A stretch of 64,000 bases of DNA, taken from an uncultured cyanobacterium (GTDB taxonomy: Bacteria; Cyanobacteriota; Cyanobacteriia; Phormidesmidales; Phormidesmidaceae). The number at the start of each line of letters is the position of its first letter. Position 1 is the stretch's first letter. Of the stretch, positions 1 to 64,000 are shown piece by piece. The notes beneath the pieces are model-generated. The model did no database searches, had not been told where the DNA came from, and saw nothing but the letters and a program-made list of their open reading frames with translations. Where the stretch lies: the NCBI GenBank assembly GCA_963793265.1, contig CAWBZI010000005.1:370787-434786 (forward strand), given 5' to 3'. The position numbers and the translations under genes were made by a program.

Positions 1-722
1 GGGGGAACGAACTGGATGATTTTTTTGGTGAACTGGTCGGAGTCTTCGTAGCTGTAGCTGTCGGTGATTGTTTCGGATAGGAGCCGGGTGTTGAGTGGAG
101 GCGCGCCGGGAGCAGGGGTGTGTTGGATAGCGATCGCACTATCAATCATCCGACCATCTGCGCTCAGCGCTATCTCTTTAACGACCGTAGAGGGAAACCA
201 CTTAAGCTTGCCACCGCCTTCTCTAGCTGCATCGTCGAGCATGTCTTCTAAAATAGCGTGGGCATCGCGCGGCAGGAAGCAGGAAACGCTGACCCAGCAG
301 CCGCCGGGGTTTAATTCGCCGTAGAAAGATTCGATGCGCTGGCGGAGGGCTTTGTAGCCTTCGGCGTAGAAGAGGAGCGATCGCTGTTTTTTCGCTTCAT
401 CTAGTGCAGAGGTGCCCTGAGAAGAAATTTGGCCGCCTACCCAGTCCGTCAGCTCCGTCATGCAAACGGTACGACCTGCGAGCAAGCTTTCATAAGCAGT
501 TGAGGTGCCCGAGAGTCCGCCACCTACGATCAGGATTTCGCACTCTACGGTGTCGTCAATATCAACCGGAGCATCTTGCGCTACAGCCTGCCGACTGCCT
601 AGCGGGAAAGAAGTCGCGGCGATGAGTACACTTAACGCGCCCGCAGAGGAACGACGAAAAAGACGATGTAGGAACCGAGAAGTAGCCATAGGAATGTCAG
701 TATCAAGACGAGTTGAAATCAT
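1..722 (-). CDS. FAD-dependent oxidoreductase, N-terminal part (runs off the window edge; not in ORF track)
   Basis: Manual translation from ATG 722 (or 689): signal-like N-terminus, then ECEILIVGGGLSGTSTAYESLLAGRTVCMTELTDWVGGQISSQGTSALDE (GxGxxG FAD-binding motif). Confidence 0.8.
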   Translation of the reverse strand, partial: MISTRLDTDIPMATSRFLHRLFRRSSAGALSVLIAATSFPLGSRQAVAQDAPVDIDDTVECEILIVGGGLSGTSTAYESLLAGRTVCMTELTDWVGGQISSQGTSALDEAKKQRSLLFYAEGYKALRQRIESFYGELNPGGCWVSVSCFLPRDAHAILEDMLDDAAREGGGKLKWFPSTVVKEIALSADGRMIDSAIAIQHTPAPGAPPLNTRLLSETITDSYSYEDSDQFTKKIIQFVP

Positions 723-903
723 TTTTCCCTAAAGCTACGCATTTGCAGTCTAGATTGACAACCCCTGGTGTATCAGTTGATCAACCATAACCAGGGGTAC
801 AGCTCGTCAAAGTGGCGCATTCCCGGTGCGGTGTAGGATGGAATTTGACTAAATTTGATGCATCGGTTGTCACAGCATCTTTGTCACGGTGGATCTCACG
901 CAT

Positions 904-2172
904 ATGGCTCAAAAACTTCTCTACATCAGCAACGGCCACGGCGAAGACAATCACTCCTCGCACATTATTCGGACGCTGCGGGCCATTCGCCCTGACTTAG
1001 ATATTGCCGCACTGCCCATTGTGGGAGAAGGCAACGCCTACCGCAAAATTGACGTGCCGATTGTAGGGCCAACGTACACGCTGCCCTCAGGTGGCTTTAC
1101 CTATATGAACCGGCTGCGGCTAATTGACGACATTCGCGCTGGGCTGCTGACAATGACATGGAAGCAGTATCAGGCCATGCGTGAGTATGTTGAGCAGGTA
1201 GACTTTGTAGCCGCGACGGGTGACACCATTGGTCAGGCGTTTGCTTTGCTTAGTGGCAAACCGTTTGTGTCTTTTATTTCGCCACTCTCAGCGATGTACG
1301 AAGGCAAGCTGAATATGGATCTGATTTTGTGGCAGATTTTGAAGTCGCCGCGATGTAAGGCGGTGGCGACGCGCGATGCCTATACGGCTGAAGATTTGCG
1401 CAGGCAAGGATTAGAGAAAGTGACCTTTGGTGGGATTCCTTCTTTAGATCGGCTGAAGCCTGCGGGCAAGGATATTCAGCTAAGCGAGGGTGAAAAAATG
1501 GTGGCGCTACTGCCGGGGTCGCGAACGGCAGAGGCGGTGAGGAACTTTAAGCTGGAGATGCAGTTGGCGCTAGAAGCCGGGCAGTTGAATGCGGCGATTA
1601 AGTTTAGGGCGGCGCTGGTGCCGAGTGTGATGGCTGAGGTGGCGGCGATCGCATCAGCCCAAGGCTGGCAGTATGAACAGCACAGGCGAGAAGACGGAAC
1701 GCCCTGGGTCAAGCTCAGCCACGAGCCCACAGACGAGTATGCAAACCCGGTAGACATTCTTTGCTACAGCGATGCTTTTAGCGATATTGCCTGCCGTACG
1801 ACGCTTGTGGTGGGTATGGCGGGGCTAGCGGTGGATCAGGCGATGGCGATCGGGAAGCCGATTGTGCAGATTGCCGGGGAGGGGCCGCAGTTTACCTATG
1901 CGTTTGCAGAGGCGCAGGATCGACTGTTGGGGCTGTCGGTGCAGACGATTGGGAAGCAGGCCGCGACGCCCGCGATTTTGAAAGAGGCGGCTGAGTGTGT
2001 GGTGAGGACGATTGAAGATACTGGTTATTTAGAGAAGTGTGTGGAGAATGGGCTGGCAAGGTTTGGGCCGTTTGGGGCGTCGGCGAGGATTGCGAATTTG
2101 ATTTTGAAGAATATGGATGAGGCGATAAAGGCGGTGGGTAGTGAGGAGTTGGCAATCGGAACCCACCCCTAG
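904..2172 (+). CDS. lipid-A-disaccharide synthase-related (LpxB-like GT-B) protein
   Basis: Motifs LYISNGHGED, ALPIVGEG, LPSGGF, ALLPGSR and GEGPQFT; ATG 904 preferred over GTG 889. Confidence 0.8.
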   Translation: MAQKLLYISNGHGEDNHSSHIIRTLRAIRPDLDIAALPIVGEGNAYRKIDVPIVGPTYTLPSGGFTYMNRLRLIDDIRAGLLTMTWKQYQAMREYVEQVDFVAATGDTIGQAFALLSGKPFVSFISPLSAMYEGKLNMDLILWQILKSPRCKAVATRDAYTAEDLRRQGLEKVTFGGIPSLDRLKPAGKDIQLSEGEKMVALLPGSRTAEAVRNFKLEMQLALEAGQLNAAIKFRAALVPSVMAEVAAIASAQGWQYEQHRREDGTPWVKLSHEPTDEYANPVDILCYSDAFSDIACRTTLVVGMAGLAVDQAMAIGKPIVQIAGEGPQFTYAFAEAQDRLLGLSVQTIGKQAATPAILKEAAECVVRTIEDTGYLEKCVENGLARFGPFGASARIANLILKNMDEAIKAVGSEELAIGTHP

Positions 2173-2186
2173 CCCCTCCAGAGGGG
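2163..2186. repeat. cyanobacterial short dispersed repeat (CCCTCC..GAGGGG hairpin type)
   Basis: cccctagcccctccagagggga; similar elements at 15397 and 49327. Confidence 0.5.
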
Positions 2187-2289
2187 ATTTACTTCGGGCT
2201 GTGGTGGTTGAAGCGATCGCCCCAGCCTCAAAACTTTCTATCCTTGATAGAGCGTCAGTTGGCCACGAGCGTTATTTGAGAAAATTGTT

Positions 2290-4044
2290 GTGGAAAAGCC
2301 TGTTAAAAACCGTTCTAGCTATCGCTATCTTTGGCCTTTTTTGCAGGTAGAGTGGCTGCTGTTTATTAAGACATTTGCCTGTGTATTGGGCTATGTAGCA
2401 ACCGTTTTAATTCTGCCTGGATTGGTTGGCAACATTACTGATTACATCGCTGCTGGAGACGTTCGTCAAACCGCCTATTGGCTGGGGCTTGCAGCTATTG
2501 ACTTTACGGTTCAAAACATCTTTTTGTATGGCGAGAAGGTAAACGCGATTGGCGCTGCGCAAAATGTAGTGCTGGCCGTACGCAAACGGGTCTATGCAAG
2601 CCTGCATAAGATGGATATTGACTACTTTGCCAGGGCACAAACCGGCGATTTAGCCTATCGAATTACTGAAGATATTGATAAAGTTGGTGAGGTTGTCACC
2701 AAAATGTCTCAGCAGTTTATCTCGTGCGTTCTACAGATTATAGGTCTAGCCGTTTATATCTTCTTACTAAACTGGAAGCTATCTTTAACCGGCATCATTG
2801 TTGCGCCACTGATGGCTTTGCTAATCAGCTACTTTGGCCAAAGGCAGCTATCACTCTCTCGCCGCAATCAAAACGAAATCTCCAACTTATCTTCTCTCTT
2901 GACAGAAGTATTCGGCAGCATCCGCATAGTGCAAGCCTTTGCCGCTCAGGACTACGAAGTTAAAAGATTTTCACAGGAGGCTGAGAACAACAGAGATGCA
3001 AAATACCGGACAGAGCACCTTACGGCCATTCAATATCCAGTATTGGGCTTTTTTGAAGCACTGTGCATCATGCTGTTGTTTTTGGTAGGGGCCTGGCAGA
3101 TTTCTGTGGGTGCTTTGACCGGAGCGGGATTTATCAAGTTCCTCACAGCAGTGGTGCTACTCATTTCTCCCATCGACTTAGCGACGCAGCACTACAACCT
3201 GTTCAAGCAAACAGAGGCGTCTGCTGAGCGCATTTTTGAGCTGATGAATTTGCAGCCGACTTTGGTAGAAAGGTCGGATGCGATCGCCCTCCCCCCCATT
3301 ACCGGTAAAGTAGACTACCAGGGCGTCAGCTTCGGCTATCAATCAGAAGAAAGCAGCACCTTAAAGCTCACCCTCACCGATCTTAATTTGATGGTGACAC
3401 CTGGCGAAGTCGTAGCTCTAGTTGGCCCATCCGGTGCAGGCAAAACGACGATTGTGAATCTTCTCACTCGCTTTTACGATCCACAAGTCGGGCAAATACT
3501 GGTCGATGGCATCGACATTAAAACAGTGACAATTCGAAGTTTGCGCCATCAAATCGGCATCGTACCGCAGGAAACGACGCTTTTTTCAGGCACGATCGCG
3601 CAGAATATTGCCTACGGCCAAACAGAGCTAGACTACGGCGCGATTGAGGCGGCGGCGAAAGTTGCGAACGCGCATGAGTTTATTAGTCAGTTTTCGCAGG
3701 GCTATCACACCTGGGTCGGAGAAAGAGGGACTAATTTTTCGGGCGGGCAACGGCAGAGAATTGCGATCGCCCGCGCCATTCTCCTTAATCCCCGCATTCT
3801 CATCCTCGACGAAGCCACTAGCGCCCTAGACCCTGAATCAGAAGCCCTTGTACAAGAAGCTCTAGAGCGCGCCATGAAAAATAGAACCGTGTTCATCATT
3901 GCGCACAGGCTCAGCACCGTTCGTCAGGCCGACCGCATTTTGTTTTTAGAGAAAGGCAGAATCTTAGAGTCGGGCACCCACCCTGAACTGCTCGCACAAG
4001 GCGGGCGATACGCGCAGTTTTATACGCAGCAGTTTGAAGGGTAG
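2290..4044 (+). CDS. ABC transporter permease/ATP-binding fusion (MsbA-like)
   Basis: N-terminal TM helices, Walker A GPSGAGKT, signature FSGGQRQR, Walker B ILILDEATS, AHRLST. Confidence 0.92.
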   Translation: MEKPVKNRSSYRYLWPFLQVEWLLFIKTFACVLGYVATVLILPGLVGNITDYIAAGDVRQTAYWLGLAAIDFTVQNIFLYGEKVNAIGAAQNVVLAVRKRVYASLHKMDIDYFARAQTGDLAYRITEDIDKVGEVVTKMSQQFISCVLQIIGLAVYIFLLNWKLSLTGIIVAPLMALLISYFGQRQLSLSRRNQNEISNLSSLLTEVFGSIRIVQAFAAQDYEVKRFSQEAENNRDAKYRTEHLTAIQYPVLGFFEALCIMLLFLVGAWQISVGALTGAGFIKFLTAVVLLISPIDLATQHYNLFKQTEASAERIFELMNLQPTLVERSDAIALPPITGKVDYQGVSFGYQSEESSTLKLTLTDLNLMVTPGEVVALVGPSGAGKTTIVNLLTRFYDPQVGQILVDGIDIKTVTIRSLRHQIGIVPQETTLFSGTIAQNIAYGQTELDYGAIEAAAKVANAHEFISQFSQGYHTWVGERGTNFSGGQRQRIAIARAILLNPRILILDEATSALDPESEALVQEALERAMKNRTVFIIAHRLSTVRQADRILFLEKGRILESGTHPELLAQGGRYAQFYTQQFEG

Positions 4045-4057
4045 CAGGCGAGTAGAC

Positions 4058-4136
4058 AAAAGAAAACCGACGTTGCATCATGCGGCTAGACACTGGGGCA
4101 ACGTCGGAACAAGGTGTGAGGAGCTTATCACTCCTG
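4058..4136 (-). ncRNA. candidate Yfr1-like CU-rich small RNA with intrinsic terminator
   Basis: Minus strand reads AGGAG..GCTCCTCACACC, then a 10-bp stem CCGACGTTGC/GCAACGTCGG and TTTTCTTTT; 10/11 match to the Yfr1 motif ACUCCUCACAC. Confidence 0.45.
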
Positions 4137-4195
4137 TTATTTATGGTGAAGGGTGGGTGTGACTTTTATATGACAGACGTATGAAATTAGCGTGA

Positions 4196-5059
4196 CTAAT
4201 GCAGCATCTTAAATAGGGTAAAGCCCGCTAAGAGCAAATCAATGCTGAATAGGGCAACCCAGGCCGTGACGACCGCAGCAGTAGCCGATTCACCGACACC
4301 GCGCCCGTGCAGCGCCGCCGTCAGCCCTCGGCTACAGCTCGCAACGGCAATGACGCCACCAAACAAAATGGCTTTGGAGATAATCACGATTACGTCTGTC
4401 ACACTCAGATAAAGGCGCACACCGTCTAAAAAGCTAGTCACAGAGAGATCGTAGACATTGGTCGTGATGATACTGCCGCCCGCTACGCCACAAAATAGCG
4501 CGAGCACGGTCAAAATTGGCAGCATGATACCGCAGGCAATCACCCGAGGCATTACTAAGTAATCAATCGGATCGGTACGAAGCATTTTCAGCGCATCGAT
4601 TTGCTGCGTTAGCTTCATCGTTGCAATCTCAGCGGCAAAAGCCGAGCCGACCTGACAGGCCAGCACGCCCGCCGTAAGCAGTGGCGCTAGCTCCCGACAG
4701 TAAGCAGCGGCAAACACTCCACCCAAAGAGCCCATCGAGCCAAACCGCGCCATCTCACGCGCTGACTGAATTGCAAAAATAATGCCCGCAGCGACGTTAG
4801 TCAGCACGACCGGCGCTAAGCAACGCGGCCCGGCGCTCATCAGGTGATCCATAATCTGGCGCTGCCCCCAACGTCCGCGCAAAAGCCGGTGCATCACCTG
4901 CCCCGCCAGCAAAACGGCTCTCAGGCTGTGATAGATCGGATTGTCCGCTTCTTCACCAGGAGGCCGACGCCCTAGCCGAGGATGGGGCAAGTTGCCATGG
5001 GCGGAACGTCTCAACAGCTTGGAAAGTCTGTTAGAAATGAGTTCATCAGCTTTAGTCAT
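4196..5059 (-). CDS. MlaE-family lipid-asymmetry ABC permease
   Basis: RELAPLLTA, GSAFAAEIATMKLTQQIDALKML, DPIDYLVMPRV and GVGESATAAVV; start uncertain. Confidence 0.88.
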   Translation of the reverse strand: MTKADELISNRLSKLLRRSAHGNLPHPRLGRRPPGEEADNPIYHSLRAVLLAGQVMHRLLRGRWGQRQIMDHLMSAGPRCLAPVVLTNVAAGIIFAIQSAREMARFGSMGSLGGVFAAAYCRELAPLLTAGVLACQVGSAFAAEIATMKLTQQIDALKMLRTDPIDYLVMPRVIACGIMLPILTVLALFCGVAGGSIITTNVYDLSVTSFLDGVRLYLSVTDVIVIISKAILFGGVIAVASCSRGLTAALHGRGVGESATAAVVTAWVALFSIDLLLAGFTLFKMLH

Positions 5060-5495
5060 TAAAACGAACACGCTCCTCTGCGATGCCAACCTTAGCCACT
5101 AATGTTACTACTGCGAGTATTACTAAAAAGTGCATGAAGTAGCCCGTACTCGTTATCTATATCTTAGAGAACCCTACACACCTGCACTCATCAAAAGTTC
5201 GACCCCTTACCCAGTGGGAGAAAAGCGCCGACAGAAGCACAGAGATGTAGCCATATAGGTATACCTTCTCTATGCTTCCCTTTGCATTCTTCAGAGTCAA
5301 AATACTTGATGGTAGCTGCTTAAAAAGTTGCCTGCGGCTAACTGTACTATCAGAGGCACTAGAGGTGCTGATATCAACCTATCGTACTAAGTTGAATTAA
5401 TTAGTTGCTTATGCACTACTTTTATAGTACATTTGTACCAAGAACGAAAAAGAACCGCTTTTCGGTACTTTTACGCTTTGATTGCGTTTTTGGTT

Positions 5496-6614
5496 ATGAA
5501 ACACACTGATATGGAACTTCAGGCTATTCGAGAAAAACTACAGATGCTTCAAGCAGAGCCTCCGGCTGCGGAGACGCTCACAATCCCGTGGTCAGCAGCG
5601 AAAGCTGAGACTAGCACCGAAGTAAACGCTAGCGAGAGCCCACAAGTAATAGCCATCGAAACCCTTAAGCAGCGATCGCGTGGCGGTGATCAGGCTGACA
5701 AGGCTCGAATGGACTACTTAGTCTTGCAAGAGCTGTCTCGAATAGAAGCGCAGGCCAGCCATATTAATGAGCGATCGCAGCAGCAGGCCAGAGATATCAT
5801 GGCGCTGAAGCGTTCGGCTCAGGCGGCAGCGGTAGGGCTGCGGCGACAGGGCATTCATGACCACCCGCAGCTTGCAGCTATCACCCAGTTTTTAGATCGC
5901 TATGAGTCTGCATCTGTTCCCCATATCGAGCGCAATGAGCAGGGCCTTTTCGATCTCTTTTACAACACGATTGACTTTCACCAGGCAGAGCATGAAGCAA
6001 TAGATACTGCTAATGCTTTGCGCAGTCGTAGGCGCATTTATCAAACACTGCCTTTCACACAGCCTATCAAATCTAGTACTGCAGATCTATCTCTAGCAGA
6101 GCCTAGCGTTAGCGATCACAGCGACAAAGAAGCCTCTAAAGACAAGCAGTCCAGACACACAGGAAACAAGCTAGGCCAATCGATTCCGACTTCGAGCGCA
6201 TGGATTAAAGCAACCTTTGAGGGTGTTATGAGTACCGTCAATTCACGAAGTTTCAATCCGATTGGAAAAATGACTAAGAGTAGACGACACAGACGTAGAC
6301 GACCTGTGCCCATACCGCCGGGTGAAGCGTTTAGCGCTGATTCATCAGTAGGTCACTATCCGGGTAACGCCTATAGCAGTCAATTCACCTGGCTAGACGG
6401 CACTATTTGGTTCAGTGGAGCAGCGATCGCTCGCATCATTGTTCAATCTTTGCTGTCTGGGTTCCCCATGGTTGAGACAGCCCTGCTTGTTGGCCTTATT
6501 AGCGTTATTGCCTTTGCCCTCTACCGAGTGGTCATCGAAAAATCTCCTAATTATACGCTGGTGTATCGGCTATGTATTGGCATGATGGGATTGTTCTTAG
6601 GCGGTTTGTTTTAG
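5496..6614 (+). CDS. hypothetical protein, coiled-coil N-terminus with C-terminal TM helices
   Basis: Long ORF (track 5433..6614) with a hydrophobic C-terminus; first gene of a co-directional cluster. Confidence 0.7.
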   Translation: MKHTDMELQAIREKLQMLQAEPPAAETLTIPWSAAKAETSTEVNASESPQVIAIETLKQRSRGGDQADKARMDYLVLQELSRIEAQASHINERSQQQARDIMALKRSAQAAAVGLRRQGIHDHPQLAAITQFLDRYESASVPHIERNEQGLFDLFYNTIDFHQAEHEAIDTANALRSRRRIYQTLPFTQPIKSSTADLSLAEPSVSDHSDKEASKDKQSRHTGNKLGQSIPTSSAWIKATFEGVMSTVNSRSFNPIGKMTKSRRHRRRRPVPIPPGEAFSADSSVGHYPGNAYSSQFTWLDGTIWFSGAAIARIIVQSLLSGFPMVETALLVGLISVIAFALYRVVIEKSPNYTLVYRLCIGMMGLFLGGLF

Positions 6615-6671
6615 CATCAGAAAAATTCAACAAAAATTCAACAATATATAATTTAAGAAGGAGGTTCTCAT

Positions 6672-7115
6672 ATGGCTATATCTAGCTCTGTTCAAGATTC
6701 TATTAAGCCGCTGATTAAGCCTTTGCTAGCTGGCGGCCTCATGTTCTCACTGATCACTATCTTGCTAGACATCAACGGCGCTAAATCGCTGTTCAACAAT
6801 CCTGCTTTGTTTGCTAACTTTTCTGTGCAAAAGAGTTCGATGGAGTCTCTGGCAAAGTCTTGTGAAGGCACTATCAATAAAACGGCTCAGCTTTCGCGAG
6901 AGCAGCTACTACAGCTATTAGCCGTACCCGAGCGCAGCAGCGCGTCGAAAGCGCGTCAAATTCTAAAAGAGCCTTACTGTCAGCTTTCTACACTACAGGT
7001 TCGGGCTGGTGCAGCGTCGCAAAGAGAGGCTTATCCTCTCGCTTTTGACCCGACAACCGCGCTGGTGATCCTTTATGAGAACGATGAATATGCAGGCTAT
7101 CGTTTTAAGTACTAA
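6672..7115 (+). CDS. hypothetical membrane-anchored protein (possible BamE/BLIP-like fold)
   Basis: GGAGG RBS, N-terminal TM, two Cys, QILKEPYC...AYPLAFDP..LVILYE...YAGY. Confidence 0.7.
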   Translation: MAISSSVQDSIKPLIKPLLAGGLMFSLITILLDINGAKSLFNNPALFANFSVQKSSMESLAKSCEGTINKTAQLSREQLLQLLAVPERSSASKARQILKEPYCQLSTLQVRAGAASQREAYPLAFDPTTALVILYENDEYAGYRFKY

Positions 7116-7131
7116 TTTGTCTGAGGTGCCA

Positions 7132-7599
7132 ATGGGTTTGTGGCGATCGCGACATCTCATCAGCACCTTCTCTCTGCTGGTTATCAGCGTTTTGCTCAGT
7201 AGTTGCAAAGCCAGATTAGACCCAGCAGTAAGATCTATCACGCTTCAGCAGCATTGGGCGTTGAACCCTGGTGATGAAATCGCCGGTAGTGCTGTAACCG
7301 GCAGCTTAGGCGATATCTCATTACAGCTAAAGAAGAACAAAATAGAAGCACCTTTCGACGGCGAGCTTGAGCCCAGTGCTATCGAGCAGTGCGCGCTGTA
7401 TTCTACCCCAGAAATTCCAGCCTACCTATTTAGATTGTGTGGGCTTAAAAGCTTCACCTATGGCACTGTGAAAGCTGGTAAGCCAATGGGGAAAGGAGAC
7501 TATCTAAGCTTTGCCACGCTAAGACGACAGCCTGACGGCACCTGGACAATTGTAGAACCGGCTGAAAGCGTTTTGGAAAAAGTACTCGGCGCGAGCTGA
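7132..7599 (+). CDS. lipoprotein with degenerate M23/LytM-like domain
   Basis: Lipobox LLSSC; EAPFDGEL, GTVKAGKPMG and YLSFATLRR..DG..VEP resemble the M23 scaffold without HxH. Confidence 0.55.
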   Translation: MGLWRSRHLISTFSLLVISVLLSSCKARLDPAVRSITLQQHWALNPGDEIAGSAVTGSLGDISLQLKKNKIEAPFDGELEPSAIEQCALYSTPEIPAYLFRLCGLKSFTYGTVKAGKPMGKGDYLSFATLRRQPDGTWTIVEPAESVLEKVLGAS

Positions 7600-7647
7600 G
7601 CTGATACAAATTGTTTTATCTATTCAAACCTCACCTTATACAGGACG

Positions 7648-9117
7648 ATGTTGAAATTCCCCCTGCTTTTTTCAGTTAGTTTAGTGGCCTTGTTTGGCTG
7701 GATAAATCCTGCTAAGGCAAAAGGAGAACCCATGGGACTTAACTTTGCCTTACCGCCTGCGGGAGAAGTATCAACTGACCAGGAGCCTACTGTTCAGGAA
7801 CTAACCGTGCCAGAGTCAACTGTTCAGGCGGTTGACTTGGTACGGGTCAGTGAGACGCTGCCGCCTTTGATGAACATAGCGCAGGTAAAAGAAGCAGAAG
7901 TTAAGGTTGTAGATGTTGCATCAGAAGTCTTTGAGGTAGAGGAACCTACAGAGATAAAAAAGATTGGCTTACAGTTCTCTGAAGACTCGCTACAGATGCC
8001 GGTAGAACAAAAAGAAGAACAAACGGCTTCTTTGTTCGAAGACGGTACTTTTATAGGGCTCTCTTTTGGTGAGGATTTGGTTTCGAGGGATAGAACTTTG
8101 GAAGCAGATAGGGCGATCGCAACACCCATCACGAGCCAAGAAGCTTGGACTGGGTTAGACGATTGGATCTTTGAAGGGGGATCGCGATCGCTCGTCGCCC
8201 ATACGGTCGGCAGCGCTGAAGGCACCAGGCGGTGGAATGGCGATCGCACTCAAGCCTACTACGGTCATGTTGATCCGGGTAATGGCGTGTGGAACTTAGG
8301 CACATTTTCTTATCAGCACGGGGCCAAATCGCCAGAAGAAGCTGACGAAAAGCAGATCAGGCGGCTTAAGTCTCAGAGCTTTGAGCTAGTAGAAAAGGCC
8401 GATCAGCAGGGACTAAAGCTCTCTTTGACTGAGAAACTAAACGGGATAGACCTAGCAAATCAGGCTCCGGTGGCCGCACTAGGAAAAGGCGGCTATGTGG
8501 AGCGGCTGGCAGAAGCTTATGAGTCCAATATGCATGGGGAGGAGGCGATCGCCTTTGCTAGAACTAAAGCCTATATCGACCCCGATACGAAGCGATGGGA
8601 TGCGCCTGGCCTTGGTAACAATCTGTACAGCATTCGTCAAGATCAGCAGCGGCGGATGTCGGCAATTGATAGTGCCTTGCAAGCTTATGAGCGGGCTGGG
8701 AGCGATCGCCTAGCGGTATCGAATCTGGAGCGCATCAGCGTAGAAAGCTCTAATCCAAGCGAGATGGCAGTACTCAACGAAGATAGCGTAGCCGTAACAT
8801 TCGCACTGCCGCCTGCACCTGCGGTCACGTCAGAACCAAGCACTTTAGAGCCAGTTGTAGCGACAGAGGGTGGTGCCCTAGACGACATTGGAGAAACGAG
8901 CCTATCGGATTCGATACCTGAACCAGTTAGTGAAGCTGCTGAAAGTGAAGCAATTAACCGCGAGGCGGCTACACCTAGCCGGTTAAGCGAGCTGAGAGCT
9001 TCAGTACTCAAGCCGGTCGAGCCCGCAGCTCGTGAGCTTGTAGCGGACTCAAACGCTGACTGGTCACGGACAGAAGACAAAATAGTCAACAAAAATGAGT
9101 CAATAGACAATTTCTGA
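7648..9117 (+). CDS. secreted protein with central lysozyme-like domain and acidic low-complexity flanks
   Basis: Signal peptide (AKA); VGSAEGT...YYGHVDPGN...NLGTFSYQ. Confidence 0.6.
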   Translation: MLKFPLLFSVSLVALFGWINPAKAKGEPMGLNFALPPAGEVSTDQEPTVQELTVPESTVQAVDLVRVSETLPPLMNIAQVKEAEVKVVDVASEVFEVEEPTEIKKIGLQFSEDSLQMPVEQKEEQTASLFEDGTFIGLSFGEDLVSRDRTLEADRAIATPITSQEAWTGLDDWIFEGGSRSLVAHTVGSAEGTRRWNGDRTQAYYGHVDPGNGVWNLGTFSYQHGAKSPEEADEKQIRRLKSQSFELVEKADQQGLKLSLTEKLNGIDLANQAPVAALGKGGYVERLAEAYESNMHGEEAIAFARTKAYIDPDTKRWDAPGLGNNLYSIRQDQQRRMSAIDSALQAYERAGSDRLAVSNLERISVESSNPSEMAVLNEDSVAVTFALPPAPAVTSEPSTLEPVVATEGGALDDIGETSLSDSIPEPVSEAAESEAINREAATPSRLSELRASVLKPVEPAARELVADSNADWSRTEDKIVNKNESIDNF

Positions 9118-9169
9118 ATGTTCGAGCTAAAGTGGTAGTGACTATGGATAACAAACTGCGCCGCATACC

Positions 9170-9637
9170 ATGCAACCTTTAGCTGATACCGTCTCGCCAA
9201 TTGAATCATTCGAGGATGCGATCGAGCGGTGCCAGTCGTTGGGAATGCGATTGAGCAAGCAGCGGCGATATATTTTAGAGCTTTTGTGGCAGGTTCAAGA
9301 GCATCTGTCGGCTCGTGATATATATGATCGGCTGAATCGTTTGGGCCGAGAGATCGGACATACCTCGGTTTATCAAAACTTAGAGGCGCTTTCTGAGCAG
9401 GGCATTATTGAATGCGTGGAGCGCTCGGATGGCAGGCTGTACGGGCACATCAGCTCGTCGCATAGTCATGTGAACTGCATGGATACGCAGCAGATTATTG
9501 ATATTAACATTGAGCTACCGGCAGAGCTGATTGCGCAGGTAGAGGCTCAAACGGGTGTGAAAGTTTCGGACTATCGGATTGATTTTTTTGGGACTAAAGC
9601 TGGTGACCCGGCTGTGGTTGAGGCGGCGACTAGTTAG
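9170..9637 (+). CDS. furC: Fur-family regulator FurC/PerR
   Basis: GMRLSKQRRYILELLW, EHLSARDIYD, IGHTSVYQNL and HSHVNC; no CxxC pairs, as recalled for cyanobacterial FurC. Confidence 0.8.
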   Translation: MQPLADTVSPIESFEDAIERCQSLGMRLSKQRRYILELLWQVQEHLSARDIYDRLNRLGREIGHTSVYQNLEALSEQGIIECVERSDGRLYGHISSSHSHVNCMDTQQIIDINIELPAELIAQVEAQTGVKVSDYRIDFFGTKAGDPAVVEAATS

Positions 9638-9650
9638 TAGCTTTAGTTAT

Positions 9651-9817
9651 TAGGGAGCTGCGCTCAAATAAAGTACCGGCAAACCGACAAATATTGCCCT
9701 GGGCATAGCGTGCTAAGCCCCTACGTCACCGTCAATTTCTGTAGGGGCTTAGCACTGCTATGCCCGAGGCAATGAACAGCGCTATCAGCGGTACTTTATT
9801 TAGACGCATGTCCCTTA
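9651..9817. repeat. MITE/REPIN-like element: outer inverted repeats enclosing an inverted GTAG-type REP pair
   Basis: Perfect 13-bp IR 9666-9678/9789-9801 inside a longer imperfect IR; inner gggcatagcgtgctaagcccctac (9701-9724) and gtaggggcttagcactgctatgccc (9741-9765). Confidence 0.7.
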
Positions 9818-9834
9818 GTACGCTTTATACAAGA

Positions 9835-9877
9835 AAACCCGAGCAACCTTCTCGAAAGAGATCTGTTGCTCGGGTTT
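9835..9877. terminator. intrinsic terminator, probably bidirectional
   Basis: 13-bp stem aaacccgagcaac/gttgctcgggttt with A/T-rich flanks. Confidence 0.7.
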
Positions 9878-9906
9878 ATTAGTTAATAGCATTCGGCTGA
9901 GCCGAT

Positions 9907-9981
9907 CTAACTGTTCAGTACTTCTTTGCTAAAGACAAATAACACTGCGCCAAACATCAAAATAGCGAAGATAGGATCCAT
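9907..9981 (-). CDS. 24-aa single-TM small protein MDPIFAILMFGAVLFVFSKEVLNS
   Basis: ATG..TAG ORF, purine-rich upstream sequence, hydrophobic core with charged tail, terminator 30 nt downstream. Confidence 0.5.
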   Translation of the reverse strand: MDPIFAILMFGAVLFVFSKEVLNS

Positions 9982-10156
9982 GGTCTTTCACTTGCAAAAT
10001 CGACAACGGTAGGCATATAGCACAACTACACCTGAGACATAGCACGCTACCAATACCTGTACTAACGTACCCCGATTTTGAATCGACTGAATGCCTCTAA
10101 GATAACCGTTTCATCAAGGTTTCTTGATGTTTGTGTGAGGCACAGGCGAGCAGTAT

Positions 10157-11293
10157 CTAGCTCCGAATCTGTACTGGCATGACTAAATACGTCATCTTAG
10201 TACCGCCTAACGGCGTTAGTACAGAAGGACTTGTCGCCGTATTGCACTGAATTTGAATCTCAGAAGTGGGCAATGCTTTGAGCCCTTCTAGCAAATAGCG
10301 CACGTTAAAAGCAATATCCAAATCTTCGCCTGTGATTTGAGCAGGCATTGTCTCAAGCCCGCTACCCACCTCTTGCGCCTCTACAGATAGCGCTAGCGAC
10401 TGGGTTTCGTTAGCCACGGAGAGCTTGACAATGTTATTGCGCTGGTCGGCCATCACAGCAATCCGCTCTAGCGAAGACACAAGCTGCTTGCGATCAACCG
10501 TAAGCTGTCGCTCGAACTGCTTGGGAATAAGCTGTCGGTAGTTGGGATATTGACCTTCTAACAGCCTTGTGGTGATGCGCTGCTGGCCCAAATCAAAGAC
10601 GACTTGGGTTGAGTCGAGCTGAAAGGCGACTGGCTCGTTGCTAGGGTAGATTTGCAGAATTCGCTCCAGCTCGCGGAGAGCTTTGCCTGGAATCGTCACG
10701 TCCATTTTGAGCGTAGAAGCAGCGCCTCCGGCTTCATCAACCGTTTGCACTACTGCCAATCTATGACCGTCTGTCGCCGCAAATTCTAAGCTCTCATCAT
10801 CAGCCGTTAGATGAACGCCTGTTAGCACCTGCTTAGTTTCATCAGAGCTAGTAGCAAATAAAGCGCCCCGTAGCCCTTCAATCAATGCGTCGGCAGACAC
10901 TTTAATCGGCTCACTCGTTTCTACCTCAGGGAGCTTGGGATAGTCTTCGGCGCTCAGGCCCCGCACCTGATAGCGACCGGCTGAGCAAGAGAGCGTGACT
11001 ACTGGCTCATCATCGTCTTCGCTAATATCGAGTTCTTCGTTGGGCAATCGGGAGACGATATCGCCTAAAAGCTTGGCTGGCAGTGTCAGCGATCCACTTT
11101 GGTGAACCTGCGCGGTAAACGTGGTTTGAATGCCCAGGGTTTCGTCAAATCCAGTTAGGGTTACTTGCTGCGTATCTGTGCTGGCGCTGACTAACACGTT
11201 GCCTAAAACCGGCTTGCTGGGCCTAGAAGGGACTGCCCGGCTCACTAGCGAAAACTGGGTGCTAAATTCGGCCTGCGGGCAGCTAAATTTCAT
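10157..11293 (-). CDS. dnaN: DNA polymerase III beta sliding clamp
   Basis: AATDGHRL, RLLEGQYPNY, IAFNVRYL and YLVMPVQIR; downstream of dnaA. Confidence 0.98.
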   Translation of the reverse strand: MKFSCPQAEFSTQFSLVSRAVPSRPSKPVLGNVLVSASTDTQQVTLTGFDETLGIQTTFTAQVHQSGSLTLPAKLLGDIVSRLPNEELDISEDDDEPVVTLSCSAGRYQVRGLSAEDYPKLPEVETSEPIKVSADALIEGLRGALFATSSDETKQVLTGVHLTADDESLEFAATDGHRLAVVQTVDEAGGAASTLKMDVTIPGKALRELERILQIYPSNEPVAFQLDSTQVVFDLGQQRITTRLLEGQYPNYRQLIPKQFERQLTVDRKQLVSSLERIAVMADQRNNIVKLSVANETQSLALSVEAQEVGSGLETMPAQITGEDLDIAFNVRYLLEGLKALPTSEIQIQCNTATSPSVLTPLGGTKMTYLVMPVQIRS

Positions 11294-11316
11294 CGGGATC
11301 TAAATTTCATCGGGAT
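11283..11316. repeat. perfect 17-bp tandem duplication spanning the dnaN start codon
   Basis: ctaaatttcatcgggat at 11283-11299 and 11300-11316. Confidence 0.9.
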
Positions 11317-11439
11317 GAGGAGTGAAGGGCATCGCTAGAGAGCGAACCTTTGAGAAACTGACCTGAGTTGCCAAATATATCACCTAACTGACCCTGGTCA
11401 AGCGGGCTAAAAATTCATTCTTTTTGAACTACTCTGGAC

Positions 11440-11690
11440 TCTTTCTTTTTAAAAAGCTTATTTAAAAGTAGTAGTAGTAGAGCCTGTGGAAAATGTGGAA
11501 AACTCGACTTTTTTCCTAATATATGGTCATCCTAGCCATTTCTAGACTGTGGAAAACCTGTGGAAAAAGTCCCGAGTTTTCCACAGGCTCAGAAATGTGG
11601 AAAAAGTTTTCCACAAGGGCCCCAAAGTTTTCCACAATTTCTCCACAAAAGGGAAGGGGGTTTTCCACAGAAAAAGGGGGTTTTTCCACA
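11440..11690. promoter_or_regulatory. oriC: chromosomal replication origin oriC (DnaA boxes, DnaA-trios, AT-rich DUE)
   Basis: TTTTCCACA or its complement at 11485, 11494, 11548, 11559, 11577, 11596, 11607, 11628, 11661 and 11682, plus a 1-mismatch box at 11639; (TAG)n at 11468-11480; AT-rich tract; lies between dnaA and dnaN. Confidence 0.95.
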
Positions 11691-11739
11691 GGCAATCCCC
11701 CTATGTTTTGTAATATTTCTTTACTCTATTTCGGCAAGA

Positions 11740-11793
11740 AGAAGCCTCTGCACACTCTGGTCAATATCCAGAGGTCAATGTGCAGAGGCTTCT
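11740..11793 (-). terminator. hairpin downstream of dnaA
   Basis: 15-bp stem agaagcctctgcaca/tgtgcagaggcttct. Confidence 0.65.
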
Positions 11794-11860
11794 ACGTTCG
11801 ATATTTGGTTTGATATTTGTCGGTTTGGTATTTGATGGTGGGATTTAGTGATCGCCCGCG

Positions 11861-13285
11861 CTAATGCCCAGAGACAACCATAATGTGATCGCTCACTTCC
11901 TGAATCTTCTGAGCCAGGTTTGGATCTCGCTTGACGATTTGCGTAATCTTGTCGCAGCTATACATCACCGTCGTATGGTCTTTGCCGCCAAACTGATCGC
12001 CTACCTTCGGCAAACTCAGGTCTGTATGCTTTCGCATGAGATACATGCCCACCTGCCGCGCCAGGCTGATCTCACGGCGACGAGAGTGGCTTTTAAGATC
12101 GTCAATAGAAATTTTGAACGCGTCAGAGACGGCTTTGATGACTGTTTTGGGCGAGCACTCTAGCCGCTCTGCGGGTGGGTCAAGTACGGGGATCAGATTT
12201 TCTACGGTCATCGGTAAGCCTGCAATTGAGGTGTAGGCGATAGAGCGGGTGAGGGCTCCTTCTAGCTCACGGATGTTAGAGGTGTAGGAGGAGGCGATGT
12301 ATTCAGTCACGTCTCTAGAGAGCGTCACCTGCTCGTACTCTGCCTTTTTTTGCAAAATGGCGATGCGGGTTTCAAAGTCGGGCGCTTGAATGTCAGCGAT
12401 GAGGCCCATTGAAAATCGGGAGCAGAGCCGGTCTTGCAGGCGGGGAATTTTATTCGGCGGTCGATCGGAGGCGAGTACGATTTGCTTACCTGCCTGGTGG
12501 AGCGAGTTAAACGTGTGGAAAAACTCTTCTTGGGTGTATTCTTTGCCCTCAATGAACTGGATATCGTCTACTAAGATCACATCGACTTCGCGATACTGCT
12601 CTCTAAAGCGCTGCATGGAGTCGCGGCGGATAGAGGCAATCAGGTCATTGGTAAAAGTTTCGGTGGAGACATAGGCCACTCGTGCGTTTTTGTCGCTTTC
12701 CATGCGGTATTGGCCGATGGCCTGCATGAGGTGGGTTTTGCCTAAGCCGACGCCGCCGCATAGAAATAGCGGGTTGAATTCTTGGCCGGGCGATTCGGCT
12801 ACGGCTAGCGCTGCTGCGTGGGCCATACGGTTGTTTGCGCCGACGACAAAGCGCGAGAAGACGGCCTTGGGGTTGAGATCGGATGAGTCGATACTGCTGT
12901 GGCTCGTTTGGCCTGAGCTGGTGGCGATCGCATCCGTTGCCGGGGCTGTGGGTGCTAAGGATAGAGTAGGACTGCCGTCGCTGGGCCGTCCTTCACTGAC
13001 CCGTCCTTCGGGTGCCATCTCAGCCTGCATGGTTTCGTTCGTAACAATGACGACGACATTAACGCGATGGCCGAGGACTTCTTCAGCAAGCTCTGAAATA
13101 TGGCCTAAGTAATGCTTTTGTAGCCAGTTGCGAGCAAAAGGATTGTCCGTGAGGAGCACAAGCTCTTGGTCGGATAGTGACTGAACGCGGGTGGGCTTAA
13201 TCCAGGTTTCAAAGGTAGGGCCGCTGAGCTGAGCTTCTAACCTTGTTAGGATTTCTTTCCAAAGCTCTTCTTTGATCTGGGCCAC
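11861..13285 (-). CDS. dnaA: chromosomal replication initiator DnaA
   Basis: [35 protein letters not shown] and GGKDHTTV; probable GTG start at 13285 (ORF open to 13384). Confidence 0.98.
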
Positions 13286-13976
13286 AGATTTACCTCGACT
13301 GTTTGCTTTGACTTCTAGGATTTTCTTAGGGGGTGTTCCGATTTTCGGTGAGGCAAAAGACGCGCATGGACGAAACGTATCCATGCGCTTTGCAGTGCGT
13401 TTGAGGAGGTATATAGCTATCAGTAATGACTAGAGAACGGTCTGAAGTACTGAATGAATGAGGCGGCTTGCCTACTCGCTGACTTCTAAGGACTTTCTAG
13501 ACTACTAGATATAGCGCCTAAAAAGACGGCAGGAATCTATACGTAGTGTGAGTGATTGGAAGATACAAAGACGTGTGTTTAAATTTGGTTTCTGAATTAT
13601 AGGGGGTTTATCTTCTCGGAGGTGCATTTTTCAAGAGACTTTTACATTTTTTGAAAGCGATCGCGCTGAATCAGATTTTTGCGGGTGCGATCGCACTACA
13701 AGAGAAAGCGATACCTGCAAACCAGCACAACTATCAATTGTTGTTCTGTGTGATCGCATACTTTTTATATGGAAATAGGAGATTTATTTTTAAGCGAGCT
13801 GAGGTGCGATCGCATATCCCAAAACAAGACTTTCCTCTACCGATCCATTCCATAGAACTGTCACTGCTAAAGTCCACAGTCCTCAACCCCTTCTGTTAGA
13901 ACAAAAATGATTGAATAGTCACCTGCTGCTATTTAATCATTTTTGTTAATATCCATCATTTAGTAGAGAATTCAGC

Positions 13977-15344
13977 ATGAAATTGTCTGACAAGCCCCAT
14001 CGCTCTCAAAACGTCGAAACCCCTAGCAGACGTAAAGTACCTTGCTGGCTGCGTCAGTCTATGACTTACGGGCTGATGACAGCGGCGAGTACAGGCACTG
14101 TGCTGCTGCTAACCGGCCAAGAATTCTCTAATAAAGCCCATAATTTTGCCTACGAGCCGCTGCAATACGAGTCCGCTCCTCTCACCACTGGGCAGATCGA
14201 AGGCGCTCAGTACGATCAGGTGCAGCTTGCCGATGAGGCGACGACCAGAACCGCTGCCGATGAGCCTGTGCTGTTGAGCCAGGCAATCGGCACGGAGCGT
14301 CTGATTGGCGGTGCGAACTTTATTGCTTCGGCGGCGGAGCGAGTCGGCCCAGCGGTGGTGCGAATTAATTCAGCGCGTACGGTGACCGCGCGGCGGCGTC
14401 CCAGCATTTTTAACGATCCGTTTTTCCGTGAGTTCTTTGGTGAGCAGGGCATTCCTGAGCAGCCTGCACAACGGGTAGAGCGCGGTACAGGGTCGGGCTT
14501 TATTTTGGATGCGAACGGGACGATTTTGACGAATGCTCACGTGGTAGAAGGCGCTGACGAGGTGACGGTGACCCTCAAGGATGGTCGGGAGCTACGCGGT
14601 GAGGTGATGGGTGAAGATCCGCTGACGGACGTGGCGGTGATTAAGATTGACGCGAGCAATTTGCCGACGGTGAGCATTGGGGATTCGGATGCGCTGCGGC
14701 CTGGGGAATGGGCGATCGCGATCGGTAATCCTTTGGGCCTAGATAATACGGTGACGGCGGGGATCATCAGTGCGACGGGTCGGACGAGCGCTCAGATTCG
14801 TGTGGCTGATAAGCTCGTGGAGTTTATTCAAACGGATGCGGCGATTAATCCGGGTAACTCGGGCGGGCCGCTTTTGAATGACAGCGGTGAGGTGATTGGC
14901 GTGAATACGGCGATTATTGGTGGCGGCGCTCAGGGGCTGGGCTTTGCGATTCCGATTAATCAGGCGCGGGCGATCGCAGGTGAGCTGATTGCAAATGGCA
15001 AGGTCGAGCACGCCTACCTGGGCATTCAGATGCGGACGCTGACCTCGGCGCTGAAAGATGAGATTAATGCCGATCCGAATGCGAATATCAACGTGCAGGC
15101 TGAAGAGGGTGTTGTGATACTAGGGATTGCCCAAGGTTCGCCAGCGGCACAGTCGGGATTGCGTCTGGGGGATGTGATTTTGACGATGGATGGTAAGACG
15201 ATTACGGAGGCGACTGAGGTGCAAAACTTGGTGAAAGCAAAAGCGGTGGGCGATGCGATCGCGGTGAGTGTGAATCGAGGCGGGCAGACGGTGCAGCTTT
15301 CGGTGCGGCCAGGGGCGTATCCTGTTGAGACGACGCGACGCTAG
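13977..15344 (+). CDS. HhoA/HhoB/HtrA-family serine protease with PDZ domain
   Basis: GTGSGFI, TNAHVV, TDVAV and [11 protein letters not shown]-terminal PDZ. Confidence 0.95.
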
Positions 15345-15396
15345 GATCTTGGGGGAGTTGTGCTTGAGTGGTGTGCTTAGCTATTGATACGCTGGA

Positions 15397-15435
15397 GCCC
15401 TCATCCCCAGCCCTTCTCCCCGAGGGAGAAGGGAG
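15397..15435. repeat. cyanobacterial short dispersed repeat
   Basis: gccctcatccccagcccttctcccgagggagaaggga, similar to 49327-49365. Confidence 0.7.
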
Positions 15436-15450
15436 TTAGAGCCTATTTTT

Positions 15451-16230
15451 ATGGATTTCCCTGTTTACTTTCCTCTCGGGCCTGTGCGCCTCCATCCGCA
15501 TTTTGTGATGGAGGCGTTGGCTTATGGGGTGGGTTTGTATGTGAGCTTGTTTCGACGGCTCAGGCAAAAGGATGCGGCCGATCAGATAACCGGATCTCAG
15601 CGGACTTCTATTTCGGTGGGGGCGTTGGTGGGTGCTTTGATTGGCGCGAAGCTACTGGTGACTGTTCAGCATATTGATTTGCTGTGGCAGGACTGGCGGC
15701 TATTTGGGCTGATGGTGCTTCAGGGCAAAACGATTGTGGGGGCTTTGCTGGGCGGCCTGATTAGCGTGGAGGTGACGAAGAAATGGATCGGCGTGCGGCG
15801 CTCTACGGGCGATAGCTTTGTGTATTCGGTGCTGTGGGGAACGGCGATTGGGCGGGTTGGGTGCTTTTTGACGGGGTTGAGCGATCGCACCTACGGCATC
15901 GCTACGTCCTTACCCTGGGGCATTGATTTTGGTGACGGCATTGCGAGGCATCCCACCCAGCTTTATGAGGTAGGTTTTTTAGTGCTGTTATTTTTCGGCT
16001 TGCGGTGGTGCGATGCCAAACCGCGCCGAGAAGGCGACTTATTTAAGATTTATATGATTGCCTACTTGAGCTTTCGCTTTTTTATAGACTTCATCAAACC
16101 TGAATTTCGTCCGCTCCTTGGCCTCAGTGCTATCCAGATTGCCTGTGTGGGTGGGTTAATCTACTACTTTCCCAGCGCTCTACGACTTGTGAGGCAACTG
16201 CGCTCAGATCCTTTAGAAAAACTGCACTAG
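15451..16230 (+). CDS. prolipoprotein diacylglyceryl transferase (Lgt)-like paralogue
   Basis: Polytopic; GKTIVGALLGG, AIGRVGCFLTG, LPWGIDFGDG, RHPTQLYE and RFFIDFIK. Divergent from housekeeping Lgt (GRxGNF). Confidence 0.85.
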   Translation: MDFPVYFPLGPVRLHPHFVMEALAYGVGLYVSLFRRLRQKDAADQITGSQRTSISVGALVGALIGAKLLVTVQHIDLLWQDWRLFGLMVLQGKTIVGALLGGLISVEVTKKWIGVRRSTGDSFVYSVLWGTAIGRVGCFLTGLSDRTYGIATSLPWGIDFGDGIARHPTQLYEVGFLVLLFFGLRWCDAKPRREGDLFKIYMIAYLSFRFFIDFIKPEFRPLLGLSAIQIACVGGLIYYFPSALRLVRQLRSDPLEKLH

Positions 16231-16238
16231 GAACCCTT

Positions 16239-17660
16239 ATGCCTACTCGCCCCTATCTGTTTTATGCCCTGACTAACAGCGTGTGCTCTACGTGCATGAA
16301 TAAGCTAGAGGCCAAGATCATCTTTCGCGATGACAAGGTGTATTTGATTAAGCACTGCCTGATTCACGGGCGCGAGGAGGTGCTGATTGCAGATGACGTG
16401 GCGTATTACAAAAAGTGCAACGCCTTTATTAAGCCTGCGGATATGCCGCTGAAGTTTAATACGCCGATTAAGTACGGCTGTCCTTATGACTGCGGTCTGT
16501 GTCCCGACCATGAGCAACATAGCTGCCTGACTTTAATTGAGGTGACGGATCAGTGCAATCTGGCCTGTCCGATTTGCTATGCCGATTCGGGGGCAGAAAA
16601 TGAGGCGGGCCACGTGCCGCGAAAGCATCGATCTTTGGCGCAGATTGCCGAGATGATGGATGCGATTGTGGCCAATGAAGGGTCGCCGCAGGTGGTGCAG
16701 ATTAGCGGTGGCGAGCCGACGGTGCATCCTGAGTTTTTTGAGATTTTGGATTTGGCGAAAGAAAGGCCGATTCAGCATTTGATGATTAATACAAACGGGG
16801 TGCGGATTGCGAAAGACCGGGCGTTTTGTGAGCGCCTGGCGGAATATATGCCGGGGATTGAGATTTATTTACAGTTCGATAGCTTTGAGGCGGCGGCGCT
16901 GAAGGAGCTACGGGGGGCTGATTTGCGGGAGGTGCGATCGCGCGCGTTATTAAACCTGAATGAGTTCAATATTTCGACTAACCTTGTGGTCACTGTGAAG
17001 AAGGGGCTGAACGATAGCGAGATTGGTAAGATTCTCGATCATGCTTTAGTGCAGAAGTGCGTGCGAGGGGTGACGTTTCAGCCGATTCAGGCGGCGGGAC
17101 GGTTGGAAGGGTTTGAGAAGGGGCGCGATCGCTACACCCTCACCGAAGTTCGCCGCTCCATCCTCGAACAGTCCAACCACTTTCAGCCTGAAGACATCCT
17201 GCCGGTACCCTGCCATCCTGACTGCCTGGCGATGGCCTACGCGCTCAAGGTAAAAGGACAGGTAATTCCTCTAACTAGCCTGATCTCTCCCGAAGCCTAT
17301 GTTGAAACTGTTCCAAACAGCATTTTGTACGAACAAAGCGAAGGCTTAAAGCAAAAGATATTCGATCTCTTTTCTACAAAGCATTCGCCCGCATCGGCAA
17401 CAACCTCACTCAAGCAGCTACTTTGTTGTTTACCTTTACTGCCCACGCCCGCAGGCATCACCTACGAAAACGTTTTTCGCATCACAATCGTACAGTTTCT
17501 AGACGCTTATAACTTTGACGTACGCTCGGTTAAGCGTTCCTGCATTCATATCGTGCATCCCGACGGGCGCATTATTCCTTTTGATACGTTCAATATGTTT
17601 TACCGCGAAGGAAGTGCGGGCCATCATTTGGTGACTAATCGAGAGATGGTATCTCAATAG
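16239..17660 (+). CDS. radical SAM enzyme, Tes/GDGT-MAS (MJ0619-like) family
   Basis: N-terminal CxxC..CxxH, GCPYDCGLCPDH, SAM cluster CNLACPIC, SGGEPT, IYLQFD, RGVTFQP, PCHPDC and DAYNFD..KRSCIH..DGRIIPF. Confidence 0.8.
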   Translation: MPTRPYLFYALTNSVCSTCMNKLEAKIIFRDDKVYLIKHCLIHGREEVLIADDVAYYKKCNAFIKPADMPLKFNTPIKYGCPYDCGLCPDHEQHSCLTLIEVTDQCNLACPICYADSGAENEAGHVPRKHRSLAQIAEMMDAIVANEGSPQVVQISGGEPTVHPEFFEILDLAKERPIQHLMINTNGVRIAKDRAFCERLAEYMPGIEIYLQFDSFEAAALKELRGADLREVRSRALLNLNEFNISTNLVVTVKKGLNDSEIGKILDHALVQKCVRGVTFQPIQAAGRLEGFEKGRDRYTLTEVRRSILEQSNHFQPEDILPVPCHPDCLAMAYALKVKGQVIPLTSLISPEAYVETVPNSILYEQSEGLKQKIFDLFSTKHSPASATTSLKQLLCCLPLLPTPAGITYENVFRITIVQFLDAYNFDVRSVKRSCIHIVHPDGRIIPFDTFNMFYREGSAGHHLVTNREMVSQ

Positions 17661-17693
17661 GCTGTTGGTTGTGACGCAAATAAGGAGAAAGCT

Positions 17694-18017
17694 ATGGAAC
17701 GTCGAAATAGAAGATGGGAAGTGCTGCAGGGCATATTGTTGCTGTTTGGTTTTCACATCCTAGTATGGGGGCTGGTATGGCTTGTATCATATCTATTCAC
17801 GTTTCTACTTGGCATCTCTTCTTTGGCCCTTGTGTCGTCCGTTTTGTTCGTAGGCATTGGATTGTCACAGCTTTTTTACGTTTTGCCGCTATGCCTGTGG
17901 CTACAACGACGTGGCCGTGCCGAGCTTGCAAAAGGCGTCGTGATTGGCGCTGTAATTACTTTTCTGCTGAACGGTAGTTGTTTCGCATTCGTTCTGTATT
18001 CTCTTAATAATTATTAG
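17694..18017 (+). CDS. small 3-TM membrane protein with C-terminal LNGSC
   Basis: AGGAG RBS; hydrophobic; paralogous to the next gene. Confidence 0.8.
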   Translation: MERRNRRWEVLQGILLLFGFHILVWGLVWLVSYLFTFLLGISSLALVSSVLFVGIGLSQLFYVLPLCLWLQRRGRAELAKGVVIGAVITFLLNGSCFAFVLYSLNNY

Positions 18018-18032
18018 GGCTTTGTCCTGTCG

Positions 18033-18080
18033 AGAACTGTCCTACAGCGGGAGCTGAAAGCCCATACAAGCCGGTTTGAG
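18033..18080 (+). repeat. 48-bp repeat, copy 1 (degenerate hairpin)
   Basis: 35/48 identical to 18508-18555 by manual ungapped alignment. Confidence 0.7.
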
Positions 18081-18123
18081 GCTATCTCGGCTTTAATACT
18101 AGCGATATCTGTGAGGTAAGTTT

Positions 18124-18483
18124 ATGAAAGACAACTTCTTCAGCCGTGCTTTAAAGCGCGTTATGATGTTTCCAAAAAATCTCTCAGTTGGAGTAGACAA
18201 AGGCATAGGCTGGTTACTGCTGTGCCATCTATTAGCTGAGGCGCTACTGCTAACGGTAGGTGTGTCGATGTCGCCCATCATGATAGGCAGCTATCCGTCA
18301 GATGAGCTGTTATTGGCCGCTATGCTTTGTATTGGCATCACACAGCTAATCTATGCCATTCCGCTTTGCCTATGGTGTGCCTCTCGCAGACGCTTTGAGA
18401 CGATGAAGGGCGTTTTAATCGGTATGCTGATCACGGCTTTTTTGAACGGGACTTGCTTTCTCGGCGTGGTGCTGACTGGATGA
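18124..18483 (+). CDS. small 3-TM membrane protein with C-terminal LNGTC
   Basis: GAGG RBS; shares IGxxQLxYxxPLCLW...KGVxIGxxITxxLNGxCF with 17694..18017. Confidence 0.8.
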   Translation: MKDNFFSRALKRVMMFPKNLSVGVDKGIGWLLLCHLLAEALLLTVGVSMSPIMIGSYPSDELLLAAMLCIGITQLIYAIPLCLWCASRRRFETMKGVLIGMLITAFLNGTCFLGVVLTG

Positions 18484-18507
18484 CTGCTTTGTTGCATTCT
18501 TTTAATA

Positions 18508-18555
18508 AGAACCGACTTATAGCGCGAACTGCAAATCTGTATAAGCCGGTTCGAG
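18508..18555 (+). terminator. 48-bp repeat, copy 2; hairpin between convergent genes
   Basis: Stem gaaccgacttata/tataagccggttc. Confidence 0.6.
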
Positions 18556-18561
18556 TGGGCT

Positions 18562-18864
18562 TTAATTACACGGTTTGCGTAGCAGGCTGATGGCTTCGCT
18601 TTGAGCAGGCGAAATGGTCAGCGGTTCTTCAATCGTTAGAACAGGCGTCCATAGGATCGTTTCGGCATAGTGCAGGGTGTGTAGCAAATGAATGGTTTGC
18701 TGGATTGCGCTGGGAGAGCCTAGCAGTATGTGCCGGATATGTTCTTTGGAGGGTGTGCCATCGGCGGTGAGTTGTACGGCAGTTCTCAGGGCCGATGCGT
18801 CAGTCTGAAGTAGCCCTGTGCCTGTGCCTGTAGGCTCAGCGGTCAATAAATATGAGGGTTTCAT
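18562..18864 (-). CDS. small cyanobacterial hypothetical protein
   Basis: ATG 18864 after GGAG; IRHILLGSPSAIQQTIHLLHTLHYAETILW. Confidence 0.7.
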   Translation of the reverse strand: MKPSYLLTAEPTGTGTGLLQTDASALRTAVQLTADGTPSKEHIRHILLGSPSAIQQTIHLLHTLHYAETILWTPVLTIEEPLTISPAQSEAISLLRKPCN

Positions 18865-18915
18865 GGGTTTCTCCGAGTGGTTGCTTTGATACGGGAACGG
18901 TGGAAGAAAACCACG

Positions 18916-19090
18916 AAAAAAATAGCCACCCTGAACTTGTAACAAGTCAGAGTGGCAAATGGCATATGATATGCCATAAGCCCCTGAACTGGTTTCGACA
19001 GTTTTCGGGTGAGCTGGCGGTGTTGGTTGCACCCAACATCGTCAGTGACTAAATTTTTCGAGGCGGTTGATTGTTGCTCGTGCCTGAGCG
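18916..19090 (-). ncRNA. candidate structured leader/cis-regulatory RNA
   Basis: Long-range stem 19057-19068/18924-18935, internal hairpins at 19021-19038 and 18959-18977, then a U-tract. Confidence 0.4.
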
Positions 19091-19281
19091 ATGTGCCCAA
19101 ACGGTTTGCAACAACCCTATAAAACAGCGTATCACAGGACGCTTTTTATGGTGCTAATTGTTTCATAGGAAATCATCACAATTACGTAGGATGAAGATAT
19201 TGCCCTGCTGCTGACTGGCCGGAATTGTGATGAAGAAAATTGATGTAGGGTTTAAGAACAAACTATTTTAATTTTCTAAAG

Positions 19282-19665
19282 GTGGCGCTTATGGAACCGA
19301 TTACTTTGGCGATGGTCGCGCTGACGGTGGTAGCGACTAAGGCGACGGAAAAGGTGGGTGAAACGCTGGGAGAAGGAGTGATTGCTTCGGCGCAGCGATG
19401 GTTAGAACGGCTAAGGCGACATTCTCCCGATACGGCTATGCGCCTGGAAGCGGCGACGGATGCTGAGGTGATTGAGGCGGAAATTATTGCAGAAGTGACG
19501 CGAGTGTCGGCGAAGCATCCAGATGTGCAGATGGCGATGGATGCGACGGCGGCGGCAGTTGCGCTAGACCAAAGTTCGTTTCAGAGCTTGACCAAGTTAG
19601 CTGACAAAATTGGGGTTGTTAATCTTGGCAATGTGACAACTCAAAACAACACTATTAATCTTTGA
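19282..19665 (+). CDS. small helical Bell-like effector with N/Q-rich amyloid-like C-terminus
   Basis: MEPITLAMVALTVVATKATEKVGETLGEG N-terminal helix; tail KIGVVNLGNVTTQNNTINL; directly upstream of an NB-ARC gene. Confidence 0.6.
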   Translation: MALMEPITLAMVALTVVATKATEKVGETLGEGVIASAQRWLERLRRHSPDTAMRLEAATDAEVIEAEIIAEVTRVSAKHPDVQMAMDATAAAVALDQSSFQSLTKLADKIGVVNLGNVTTQNNTINL

Positions 19666-21563
19666 CTGAGTTCGGCGGGAGGGGCACCGCCAGAGTTAAG
19701 CACCCCTAACAATTTGCCTGTGAGTAATGTCAGCGTGTTTGTTGGTCGCGATGACGACTCGCGGGCGGTGGATGCTTTGCTGATGGAAAATCAGCAGGCT
19801 AATATTGCGGCGGCTGTGGGCATGGGCGGCGTGGGCAAAACGGAGCTGGCTTTGCAGTATGCGCGGTGGCGCGGCGAGGCGTTTGCAGGTGGGGTGTGCT
19901 GGCTGCGAGGGATAGAGCCGATTGCCTCGCAGATTGTGGGTTTTGCGCAGGCTTATTTGAATTTGGATGTGCCGGAGCAGGTGGATAATCCGGTGGCCTG
20001 GTGCCTTCAGCGGTGGCCGAATACGGGAGCCAGAAAAGGGCCGGTGCTGATGGTGGTAGACGACGTGCAGGACTATGGCGCGCTGAAGGCGATGCTGCCG
20101 AGTAGCGGGCGGTTTCGGGTGCTGCTGACGACGCGGCGGGCGATTTTGCCAGTGGGGCAGCGGTTGGCGCTTGCGGTGCTGATGCCGGGGGCGGCGCTGT
20201 TGCTGCTGAAAAGCCTGGTGGGTGCGGCGCGGGTTGAGGCGGAGATAGCAGAGGCAGCGGCGCTGTGCGAGTGGGTGGGGCGGCTGCCGCTGGGCATTGA
20301 GCTGGTGGGCTGATATTTGTCGGAGCGGCCTGAGCTGACGGTGGCGAGGTTGTGATACAGCGGCTAGAAGATAAGCGGCTGGCGGCTAGGGCGCTGATGG
20401 AAACGCATCCAGAGATGACGGCGACGTTGGGCGTGGCGGCGGCGTTTGAGGTGAGCTGGGAGCCGCTGTCGGCAGAGGCAAAGATGCTAGCCGGGCTGTT
20501 GGGGCTGTTTGCGGCTGCGCCTGTGGCGTGGGAATGGGTGCAGCGGGCTTGCGAGCAGGCGGCGGTGCTGGATGAGGAAGCTTTAGAAGATGGGCAGGCG
20601 GCGTTGCTGCGGGTGAATTTGCTGCAAAAGCAAGGGGTGCAGGGTGAATTGCGCTATCAGGTGCATCCGCTGGTGCGGGAATCCTTTGGGATGAAGCGAG
20701 CGGATTTGGCAGAGGCTGAGGCTTTGCAGCGGGGCTTTGCGAAGGCGATGACGGATGTGGCGAAGGCGATACCGCCAGTTGTGACGCTAGATGTACGAGC
20801 GTGGGTGGTCGTGGCTGTGCCGCATTTCGAAGAAGTGACGCAGCGGTGGACAGAGGTTTTGAGCGGCGGTGACAAAACTTGGTGCTGTACGGGACTATCG
20901 CGGTTTTATGAAAGTTTGAGCCAGTGGGACGAGGCGGAGCAGAGCTATAAGAATGCCCTCAAAATTAGTAAAGAGCAGTTAGGCGATCGCCATCCTGACA
21001 CCGCTAGTAGTCTGAATAACTTGGCGTTACTGTATCGTTCGCGGGGCCAGTATGCAGCCGCAGAACCGTTGTATGTAGAAGCGCTGGAAATCTGCAAAAC
21101 AGAGCTGGGCGATCGCCATCCTGCCACCGCTACGAGTCTGAACAACTTGGCGTTACTGTACGAGTCGCAGGGCCAGTATGCCGCCGCAGAACCGTTGTAT
21201 GTAGAAGCGCTGGAAATCTGTAAAACAGAGCTGGGCGATCGCCATTCTGTCACCGCTACAAGTCTGAACAACTTGGCGGGACTGTATCGTTCGCAGGGCC
21301 GGTATGCAGCCGCAGAACCGTTGTATGTAGAAGCGCTGGAAATTAGCAAAACAGAGCTGGGCGATCGCCATCCTGACACCGCTGGAAGTTTGTTCAATTT
21401 TGCCGCGCTTTACTACCAAACCCAGCGACATCAACAAGCCCTATCTTATATCCAACAGGCCTTAGACATCTACGTTCAAAAGCTAGGTTCCGAGCATCCA
21501 AATACACAAGCCGCCCATAGCTGGCTTCTATCCATTCAACAGGCAATTGATGGGTCTGCGTAG
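19666..21563 (+). pseudogene. NB-ARC/STAND ATPase-TPR (NLR-like) gene, disrupted
   Basis: PNNLP..FVGR, Walker A GMGGVGKT, Walker B LMVVDD, LLTTR and GRLPLGI; premature TGA at 20311-20313 (ELVG*YL) and a frameshift near 20350; TPR repeats follow. Confidence 0.85.
20982..21385 (+). repeat. 126-bp intragenic tandem repeats (42-aa TPR units)
   Basis: Units begin at 20982, 21108, 21234 and 21360, each with GGCGATCGCCAT (HIP1 site). Confidence 0.9.
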
Positions 21564-21577
21564 CTAACTTGTCATTC

Positions 21578-21928
21578 TTACTTTGAATCTACGATCTCTT
21601 TTAATTCTCGAACAGCTTGTTCTAACCCTGGCAGGTAATTCTCTACGGCATCCCATATCCTTTCCATATCAATGCCTCTTAAATAATCATGAACCAACAC
21701 GTTCCGAAAACCTGCGAGTGCTCTCCAATCAACATCTGGCGCACTTGCTTTCAAATCATCAGAGAGTCTTTGAGTCGATTCTGCCATCGTCTGCAATCGC
21801 CGTAATACCGCATCTTGAATCAGTACATCGCTCAAAAAGTCAGACTTACCACCTCTGGTATAGTCACGAATCAGCGCAGCGCATTCTGCAATATACTTTA
21901 AATGGACAAGGCTATTCCCATCAGTCAT
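21578..21928 (-). CDS. hepT: HepT-like HEPN RNase toxin (DUF86)
   Basis: RNVLVHDY (RX4HXY); ATG overlaps the antitoxin stop (ATGA). Confidence 0.88.
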   Translation of the reverse strand: MTDGNSLVHLKYIAECAALIRDYTRGGKSDFLSDVLIQDAVLRRLQTMAESTQRLSDDLKASAPDVDWRALAGFRNVLVHDYLRGIDMERIWDAVENYLPGLEQAVRELKEIVDSK

Positions 21929-22215
21929 AGTGGCCGCGCTTCTGCTAAAACCTGCTCTCGAATTAATGGACTGATTCCGTTTTCTGTCAGTATGTCTACC
22001 TTTCGCCCCAACAAATCCTGCCAATCCATCAGCAGCCCACCCGGAAACCAGGGCGTTGTCTTCTCCCGATCGTAATCAATCAGAAAATCAATATCACTCT
22101 CTGAAGTCTCCTCACCCCTCACTACTGAGCCAAACACCCGCACATTGGACGCACCATGGCTTGCTGCAATCTGCAAAATCTCGGCTCGTTTTTCGTGCAA
22201 GGTGTCTAATAGCAT
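21925..22215 (-). CDS. mntA: MntA-like minimal nucleotidyltransferase antitoxin
   Basis: VFGSVVRGEETSESDIDF (GSX10DXD) and LLGRKVD. Confidence 0.88.
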   Translation of the reverse strand: MLLDTLHEKRAEILQIAASHGASNVRVFGSVVRGEETSESDIDFLIDYDREKTTPWFPGGLLMDWQDLLGRKVDILTENGISPLIREQVLAEARPL

Positions 22216-22304
22216 AAGGGCATCTACCTTTTTAACTCAACAGCAACGTTGCTCCTTCAAGTATACAAGGGTCGATCTAAACATACGTGTTCAGCCCGCA
22301 ACAG

Positions 22305-23735
22305 TTACTGCGGCTTCGGCTCGTAAAAGATAGTTTCAATCGGCTGAGAGTAGGCAGGCGGCTTAGTCACCAAACGGTTAGACCGCTCGTACAGAGAGTT
22401 CGACTGCTTTTTACCATATCCAAACAGGGTGTCAACGTCTCCAGAGTCCTCTTGCTTTGAGGGTTGATAGAACGTGTCTTTTTGAAACTGATAAGCCGTT
22501 TGGTATAGCGTCTTTTCAACGCCGTTAATTGTGGTTAGATTAGAGCGATCGCCTCCCCGAACAGGCCGATAGAAGTTATCTGAATGCTGCGTTTGCTTAA
22601 TGCGATCGCCACCCCTATCATCCGCTACACCATAATCCAACGCTGCCAAAGATTTAGGCTGCAACAGCTTTGAAGCCTGGTAAGTCAGCGTAGGATTTTC
22701 ACTAGAGGCAATCCAATTGTTCTTCCAGTTTTCCGACACACTGTTGATATCAAAGCCTGCTGCCCTCTGAAAATGCCATAGGCCGCCCTGCAAAAAGAAA
22801 AAAGCCAGGTAGAAGTGAGCATTGGCTAGCCATACACGAGTCGTATAGCCGTCGGCCAGGGTCGGTTGAGCCTCAAAATAGCGCGGTAGCAGTAACGGTC
22901 TGAGTTCTAGGGTGGGGCCATAGAATTTCTCGGGATAGGCCAGCGAGTCGAAGCCGCAGTACAAGGAGGCCGCAAAGCCTGCGATCGCAATACCAAACAG
23001 TGAATAAGCTAAAATCCCGTCTCCCGAGAAAAAGAAAACCTGCTTAACCCACTGAAAGGGAGGCACCAAAATATGCCAAATGCCACCGACGAGCAGCAGA
23101 GCGGCGACATAGATATGGCCACCCACAAGATCTTCAAGACTGCGAACATCAAACAGATGCGTTCTGTAGTCCCAAATAACAGCCGGATCGAGGGTCGGAG
23201 CGGTAACCAGCCTTGCTGAGTCCGAGTAAGCATCGTAGAGCCCGCCGAAAAACTGCGCTTTGGCAACGAGCAGCAGTGCGCCCAAGCCCAAAAAGATAAG
23301 ATGGTGCCCTAAGATAAGACCTAGTTTTCCAGCATCTTGCCATTCAAAATGAAATTTCTCGGCTCTGTTGTTGGTGGCTTCTAGGCTAGCGGGTAGCCGC
23401 GTATAGTGAAAAAAGGCCCCAGCCGCTAGCACAGCCGCTGCAACAATGTGAATGGCACCAATTGAAAACCAAACGCCGGTATCAACAATAGCGCCCTGTG
23501 GGCCAATGCCCCAGCCCTCAGTCGCCAGATGCGGCAGCAAGATTAGCCCTTGAGTGTAAATCGGCGCGCTCGGAGAATAAACTGCTAGCTCAAACAGCGT
23601 AAAGGCTCCAGCCCACAGCATAATCAGCGCAGCTTGAGCTACATGCGCCACGATGAACGTATTGGAGAGATCGATAAATCGGGCGTTTCCAGCCCACCAG
23701 GGATATTTTTCCTGGGCTTTGTTAGAAGCGTACAT
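22305..23735 (-). CDS. isiX: IsiA/CP43-family chlorophyll-binding antenna IsiX with long hydrophilic C-terminal extension
   Basis: WWAGNARF, AHVAQAALI..WAGAFTLFE, LGHHLIFLG and EDLVGGH; follows apcD4-apcB3; ATG 23735. Confidence 0.82.
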   Translation of the reverse strand: MYASNKAQEKYPWWAGNARFIDLSNTFIVAHVAQAALIMLWAGAFTLFELAVYSPSAPIYTQGLILLPHLATEGWGIGPQGAIVDTGVWFSIGAIHIVAAAVLAAGAFFHYTRLPASLEATNNRAEKFHFEWQDAGKLGLILGHHLIFLGLGALLLVAKAQFFGGLYDAYSDSARLVTAPTLDPAVIWDYRTHLFDVRSLEDLVGGHIYVAALLLVGGIWHILVPPFQWVKQVFFFSGDGILAYSLFGIAIAGFAASLYCGFDSLAYPEKFYGPTLELRPLLLPRYFEAQPTLADGYTTRVWLANAHFYLAFFFLQGGLWHFQRAAGFDINSVSENWKNNWIASSENPTLTYQASKLLQPKSLAALDYGVADDRGGDRIKQTQHSDNFYRPVRGGDRSNLTTINGVEKTLYQTAYQFQKDTFYQPSKQEDSGDVDTLFGYGKKQSNSLYERSNRLVTKPPAYSQPIETIFYEPKPQ

Positions 23736-23830
23736 GGCAGTAGGTTTGCAGATTAGGAGTATTCGGGTAGAGGGCCTGCGCTTACGGGCAGACCCTAGAC
23801 TAAGCAATGACTGATAGAAGGTGCGATCGC

Positions 23831-24316
23831 CTATCTCAAACCCGCAATGATGTGATCGAGATAAACGTCCATTTCCTGACCTGCCTCAGCGCCTACCCGT
23901 TGAGTCACCACCTCCTTCATTGCCTGTATGGCTTGAATAGTCGGCTCAATCGGCACGCCGAGTGATGAGTACGTATCCTTCAGGCCATTGAGAATTCGCT
24001 CGTCCAAAATAGACGTATCGGCAGCCAGCATGGCGTAAGTCGCATAGCGCAAGAAATAGGTAAGATCTTTGAGACAAGCCGCGTAGCGCCGGGTGGGATA
24101 CATATTGCCACCAGGGAGCGTAATGTCTTTGTATAGCAGGCTTTTCTCGACAGTTTTGCTAATAATGCTGTCAACACTTTCGCCAATCTTGCTAGCTGCT
24201 TTGACGCGCAAAGCGCCGGTTTCGAGATATTGCTTGAGCTGGTTAAGGTCGTTACTTTCTAGATACTGACCTTTTTCATCAGCCGGATTAATCAAGGACG
24301 TAATGGTGTCTTGCAT
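23831..24316 (-). CDS. apcB3: allophycocyanin beta paralogue (low-light type)
   Basis: [27 protein letters not shown] and [13 protein letters not shown]; cluster context. Confidence 0.82.
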
Positions 24317-24368
24317 AGTGGTTTCTAGTTTGTTCTATTCTTGAAAAAACAAGTAAAACGGATAGGCA

Positions 24369-24842
24369 TTAAAAAGAACGCACAAGCTGATCGAAGTAGG
24401 GGCCAGCAAGCGCAGCTTCTTCAGAGCCTAAGCGAGCCATAGCAGCTTGCTTCAGGCAGCGCATTGCCATTTTTAGGTTAGTTAAAGGAACGCCTAGAGA
24501 AACGTACATATCGCGCATTCCATCCAAGCCAATATCTTCTAAGGGCTTAGAATTACCGGCCAGAATGCAATAGCTGACTAAACGGATATACCACCCTTGA
24601 TCTCGTTGGCAGAGGGCTGTTTTTTGCTTATCCCCTCTATTGCTAGGCGTATCAGGACACTGGGCCCAGAACTGCTGGCTGCCCTCTTCAACAATCTTTT
24701 GTTGGCTTCCTGCCAGCTTTTGAGCAGCGCTAATTCGCGCACTACTGTTACTAAAAAAGTCTTGAAGCTGAGTCAGCTCAGCGCTCCCTAAAAAACGATC
24801 GGCGCGATCCGACTGAGCAATCACTTTAGCGACAATACTCAT
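24369..24842 (-). CDS. apcD4: divergent allophycocyanin alpha (far-red absorbing, low-light type)
   Basis: MSIVAKVIAQSD, CPDTPSN and ALCQRDQGWYIRLVSYC; AGGAGG RBS. Confidence 0.82.
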   Translation of the reverse strand: MSIVAKVIAQSDRADRFLGSAELTQLQDFFSNSSARISAAQKLAGSQQKIVEEGSQQFWAQCPDTPSNRGDKQKTALCQRDQGWYIRLVSYCILAGNSKPLEDIGLDGMRDMYVSLGVPLTNLKMAMRCLKQAAMARLGSEEAALAGPYFDQLVRSF

Positions 24843-25321
24843 TGACTAAACCTCCTGAGACTTGAATTTATTTTGCTTTAAAGAAGAACGTATTTTTGCG
24901 TTGATTCCAGTAAGACAAAGCTTTCTGATACTAGACAAATCGTGACAAAGTAGACGATTTTCCCAATCGAGAACCTAGATATATATTCTTTTAGGAACAA
25001 CATATCCAATGGCTTGTACTGGCTCAAACACTTATCAAAAGATGTCTGAGTTGATAGGTATTTCTACTTGTCTTTCTTTCACTAACCATAAGAGCCCTCG
25101 AACCTATAGGCACATTCTGTTAATAAACTAAACACATAAGTTCAAGGATATTTATCTTCGAGTAGAAAATTTTGATGAACCCAATTCTATGGATAGATAA
25201 GGAGATAGCCGCGATCGCTTTTATAACTCATAGCGGTTTTGCTATTGCCGCGCACGAGTCTATGAAAATACGTGGGTATTTCGATAAAATAAAGCCATGG
25301 ACTTCGTTGAGATATGGACAT

Positions 25322-25852
25322 ATGGCAAAGGTTTTAAAGGTTGCAGAAATAGGGAATCCGGTATTGCGATCGCCCGCCCACCCCATTGAAAACATCCAGT
25401 CTCCCACCGTCCAAAAGCTCATAGACAACCTCATCTACACCGCAAAGAAAACCAACGGCGTCGGCATCGCGGCTCCTCAAGTCTTTGAAAGCAGCCAGCT
25501 CTTTATTGTTGCTTCTCGACCTAATCTTCGCTACCTAAACGCACCCACCATGGAGCCCACACCTATGATCAACCCTAAGATTTTGGCTTTTTCAGATGAG
25601 AAAGAGAAAGGGTGGGAAGGCTGCTTGAGCGTACCGGGGATGAGAGGACTGGTGGAGCGTTCTAAAGAGATTGAAGTGATGTATTGCGATCGCTATGGAA
25701 ACCAACACCAAAAAGTATTCACTGACTTTGTGGCTCGCATTATCCAGCACGAATTCGATCATATCAACGGCAAAGTCTTTCTAGACCGCGTAGAGAGTAC
25801 GCTAGATTTGATGAGTGACGCCGAATATCATTCGCAAATTGTCTGTGGCTAA
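25322..25852 (+). CDS. def: peptide deformylase
   Basis: GVGIAAPQ, EGCLS and QHEFDH; start at 25322. Confidence 0.95.
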   Translation: MAKVLKVAEIGNPVLRSPAHPIENIQSPTVQKLIDNLIYTAKKTNGVGIAAPQVFESSQLFIVASRPNLRYLNAPTMEPTPMINPKILAFSDEKEKGWEGCLSVPGMRGLVERSKEIEVMYCDRYGNQHQKVFTDFVARIIQHEFDHINGKVFLDRVESTLDLMSDAEYHSQIVCG

Positions 25853-25894
25853 GACCGATGGCGATACTTATATTTATGCGTAGCGATATGCTTG

Positions 25895-26449
25895 CTAGCT
25901 AATAATCCAGCTATACACCTCGGCTAAATCATTCAACTGATAGTGCGCGTTTAGGCCGCTAGGGTTCGGCAGTGCCCATACCTGGGTGCCTTCCCAGTCG
26001 GGCTGAGGGCCAATTTTGGCTTTAGGCTGAGCAAAGGCGATGCGGTAGGCCGTGATGCCTAAGAAGGCCAGACATTTAGGTTTGTATTGATGCACTTTGG
26101 CGGCGAGGAGCTTGCGGCCTTCCTTTATTTCGTCTTTGCTCAGCTCGTCAGCGCGGGCAGTGGCGCGAGGGGCCATGTTGGTGATGCCGTAGCCTAGATC
26201 GATCAGGCTAGCGTCTTCGCGCGGGTCGTACAGGCGCGGGGTGATTCCGGCCTTGTGGAGGGCGGGCCAAAAGCGGTTGCCGGGTCTGCCGAAGTGGTGG
26301 CCGATGGCGACGCTGTAGAGGCTGGGGTTGATGCCGCAGAAAAGGACTTTGAGGTTTGGGGCAATGACATCCGGCATGGTTTCGCCGTGGCAGGCGGCGA
26401 CTTCGGCTTTGCTGGGGCCTTTAGCGGGCGCTTTACGTTTTGAGGGCAT
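25895..26449 (-). CDS. mug: G/U mismatch-specific DNA glycosylase
   Basis: FCGINP, GNRFW and LPNPSGLNAH. Confidence 0.92.
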   Translation of the reverse strand: MPSKRKAPAKGPSKAEVAACHGETMPDVIAPNLKVLFCGINPSLYSVAIGHHFGRPGNRFWPALHKAGITPRLYDPREDASLIDLGYGITNMAPRATARADELSKDEIKEGRKLLAAKVHQYKPKCLAFLGITAYRIAFAQPKAKIGPQPDWEGTQVWALPNPSGLNAHYQLNDLAEVYSWIIS

Positions 26450-26504
26450 GGAGGATGAGGCAGGGTATATGATTATTGTGCACTAGATGCTGTATTACAT
26501 ACTT

Positions 26505-26570
26505 TAGCGATCGCCCCGCCAAACAAACACGCCTAATAGCGATCGCCCCGCCAAACAAACACGCCTAATA
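26505..26570. repeat. perfect 32-bp tandem duplication containing HIP1, immediately upstream of argS
   Basis: tagcgatcgccccgccaaacaaacacgcctaa x2. Confidence 0.9.
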
Positions 26571-26575
26571 ACGCC

Positions 26576-28333
26576 ATGAAATCTACGCTAAATGAACTTA
26601 AAAAACGTGTGCAGGCTGCACTAGCGGCTGCGTTTGGTGATGAGTATCAGGGTACCGATCCTATTTTAGTCAGTACGAATAATCCTAAGTTTGGCGACTA
26701 TCAGGCCAATGTAGCGATGTCGTTAGCTAAGCCGCTGAAGAGTAACCCGAGAGCGATCGCCACTCAAATTGCCGAAAATCTAGACGTATCAGACTTCTGC
26801 GAGCCGCCTGCGATCGCTGGCCCTGGGTTCATTAACTTCAAGCTAAAAACTGAGTATTTAGAGGCGCAGTTAAAGAAGGTGCATGGGAGCGATCGCCTCG
26901 GCATTGAAAGAGCAAACCCGCCGCAAAGAGTGATTGTTGAATACCCAAGCCCTAACATCGCTAAAGAAATGCACGTGGGCCACCTGCGCCCGGCAATTAT
27001 GGGGGAATGCTTCGCTAGAATCATTGACTTTCAAGGGCACGACCTTTTAAGAGTCAACCATGTAGGCGACTGGGGCACACCCTTTGGCATGTTGATCACC
27101 TACCTGCAAGAGGCTTATCCTGACCCGCAGCAGGCGGCAGAAGCCTCTACTTCTGGCGATTTGGCAACATTTTACCGACAGGCCAAAAAGCGCTTTGATG
27201 AGGACGAAACTTTTAAGGAGAACGCTCGGCAGGCCGTTGTAAAGTTGCAGGCAGGTGACCCGGAGATTTTAGAAGCCTGGGAGCGCGTCTGCAATCTCTC
27301 CAAACGAGCGTATCGTAAAATCTACGATCTGTTGAATATTTCACAAGAGATTGTTGATCGCGGTGAGTCTTTTTACAATCCATACTTACCAGATGTGATT
27401 ACGGATTTGGATAAAGCTGGGCTGCTGGTTGAAGACGATGGTGCGCAGTGCGTCTTTTTAGAAGGCTTTACTAACAAAGATGGCGATCCGCTGCCGATGA
27501 TTGTACAGAAGTCTAACGGCGGCTACAACTATGCAACAACAGATTTGGCCGCGATTCGCTATCGTGTGACTCAAGATAAAATAGACCGAGTGATATATAC
27601 CACCGATGCCGGTCAATCTAATCACTTTACGCAAATTTTTCAGGTGGCGAGAAGGGCCGGTTGGGTGCCTGAAACCGTGTCGCTAGATCATGCGCCGTTT
27701 GGACTGGTGCTAGGTGAAGACGGGAAGCGGCTGAAGTCTCGAACGGGGGAGGCGGTGCCGCTGAAGGCTTTGTTGGATGAGGCGATCGCTCGCACCCGTA
27801 AAGATATAGAACAACGCTTAGAAGCTGAAGAAAGAACAGAATCAGACGAGTTCATTCAAAACGTGGCTGAGAAAGTCGGTATTGGCGCGGTGAAATATGC
27901 AGATCTGAGTCAAAACCGTGTAAGTGACTACACCTTTAGCTACGACAGAATGCTTGACTTAAAGGGGAATACGGCTCCTTATATGATGTATGCTTACGTG
28001 CGGGTGCAGGGGATTAGCCGTAAGGGCGGCGTAGATCTTTCTACGTTAGATGCTGAGCTGAAGCTGACTGAAGAGAGTGAATTTACGCTGGCAAAGCATC
28101 TGTTGCAAATGGATATGGTGCTTGATGAAGTAGAAAAAGAGCTGCTGCCTAACCGCCTGTGCCAGTATTTGTTTGAGCTGAGCCAAAAGTTCAATCAGTT
28201 CTATGATAAGTGCAGCGTGCTTCAGGCCGATGAACCTGCGCGCACGTCTAGACTGGTGCTGTGTGATTTGACTGCCAGATCTTTGAAGCTGGGGCTATCG
28301 CTGCTTGGCATTGAAGTGCTCGAACGTATGTAG
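26576..28333 (+). CDS. argS: arginine-tRNA ligase
   Basis: [31 protein letters not shown] and C-terminal LERM. Confidence 0.98.
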
Positions 28334-28347
28334 GCTATCTGAAAGCT

Positions 28348-29010
28348 ATGAGAATTACAAAACTAAGCGTTCGGCCCGTCATGGCGATTTGGCGGCGGTC
28401 ACTTGCAAAGCTGCTAGCTTTTTATGATCGCAAGCGCGGAAAGCTGTTCTTTTTCTTTCCGAAGCTGTTCTTTGCCTTTGTATTGGTGAATATGGCCTGC
28501 TTTTGGCTAGCGATACTGACCACACACCCCGAAGAATTTGCAGGCGATGAGCGGCTTGAATATTTGCTCATGCAGTTTCCAGTAGGTGTTTTGGGCGCTG
28601 TATTCGACAGCTTGTCGTTCTTTATAACCGTGTGGATTGCGCGCAGGGCGCTGAAAACAACTTCGCTGCCGAGCTATGTGGCGCATTTAAGTATTGATGT
28701 GCTGATTGCGATCGCTGCTACCGGCTGGGTGCTCATGGTGTTCTCAGTATCCGGCTGGCTAGTCGGCACCCTCCTACAGTTTTTCCTACAGGCACCAGAG
28801 GCCGCAACGTCTATCGCGCAAAGCTCTGCTAAATACGAATCTCGGGCCACCGCAGCGATTCGAGATCCGTTAGGAAAAGAGAATATTAAAAACATCTACT
28901 TTGGCGTAATTATGGGCTTTAGCGCCATGATTCCAACGCTGACCCACCTTTATCTCTCTGCGCAGTCAGTGTTTTTGTATGCCAGAAAAGTAGCTAGGCG
29001 TCGGCTTTAG
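28348..29010 (+). CDS. hypothetical membrane protein
   Basis: Several TM segments; GAVFDSLSF and HLSID. Confidence 0.7.
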   Translation: MRITKLSVRPVMAIWRRSLAKLLAFYDRKRGKLFFFFPKLFFAFVLVNMACFWLAILTTHPEEFAGDERLEYLLMQFPVGVLGAVFDSLSFFITVWIARRALKTTSLPSYVAHLSIDVLIAIAATGWVLMVFSVSGWLVGTLLQFFLQAPEAATSIAQSSAKYESRATAAIRDPLGKENIKNIYFGVIMGFSAMIPTLTHLYLSAQSVFLYARKVARRRL

Positions 29011-30323
29011 GTAAGCTGCAAGACGATAAAGAGGACGCTGAAGCCAGATAGGTATATGAGGCCAGCGATCGCTAGTCTAGAAAGCCATAATCCAGGCCGA
29101 TCCACTTCGTCGAGTGTGGCAATACTGCGCATGTTAAGCCACGCGTAAAAAGGCGCGGCAACAAAGGCAATGATAGTAATGCTGTCGATCAGCGGCTCGA
29201 ATCCGGCGGTGAAGACGGTGAGGAGTAGGCCCGCTAGGGCGATGAAGGTGAGGGCTAGGCCCTGACGGATTGAAAAATTGTAGGTCTGGGTCGTAGGAAA
29301 TAGTTCGTGGAGGCCAGCGGCGAGGGTGCGGGGGAAGGCGTCTACGACGGTGAAAGTGGTGGAGAAAATGGCAGCGATCGCACACAGTCCAATCACCGGC
29401 TCTGCCCAAGCGCCAATGTAGCTCGTATACATACCCACAAGCTGCCCCGCAAACTCAGCCGGTTCACTTGCGAGCCCCTGCCCCGGCAGCGTCAGCGTTC
29501 CTAACGTCAAAAACAAACAGGCCAGCACCACCGTCAGCACATAGCCAAAATTAAAGTCAAAACTCGCCGCTGCCACCGAAGCCCTCTCGCCACTGTCTTC
29601 ACCATCCGCCTGCACCCACAGCGACTGCCAAATCGACAGCTCCAAACCGCCCGGCATCCACCCCATAAACCCAATCAAAAACGGCACCGCCGCCCAAGAG
29701 AAAATAGACCCTCTAGAAGACGTTGTATCTACAACTATTTTGGGTATCCCTTCCATAATGCTGGAACTCGCAGCGCCTGCAAGCTGCACATTTGCTGGAA
29801 AAACAGACGTATACATTGCCATAAAGACTGCACTAACAGTTGCTACAGATAGGAAAATAACGCACCATTTTGTAATCTGCTCGAACAAACGGTAGCGACC
29901 TACGGCAATCAGCATCCAGCAAAACAGCAGTACGCTAACGGCCAATACAGTTGAAGAAACCTGAGGAAACCATAGATATTGCAGCAGCATAGCGGCGACA
30001 AACGCATCTACTGCAAAGCTACCCACCGCGCTGACAAAGCTAATGGCTAAGAACGGAATAAAAAACCGCTTGCCCTGCTGCCGGTATGCCTGAATCAGGT
30101 TTTGCCCAGAAGCCGCCGCGTACCGATGCCCGTATTCATAAAACGGATACTTCATCAGGTTAGCCAGCAGCACGAAAGCCAGTGCCCCCCAGCCGTACAG
30201 CGCCCCAGCCCTCGTACTCTGCACCAAATGAGAGACGCCAATTGCTGCGCCTGCCATCAGTAGCCCTGGCCCGAGCTGCGAAAGCGAAAACATAAGGCTC
30301 TTTTTGTCTGTCGCTGTCGTCAT
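29007..30323 (-). CDS. NRAMP-like divalent metal transporter
   Basis: LGPGLLMAGAAIGVSHLVQSTRAG, KYPFYE and MGWMP; many TM helices. Confidence 0.8.
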   Translation of the reverse strand: MTTATDKKSLMFSLSQLGPGLLMAGAAIGVSHLVQSTRAGALYGWGALAFVLLANLMKYPFYEYGHRYAAASGQNLIQAYRQQGKRFFIPFLAISFVSAVGSFAVDAFVAAMLLQYLWFPQVSSTVLAVSVLLFCWMLIAVGRYRLFEQITKWCVIFLSVATVSAVFMAMYTSVFPANVQLAGAASSSIMEGIPKIVVDTTSSRGSIFSWAAVPFLIGFMGWMPGGLELSIWQSLWVQADGEDSGERASVAAASFDFNFGYVLTVVLACLFLTLGTLTLPGQGLASEPAEFAGQLVGMYTSYIGAWAEPVIGLCAIAAIFSTTFTVVDAFPRTLAAGLHELFPTTQTYNFSIRQGLALTFIALAGLLLTVFTAGFEPLIDSITIIAFVAAPFYAWLNMRSIATLDEVDRPGLWLSRLAIAGLIYLSGFSVLFIVLQLT

Positions 30324-30385
30324 TTCTTAGGGCTGCTACATCAGGTCTGGTCAATAGTATTATTAAGGAATATGACGCCCCAAAG

Positions 30386-31396
30386 ATGGAGTTTATGAAT
30401 CTGCTTCTTTCACTGCTGCTGGTGCTGCCGGTTATTGGTATTGCCGTTTACCTGCTCACCCCCCGCCGCTACGACTCTTCAGACTCCGTGGCGACCTCTT
30501 ACGACGAATGGACGCAAGACGGCATCCTGGAGTTTTACTGGGGCGAGCATATTCACCTGGGCCACTACGGCTCGCCGCCGAGGCAGAAGGACTTTCGGCA
30601 GGCGAAGTTTGATTTTGTACATGAGATGGTGAAGTGGGGCGGTTTGGATCAGTGCGCGCCAGGAACGACGCTGCTGGACGTGGGCTGCGGGATTGGCGGC
30701 AGTAGTCGGGTGCTAGCACGTGACTATGGCTTTGATGTGACGGCGGTGACGATTAGTCCGCAGCAGGTAGAGCGGGCAACGCAGCTGACGCCAGAGGGGC
30801 TGAGCGCACAGTTTTTAGTAGACGATGCGATGGCGCTGTCGTTTCCTGATGAGAGCTTTGACGTGGTGTGGTCTTTAGAGGCGGGGCCGCATATGCCGGA
30901 TAAGGCGGTGTTTGCGAGGGAATTATTGCGAGTGCTGAAGCCAGGCGGGCGGCTAGTGGTGGGCGATTGGAATCAGAGGGATGACCGCCGCAGGCCGCTG
31001 AACTTTTGGGAAAAGCCGGTGATGAAGCAGCTTTTAGATCAGTGGTCGCATCCTGAGTTTTCGAGCATAGAGGGGTTCTCAGAGCTGTTGGAAGAGACAG
31101 GGCTAGTGAAGGGCCAGGTGGAGACGGCGGACTGGTCGCAGGAAACGCTGCCGTCTTGGATTGATTCGATTTGGCAGGGAATTATTCGTCCGAAGGGACT
31201 GATTAAATTTGGCTTTTCAGGCTTTGTGAAGTCTGTGCGAGAAGTGCCGACGCTGCTACTGATGCGGTTGGCTTTTGGCAATGGGCTATGCCGGTTTGGC
31301 ATGTTTAGGGCGGTACGGGCTGAGGTACCCTCTGAGGCGTCAGGTGAGAAGCAAGATGCGATCGCTCAAAACAAAGCTGCGATCTCTAGCCACTAA
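30386..31396 (+). CDS. MPBQ/MSBQ-type SAM methyltransferase (tocopherol/plastoquinone pathway)
   Basis: YWGEHIHLGHYG, LDVGCGIGG and WSLEAGPHMPDK. Confidence 0.85.
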   Translation: MEFMNLLLSLLLVLPVIGIAVYLLTPRRYDSSDSVATSYDEWTQDGILEFYWGEHIHLGHYGSPPRQKDFRQAKFDFVHEMVKWGGLDQCAPGTTLLDVGCGIGGSSRVLARDYGFDVTAVTISPQQVERATQLTPEGLSAQFLVDDAMALSFPDESFDVVWSLEAGPHMPDKAVFARELLRVLKPGGRLVVGDWNQRDDRRRPLNFWEKPVMKQLLDQWSHPEFSSIEGFSELLEETGLVKGQVETADWSQETLPSWIDSIWQGIIRPKGLIKFGFSGFVKSVREVPTLLLMRLAFGNGLCRFGMFRAVRAEVPSEASGEKQDAIAQNKAAISSH

Positions 31397-31591
31397 CATT
31401 ATCCTTAAGCTATTGCACTGTTCTATCCCTGTACGAAAAATGTCATTGACATACGGACGTGTAAAATCAATCTTAGCTTTATACTAAGCCTCAGTTATTA
31501 TGCCTACCGTAGTTATACGGTTTTGTATTGACTTATCTTCCTCTGATGTCCATCAAAGGAATCGTTTTCATGTGCGCTACCCCTTTTTTCT

Positions 31592-32197
31592 ATGAGTTTT
31601 ATCCGACTGCTGCTTGACGAAAGCGTAGACAACTGGAACCAATGGCGAGCCGAAAATCCTAATACACCCTGTAGCCTAGCTGGAGAGGATCTGAGCTTAG
31701 GCTACTTTTATGAAGGCGACTTTAGCGGTGCAAATCTAAGAGGCGTGAACCTACAGCGAGCCTGCCTCATTGGTGCAGACTTAAGATGGGCCGATCTGCG
31801 AGGGGCAAAGCTGAACGGCGCTTATCTCGATGAGGCCAACTTCTACGGTGCGAATCTGACGGATGCTGAATTTGTCGGTGCAAGTTTGGATCGGGCTAAT
31901 TTGCGGCGCGTTCACTGGTTTGGAAAGCAGATAGCCTGTGCTGATGCGGGTGTTTTAGGTGTGGATTTGGCGATCGCTGAGAAGCCAACTGTACTAAAAG
32001 CCTCTTCAGCTAACAAGATTAGTCCGCAGCTCAGTCAAGCGTCCAGCCACCCAACGAACCAGCCGTTTGAGCAGCCACTCGAACAACAGGTTGAACGACG
32101 AAAAACCAGCCAGTTCGATCGAATACTCGCCTGGCGGCTTCGGCCTCAGCTCCGCATCGCTAAACCTCTCCCCATCCTGGGTTTAGGCGCTTCATAA
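31592..32197 (+). CDS. pentapeptide repeat protein
   Basis: WNQWR start and A[N/D]Lxx repeats. Confidence 0.85.
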   Translation: MSFIRLLLDESVDNWNQWRAENPNTPCSLAGEDLSLGYFYEGDFSGANLRGVNLQRACLIGADLRWADLRGAKLNGAYLDEANFYGANLTDAEFVGASLDRANLRRVHWFGKQIACADAGVLGVDLAIAEKPTVLKASSANKISPQLSQASSHPTNQPFEQPLEQQVERRKTSQFDRILAWRLRPQLRIAKPLPILGLGAS

Positions 32198-33308
32198 TTG
32201 GGTTATAAACTTTGAAGTAAGCAATCGAACCGACCTGTCGTAAAAGAGACTTTTGCTTAGTATCAGCGCCCATGCAGCGCTGACAAACAGGGTTAGTCAC
32301 CTGAAACTTATCGAAGCCAGAACGCAGGCCGCAGGCCGGAGCTTGCCGATCAAGGATGTCGAGCAGCGTATTGTTGTTTAAGTTGCCCAACGGAATTTTG
32401 CCATCGTAGTCTTTACAGCAAGGAACAACGGTTCCGTCGTATAGAATGCCTGCCTGGTCGGTGGTGCCGTTGCAATAGCCAAAGGTGGCCGGTACAACAG
32501 TTGTGCTTTCGACGTTGCCCCAACTATCAAGCGGAAAGGTTTCAAGGGCGAGTTTTGGGGTGAGTTCTATCACCTGCCATCGACCGGGCTTATGAGTGGC
32601 TAGTTTCTGTTGTATTTCTGTTGGTGATGGGCGGTCAGGTAGGTTTGAAAGGAGGCGATCGCTCCACTCTTTTAACTGCTGCTGCATCTGTTCTTTTCCT
32701 TCTACTACGTGCATCGTTTTGTGCGGTACCAGGAAAGGATGCGGCGTCGTATCTAGGAATTTCAGATGCACACGCGTTTGCGAAGTCTCGTCTGCAAGGT
32801 TTGCCTGCACATATTGAGTAATGCCTTCAAAGTATTGCTGCGGCTGAAGGTTTGGCGGTGCGCCTCGAATGATGAATGTGTCAGGGTCGGGCGTTTGCAG
32901 TGAGATAGTGACTTTGGGGATGCCGGAAGCTACGAGTTTAGAGATATGCTCGGGGCGGATGTGGAAGGTGCTGCCGTTGGTGGTGAGATGAAGGTTGAGA
33001 TTGCGTTCGGTGGCCAGTGCGATCGCCTCAAAAATATGCGGATAGATCAACGGCTCGCCCATCAAATGAAAGGCCACAATCTTAGCGACGTTGTTATCGG
33101 CAATCTCATCTAGCGCTTTAGTCAGCAGCGCTTTGTCCATATGCCCGCGCTTGCGTTCCATAATCGCATCCGGGCAAAACTCACACTTAAAGTTACACAC
33201 ATTCGTAACTTCTAAATGAATGCGCTCTAGCCGGTAGCCTTTGTCTTTCTGAGAAGACTGCTGAGAACGTGTGCTCGCTGGTGACGCGGTACGATAGGCC
33301 GTAGACAT
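32160..33308 (-). CDS. radical SAM/SPASM(twitch) protein
   Basis: CNFKCEFC, MGEP and C..GILYDGTVVPCC.D..LGN..CQRC. Confidence 0.88.
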   Translation of the reverse strand: MSTAYRTASPASTRSQQSSQKDKGYRLERIHLEVTNVCNFKCEFCPDAIMERKRGHMDKALLTKALDEIADNNVAKIVAFHLMGEPLIYPHIFEAIALATERNLNLHLTTNGSTFHIRPEHISKLVASGIPKVTISLQTPDPDTFIIRGAPPNLQPQQYFEGITQYVQANLADETSQTRVHLKFLDTTPHPFLVPHKTMHVVEGKEQMQQQLKEWSDRLLSNLPDRPSPTEIQQKLATHKPGRWQVIELTPKLALETFPLDSWGNVESTTVVPATFGYCNGTTDQAGILYDGTVVPCCKDYDGKIPLGNLNNNTLLDILDRQAPACGLRSGFDKFQVTNPVCQRCMGADTKQKSLLRQVGSIAYFKVYNPIMKRLNPGWGEV

Positions 33309-33419
33309 ATAGAAATCACTGCTGCTATAGAGATCGCGCTTCTTACTTTAGCAACGGAGCCTAGATAGTTGCTGAGAGCGTGGTGAAAATTTTAGGGTTG
33401 AGGCAAGAGGACAGGCACG

Positions 33420-33992
33420 ATGAGCAAAACGATTGAGGCGGCAGTGGCATACCTAAAAGGAGAGGGTGAAAAGCCGAAGCCTGCTGATGTAGTGGCGGCT
33501 TTGCTAGCAGCAGAGAAGCAGAGCAAAAAAGAAAAGCTGCGCTATGACTATGATCAGTTTGTAGGAACCTGGCGGTTGGGGTTTGTCTCGGGTACGAAAA
33601 CTGTACGGTCTGGCCCTAAATCTACACCCGTCAAAAGACCTGGAAAGGGTCGGTTTCTGCCCGGTTTTGCAAAGATAGAAATTACCTACACTGATGCAAA
33701 TACTGTAAAGAATGCTGTCAGCGCTGGGCCGCTACGGCTGCAACTGAGTGGGCCCACTCGATTTTGGCGCAACACAAACAGCTTAGCGTTTGACTTTACG
33801 CATTTGAATGCTGGTATAGGGCCGCTGACGGTTTACAACGGTGACATGCGTGGCGGTGACGCTCAAGCGCAAACGTTTCTCAGTCAATCTTTAAAGGATC
33901 AAGCCTTTTTTACGTTTTTCATCGTGGAAGAAACGTTTATTGCCGCTAGAGGTAAGGGCGGTGGGCTGGCACTGTGGACTGCGGTGGGCTAG
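33420..33992 (+). CDS. hypothetical protein (fibrillin/lipocalin-like motifs)
   Basis: GTWRL and ARGKGGGLALW. Confidence 0.65.
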   Translation: MSKTIEAAVAYLKGEGEKPKPADVVAALLAAEKQSKKEKLRYDYDQFVGTWRLGFVSGTKTVRSGPKSTPVKRPGKGRFLPGFAKIEITYTDANTVKNAVSAGPLRLQLSGPTRFWRNTNSLAFDFTHLNAGIGPLTVYNGDMRGGDAQAQTFLSQSLKDQAFFTFFIVEETFIAARGKGGGLALWTAVG

Positions 33993-34480
33993 CCAGCTTC
34001 TAGATTTTGGACGCGATCGCCTATCCTTCTCACATCTTGATTCGTAGCTACTAGCTCAGCAAGAAGCCTCTGAATAACTTCCTGTTGGGCGTCAAACCGC
34101 TGTCTATACTCTTCACGGTTGAGTTCGTCTTGTCGTCTGCTTGCTTCAAATCGCTGCCTGTACTCCTCACGGTCGAGTTCGACCTGCTGCCTATCAGCGA
34201 TCGCTTCATCCCGCAAATTGTTAAACCGCTGCCGATCTTCTTCTATCTTGCGATCTATTCGCTGCCGATCGGCGATTGCATCGGCGCGTAAGTTATCAAA
34301 ACGCTGATTACTTTCAGCCATATTGCGAGTAAGGTTTCGTATTTCTACCTCGTTCGTAGAAATTGCGCCTAGCAAAGTATCTATTTCATCGGTATGTCTC
34401 GCCTGCTGGGCTGCTGTTTCGTTTAGGCGATCGCCTATCACAATTAGCAATGCTTCAAGCCGATCTAGCCGTTCACTCAT
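33989..34480 (-). CDS. coiled-coil hypothetical protein with internal repeats
   Basis: RFxNLRxxAIADRQ x2 and REEYRQRF x2. Confidence 0.7.
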   Translation of the reverse strand: MSERLDRLEALLIVIGDRLNETAAQQARHTDEIDTLLGAISTNEVEIRNLTRNMAESNQRFDNLRADAIADRQRIDRKIEEDRQRFNNLRDEAIADRQQVELDREEYRQRFEASRRQDELNREEYRQRFDAQQEVIQRLLAELVATNQDVRRIGDRVQNLEAG

Positions 34481-34554
34481 CTCACTTCGTTTCCTAAACT
34501 TTTGTCTGAATAGCTGCCCTTTAAAATACTACCAACTCGTTCTTTATTGAGACA

Positions 34555-34590
34555 AAAAAAGGGTCAGGCACCTATCAAGCCTAACCCCCT
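34555..34590 (-). terminator. intrinsic terminator of acsF
   Basis: gggtcaggc/gcctaaccc stem with a U-tract on the minus strand. Confidence 0.6.
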
Positions 34591-34615
34591 CTTAATAGCT
34601 GTTTTCGTGAGCGAA

Positions 34616-35713
34616 TTACTTCACAATCTCGCGGTTGCTTTCCATGCTGATAGGCTTGATGAAGTACAAGCTAATGAGCTTAGAGCCAATCGCAGTGATG
34701 TGAGGAATCTTGCGGAGGGTCTGGAGCACTTTGTTTTGACCAGATTTGCTGATGTTGGCGATCGCAGCCGTATGCTTCGTACAGCTATCAAGCTGACTAA
34801 AGAACTTAGGATGCTCAACATCCAAAATCACCGGGAACAAGCGACCGGCTGATTCGTTGGTTTTGATGATCACTTCCGTGTCGTACTCGCGCGCATTTAG
34901 GCCCAAAGACTCGTAAAAAGCCCGGCGCTGAATGTCGTTGAGGTACATGGTTGCAAATACCGAGAGCAAGAAGAACCGGCACCACAGTCGCGCTCTGAGA
35001 TCGTTCAAAAACTGGGGCTGAGACTTCATCATCGCGGCAAAAAAGTCGCCGTGACGGTTTTCGTCCTGGCACCAGTTGTCGAAGAAGTTGAAGATAGGAT
35101 AGATGGTATCTTCAGGGTTTTGCTGCAGGTGGCGGAAGATGGTGATGTAGCGCCAGTAGCCAATTTTCTCGGAGAGATAGGTGGCGTAGAAGATGAACTT
35201 AGGTTTGAAGAACGTATAGCTTTTGCTCTTGGTTAAAAAGCCAAGATCGAGCTGAAGGTCGAAGTCAGACATGGCTTTGTTGAGAAAGCCTGCGTGACGC
35301 GCTTCGTCGCGGCTCATCAAGTCAAAGCCTTCTGCCAGGATAGGATTGCGGCCTTTGAGCTTGCGCGCGAGTTCTTTGTACAGCAAAAAGCCGGAGAATT
35401 CAGCGGTGCAGGAGCGCTCTAAGAACTCGACAAACACCTTGCGCTTTTCACCTTGAATATGATCCCAAGCGCCGTCGAACTGGTCGTTGCGCACGAAATG
35501 GTGGCGGTTGTAGTCCTCTTTGAACTCGGCAATGATAGCCATGAGTTCTTCTTCGTTTGAAGAGACATCCATGTTGGCCATCTCTTCAAAGTCGGTGGTG
35601 TAAAACCGGGGCGTTAGGATGCTGTCCTTGGCCGGTGCTTTTACGCCGGGGCGAATCTCAGAGAATTCATTTTCTAACGAAGGTTTTGCCGGTTTCTTCA
35701 GGGAATCTACCAT
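34616..35713 (-). CDS. acsF: Mg-protoporphyrin IX monomethyl ester oxidative cyclase
   Basis: [28 protein letters not shown] and [11 protein letters not shown] 35713 after GAGG. Confidence 0.96.
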
Positions 35714-35946
35714 TGAGTCCTCTTGCCTGTGCCTTGAGCTTTTATATTTTAGGGGTGTTTGCGGGCTTGATTGGCAGGCCGTTACGAACACTTTACGATT
35801 CACTATTTCTGAAGTGCTGACTTCAGAATATGAATACTTAGTGTACAAGATAAAAACTTTTGATCGGTGGTTTTAAAGAATTGCAACAATTTGGCTGACA
35901 AGAGAGTCAACGATTACGGGTAAGCGTCGGTGCAAAGGGTTCAGTT

Positions 35947-36402
35947 ATGAATGATCGAGGTCGGGCGTTTGTAAAGCTTCTCTGGAACTGGGCTTGGGCC
36001 TATCCCTTGGTGATGATTTGGGGCGTGGATTTGATGGTGAGTGCGGCGCTACGGCGCGATATGGCGCTGGCCTCTGAGTGGCTACCTAAGCTGTTTCAAA
36101 GTGTGATTGCAGCTCTCCCGTTCATTGCTTTGGCCGTATGCGCTCAGACGCTTTTGGCAAGGGGCCAGGGCCAGGGCGATCGCCGCACAATAGACGGCCT
36201 GAGATTTGCAGCGGTGAGTGTAGTGGCGGCTTCTATGGTGCTTTGGTGCGCCTACTACTGGAATAGCATTGCGACCTACACCCAGCGATCGGTAGGCGGC
36301 GCGAATATTGGCTTGGGGATACTCATCCTGCTTTCCCCCATTTTGCTATCACTGCTGATTCCGGTGGCCTATCTAATTGGGGTCAGGCTATCAAAGGCGT
36401 GA
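35947..36402 (+). CDS. hypothetical membrane protein
   Basis: Four hydrophobic segments; GANIGLG. Confidence 0.7.
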   Translation: MNDRGRAFVKLLWNWAWAYPLVMIWGVDLMVSAALRRDMALASEWLPKLFQSVIAALPFIALAVCAQTLLARGQGQGDRRTIDGLRFAAVSVVAASMVLWCAYYWNSIATYTQRSVGGANIGLGILILLSPILLSLLIPVAYLIGVRLSKA

Positions 36403-36421
36403 TGGCTAGCTGAGGGGCCAG

Positions 36422-38068
36422 CTACCAGTCAAACTTTTCGACTGCATCGTACAAATCTGTTGTCTGTGTCTCTTCAGCCTCAACTTCTTCAGCCTCAGGA
36501 TCGTCTGTCTCCACCTCGACCCTCTGCCTCGCCTCATAAGCTGCTAGCTCACGCGCCACAATCGCCTGAATTTCTTCGTGTGCCGCTACGCCCTCATAGA
36601 CATAACGGTCGTAGCCGCCGCGCTCTACCAAGCTTTGCAAGTACGTCACCCGGTCTTCAGGGTTGGGATGGGTAGATATCCAGGCAGGGGCTCTAGGGCC
36701 ATCACTTTGCTCGTTCAGCGTCACCATCACGTTGTACAGCCCGTCTGCTGCATAGCCACCTGCCGCTAAAATTTGGGTGCCGACAATATCTGCCTGGCGC
36801 TCCATGCCGCGAGAGTAGCCGCTGATAAAGACGTTGTTGATTAGCCCGCCGTAGGGAATGTGCTGGGCGACGCTGCTGCTGAGATTGCCTCTGGTCGCAA
36901 TTTGAAAGCCGTGAGAGAGGACGCTGTGTGAAAGCTCATGGGCCAGCAGTCCGGCTAGCTCGGCTTCGGAGTTGGTGTCGAGAATTGCGCCCGCGTTGAC
37001 GAATACTTTGCCGCCAGGCAGGGCGAAGGCGTTGAGAGTAGGATCTAGGATGACGAAAAATTCGTAGTCCAAGTCGCTGCGGCCTGTGGTGGCAGCTAGG
37101 CTGTTGCCGATACGGCGGACGTAGCCCAAAGCTTCGGGGTGCTCTAGCATCGGGAGCTGTTGCTGAATGCGATTGGCGTACTGGTTGCCAATGTTGTTTT
37201 CGCCTTGCAGCAGCATCACCGCTGAGTTAGCGGCGGTGAAGGGGCCGAAAATGCTACCGGTGAGGGCGTAGCTGAGGATGCCTGTAAAGGCGTTGGCGAT
37301 CGCACCTTCTCGCAAATCACCTCGAGTCTCACGCTGGAAGCGCGCTTGGTTCTCAGCGGCTAGGGCGGCTTGCGTAGGGGCTTGGGGATGGTCGGGGTTT
37401 AGGGCGACGAACTGACGAGAGGCGATCACAGCTTCTAACCACTGCGCTTGAGACATCAGCAAATCGACCTGCGCGCTCAGTAAGTCAGCCTGCGCCGGGT
37501 ACTGCGTTAGCGCCGCCTCTAGCACAGCATTGGCCTCATCAGCGCGACCGTCAGCTTCTAGCATCTGCGCATACTTCAGATGGCCCGGTATAAAGGCAGG
37601 TTCTTGGTCACTCAGCAGCGAAAAAGCCACCAGCGTTTGCGAAGGTCTTTCATTCGCCATCCCTGCTTGAGCTTCACGCCAATACACCGCGCCCGCAGGC
37701 GAAAGCAGCCTCTCATCACTGAAAGGCTCTGGTGGCAGCTTTCCAAATCGATTAAACGGTAGCCAGTTTTCGTCTTTGGCCTGTCGGTACAGCGCCCGCG
37801 CTGCTGCAAAGTTACCGGCTGCGTATTCTGCATCTCCCCGTATTAACAGCTTCCGGCGAGTGCGCTCAGCTTCTGTCAAACGCGGCGCTTCGTTCTCCTC
37901 AACCGGCTCAGTTGGAACAGATTGCTCAACCGGCTCGGTTATAACAGGGTCTTCAGGCGCTGCTGTAGGTTCACTGGTTTGCGCGATCGCAGGCGCGATA
38001 TATCCGCTGGCAACAGAAAAGGTAAAACTGCTAATCACCGCCAACAGGAATGCCGTAGTGCGCTTCAT
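36422..38068 (-). CDS. M48-family metallopeptidase with TPR-like region
   Basis: Signal peptide, NAFALPGG, HELSH, ERQAD and STHP. Confidence 0.9.
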   Translation of the reverse strand: MKRTTAFLLAVISSFTFSVASGYIAPAIAQTSEPTAAPEDPVITEPVEQSVPTEPVEENEAPRLTEAERTRRKLLIRGDAEYAAGNFAAARALYRQAKDENWLPFNRFGKLPPEPFSDERLLSPAGAVYWREAQAGMANERPSQTLVAFSLLSDQEPAFIPGHLKYAQMLEADGRADEANAVLEAALTQYPAQADLLSAQVDLLMSQAQWLEAVIASRQFVALNPDHPQAPTQAALAAENQARFQRETRGDLREGAIANAFTGILSYALTGSIFGPFTAANSAVMLLQGENNIGNQYANRIQQQLPMLEHPEALGYVRRIGNSLAATTGRSDLDYEFFVILDPTLNAFALPGGKVFVNAGAILDTNSEAELAGLLAHELSHSVLSHGFQIATRGNLSSSVAQHIPYGGLINNVFISGYSRGMERQADIVGTQILAAGGYAADGLYNVMVTLNEQSDGPRAPAWISTHPNPEDRVTYLQSLVERGGYDRYVYEGVAAHEEIQAIVARELAAYEARQRVEVETDDPEAEEVEAEETQTTDLYDAVEKFDW

Positions 38069-38194
38069 GACGCCTGATATCTCCTAACTCAAAGTGCAAT
38101 TTAAATACGTCTAGATAGGAAAGCGATTTATAGGGATATGCCATCCAGTGATTGCTATACTAAATCCTGTAGAGATTCTTAAGACATATACACT

Positions 38195-38680
38195 ATGAGT
38201 TCCGAAACCCTAGAAGCTATTAAACCATGGCTTAATTTTATCCACCCTATATTGATGTGGGGAATTTTGGGGCTGACGCTTTATGCGGGTTGGCTAGGGT
38301 ATCAGCACCGACAAACTCGCTTGGCGACAGGTGAAGAGAAGAAGGCGCTGATAAAAGGCAAGTTTTTGGCGCGTCACCACAAGGCAGGCTCTATTTTGCT
38401 GGCCTCAATGGTCGTTGTTAGCATTGGCGGTATGGGCGCGACGTACCTCAACAATGGCAAGCTGTTTTTTGGCCCTCATCTGCTTGCAGGCTTAGGCATG
38501 ATGGGCCTGATCGCCACGTCGGCTTCGCTAGTTCCCTTTATGCAAAAAGGCAACGATTCGGCCCGCTACACGCATATTGGACTAAACACGGTGCTAGTGG
38601 GCTTGTTTGGCTGGCAGGCATTTAGCGGCGTGCAAATTGTACAAAAGATTCTAAACGGGATGTTTGGGTGGTTCGCTTAG
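38195..38680 (+). CDS. DUF4079-like membrane protein
   Basis: HPILMW, HHKAG, GPHL and HIGLN (His pattern in TM helices). Confidence 0.8.
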   Translation: MSSETLEAIKPWLNFIHPILMWGILGLTLYAGWLGYQHRQTRLATGEEKKALIKGKFLARHHKAGSILLASMVVVSIGGMGATYLNNGKLFFGPHLLAGLGMMGLIATSASLVPFMQKGNDSARYTHIGLNTVLVGLFGWQAFSGVQIVQKILNGMFGWFA

Positions 38681-38728
38681 GCGCTGCGCTGGCTAGAGTC
38701 TAAAGTAAGTAGCAATTTAAGTGAATAC

Positions 38729-38770
38729 AAAAAAAGGCAGACTCTAGGCTTCTTCTAGGGTCTGCCTTTT
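38729..38770. terminator. bidirectional intrinsic terminator
   Basis: aaaaggcagactctag/ctagggtctgcctttt. Confidence 0.75.
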
Positions 38771-39159
38771 GGCTTCTTACACTGCGGGTTCACGCAGAGC
38801 AGTCGATGGAGGTTGGATTTCTGTCTGGCTAGAAATTTTGTAATCTCTTTTGGATCAGAATGCTGCTATCGGCTGCTCGTTTTGCAGTGGTTTACTTCGC
38901 TATGAATAACATGCCCTTACATCAAAAAAACTTGCTGTTAAAAGCCGTGATTTAAGGATTGTTTAATTTTACTTCTGTAGAAAAAAAGGGGGGGACAGTT
39001 CTGTAACCTTACTAAGCTTACCTTTTTGACTCGCAGAGATAGATCTACCCAGATAGATATACTCAGAAATTTTGCTCTAAGATTTTGCCCCTATACGCTT
39101 GCGGAGCTACAGGGCAACTCAGTAATGTAAATTTGTCAGTAAGAATACGGAAAATCGTC

Positions 39160-39558
39160 ATGGAGAAGCAACAAACCAGGAAGCTATCGGCCCTGATAGC
39201 CTCAGTGGGATTAGGAGGCTGCGGCCTAGTTGGAAGCCTATTGGCCTCTGGTGTGAGTGCTCAGACCAGGGTTGTAAATCCAGCTCGTGACCCTGAGCAG
39301 GTGCCTACAGCTCGCTACGGACGAGGTGAATCGGTGGATTTGTCTTTGATCGTTGAAGAATGGCGCGATCGCTACCCAGCCACACCTATTTTCGTTTGCA
39401 CCTGCAATGCCTTTGCCTGCGGTGATACAACCGCCTGGCCCTTTAGAGTCTTTACCCGCTATCAGCCCTTTGTAGCACTTGGCGATAACAACGCGGCGAG
39501 CAATGAGGATAACGGCTTCAACTGTTTTGATATGGAGACGGGCGATCGCCCCCGATAA
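39160..39558 (+). CDS. secreted small protein with 4-Cys domain
   Basis: Signal peptide (VSA); domain shared with the next gene. Confidence 0.75.
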   Translation: MEKQQTRKLSALIASVGLGGCGLVGSLLASGVSAQTRVVNPARDPEQVPTARYGRGESVDLSLIVEEWRDRYPATPIFVCTCNAFACGDTTAWPFRVFTRYQPFVALGDNNAASNEDNGFNCFDMETGDRPR

Positions 39559-39624
39559 GACTAGCCAGATCAAAATTCAGTTAAATAGTTTTAAATAATT
39601 TGAACATCGTTTGGGTTACAAAAC

Positions 39625-40839
39625 ATGCGGCATCTTTTCTCACGCGCACAATCTTCCCTGCTACCGAACTCAATACGGGCTTCTAAAAAGAAGGGTTACA
39701 GGCTAGCGATCGCCCTTGCAGCAAGTCTCTCTCTTACCCTAGCTCCTAGCTTGCTAACCGCCAGCTCAATACAGGCCCAATCTATTGAAGAGGAGCCTGT
39801 CGCTGAGCCTGAGCCCGAACCGGCTCCGGCAGCGCCAACCGTTCGGTTTGCCAGAGGCGAAGATGTTGACTTGGCTGAGATTGTTGCAGAGTGGCGCGGC
39901 TATTACGAAGACGTGCCGGTGTATCAGTGTGTATGTCAAGAAGCCGTTTGCGACCAAACCGCGCAGTGGCCCTACCGGGAGTTTGACCGCTTTCAGCTCA
40001 GCTTAGCGCTGGGGCCAACCAATGGCCTGATTGCCGAAAGCTCAGGCTTAAACTGTTTTGATATTGCTGATGGCTCGCGGCCTGGCGATCCTAGAGCCTT
40101 TTCGGCAGCAGAGCGATCACCTGATGAAGCGGCTAGTGAAACCGCCGATCAAACCGCCGATGAAACCGCAGATCAAACAGGCGAAGTCGCCATAGCGCCA
40201 CCGCGACCTGAAGCCGCTCCCGCACCGCCAACGCCCGCAACATCTGTCCCTCCCACTTCAGAACTTGCCCGACCAGCCTCTGGTGTTCAGGTGGCGGCCA
40301 GTAGTATTCCGCAGGCGATCGCTATCAACGATGGTGCAGCTATTCAGCTCACCTGGCCCAGTGGCACAATCAACACAATTGACGTATCGGGTCGCAACTG
40401 GAACATCAACGTGCTTGACGCGGTGGAATGTGAGAGTTTGAGTCAGGTTGATCAAAAGACGCTATCGGCTCAAAAGGTGGTGGGTACGCCTGTGGTCGAT
40501 GGCGTGACTGGGAATGTGGCGGTGCCAGTGCTGCTCGATTCTTGTGTGGATACCGATCAGTCGGCGGTGTTTGTTTTGGATGCGAATGAGGGCGGCGGCT
40601 ACGCGCTGTATCGGGCTCAGCTACCGGGCGATCGCACCTTGCCCGATGAGTTCTCAACCTACGCTTTTAGCAGCCTTGATGGTTTGAGCTATTGGGACGG
40701 CGCGCTACTGGTTCGTCAAAACGATGCTTCTGGGGCCGAATCGCTAGTTATTTTTCGACCGAGTACCAACCCGGCGGGCGAGTATGCAGGCTGTGGCATT
40801 GTGAACCCTGGAGAAGGGGCTGGTGTGCTGTGCCCTTAA
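39625..40839 (+). CDS. secreted protein: 4-Cys domain, Pro/Ala linker, beta-rich Cys-containing domain
   Basis: Signal peptide (IQA); paralogous N-terminal domain. Confidence 0.78.
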   Translation: MRHLFSRAQSSLLPNSIRASKKKGYRLAIALAASLSLTLAPSLLTASSIQAQSIEEEPVAEPEPEPAPAAPTVRFARGEDVDLAEIVAEWRGYYEDVPVYQCVCQEAVCDQTAQWPYREFDRFQLSLALGPTNGLIAESSGLNCFDIADGSRPGDPRAFSAAERSPDEAASETADQTADETADQTGEVAIAPPRPEAAPAPPTPATSVPPTSELARPASGVQVAASSIPQAIAINDGAAIQLTWPSGTINTIDVSGRNWNINVLDAVECESLSQVDQKTLSAQKVVGTPVVDGVTGNVAVPVLLDSCVDTDQSAVFVLDANEGGGYALYRAQLPGDRTLPDEFSTYAFSSLDGLSYWDGALLVRQNDASGAESLVIFRPSTNPAGEYAGCGIVNPGEGAGVLCP

Positions 40840-41267
40840 CAGAAGTAACCCTCGCTATCTTGTACCGCGAGGGCAGATTTTTGATGCAGCTACGAGATGA
40901 TTTCCCACACATTATCTTTCCAGGAATATGGGGCTTTTTTGGCGGTCATATTGAGCCGGGAGAGAATGCAGATGTGGGGGTGCATCGAGAGCTGATGGAG
41001 GAGCTGGGGTATGCGCCGCCAAAGCTAGAGCTATTCTATGAAATGGCAGATAGTAAGGTGCGGCGCTATTTTTATCACGGTGAGCTGACGGTGCCGGTGA
41101 GTGAGTTGCAGCTTAATGAAGGGCAGGATTTGGCGCTTTGTTCTGTTGCAGAAATTGAGAAAGGAGAGAAGTATTCAAAGAAACTGGGAGAGGTGCGATC
41201 GCTTGGCAAACCGCATCAAAAGGCGCTCTTGAGCTTTATTGAAAGCGGGCTGATGACAGTGGATTAA
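40830..41267 (+). CDS. NUDIX hydrolase
   Basis: GGHIEPGENADVGVHRELMEELG Nudix box; GTG 40830. Confidence 0.9.
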   Translation: MPLTEVTLAILYREGRFLMQLRDDFPHIIFPGIWGFFGGHIEPGENADVGVHRELMEELGYAPPKLELFYEMADSKVRRYFYHGELTVPVSELQLNEGQDLALCSVAEIEKGEKYSKKLGEVRSLGKPHQKALLSFIESGLMTVD

Positions 41268-41316
41268 TGTGGCCCCCGTCCCATACTGGGGCTCTGAGAC
41301 AAGATGTGCTGAATAT

Positions 41317-42426
41317 TTACTGCGCAGACAAATCGGTGTTTTTTGAATTTGTTGTGTTTCCTAATTTCTTCAATAGCCGATACCAGCTATGCAACGGGCT
41401 CACCAAGCTCGCTAAATACAGCGTCATTTCACTCGCTGTCACAGTGTCCGTGATAACCTGCTGACGATATTTCAGCACGTGACGAACAATCTTTTTCACA
41501 TCATTAAGCGCATAGAGCAGCACCATTAAAGGACGCTGCCAACGTGCGAAACTGAGCATCCGTGTATGATAGCGGCTAAGGCCAATACCCCGGCAGAGCT
41601 TTACTAAATACTCTCGTGTTAGCCGATGCCCTGGAATATCGTGGTGCATCCACATATGCGCGTTGTACCAAACCGGCCAGCCTGCCTGCTGAATGCGCAG
41701 CACCACTTCTAAGTCTTCACCCGCTTCTCTGGCCCCAAATTTATCGGCCAGCGTGCGTTCTTCAGGCACGTTGTCTAGCCAAGCTTGCCTTCTAACCACC
41801 AGGCCCGCGCCGGGTGGCAAGATTTTAGCTTCGGGTTTGTATGGAATGGGCTTTGGGCCGCGATCGGTGAGCGCCAAGAAGGCGGCAATTCTCTCGAAGT
41901 TGGCGGGCGGGGTGGTTGAGAACTTTCCTCTGATACGACTGCCAAAAACGCCGACTTCAGGGTACTGCTGGCCGAATCGATAGGCCGATCGCACCCAGTT
42001 GATCCAGGGCAGATTATCGTCGTCTAAGTAGCCAATCAACGGGCTATTAGCAACTTTGGTGCCGTGCTGACGGGCATAGCCTGCGCCCTGTTGCGGCTCG
42101 AATTCGTAGCGCAAAGGAATGGTTTTGGGCCAGTTAGCCTGGTAGCGGCGGACGACTTCTTTGGTGCGATCGCTGCTGTTATTATCGACAACAATCACCT
42201 CCCACTCGATGCTGTCAGTATCAATTTGGCAGCGTAACCGGTCAAGCACCGCGCCAATGCGATCTGCGCCGTTGTAGGTAGCGATTACGACTGTGAAGTC
42301 TGAGGCAATGCGATCGGGGAAGAGCTGGCGGAAGACGGGCCTGAGCCCCTGAAGTCGCTGAAGCGCTGAGCCTGATAAGGCGGGAGAGGCGGGCTGCGGC
42401 TGACGAGGTAAAAGAGTAGCAGTCAT
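41317..42426 (-). CDS. hpsE: GT2 glycosyltransferase, HpsE-like (hormogonium polysaccharide)
   Basis: DFTVVIATYNGA, VVDNNSSD, EPQQGAGYAR, YLDDDN, PPGAGL and GEDLE. Confidence 0.75.
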   Translation of the reverse strand: MTATLLPRQPQPASPALSGSALQRLQGLRPVFRQLFPDRIASDFTVVIATYNGADRIGAVLDRLRCQIDTDSIEWEVIVVDNNSSDRTKEVVRRYQANWPKTIPLRYEFEPQQGAGYARQHGTKVANSPLIGYLDDDNLPWINWVRSAYRFGQQYPEVGVFGSRIRGKFSTTPPANFERIAAFLALTDRGPKPIPYKPEAKILPPGAGLVVRRQAWLDNVPEERTLADKFGAREAGEDLEVVLRIQQAGWPVWYNAHMWMHHDIPGHRLTREYLVKLCRGIGLSRYHTRMLSFARWQRPLMVLLYALNDVKKIVRHVLKYRQQVITDTVTASEMTLYLASLVSPLHSWYRLLKKLGNTTNSKNTDLSAQ

Positions 42427-42497
42427 GGGCTAGGGCAATTCTTTTCCCTTTAGGGTGCCCAAATAGCGCTGTGAAATCTAAAAAAGTTGATTGGTCT

Positions 42498-47027
<4,530 letters not shown>

Positions 47028-47199
47028 ACTGGGTAGAAACTATATCGTGAGCGAAGATTATTTATAAAGATGCTTTTATTAACGGCTGTCCTCAGGCCAA
47101 TGAGGTTGACCTGAGGTCTAAGTCTGAAGCTGTACGATACCACTCCCTATAGATATAGATCAACCTCGACCCATAGACTAATCTCTGGCCAGCTTTTGC

Positions 47200-49251
47200 C
47201 TACTGACGACTTCTCTCCTTCTCCTGTTCCTGTCTAAAGGGAGCCTTATGTTTGCCGAGCAGGCGATCGCGCAAATGCTTAATCCGATCTCGATAAGTAC
47301 TCGCCTCCTCAAACTCCAGCTTCTTCGCCGCTTCTTTCATCTTCGCCTCTAGCTGCCCAATCAGCACCGGAATGTCTTCTAGCGGCAGCTCATCGCTGTG
47401 ATCGTAAGCCTGCTCTAGCTCCTCGGAGTTCAATCTGCGAGAGACATCTAAGAAAGAGAGAATCGAGTTAGACTGACGGCGAATAATCGGCTTCGGCTCA
47501 ATATTATTCTCTTCGTTGTAGGCCATCTGAATCGCCCGACGGCGCTCAGTTTCTTCAATTGCTTTTTCCATGCTCTCAGTCATGTTGTCGGCGTAGAGAA
47601 TGGCTCTGCCGTCGATGTGCCGGGCCGCACGACCGATGGTTTGAATAAGCGATCGCTGCGCCCGCAAAAAACCCTCTTTATCGGCATCTAAAATTGCCAC
47701 CAAAGACACCTCCGGTAAGTCCAACCCTTCACGCAGCAGGTTCACACCAATGAGCACATCAAACTCGCCATTGCGCAAGTCTTGAATAATCTCTATTCGC
47801 TCAATCGAATGAATCTCAGAGTGCAGATAGCGGACACGGACGCCGTGCTCGTTGAGGTAGTCGGTGAGATCTTCGGCCATGCGCTTTGTGAGCGTGGTGA
47901 CTAGGGTGCGTTCGTCTTTGGCGGCGCGATCGCGAATCTCTCCGAGTAAATCATCCACCTGCCCATCAGAAGGCCGCACGTCAATCACTGGATCTAGCAC
48001 CCCAGTCGGGCGAATTACCTGATCAACAACATGACCCTCTGAAAGCGACATTTCCCAGTCGCCCGGCGTCGCAGAAACAAAAATGCACTGGTTCACCTTG
48101 TTCCAAAACTCTTCTGCTTTTAATGGACGATTATCCGCCGCACTTGGCAGCCGAAATCCATGGTCAATCAACACCTTTTTGCGCGCCTGATCGCCGTTAT
48201 ACATCGCGCGAATCTGTGGCACCGTCACGTGAGACTCATCCACTGCTAATAGCCAGTCATCATGTGGAAAGTAGTCCAACAAACATTCTGGCGGTGCGCC
48301 CGGTAAACGGCCTGCGAGGTGGCGCGTGTAGTTTTCTACGCCGTTGCAGTAGCCCACTTCCTGAAGCATTTCCAAGTCGTATCGGGTGCGCTGTTCTAAG
48401 CGTTGGGCTTCAAGCAGTTTGCCATGGCTCTCTAAAAACTCAAGCTGTTCTTTTAGCTCTGCGCGGATGCCCTTACAGGCTGCTTCAAGCTTGTCGTCTG
48501 GGGTAACAAAGTGACGCGCTGGGTAAACGTTCACCGAATCCATGCTTTGCAGCGTGGCCCCAGTGACCGGATCGATGTAGCGAATGGCGTCAATTTCATC
48601 GCCAAAGAACTCAATGCGAATAATGCGATCTTCGTAGGCTGGGCCAATTTCGAGCACGTCTCCTTTCACTCGAAAGCGACCGCGCCCCATTTCTAAGTCA
48701 TTGCGGGTGTATTGCACTGAGGCCAAGTCACGCAACACCTGCCTTTGGTTTGTCTCAGCCCCGACGCGCAGGGGAATAGAGGCATTGAGATATTCAGATG
48801 GAATCCCGAGGCCGTAGATGCAGCTAATGGAGGCGACGACGATCACGTCTTTTCGTTCAAAGAGCGATCTGGTGGCAGAGTGTCGCAGCATATCGATCTC
48901 GTCATTGATTGCCGAGGTCTTCGCAATATAGGTGTCGGTCGTTGGAATATACGCTTCGGGCTGATAGTAGTCGTAATAGCTGATGAAATATTCGACCGAA
49001 TTATCTGGAAAGAATTCGCGCAGTTCATTACAAAGCTGAGCCGCCAGCGTTTTGTTATGCGCCAGCACTAGAGCGGGCTTGCCGATAGCGTCGATGGTGC
49101 GGGCGATGGTGTGGGTTTTGCCGGTGCCGGTTGCGCCTAAAAGGGTCTGGTATTCCTGTTTGGCCTTTAAGTTTTTTATGAGCTGTGCAATGGCCTTGGG
49201 CTGATCGCCTGCGGGCTCAAAGGGGGCTTGAATATCAAACTTTTTTTTCAT
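47200..49251 (-). CDS. uvrB: excinuclease ABC subunit B
   Basis: [22 protein letters not shown] and LLREGLD. Confidence 0.98.
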
Positions 49252-49326
49252 TGGGAGGAGAAAGCGAGGGCGGTAGGGCGCAGAGTCACGACAGGAATGG
49301 GGACTGAATAATATACATGTATCGCG

Positions 49327-49411
49327 GCCCTCATCCTAAATCCTTCTCCCGAGGGGAGAAGGACTTTGAATCCGGCTCCCTCTCCCCTCGGGAGAGGGTT
49401 GGGGTGAGGGC
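49327..49411. repeat. composite short dispersed repeat (two hairpins within terminal IR)
   Basis: gccctcatcctaa...ttggggtgagggc enclosing ccttctcccc/ggggagaagg and ccctctccc/gggagaggg. Confidence 0.75.
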
Positions 49412-49604
49412 TTCAGCAGATGACGGTTGAGCAGCTTTTTGATGTTCACTCCCAGCGTGAGTGTTTAATTTTAGACGATTTGATTAGAGGCGATCGCACC
49501 TTTCGATACCAGATATCCGACTTGCCAAGCTAGAACCGCATTAAAATTTGAAAGTGCCCAGCACCCTCCGGTCACTGCTCCCAACAAGCCATTCTGCTAA
49601 AGTC

Positions 49605-50054
49605 ATGAACTACAAAAACGCAAACAGTACCGTAATGGGCAAAATTATCGTCACGCTGACTATTACAAACTGGGTCGATAAAGTGCTTGCAGAGCGCGGC
49701 TTTATTCCTGAAGAAGATGTTCGTTCATGCGTCGTAGATAACGCACTTGTCGATACGGGTGCAACTCGCTTATGCCTACCTGCTGACATTATTCAAAAGC
49801 TAGGCTTGAAGCAGAACGCAACGATTGATGCTCAAACGGCTGTAGGTCTGCAAACGCTGAACGTATACGAGGGGCTGCTGCTGAACGTTGAAGGTAGAGA
49901 AGGCAGCTACAACTGTGTAGAGCTACCGGCTGGGCAAACGCCGCTACTGGGCCTGATTCCACTGGAGGATTTGGGTTTAGATCCAGATTTGCAAAACCAA
50001 CGCCTGCGGCATTTGCCCACCAGAGGAAAGGAAACCTATCTAACTGTTCTGTAA
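49605..50054 (+). CDS. retropepsin-like aspartyl protease
   Basis: ALVDTGAT and LLGLIPLE; start at 49605 or 49635. Confidence 0.85.
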   Translation: MNYKNANSTVMGKIIVTLTITNWVDKVLAERGFIPEEDVRSCVVDNALVDTGATRLCLPADIIQKLGLKQNATIDAQTAVGLQTLNVYEGLLLNVEGREGSYNCVELPAGQTPLLGLIPLEDLGLDPDLQNQRLRHLPTRGKETYLTVL

Positions 50055-50099
50055 AGGTCAGCTAAAAGTTGGCGCAGGTACCAAAGCGTAGGATAATCC

Positions 50100-52679
50100 G
50101 TGAAATCAAACGCCTGTGGAAAGCCTGTGGAAAGCCTGTTGACGAAACCAATCCAAAGCCAAAAGCCCGATATTCCGGCCTGCGCGTGGCAGTGGCCCAT
50201 TGGCAAAAAGTGGGAAACGCCCTACATCGTTCGCTACGCTAGCAACTTAGACGATGGGCCAGAGCACGGCATTCCCTTAGGCGGATTTGGCGCGGGCTGT
50301 ATTGGCAGGTCGCCCAGCGGATCGTTCAACCTATGGCATTTAGACGGCGGCGAACATATTTTCGACTCGTTCCCTGGCTGTCAGTTCAGCGTGTTTGAAC
50401 AAAGTGCAGACGGTGCGTCTCAAGCCTATGCCATGGCGACTGATAAACCTGAAAGCGTACTTTCTAGCTGGCAGTGGTACCCGGTCAGTACGCAAGAGAA
50501 AACTTCTGGCACCTATCACGCGCTGTATCCCCGTAGCTGGTACGCCTACGAGAATGTTTTTCGAAGCCATCTCACCTGCGAACAACTCTCTCCTATTTGG
50601 GCCGATAATTACCAAGAGAGCAGCTACCCAGTCGCAACCTTTGTATGGACGGCGCACAATCCAACCGATCAGCCGCTAACAATCAGCATTATGCTGAGCT
50701 GGCAGAATATGGTCGGCTGGTTTACTAACAGCACTAATTCACCGAAGATTAAACAGCGTGAAGACGGCAGTCCTTTTTATGACTACACGCCTAGATTAAG
50801 AGAGAGTTTGGGAAACTATAACAAACTGGTGTGTGAAGACGCTGATGAAAGCCAAAGTGAAGATCAGGGTGAAAGCTATGGCGCTGCTGGCTTTGTGATG
50901 GATGGGGAGTGGGCTGGTGAACCCGACGAGGGCGATGGGCAGTTTGCAGTAGCGGCCTATCATCCTGATGCTGAGGTGAGCTATAACACGTGCTGGCAAC
51001 CAGATGGGGATGGTCAAGATCTGTGGGAGAGTTTCTCTAAGACAGGACAATTGACGAATCTTGAAGATGCGGGCATTAGCACTGAACAACAGATTGGGGG
51101 CGCGATCGCACTCAAATTCACCCTAGCCCCCGGCGAAACCCAACAAATACCCTTCACCCTAAGCTGGGACTTACCCGTCACCGAATTCGCTCAAGGAAAA
51201 CGCGCATACCGGCGGTATACAGACTTCTTTAATCGGGAGGGGCGGAATGCTTGGGCGATCGCAAAAACCGCCCTTACCCACTACCCCACCTGGCAAGCCA
51301 AAATCCAAGCCTGGCAGCGGCCCATCCTCGATCAGGACTTGCCCGACTGGTTCAAAATGGCGCTCTTCAATGAGCTATACGATCTTGCCAGCGGCGGCAC
51401 CCTATGGTCAGCAGCCACTAAAGCCGATCCGGTCGGCCAGTTTGGCGTATTAGAATGCATGGACTACCGCTGGTACGAAAGCCTAGACGTGCGGCTATAC
51501 GGCGGCTTTGCAACGCTGCTGCTGTGGCCCGAGCTAGAAAAATCAGTCATTCGCGCCTTCGCTCGCGCCATCCCTACTGAAGACCTCAAGCGCCGCATCA
51601 TCGGCTACTACTACACCATTGGCGAAAAGGATCACAAGGCACCTCGCAAGCTCAAAGGAGCTACCCCGCACGATTTGGGCGCACCGAATGAAAATCCCTG
51701 GCTCGCGACTAACTACACCAGCTACCAAGACTGCAACCAGTGGAAAGACCTTTCCAGCGACTTTGTTCTACAGGTCTACCGCGCCTTTGAAGCTACTGGC
51801 AGCACAGATATCGACTTCTTAGCTGACTGCTGGCCTGCGGTTGTTGAAACGCTGGCCTACAGCAAACAGTTTGACACCGACGGCGACGGCCTGATTGAAA
51901 ACAGCGGTGCGCCCGACCAGACCTTTGACGACTGGCGGCTATCGGGCATTAGTGCCTACTGCGGCGGGCTGTGGATTGGCGCTTTGAGTGCGGCGATCGC
52001 GATCGGTGAAATTTTGCAAAAGCACAAACGCGCGCCTGGCAACCTCGTCATTTTGCTAGCCCAGTATCGCCGCTGGTGGCAGCATGGCCGCGCCGCCTAC
52101 CAAAAGCAGCTCTGGAACGGCAGCTACTACCGACTCGACACCCAAAGCGGCTCCGATGTCGTCATGGCCGACCAGCTCTGCGGCCAGTTTTGCGCCGCCA
52201 CCATGGGCCTTCCCGATGTCGTCGATCCTGAGTTCGTAGCCCCCACTCTTGATGCCATTTACGATGCCTGCTTCGTAAAATTCAACCAGTACACCGCCCA
52301 GCTCGGCCCCCAGAACCAAAAGTTTGAAGGCGCACAAACCGGCCACTTTAGCGCCGCCCAGCTCGGCCTTAAAATCGGCTGTGCCAACGGCGTTCGCCCT
52401 GACGGCTCACCCCAAAACCCCGACGATACCCACCAGTTAGAAGTCTGGACAGGCATTAACTTTGGCCTCGCCGCCTTCTTTGCCCATGCCGGTAAAAAAG
52501 CAGAGGCCATGGAAATCACAGAAGCGGTTGTGCAACAGATCTATCAGTACGGATTGCAGTTTCGGACGCCCGAGGCAATTACCGCTGTCGGCACCTTTCG
52601 CGCCTGCCACTATCTCCGACCAATGGCAATTTGGGCGCTATACTACACGCTCCAAAATGGGGATCGTCACAGCGGTTGA
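50100..52679 (+). CDS. GH116 glycoside hydrolase (GBA2-like)
   Basis: GIPLGGFGAG, ECMDY..YESLDV, PDQTFDDW and FRTPEA. Confidence 0.92.
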   Translation: MKSNACGKPVESLLTKPIQSQKPDIPACAWQWPIGKKWETPYIVRYASNLDDGPEHGIPLGGFGAGCIGRSPSGSFNLWHLDGGEHIFDSFPGCQFSVFEQSADGASQAYAMATDKPESVLSSWQWYPVSTQEKTSGTYHALYPRSWYAYENVFRSHLTCEQLSPIWADNYQESSYPVATFVWTAHNPTDQPLTISIMLSWQNMVGWFTNSTNSPKIKQREDGSPFYDYTPRLRESLGNYNKLVCEDADESQSEDQGESYGAAGFVMDGEWAGEPDEGDGQFAVAAYHPDAEVSYNTCWQPDGDGQDLWESFSKTGQLTNLEDAGISTEQQIGGAIALKFTLAPGETQQIPFTLSWDLPVTEFAQGKRAYRRYTDFFNREGRNAWAIAKTALTHYPTWQAKIQAWQRPILDQDLPDWFKMALFNELYDLASGGTLWSAATKADPVGQFGVLECMDYRWYESLDVRLYGGFATLLLWPELEKSVIRAFARAIPTEDLKRRIIGYYYTIGEKDHKAPRKLKGATPHDLGAPNENPWLATNYTSYQDCNQWKDLSSDFVLQVYRAFEATGSTDIDFLADCWPAVVETLAYSKQFDTDGDGLIENSGAPDQTFDDWRLSGISAYCGGLWIGALSAAIAIGEILQKHKRAPGNLVILLAQYRRWWQHGRAAYQKQLWNGSYYRLDTQSGSDVVMADQLCGQFCAATMGLPDVVDPEFVAPTLDAIYDACFVKFNQYTAQLGPQNQKFEGAQTGHFSAAQLGLKIGCANGVRPDGSPQNPDDTHQLEVWTGINFGLAAFFAHAGKKAEAMEITEAVVQQIYQYGLQFRTPEAITAVGTFRACHYLRPMAIWALYYTLQNGDRHSG

Positions 52680-52911
52680 GGTTGTAAACTGACTGCTTCA
52701 AAAAACGACACACAATGATAGAAAAGCCGCCGAACAAGGTATAAATTTTCCTTGATGTGTTGGGTAGTCTGAAAGCAGATAGCGCTTGTGAGTAAGTTAT
52801 CACAGGCCAATCTGAGAAGCGGGCTACAGGCTTCATAGGGCCTACAGATAAGCTCGCTACACTTCATTTAACGACACCCTTCATCTCAACTCTCAAGGAA
52901 TCTCAAAAGCT

Positions 52912-53334
52912 ATGGCGTTCTCAAGCGTATCGTCCCCTCGACCTACCGCCCGCCCGCTCAGAAGGCAGCACTCCCAGCCTGCGCTTTGGGCGATCGCGTT
53001 TGTCTTTTTTATATTGGGTTCAGCAGCAGCAACGTTTACGATTTGGCAGCTACACGAGCTATATCAGGCGACCGTAGCACCGCCAGTTGAAGTAGAAGGT
53101 ACGCTCAGGGCTCAATACAGCTATCAAGACGCAGAGAGTTTGACGCCACCCCCCGGCGGCTATTACATCGAATCGTCGGGCGTTGGCCGCGTGTATTTGG
53201 ATGCAAATCAGGCGCTAGATCCTTTTGTCGGTAAGCCTATCGTGGCAAACGGCAGCGTTTCTGGCATTTGTGGGCCTAAGTCTTTGCCTTGTTATACACA
53301 GCTAGCCGTTCGCGAGATTGAGATTGCTGAGTAG
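52912..53334 (+). CDS. hypothetical membrane-anchored protein
   Basis: One TM followed by a beta-rich domain. Confidence 0.65.
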   Translation: MAFSSVSSPRPTARPLRRQHSQPALWAIAFVFFILGSAAATFTIWQLHELYQATVAPPVEVEGTLRAQYSYQDAESLTPPPGGYYIESSGVGRVYLDANQALDPFVGKPIVANGSVSGICGPKSLPCYTQLAVREIEIAE

Positions 53335-53345
53335 GGAGCGTATCT

Positions 53346-53795
53346 TTAGCGAAGGCTGATTTTGAGAATGGCGGCTTCGCTATTGCTCGTGTTTTGCTGT
53401 GCTGTGCTGAGGGTTTGTAGTAGTGATATGAGTGTGGGCGATCGCACCGCTTCTTCAAGCTGCTCACTATTCAAGCTAAGGATGAATTCATTGGCGGCTT
53501 CTAGTGCGATCGCAACCTCCTCCTGAGAATTTCCCAACGGCGACAAATCAACCTCAACCCCGCCTAGCTCTGCCGATAGCTTTCTCTCTAGCCGATAGAG
53601 CTGAAGCAAACCCACATCAACCCGAGCTGCTGTCACAGTCGGCTGTAGGTTTTCGGAAAATGCTGGATCGGCTGTGGTCGCTTCGGCAGGAGCGATGGCA
53701 ATGAGAGCGATCGCGCCCCGTTGAACCAGCGCAATCAACAGCTTTTTGCAGGAAAATTTTATAGGGATCATGCAGACGAATTCTCTTTCGGGCAC
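53346..53795 (-). CDS. hypothetical secreted protein
   Basis: Signal-like AEA; fills the gap between neighbouring genes; start uncertain. Confidence 0.55.
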   Translation of the reverse strand: MPEREFVCMIPIKFSCKKLLIALVQRGAIALIAIAPAEATTADPAFSENLQPTVTAARVDVGLLQLYRLERKLSAELGGVEVDLSPLGNSQEEVAIALEAANEFILSLNSEQLEEAVRSPTLISLLQTLSTAQQNTSNSEAAILKISLR

Positions 53796-53911
53796 CGCTC
53801 AGGTAGCTAGCGGCCTGATTGTTCCCACAGCGTTGTTATGGGCAAACAAAGTTGATGTGTTGAATTTCCTAGCTCGCTACAATAAAACCGTACTTTTATT
53901 CGTAGCCTGCC

Positions 53912-54823
53912 ATGCTGACGTTTCAGCCACCGGGATTCAAGCAAGACTCAGCGCCGACCAGGTTGGGTCATATGGCTTACTACACGCCCACCGATCCAAA
54001 GACAACAGCGCCCACCGTCGTCTTTTTTCACAACTTTGGCGGCGGAGCCTCTGCCTACGAATGGTCAAAGGTATATTCTGTTTTAGCAACCACCTACAAC
54101 GTCATCGCGCCCGATTTAATCGGCTGGGGCTCATCGGCCCACCCCGAACGCCGCTACACCACCGAAGACTATCTCAACACCATTGAAGACTTCATTAATC
54201 ACATTTCACCGACACCCATTATCGCAGTCGCCAGCTCATTTACCGGCGGACTCATCGCTCGGCTCGCCGTTAGCCATCCCACGCTGTTTGAAAAACTATT
54301 TCTGGTATGCCCTGCCGGGTTTAGAGACTTTGGCGGCGGCGCGGGCAGGCGAATTCCTGAACCGATTATCAATGCGCCTTTTCTAGACAAGCTTATCTAC
54401 TCAGTAGGGGCCACTAACGAGTTTGCGGTGCGTAACTTTTTAGAGAACTTTTTGTTTGCCCAGCGCGATCGCCTCTCAGACGAAACCGTTGCCGCCTACC
54501 TCGCTTCAGCCCAGCAGCCTAGAGCCGAATACTCAGCGCTCGCCTTTTTACGCGGCGATTTGTACTTTGATCTTGCGCCCTATTGGGCTCACTTGCGAGT
54601 GCCGAGTGCGATCACCTGGGGAGAAAAGGCCCAGTTCACCCCCGTTAGCACAGGCCGCAGATTTGCCGAGCTAAATCCTCAAGCCGTGAAGCGATTTCAG
54701 GTAGTATCAAATACCGGCGTGCTGCCTCATTTGGAGCTGCCCGGCCCCGTTGCCGCTCTGCTTTTAGACTGGCTGCAATACTCACCCGAGCATACTCCCC
54801 CAAGCCCTGAGAGAACCCCATGA
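53912..54823 (+). CDS. alpha/beta-fold hydrolase
   Basis: FFHNFGGG, APDLIGWG, ASS nucleophile elbow and LPHLE. Confidence 0.88.
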   Translation: MLTFQPPGFKQDSAPTRLGHMAYYTPTDPKTTAPTVVFFHNFGGGASAYEWSKVYSVLATTYNVIAPDLIGWGSSAHPERRYTTEDYLNTIEDFINHISPTPIIAVASSFTGGLIARLAVSHPTLFEKLFLVCPAGFRDFGGGAGRRIPEPIINAPFLDKLIYSVGATNEFAVRNFLENFLFAQRDRLSDETVAAYLASAQQPRAEYSALAFLRGDLYFDLAPYWAHLRVPSAITWGEKAQFTPVSTGRRFAELNPQAVKRFQVVSNTGVLPHLELPGPVAALLLDWLQYSPEHTPPSPERTP

Positions 54824-55943
54824 ATCAGTACTTCGCGACCGTTGCTAGAGGGCTAGAACCTTTGGTTGTGAAAGAACTAGAAGCGCTTGGCGCACAGTCT
54901 GTAGAGGCTGGATTTTGTGGCGCAGAATTCAAGGGCGATAAGGAATTGCTCTACCGCGTTAACCTGTGGGCTCGGCTCCCGTTCAGGATTTTGCTGCGGC
55001 TAGATGAGTTTGACTGTGAAACCAGCGATGACTTGTTCACAGGTGTACAGCGTACCGACTGGAGCCAGTATCTGAAGCCTGAGAACACCCTGGCGGTGAC
55101 GGCGACGGGTAGAACTGAAGAACTGAATCACACGCACTTTAATGCCTTGCAGGTGAAAAATGCGATTGTGCACCAGCAGACCAAAGACTTTGGCGAGCGT
55201 TCGGATGTCGATACGCGATCGCCCGATGTCCGAATCAACGTTCACCTGCACCGCGACAGAGCCACCCTCAGCCTGGATAGCTCCGGCGACAGCCTGCACC
55301 GACGCGGCTACCGACCTGCCGTAGGCGCTGCCCCCCTCAAAGAGTCTTTAGCTTCCGCGCTCATTCAAATGACAGGCTGGGAACCGGGGCAAACCTTCTT
55401 TGACCCGTTGTGTGGATCGGGCACATTGCCTTTAGAGGCGGGATTGCGATCGCTCAACATTGCCCCCGGTCTTTTCCGTGAGCGCTACGGCTTCGAAACC
55501 TGGACAGACTTTGATGAGGATCAGTGGGAAAAGCTGCTGGATGAGGCTGAAGCGCAGCAGAAAGAAGAGTTAAACGGGTTTGTGGGGGGAGCGATCGCGA
55601 TCCCAACGTCCTTATCCAGGCCCACAGCAACGCCAGCCAGTGCGGCCTAGAACATCTCATCACCTTCCAACAAAAAGAGCTAGCCGACGTAGAAGCCCCC
55701 ACCGACAGCGGCATTCTGCTATGCAACCCACCCTACGGCGAACGCCTCGGCGCAGACACAGACCTCGGCGCATTCTACAAACTCCTCGGCAATGTTCTCA
55801 AGCAGCGCTTCAAAGGCTGGACGGCCTACGTCCTTAGCGGCAACAAAGCACTCTCCGGCAGCATCGGCCTAAAATCAGCCTCACGCACCCCGGTCTACAA
55901 CGGTGCTTTGCTCTGCCAGCTCATGAAATACGAAATGTACTAA
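54820..55943 (+). CDS. THUMP-domain RNA methyltransferase (RlmL-like), frameshifted at G6 run 55584-55589
   Basis: SLHRRGYR, APLKE and DPLCGSGT; adding one base restores GSDRD...CNPPYGERLG...YEMY* (TAA 55941-55943). Confidence 0.88.
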
Positions 55944-56018
55944 GTTGACTGGTACAAATGGCTTTGTGATAAAAGCATCTCCTTTGCTTGAACAGGGTCG
56001 TTAATACCAGCACTCTGT

Positions 56019-56798
56019 TTAGCTTGTCTGTTGGGTTATTGATTGCAGCCAGTCGATATCGTTACTAGAGAGAGCGGGCGGCGGTGGCGTTCGGCTGTAA
56101 TCAAGCGTAAGGTCGTAGGCGGCTTCATCGTAGATGGCAGCAAGGACAGATTGTAGATCGAGAGGAACATCAGGATCTGGATCTTGCAGTGGCACAGGAA
56201 CAACAGGAAGTGGTACAGGAAGGTCGATAGGCCATAGGTCAATTTGCTTGGCATGAGCGCAGGTGAGTGCTATGCAATAAGGCACGTTAGGAAGCCGAGG
56301 CTGAGTGAAAGGCCGCGTACCGCGTCTTATTAAATCGAGTTCTAGGAGGTGTACGTTAGCCTGATAGAGCCGCTGCCGCTTTTTCCGATAGGTCGTCAGA
56401 CCAGGTTCGCGTTTATTGACAGGAGAGAGAATTTCAATGCTGGTAATAAGCTTATTGTTGGCTGTATCTCGAATCTCAACGCTGGTTAAGCGGACTTGCA
56501 CGGATTGAGTAACAGGTAGTGCCAAAGCTGGCGGCGTGATCGTAAGCGTACTGCCTTTTAGGTTTTGGGCTGGGCGCTGTTTCTGTTGGGTTTCTACGAC
56601 CTCAACGTCGGGATAAAGGATACCAATCTCTCCTTCTGGGAAGGGATCTTCAGCGAGATAAACTTCTAAACGCGCCACATATTTAGGACGCAATAAAGGT
56701 GCTAAGAACTGCCTGATCTTACTTGCTAATGCGCTATGCACATCAGGCCATAGGTAGCCTTCGAGGTAGGGATCCATACCGGGAAACGGAGAAGGCAT
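56019..56798 (-). CDS. DUF4058-family protein
   Basis: MPSPFPGMDPYLE, IEILSPVNK and LELDL. Confidence 0.88.
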   Translation of the reverse strand: MPSPFPGMDPYLEGYLWPDVHSALASKIRQFLAPLLRPKYVARLEVYLAEDPFPEGEIGILYPDVEVVETQQKQRPAQNLKGSTLTITPPALALPVTQSVQVRLTSVEIRDTANNKLITSIEILSPVNKREPGLTTYRKKRQRLYQANVHLLELDLIRRGTRPFTQPRLPNVPYCIALTCAHAKQIDLWPIDLPVPLPVVPVPLQDPDPDVPLDLQSVLAAIYDEAAYDLTLDYSRTPPPPALSSNDIDWLQSITQQTS

Positions 56799-56954
56799 TG
56801 TATTTAACAGTCCTTACGAAAAAATCGATGGGTTGCCTTTTCAGGCTCAAAAGTTGTCTATTGACGCCAATTTAATTCTAAGTCTTGGACTATAGAACTG
56901 CTGATATTCAGATGTAGAGGGCGTTTAGCTATCTATCTTTTGGCTGCTGAGCAG

Positions 56955-57599
56955 TTAACCCGTCGCGTTCTCAGCTACTTTTTTCAAGCGCTTTACTTCA
57001 GCGGCTTTGCGTTCGCTGTGGCGGTCGGTGAGTTCATCAACATGTTCACGCAATAGCAGGGTGAAGCGGTAGAGTTCTTCCATGACGTCTATGACGCGAT
57101 CGCGATAAGCCGACTCTTTCATCGTGCCATCGTCATCAAACTCCTGATACGCTTTCGCTACTGACGACTGGTTCGGAATCGTAAACATCCGCATCCATCG
57201 CCCCAAAATTCGCAGCGTATTGACTGCGTTAAATGACTGAGAGCCTCCCGAAACCTGCATCACCGCTAAGGTTCTACCCTGCGTAGGCCGAACGGCCCCC
57301 ATTGACAAAGGAATCCAGTCAATCTGCGTTTTCATCAGCCCAGAAACGTTGCCATGCAGCTCAGGGCTTGACCATACCTGCCCTTCTGACCATAGCGAAA
57401 GCTCACGTAGCTCTTGCACCTTCGGGTGAGTGTCGGGCTCTGCGTTGTGCAGTGGCAGTCCTCTTGGATCGAAGAATTTTACCTCTGCGCCCAATCCTTC
57501 AATAATGCGGGCGGCTTCTTCGGCCAGCAGTCGGCTATAGGATCTTTCTCGTAAAGAACCATACAAGAATAAAATTCGAGGCGGATGGTCAAATGCCAT
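56955..57599 (-). CDS. arsH: arsenical resistance flavoprotein ArsH
   Basis: [33 protein letters not shown] and TIPNQSSV. Confidence 0.95.
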
Positions 57600-57771
57600 G
57601 GCTAAGGATAATCTCCCGCAGTATTGTGTCTTTCTAGATACTCCTACAGAAAGGGAATTACTGGGTTAAGAAAAACCGTTGAGATCTGACTAAATGAGCA
57701 CTTTCGCTGCACAAAAGACTGGGCATACTTGATGTTAGCTAAATGAGTACTGACGCCCTTTGTAGCCGTTT

Positions 57772-59276
57772 ATGACTTCTAATCAGACCGCGCTAAGTTC
57801 TTTTTCGGGAGCAGTTCCGGCTGCATGTCCGGCTAATGAAGCGGAAAGAATACAAAAGCTGCTGACTTATAAAGTTTTAGATACTGAAGCGGAGACAGCT
57901 TACGACGATTTGACAGCGATCGCAGCTCAAATCTGTGGCACCCCATCTGCGGCTGTTAGCCTAATTGATGTCTCGCGGCAGTGGTTCAAGTCTACCGTGG
58001 GCCTCAATGCTACTGAAACGCATCGCGACCTAGCCTTTTGTGCTCACGCTATCTTGAAGCCACAGGTGTTAGTCATTCCTGACGCTCGCGCGGATGAACG
58101 CTTTGCTCATAATTTGCTGGTAACTGACCCGCCGTTCATTCGCTTCTATGCAGGTGCGCCGTTAATTACCGCTGAGGGCTACGCGCTAGGTACGCTCTGC
58201 GTGATTGATACAGAGCCTAGAGATTTAAGCCCTTTACAGGTGAAAACGCTAGAAGCCCTTGCTCGGCAGGTTGTCGGGCAGTTGGAGATGCGACTGATGC
58301 TTCAGCGGCTGAATCAGGAAGCGGAGGAAAAAGAGAAGGCGCGAGCTGGTTTACAACAGCTTAATGCCAGCTTGGAGGTGCGTGTGCAGCAGCGTACAGA
58401 GGACATTCGTCAGAAGAACGACGAACTAGAGAAAGCGCTTGTTGAGCTAAAACAGACGCAGGCACATTTAATACATTCGGAGAAGATTACAGCGCTAGGC
58501 GAGCTGGTTGCAGGTGTCGCGCATGAGATCAACAATCCTTTAGGGTTTGTGAGCGGTAGCATCAGTCATGCACAAGGGTATGTGACGAGATTGTTGGAGC
58601 TGTTGGCGATTTATCGTAAAACCTATGGCGAACAAGATGCTGTTGTTGCTGAGATGATAGAAGAGATTGATCCTGATTTTATCAGCGAAGACATTATGAA
58701 AATGTTGGGATCTATGAAAGCAGGTACGAATCGGATGATTGAGATTGTGCGATCGCTCAGAAATTTCTCTCGCATTGATAAACAGGGATTCAATACTGCT
58801 GACATTCACGCAGGTATCGACAGTACGCTACTGCTGTTGAATAATAGACTGCTGATGCTCGGACAAAATCAACAGGTAGTCAGCGTGGTGAAGCACTATG
58901 GCGAGGTGCCTGAGATCAACTGCGATATTGGCCAGCTCAATCAGGTTTTTATGAATTTGCTTGCAAATGCGATTGATGCGTTTGAGCAAAGCGCTGTAGA
59001 AGCAGAGCGTAAGCCGACAATCACGATTACAACAAAGGCGTTTTCTGATTGTATTAAAATCTCTATTAAAGACAATGGCGCTGGCATTCCCGCAGACATT
59101 GCTGATAATATTTTTCAACCGTTCTTTACGACCAAGCCAACCGACAAAGGAACCGGGCTGGGCCTTTCGATTAGCCATAAGGTAATTACGCAGAACCATA
59201 AAGGGCAGATAGTCTGTCAGTCACAGGTTGGTGAAGGAACCAGTTCACCATCACGATTCCAAACAATCTGCCATGA
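57772..59276 (+). CDS. GAF sensor histidine kinase (1-nt deletion near 59241 in the last beta-strand)
   Basis: GAF (RFYAGAPL), AHEINNP, QVFMNLLANA and GTGLGL; one added base gives GTQFTITIPNNLP* ending at 59276. Confidence 0.88.
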
Positions 59277-59288
59277 TACCCTTTGGTT

Positions 59289-60430
59289 CTATAGCGCTAT
59301 TTCATTGATGGCACTATTCTTCACTTTCACCAAACCACTTCTCTCTTAGAGTTTTTTATGTAGCCTTGCTCCTGCAAAGTCAGCACTTCCTGGCTAACCG
59401 CTTCTACGACAGCCTCACTACCTTCTGCAAAAGCAATGCCATAGTCTTCACGGGTAAGCGGTTCCCCGACTATCTCGAACTTTCTAGGATTTTTATTAGC
59501 CACATACTTGAGCGTAGGATAGTCATAAACAACAGCTTCCACTTCCTCAGCTTCTAACCCCGCTAGCAGCGTATCAAAAGAGTTATATTCAACCACTTGT
59601 ACTGGCTGCGAGCGACCATAGGCTTCAGCCGTTGTGCCGTCAATAACACCTACAGATTCACCTCTAATATCTTCTAACGACAGGCTGCTTTCGGCTAGCT
59701 GCTCTACGGTCAGTGAGGCGATAAAGTCGGCCACAATGAAGAAGCTCGCGCCCATCCACAGGCAGGCGATAATGCGTCCCGGTAGCCGCACGGGCGTGAC
59801 ATCGCCATAGCCAAAGGTTCCAAGTGTGACGACTGCAAACCACATGCCCTGACCAATGCCGTTAATTGGATTGTCTGAGAAGTGCTCGTTGTGCTTGTGT
59901 TCGAGTAGCCATATGAGCGCGCCGACGCCTGCGCTAGTCGCCATTACGAGCAGCAAGGGTCGCCAGATTCGCCAGTCGAAAAAGCTATTGGCAAGGGCGA
60001 CGATGCCGTTCTTGTTAGGCGATCGCATCATCAGTTGCAACCCCGAGCGGTAGGTCGGATACGAGAAGTCGAAGCCTTTTGCCTCACGCGCTGACGTGAT
60101 CGAAATTCCGGCAACGGCGGCATCCAAATCACCTGCCGATAAGTCGTCCATCATCTCAGAAAAAGACTCGTAAGGCACCCATTCTGTTTGAATATCAAGC
60201 TTGCTTGCAACCTGTGTCCATAGCTCTATGTCGTAGCCGTAAGGTGTTGCATCTTCAAGAGAAACAAAAGGTTCGATTTCGCTGGTGCCTACTCTGAAAG
60301 TTTTGGCAAAAGTTTCGGAAGGTGCGATCGCCTGCCCTACAGCCTTGTTAATTGATAAGCTCAGCGCCATCGGGCCTGTTAGCAAAACACTACAGACGCC
60401 CAAAACAAATCTTCTCATAATCGAATGCAA
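59289..60430 (-). CDS. GluR0-like periplasmic binding domain / 2-TM ion channel fusion (1-nt insertion near the 3' end)
   Basis: GISITSARE, DFSYP, WLLE, pore TLGTFGYGD and YGIAF; removing one A at 59352-59357 gives TLREKWFG...* ending at 59289. Confidence 0.85.
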
Positions 60431-60431
60431 A

Positions 60432-61736
60432 TCACTTTGTCATAGCTGTTACCTGATGCCCTGCCCCCTGATGAGCCGTTACCTGATGAGCCATTGCCTG
60501 CCCGGCCAGCCAGCCCGTTGTCCAAGCACTCTGAAAGTTAAATCCGCCGGTAATCCCGTCAATATCTAACACCTCGCCTGCTAAGTATAAGCCCGCACAC
60601 TGACGGCTTTCCATAGTCTTAAAGTCAACTTCCTTTAGCCGTACGCCGCCGCAGGTCACAAACTCGTCTTTAAAGATGCCTTTACCCGTAACGCCGTAGC
60701 TTCCCTGGCTTAGCTCCTGCACCAGCCGGTTAATTTGCTTTTTAGAAACATTGATCCATGTAGTTGCCGCGTCTATCTCTAGCCGAGTTAGAAAATACTG
60801 CCACAGTCGTTTGGAAATTGGCGGGTATGGGCTAAACGTAGAGATTGCCTTTTTGGGCTGGGTGCTTTTGGCCCGCTGCAAATCTGTGCGAATCTGTTCC
60901 TGGCTCAGTGTGGGAAGCCAGTTAATAATCGCTTCGCCTTGGTAGCGCTGAGTGTGCAAAAGCCTTGCGCCCCAAGCTGATAGCTTTAGCACCGCTGGCC
61001 CGCTTAATCCCCAGTGTGTAATCAGCATCGGCCCGGTTTGTTCTAATGGCTTTTTCAGCGCTTTTACTTTTAACCGCACCGTGACAGGATCTACAGCTAC
61101 GCCACTGAGCGCGTGTAGGCGCTTGTCAGAAACGTTGAAGGTAAATAGAGAAGGAACAGAGTCTTCGATATGGTGGCCAAGGGATTTTGCGATGCGATGA
61201 CCCGCCGGGCTGCTGCCTGTGGCAAGTAGGAGGCGATCGCACACCACATATCCCTCTTGCCCTCTGAGCTGCAACTGAAAGGCGTCACCGACTTTTTCTA
61301 CGCCGACGATAGGCGATCGCGTCTTTATCCTCACGCCCGCCTGCCGCGCTGCCCCCATCAGGCACTCAATAATCGTCGCTGAATCATCCGTCACCGGAAA
61401 CATGCGCCCGTCGGCCTCAGTTTTCAGCTTTACGCCCCGCTGGGCAAACCACGCTACCGTATCTTTTGGCTGAAATCGGCTAAAAGCGCCCCGTAAGGCT
61501 TTACCACCACGCGGATAGTTTTGAACGAGCTGAGCCGGATCAAAGCAGTGATGGGTGACATTGCAGCGACCGCCGCCAGAGATGCGTACTTTGGCAAGCG
61601 GTTCGGGGCCAGCTTCGTAGAGGGCGACCTGGGCGTTTGGGTTGGCTGATGCAGCAGCGATCGCGCCAAAAAAGCCTGCCGCGCCGCCGCCAACTACCGC
61701 AACTGTTAACCCGCTATCCCTTGAATCCATTACCAC
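60432..61736 (-). CDS. HI0933/YhiN/BaiN-family flavoprotein
   Basis: GGGAAG, ISGGGRCNVT, THWGLSGP, VTCGGV and TGGFNFQ. Confidence 0.92.
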   Translation of the reverse strand: MVMDSRDSGLTVAVVGGGAAGFFGAIAAASANPNAQVALYEAGPEPLAKVRISGGGRCNVTHHCFDPAQLVQNYPRGGKALRGAFSRFQPKDTVAWFAQRGVKLKTEADGRMFPVTDDSATIIECLMGAARQAGVRIKTRSPIVGVEKVGDAFQLQLRGQEGYVVCDRLLLATGSSPAGHRIAKSLGHHIEDSVPSLFTFNVSDKRLHALSGVAVDPVTVRLKVKALKKPLEQTGPMLITHWGLSGPAVLKLSAWGARLLHTQRYQGEAIINWLPTLSQEQIRTDLQRAKSTQPKKAISTFSPYPPISKRLWQYFLTRLEIDAATTWINVSKKQINRLVQELSQGSYGVTGKGIFKDEFVTCGGVRLKEVDFKTMESRQCAGLYLAGEVLDIDGITGGFNFQSAWTTGWLAGQAMAHQVTAHQGAGHQVTAMTK

Positions 61737-61828
61737 CCTCTACATCTATTTTCTACAGATCGATACGTGCCTATCTATTGTCGTACCAGACGGCTCAAAA
61801 ATAGTTGGAAACCTGCTCTCTTTCTGCG

Positions 61829-62017
61829 CTAGGCTTTTATTAAGTTAGTTAACAGTCCACCTTTCCAACCGATATATTCTATGGCCAGCAGAGAACAGAT
61901 CAGAAAGCACCTAGCCCAAAGCGCCACCATCAAATTTGATAATTTTGCAGCGCCAACCAAAGGCGACGAAGCGAAAAAGATGAAGATGATGGAGCACGTC
62001 GCTAAGAGTAAGGGCAA
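61829..62017 (-). CDS. small hydrophobic hypothetical protein
   Basis: 62-aa TTG-start ORF with two hydrophobic segments in a gap between same-strand genes. Confidence 0.35.
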   Translation of the reverse strand: MPLLLATCSIIFIFFASSPLVGAAKLSNLMVALWARCFLICSLLAIEYIGWKGGLLTNLIKA

Positions 62018-62058
62018 GCTATAAGCTCATTTTCTAGCGCGCACTTGATAGTCATTTA

Positions 62059-62442
62059 TTAAGTGTGCGTGGGCTGAGAAGAAACCTTGTTCGTTTTATA
62101 TTTTTTAGCAATCTCATCTGTTTTTGCAGCCATTACAAAATCATTGTGATGCAGCCCGTTGATTGCGTGAGTCCACCAGCCGACTGTGACCTTTCCCCAT
62201 TCAGTTAGCAAAGAGGGGTGGTGGCCTACGGTTTGTGCGATCGCCCCCACCTCATTTGTAAAAGCTAGCGCCTGATCAAAATTCTTGAACCGATATTCAC
62301 GCTGCAACTGAGACACATTTTCTACCTCCAAGATCTTCCAGTCAGGGACTTCGGAATGCAGCCGAGCGATCTCTTCAGACGTAGCAGCCGGCAGTGAGCC
62401 AGAGCAAGGAATGCAGGTTTGCTGAGCAAGTGCTTCTACCAT
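62059..62442 (-). CDS. phhB: pterin-4-alpha-carbinolamine dehydratase
   Basis: CIPC, FKNF, GHHP, WWTH and GLHHNDFVMAAK. Confidence 0.9.
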   Translation of the reverse strand: MVEALAQQTCIPCSGSLPAATSEEIARLHSEVPDWKILEVENVSQLQREYRFKNFDQALAFTNEVGAIAQTVGHHPSLLTEWGKVTVGWWTHAINGLHHNDFVMAAKTDEIAKKYKTNKVSSQPTHT

Positions 62443-62455
62443 GGTAGTAAACCTT

Positions 62456-63175
62456 ATGATTCAGTTTTCCTTCATTCTAGTAGAGCCAGGTGAGGCCGGA
62501 AACATTGGTGCAGCCGCCCGCGCACTCAATACGATGGGCTACACAGACTTACGCTTAGTGCGCCCTAAAGCCGACCATCTTAGCGGCATAGCTAAAGCGT
62601 TTGCTCACAGCTCAGAGCATATTCTAGAAGCCGCTCCTGTTTACGATCACTTGAAAGATGCGCTCTTTGATGTTGATCTTGCTTGCGCTACCACTGCCCG
62701 CCACCGCATTCAAAAATATCACTACGTTTCTGTCCGCGATCTGCCAGACGAACTGATTAAAAAGGGTTCCACTCTACAGCGTGTTGCCATCGTTTTTGGC
62801 AGCGAACGCTCCGGCCTCAGCAATCAGGACGTTGATCAGTGTGACTTGCTCACCACCATTCCGCAAGCTAGCCTTCAGCCTTCGCTCAATCTCTCACAGG
62901 CCGTTATGGTCTACAGCTTCACATTGGCAGCGCAGAACACTCAAATTCAGATAGAAGATCAGCGGCTTAATAGTGAGGAGATGCCTGTAGAACAGTATGA
63001 TCGGCTTAAGCATTCTCTAGTTGAAACAATGGCGAGGGTGGGCTTAAAGGAGCGCTATCAGCAGTATGTTGTGAAGGCGATCGCCCGCCTCGGCTACGAA
63101 GATCTCTATCTATTGCAAAACATTCGAGCTTTTGTTAGCAATAAATTAGATGACTTAGAAAATCTTAAAAAGTGA
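62456..63175 (+). CDS. TrmJ/LasT-family SPOUT RNA methyltransferase
   Basis: ILVEP, NIGAAARA, VFGSERSGL and SLNLSQAV. Confidence 0.9.
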   Translation: MIQFSFILVEPGEAGNIGAAARALNTMGYTDLRLVRPKADHLSGIAKAFAHSSEHILEAAPVYDHLKDALFDVDLACATTARHRIQKYHYVSVRDLPDELIKKGSTLQRVAIVFGSERSGLSNQDVDQCDLLTTIPQASLQPSLNLSQAVMVYSFTLAAQNTQIQIEDQRLNSEEMPVEQYDRLKHSLVETMARVGLKERYQQYVVKAIARLGYEDLYLLQNIRAFVSNKLDDLENLKK

Positions 63176-63239
63176 TTAAAGCTGTGTAGACTGTTTTGCA
63201 ATTATAGAGATCGAAGATTTTATGATTTGCTGTGTCGGA

Positions 63240-63263
63240 GGGCGTAAAGCCTTACGCCCGTAC
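63240..63263. repeat. single REP-like palindrome
   Basis: gggcgtaa-agcc-ttacgccc-gtac between convergent genes. Confidence 0.55.
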
Positions 63264-63302
63264 AATTCTGATAATAATTGAATGTTGTTTGGTATTTTGC
63301 AC

Positions 63303-63956
63303 TTAAACAATAGTCTCTTTAATTGCTTTCATTACCTTGAACACGCTGCGAATTTCACTGCTCACTGTGTACAGGGAAAACGATCGCGATAAATCGTATT
63401 GAGCCGAGGGTTGCTGTAATAGCTTCACAAATAGCACCTCGTCGCCGTTGGTTATCATTCCAAACAAAGTTCGATCTGGCTGAGGGTTAGCCATCAAGTA
63501 AGTTAATAGCTGCGGCAGTGCAGATCTCAGCGGAATAGTTGTTTTCTTTGCTTCTAAAACCAGCACCCAAAGTCTATTCTGCAAAATAAGCGCATCTATT
63601 CGACCGCGCAAAATCTCTTCGCCATCATCTATAACAATCTCTACGCTGGCTTCTGGCTTGAGCTTGAAAGGCGGATCGTAGAAGCCTGCAAGTTCTAGTA
63701 GCGGTGAGGCGACTAGCAAGGTGACTGCGCCTTCTAATAGCTCTCCGTCAGCACGATGATATTGCAGCCTTTTGTAAATGATATCTAGACTATCGGTATC
63801 GTTTGAACTGAGCTGAGTGCCCTGCTCTTGCCACTCAGCAAAGAAGCTCGTATCCTCCGTTCGGCTAAGGCTGAAGCGGTCTTCTACCTCCGCCAAGCTG
63901 ACAGAGGACTTAGTGACAGCGATAACCTTAGCCACTGAGCTAATCTCCTTGATCAA
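63303..63956 (-). CDS. stand-alone HsdR-N-like (PD-(D/E)xK) protein
   Basis: PLLELAGFY, RGRID, VLEAK, PQLLTY and GMITNG; start uncertain. Confidence 0.8.
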   Translation of the reverse strand: MIKEISSVAKVIAVTKSSVSLAEVEDRFSLSRTEDTSFFAEWQEQGTQLSSNDTDSLDIIYKRLQYHRADGELLEGAVTLLVASPLLELAGFYDPPFKLKPEASVEIVIDDGEEILRGRIDALILQNRLWVLVLEAKKTTIPLRSALPQLLTYLMANPQPDRTLFGMITNGDEVLFVKLLQQPSAQYDLSRSFSLYTVSSEIRSVFKVMKAIKETIV

Positions 63957-64000
63957 AAATAGCTATTAGAATCAATAGCTAACGGGGCTGGCGCGATTCG

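Follow-up and report, generated by a model that had tools for sequence, protein, structure and literature searches.

Examination of a 64,000-nucleotide window from an uncultured cyanobacterium reveals four genes that run in the same direction on the forward strand between positions 15451 and 18483, with intergenic gaps of 8, 33 and 106 nt in the ORF listing, just as an earlier, sequence-only reading of the window had described them. The first gene (15451-16230) codes for a 259-residue paralogue of the Lgt family, hereafter LgtL, which has a PF01790 domain and an Lgt-fold model. The second (16239-17660) codes for a 473-residue radical SAM enzyme, hereafter rSAM, which is a full-length homologue of the tetraether synthase Tes (GDGT-MAS). 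These are followed by the genes for two paralogous membrane proteins with three transmembrane helices (TM): sm1 (17694-18017; 107 residues), whose conserved cysteine is Cys96, and sm2 (18124-18483; 119 residues), with the corresponding motif ...FLNGTCF.... A Shine-Dalgarno-like AAGGAG is found 5' of sm1 and a GAGG 5' of sm2, and a scan of positions 15200-18800 for promoters and terminators gave no higher a number of sites than shuffled sequences did. That the layout goes beyond chance is indicated by the recurrence of the same arrangement in other genomes.

LgtL matches the PF01790 LGT profile with 94.3 bits, against a gathering score of 24.9, and its AF2 model (pLDDT 84.6, pTM 0.82) is matched by E. 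coli Lgt (5azb; Foldseek E 1.5e-6, prob 1.00, TMq 0.62), no other chain being recovered in this search of the PDB at E <= 0.001. Its earlier designation as an Lgt paralogue is thus upheld by domain and fold, but the protein departs from the typical enzymes in falling below the NCBIfam equivalog cut-offs (TIGR00544, 55.2 versus 118.9; NF000778, 71.8 versus 334) and in lacking three of the six residues reported as essential in E. coli Lgt (Y26, H103, R143, N146, G154 and R239; PMC13251419). In the alignment these replacements are Y26H (H17), H103V (V96) and N146C (C138), all three of which are invariant in 13 LgtL orthologues. Also invariant in these orthologues are R135 and R209, which correspond to R143 and R239, as well as K93, T94, G134, G137, R166-H167-P168 and Y205. 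G154 probably corresponds to G149, the alignment at this point crossing a 3-residue gap, and both Y235 (E. coli numbering) and the RHP[ST]QLYE motif are retained. The N146C state has a natural precedent in the Lgt of L. interrogans, which partially complements E. coli, and MSMEG_5408, the second Lgt homologue of M. smegmatis, combines Y26H with N146C, 'presumed low Lgt activity' having been ascribed to it (PMC13251419). The idea of a dedicated Lgt called for a separate housekeeping gene, and one is present at another site of the same genome (G000:C1; 274 bits with PF01790), along with a single lspA that also lies away from this locus. Hence, LgtL is not the sole lgt but an extra, specialised copy.

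The second gene product combines the PF23545 (Zn ribbon of HMPTM/GDGT-MAS) and PF04055 domains of Pfam and aligns over residues 12-457 with 7tol (phmmer E 1.6e-62, 215 bits). It stays below the NCBIfam cut-offs both for TrsS, its best-scoring model (NF045646; 315.4 versus 490), and for Tes (NF045702; 277.4 versus 450), and the latter model gives scores of 259-299 to nine orthologues outside this phylum. The protein has a rubredoxin-like Zn ribbon, an N-terminal cluster motif and a CX3CX2C radical SAM core, and its C-terminal domain carries a distinct set of conserved cysteines. Across 58 orthologues, cysteines 40, 81, 85, 88, 96, 106, 110, 113, 325, 396 and 397 are invariant, and cysteines 16, 19 and 435 are kept in 57. 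Those of the N-terminal part align with C9/C12/C33, C73/C77/C80 and the RS motif of 7tol, so that the N-terminal and core motifs of Tes are all present. By contrast, of the C-terminal Tes ligands C438, M439, C455, C456 and C470 (numbered after PMC9433317, with an offset of +20 for the 7tol chain), only C456 is kept, as C435, the others being aligned as C438I, M439V, C455S and C470D. Thus, the [4Fe-4S]C site, which in Tes consists of three cysteines and the labile Met439 by the lipid pocket, is not reproduced in rSAM, where Cys 325, 396 and 397 could instead be candidate cluster ligands. With one of these five ligands left, the cluster-sulfur coupling chemistry of Tes is not assured, and the statement that rSAM crosslinks acyl tails as Tes does is an analogy and not a claim of membership. 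The sequence-only reading was accordingly right to call the enzyme Tes-like in its full-length homology and its N-terminal and core motifs, but the likeness extends neither to the Tes cut-off nor to most of the C-terminal ligands. GDGT-MAS itself is reported to bind phospholipid tails and to abstract hydrogen from their terminal carbons (PMC9433317), by a mechanism that includes a C-S bond stage (PMC9433317; PMC13459092, section 2.1). We rejected a function as a methanopterin methylase, suggested by the JGI label '7,8-dihydro-6-hydroxymethylpterin dimethyltransferase', as this label traces to MJ0619, which has been shown to be GDGT-MAS (PMC9433317).

The two small proteins are identical at 25 of 43 positions in the stretch IG..QL.Y..PLCLW...KGV.IG..IT..LNG[ST]CF (BLASTP E 2e-16), which culminates in the common C-terminal motif ...LLNG[ST]C[F]. 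In sm1 this motif (...FLLNGSCF...) places Cys96 16 residues past the basic loop RRGRAELAKG. Neither protein belongs to a family of Pfam or NCBIfam, where the best matches are at chance level (E about 0.007), and they are the only matches in this genome to the profile of A1, an alignment of 22 small proteins of which sm1 is a member. The wider family comprises 1251 clusters at 50% identity at E <= 0.001, 349 of them at E <= 1e-10. The emphasis that had been placed on the C-terminal cysteine is justified by its being the sole invariant column of A1 and by its presence in 144 of 156 aligned family representatives (with another residue in 7 and a gap in 5), but the cysteine of PLCLW, part of the same proposed motif, varies (PLYLR, PVVLK and others) and was rejected as a functional residue. 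In the family alignment three TM2 residues (Q, Y and P) and a glycine of TM3 are conserved at 97-99%, above the 92% of the cysteine, a pattern that fits a structural partner equally with a substrate.

In the 144 representatives with the cysteine, the preceding residue is G, S, A or T in 132 and position -2 is G in 125, both being small as in a lipobox, whereas asparagine occupies position -3 in 116 and an aromatic residue (F, W or Y) position +1 in 132. Furthermore, by a heuristic count the cysteine typically lies 15-22 uncharged residues after a K or R, the arrangement seen in lipoprotein signals. The motif is located on the third, C-terminal helix, and differs in this from the lipobox [LVI][ASTVI][GAS]C that ends an N-terminal signal peptide. 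Hence, the earlier comparison to a lipobox applies to the basic-then-hydrophobic spacing and the small residues at -1 and -2, but not to the asparagine and the aromatic residue that flank them. The topology predicted for these proteins would put the cysteine near the outer leaflet. We looked for fused, longer versions of the small proteins and found none, a result that constitutes weak evidence. The nearest clusters in the Protein Atlas are unnamed, cyanobacterial and without a Pfam family; one nearby cluster is auto-named 'Lipoprotein family protein'.

Comparative genomics points to a close connection between the two enzymes. Among 301 sampled Cyanobacteriota genomes rSAM is encoded in 25, LgtL in 24 and both in 23; the two genomes with rSAM and no LgtL are 95% and 66% complete, and the one with LgtL and no rSAM has an in-frame TAA. 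We examined 80 of 594 LgtL loci, labelled as Cyanobacteria, Acidobacteriota, Bacteroidota, Bacillota, Planctomycetota, Verrucomicrobiota, Gammaproteobacteria, Omnitrophota and Eisenbacteria, along with a Thermochlorobacter MAG and four archaeal MAGs. The labels give the impression that many of the carriers are soil bacteria or terrestrial or filamentous cyanobacteria. In 71 of the 80 loci, drawn from more than 10 phyla, rSAM lies downstream of LgtL on the same strand, and in all five non-adjacent cases that were checked it is found elsewhere in the genome. One locus (L094) encodes a natural LgtL-rSAM fusion of 753 residues, the only one among the 80, the order of which fits the cytoplasmic C-terminus of Lgt. 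In view of the co-occurrence and the fusion we rejected a chance neighbourhood. Both also bear on the alternative that LgtL simply duplicates the general prolipoprotein diacylglyceryl transferase and has unrelated neighbours, for which one could invoke its PF01790 domain and Lgt fold, the roughly 1,300 genomes reported to have two lgt copies (PMC13251419) and the lipoprotein labelling that persists in an lgt mutant of M. smegmatis and has been ascribed to its second homologue (bioRxiv 10.1101/2025.01.07.631728). The almost one-to-one co-occurrence with rSAM, its adjacency in 71 of 80 loci, the fusion, and the subfamily-wide replacement of three essential Lgt residues all argue against such a role, which we consider highly improbable.

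The small proteins are part of the same pattern. Strong A1 matches occur in 14 of the 301 Cyanobacteriota genomes, 13 of which encode rSAM, and members of the A1 family adjoin the LgtL locus in 25 of the 80 loci by HMM search. Unrelated small membrane ORFs beside the pair end alike, in a helix, small residues and a cysteine (IGFS[ST]C, LVAACFG, LGAGSCFG, LAICGG), and one locus has a classical LALVGC lipoprotein signal between the two enzyme genes. The appearance of one motif on many scaffolds, in 0 to 5 or more small genes per locus, suggests that these proteins are substrate-like rather than fixed subunits. On the other side of the ledger, one genome (G290) has an A1-like gene with both enzymes absent, no candidate small cysteine protein was found near the pair in 3 of the 25 sampled Cyanobacteriota genomes that encode rSAM, and an A1 search of five genomes returned no match in any. 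Given that the small proteins accompany lgt-rSAM pairs elsewhere too, as the sequence-only reading had anticipated, that their cysteine is conserved and that LgtL is not the only lgt, these sequence comparisons make it well supported that the dedicated Lgt-like enzyme, the Tes-like enzyme and the cysteine membrane protein function as one unit.

In light of these contextual connections, we propose, tentatively and at somewhat less than an even chance, that in this conserved multi-phylum module LgtL lipidates the cysteine of the small proteins and rSAM then modifies the lipid tails. LgtL would attach a glycerolipid, with a phospholipid as the probable donor, to the near-invariant cysteine, and the ensuing radical chemistry of rSAM on the attached, and not the free, lipid might be C-C coupling, macrocyclisation or some other sp3 C-H functionalisation. 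Several observations tell against this model: the absence from LgtL of three of six essential residues, with the low activity presumed for the comparable MSMEG_5408 variant (PMC13251419); the replacement of most Tes C-terminal ligands in rSAM; the non-lipobox motif, the 12 of 156 representatives lacking an aligned cysteine and the stronger conservation of the TM2 and TM3 residues; the pairs with no detectable small protein and the A1-like gene on its own in G290; the retention of the small gene beside rSAM and not LgtL where the two enzymes are unlinked; and the predicted position of the cysteine near the outer leaflet as against the necessarily cytoplasmic location of a radical SAM enzyme. 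A bolder version, which we regard as rather unlikely, would see here a new modification spread over more than 10 bacterial phyla and some archaeal MAGs, wherein the dedicated Lgt variant lipidates the cysteine and rSAM welds the tails together or onto a lipid in the other leaflet, resulting in a macrocyclic or membrane-spanning 'bola-lipoprotein' anchor.

Some of the same evidence could be accommodated by a pathway acting on free lipids, in which LgtL, as a lipid-binding or head-group-transfer partner, and rSAM would remodel a membrane glycerolipid by tail coupling or macrocyclisation in the manner of Tes or Mss, or by other means, with the small cysteine proteins as accessory subunits, scaffolds or regulators. 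This is possible, if on the unlikely side. It would be in keeping with the genomes that have the pair and no detectable small protein, with a fusion that needs no third partner, with the TM2 residues of A1 outranking the cysteine and the few members devoid of it, and with reports that free phospholipids are the substrates of GDGT-MAS (PMC9433317) and that membrane-spanning lipids are the proposed products of bacterial Tes homologues (PMC8941075, PMC13159169). However, it leaves unaccounted for both the convergence of unrelated scaffolds on a helix, small residues and a cysteine, and the constant partner from a cysteine-alkylating Lgt family; moreover, 0 to 5 or more small genes per locus would be unusual for a stoichiometric subunit.

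The loci in which the enzymes are unlinked bring up a further alternative, as in all eight of them (L043, L047, L048 and L136-L140) the small gene stays beside rSAM when LgtL is elsewhere. Here, rSAM itself could join an unactivated lipid carbon to the cysteine sulfur in a sactisynthase-like reaction, an echo of the intermediate between lipid and cluster sulfur in Tes (PMC9433317; PMC13459092, section 2.1), with LgtL supplying or holding the lipid. The distinct C-terminal cysteine set of rSAM could leave a site for the substrate thiolate in such a reaction. Nevertheless, the conserved phosphate-binding arginines of LgtL would then have no clear role, and the cysteine is predicted to lie near the outer leaflet, 16 residues beyond the cytoplasmic loop and far from a cytoplasmic enzyme. 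We regard direct coupling as unlikely.

Lgt is the entry point of bacterial lipoprotein biogenesis and a drug target, and the reaction of Tes is among the hardest known C-C couplings. To our knowledge, neither the Lgt paralogues with Y26H and N146C nor the bacterial Tes homologues of species that do not produce tetraethers have been explained in print. The data presented here connect these two orphans with one another and with a family of cysteine miniproteins, and provide a testable hypothesis for all three. Under our preferred model of cysteine lipidation followed by tail modification, a protein-linked, tail-modified lipid would constitute a new class of membrane anchor and a new class of substrate for radical SAM lipid chemistry. 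We found no link between an Lgt homologue and a Tes-like radical SAM enzyme in the searchable literature, and the available portions of PMC8941075, PMC13459092 and PMC13251419 contain no cross-mention of cyanobacteria, Lgt and radical SAM enzymes.

Among known systems, rSAM resembles Tes of M. jannaschii (MJ0619; 7TOL/7TOM) in its four-domain layout, with the rubredoxin-like CxxC...CxxH head, the GCPYDCGLCP motif, the CX3CX2C core and a C-terminal domain ending in ...DAYNFD...R.CIH...IIPF. It differs in its score (277 bits versus 450), in the replaced C-terminal ligand region with Cys 325, 396, 397 and 435 conserved in its stead, in its occurrence in cyanobacteria and further organisms from which tetraethers are not known, and in being accompanied by LgtL. 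TrsS, a radical SAM (seleno)protein reportedly defined by Haft and Tolstoy in 2025, belongs to the same Tes-like superfamily and is the top NCBIfam model for rSAM, but the score of the latter lies below the cut-off of 490. The two true TrsS genes recovered among 251 Acidobacteriota genomes are 28-31% identical to rSAM, and no LgtL lies near either of them within 7.7-11.4 kb, so that rSAM is not to be counted as a TrsS. By its description, the radical SAM enzyme Mss of Thermotoga, a proposed coupler of bacterial acyl tails, is also comparable, the passage on it in PMC13459092 mentioning neither an Lgt-like nor a cysteine-miniprotein partner.

MSMEG_5408 of M. smegmatis shares the Y26H plus N146C signature of the LgtL subfamily, and the relevant section of PMC13251419 does not connect it to a radical SAM enzyme or a cysteine miniprotein. 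With E. coli Lgt (5AZB/5AZC, PF01790) LgtL shares the fold, the Pfam domain, R143, R239, Y235, the RHP[ST]QLYE motif and the cytoplasmic C-terminus, and the presumed acceptor cysteine, as in Lgt substrates, follows a basic stretch and a hydrophobic helix, although the motif around it is not that of their lipobox. Unlike E. coli Lgt, LgtL has the replacements Y26H, H103V, N146C and E151L, a subfamily-specific GKT[IV]VG motif, a much shorter periplasmic head and scores far under the equivalog cut-offs, and it pairs with a radical SAM enzyme while coexisting with a canonical lgt.

Examination of the window reveals four co-directional genes on the plus strand, with intergenic gaps of 8, 33 and 106 nt, as the sequence-only reading had described. 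The first, LgtL (15451-16230, 259 aa), is an Lgt-family paralogue that matches PF01790 (LGT) with 94.3 bits. It is followed by rSAM (16239-17660, 473 aa), a Tes/GDGT-MAS-like radical SAM enzyme that combines PF23545 (the zinc ribbon of HMPTM/GDGT-MAS) with PF04055 and has its nearest relatives among cyanobacterial proteins. The remaining two, sm1 (17694-18017, 107 aa) and sm2 (18124-18483, 119 aa), each preceded by a Shine-Dalgarno-like sequence, code for small three-transmembrane (3-TM) Cys proteins. The four genes are flanked upstream by an HtrA-type protease (13977-15344; Pfam Trypsin_2 and PDZ) and downstream by an unrelated minus-strand ORF. Between the HtrA-like gene and LgtL lies a perfect 10-bp inverted repeat (CCCTTCTCCC / GGGAGAAGGG, 3-nt loop; 15411-15433), followed by a T-run that ends exactly at the LgtL start codon; these may constitute the terminator of the HtrA-like gene, and a scan of 15200-18800 for consensus promoters and terminators, in which sites were no more numerous than in shuffled sequence, did not flag the repeat. 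Translations read by eye also show DnaA-like and CP43/IsiA-like ORFs within the window. Two adjacent plus-strand ORFs at 19714-21563, 38 nt apart, code for 199 aa with a GMGGVGKTELA P-loop and 403 aa in which a TPR-like SLNNLALLY unit recurs, and look like a single NB-ARC/TPR-type gene split in two.

The genome encodes two PF01790 proteins, LgtL and a canonical copy (274 bits) on another contig, which confirms the expectation of a separate housekeeping lgt; lspA is present in one copy. LgtL falls well under the NCBIfam lgt equivalog cut-offs, and the sole solved-structure match of its AlphaFold2 model (from 13 orthologues; pLDDT 84.6, pTM 0.82) is E. coli Lgt (5azb, E 1.5e-6, TMq 0.62). Alignment against the latter and the same genome's housekeeping Lgt shows that the LgtL subfamily, like E. 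coli Lgt, retains R143, R239, Y235 and the RHP[ST]QLYE motif, but unlike it invariantly has His for Y26, Val for H103 and Cys for N146 (E. coli numbering), along with a subfamily-specific GKT[IV]VG motif and a shorter periplasmic head. In its accessible portion, a 2026 study lists Y26, H103, R143, N146, G154 and R239 as essential in E. coli Lgt, reports that L. interrogans Lgt, with N146C, complements E. coli only partially, notes an N146C/Y26H variant without context, and makes no mention of radical SAM enzymes (PMC13251419). LgtL thus has the Lgt fold and its lipid-phosphate-binding arginines, yet is not a canonical Lgt. Simple redundancy of LgtL with the housekeeping enzyme is very unlikely.

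rSAM is a full-length homologue of GDGT-MAS/Tes (7tol, E 1.6e-62) and, like Tes, retains the rubredoxin-like CxxC...C..H head, the N-terminal cluster motif GCPYDCGLCP and the radical SAM CX3CX2C; it is a Tes-like enzyme whose design would let it reach lipid tails. It scores below the NCBIfam cut-offs of both TrsS (315 bits against 490) and Tes (277 against 450), and nine orthologues from other phyla score 307-330 and 259-299, respectively; rSAM and its orthologues form a third clade without an NCBIfam name. In the 2 of 251 Acidobacteriota genomes that have them, true TrsS genes are 28-31% identical to the window's rSAM and, unlike it, have no LgtL nearby in the 7.7-11.4 kb stretches examined. 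The available parts of the Tes literature describe a C-terminal cluster, held by three Cys and a labile Met439, that carries the lipid-sulfur intermediate (PMC9433317; PMC13459092 section 2.1). As aligned to 7tol (chain offset +20), rSAM differs in having I, V, S and D for C438, M439, C455 and C470, with C456 as the sole retained ligand. Near-full-length orthologues have conserved Cys of their own in this domain, at positions 325, 396 and 397 (58/58) and 435 (57/58), and the putative cluster site is rewired, not simply lost.

A sample of 301 Cyanobacteriota genomes, identical across all searches, was queried for rSAM, LgtL and A1, an alignment and HMM of 22 small Cys proteins. An rSAM orthologue occurs in 25 genomes (a 26th match, at 1.6e-53, is a distant paralogue and was not counted), LgtL in 24 and both in 23; the pattern is nearly one to one with the gene set in only ~8% of the genomes, though these counts overstate the statistical weight because relatives are not independent. 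Four genomes have LgtL and rSAM far apart or on separate contigs, both still present. rSAM lacks LgtL in G004 (95% complete) and G118 (66% complete), and LgtL lacks an rSAM orthologue only in G242 (99% complete), where the gene (G242:C3:3577151-3577888) has an in-frame TAA and looks like a decaying leftover of the module. Strong A1 matches (E <= 1e-13) occur in 14 genomes, 13 of them with rSAM; the exception, G290 (99% complete), encodes an A1-type protein (G290:C50:68066-68332, E 1.3e-13), with neither LgtL nor rSAM found. In G038, G248 and G100, out of the 25 rSAM-bearing genomes, the surroundings of the pair showed no candidate small Cys protein. A genome-wide A1 search found none in any of five genomes, one of which carries a candidate cut short by the end of its contig.

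Outside the phylum, one-genome-per-species contigs were searched with patterns derived from the LgtL alignment; this gave 599 matching stretches, of which 594 were confirmed and the best 80 were used for locus-level counts. Record labels of these 80 include Cyanobacteria, Acidobacteriota, Mucilaginibacter, Chitinophagales, Paenibacillus, Cohnella, Fictibacillus, Saccharibacillus, Tepidisphaeraceae, Phycisphaerae, Verrucomicrobiota, Opitutales, Gammaproteobacteria (Frateuria, Oleiagrimonas), Omnitrophota, Eisenbacteria, a Thermochlorobacter MAG and four archaeal-labelled MAGs. Of the 80, 71 have LgtL followed on its own strand by an rSAM that shares 51-91% identity with that of the window. In one Verrucomicrobiota-labelled MAG the two form a single 753-aa ORF (L094:4001-6259), with LgtL N-terminal and rSAM C-terminal (NCBIfam residues 45-245 and 299-737), an order that puts rSAM on LgtL's cytoplasmic C-terminus. 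Nine loci lack an adjacent rSAM; in all five of those whose genomes were checked, it is encoded elsewhere, directly adjoined by a small Cys protein. That the small gene is more tightly linked to rSAM than to LgtL, along with the rewired, Cys-rich C-terminal site, favors a radical reaction that would couple a lipid carbon directly to the Cys through a C-S bond; we nevertheless regard this as improbable. All-against-all clustering of neighbors recovered no further conserved partner, specifically no lspA or lnt. The archaeal-labelled pairs (L079 Halobacteriales, L103 Thermoplasmatota, L104 Thalassarchaeaceae, L111 Euryarchaeota) carry MAG labels only, with misbinning possible; Lgt is stated to be absent from archaea in the accessible part of the 2026 study (PMC13251419).

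sm1 and sm2, the only A1 members in their genome, match no Pfam or NCBIfam family above chance and are paralogous (25/43 identities in the last two helices, E 2e-16). Each starts with a basic N-terminus and two hydrophobic helices; a strongly basic loop (RRGRAELAKG in sm1) then leads into a third helix, which bears LLNG[ST]C[F], and after this come 7-11 residues, most of them hydrophobic. The positive-inside rule would orient the Cys, 16 residues past the basic loop, outward. Word matching brought up just four relatives, and an HMM search with 22 sequences from neighboring loci against 1.84 billion representatives recovered 1251 clusters at E <= 0.001, with 349 of them at 1e-10 or better. No fused version of the small protein turned up in a search for such forms, a negative of little weight. 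The C-terminal Cys proved to be conserved as anticipated, being the sole invariant column of the 22-sequence alignment and present in 144 of 156 aligned stretches from the best 154 sequences (gap in 5, another residue in 7), within the consensus A-L-L-N-G-[GSAT]-C-[FWY]-[LIV]; the Cys of the 'PLCLW' segment, part of the motif originally noted as shared, is not conserved in the family. The helix-2 Q, Y and P and a helix-3 Gly are 97-99% conserved, against 92% for the Cys. Such conservation speaks for the main rival explanation, in which the small proteins would serve as accessory subunits of a pathway acting on free lipid; we consider this somewhat unlikely.

The expected linkage of small Cys proteins to lgt-rSAM pairs in other genomes holds, with A1 matches in 25 of the best 80 loci (21 at E <= 1e-9). 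In the remaining loci read, the pair has as neighbors small membrane ORFs that are unrelated yet share the same Cys ending: LIGFS[ST]C in Mucilaginibacter, usually as a tandem pair; LLLVAACFG in Gammaproteobacteria; FLLNA[AS]C[FY]G in Bacillota; LLFGLCFY and LVTTCFAL in the Halobacteriales-labelled MAG; LGAGSCFG, LGGGSCFG and AITCCGGG at the first-helix end of ORFs between LgtL and rSAM in Acidobacteriota; and LLLAICGG at the end of a zinc-ribbon protein in Saccharibacillus. At least five helix-small-Cys membrane ORFs surround one pair in an Opitutales-labelled MAG (L110), and in a Phycisphaerae MAG LgtL and rSAM are separated by the gene of a 187-aa protein whose lipoprotein signal (LALVGC) is of textbook form. 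In non-photosynthetic sister classes of the Cyanobacteriota sample, the gene immediately preceding the pair in 6 of 19 loci codes for a protein of 61-89 aa, in which an N-terminal signal anchor ends in WFA[ST]xAC and is followed by a Pro-rich tail containing two more Cys (L041:8054-8239, L042:7380-7583, L044:7308-7577, L045:5782-5997, L046:3033-3239, L047:7312-7527); sometimes the 3-TM type occurs too. By a crude spacing measure, the longest K/R/D/E-free run preceding a Cys, the median is 17 residues over 60 ORFs, usually after K or R, with another Cys picked in several rows. The tag of basic stretch, helix, small residues and Cys is convergent on otherwise unrelated small proteins.

Given the extra Lgt-fold enzyme with phosphate-binding arginines, the Tes-like enzyme, their near-obligate co-occurrence and single fusion, and the tag's recurrence on unrelated proteins in variable copy number, we propose as the best explanation, albeit tentatively, a dedicated protein-lipidation pathway with the small proteins as its acceptors. 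This was the idea of the sequence-only reading, in which a dedicated Lgt would lipidate the C-terminal Cys and rSAM join the acyl tails: linkage to pairs, the conserved Cys and a separate lgt agree with it, whereas the replacement of three essential Lgt residues and the absence of most Tes ligands of the coupling cluster from rSAM, as aligned, do not. Our confidence is further restrained because the chemistry is a prediction, because 3-TM helix-2 residues outrank the Cys in conservation and a few members lack it, and because the Cys is predicted on the membrane face opposite the cytoplasmic radical SAM enzyme.

A search of full-text literature returned nothing on a module that would bring Lgt together with a radical SAM enzyme, Tes or tetraethers. 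The Tes papers, in their available parts, mention bacterial homologues of unknown role and name neither cyanobacteria nor Lgt. The components belong to known superfamilies, and their composition is unmatched by any described system.
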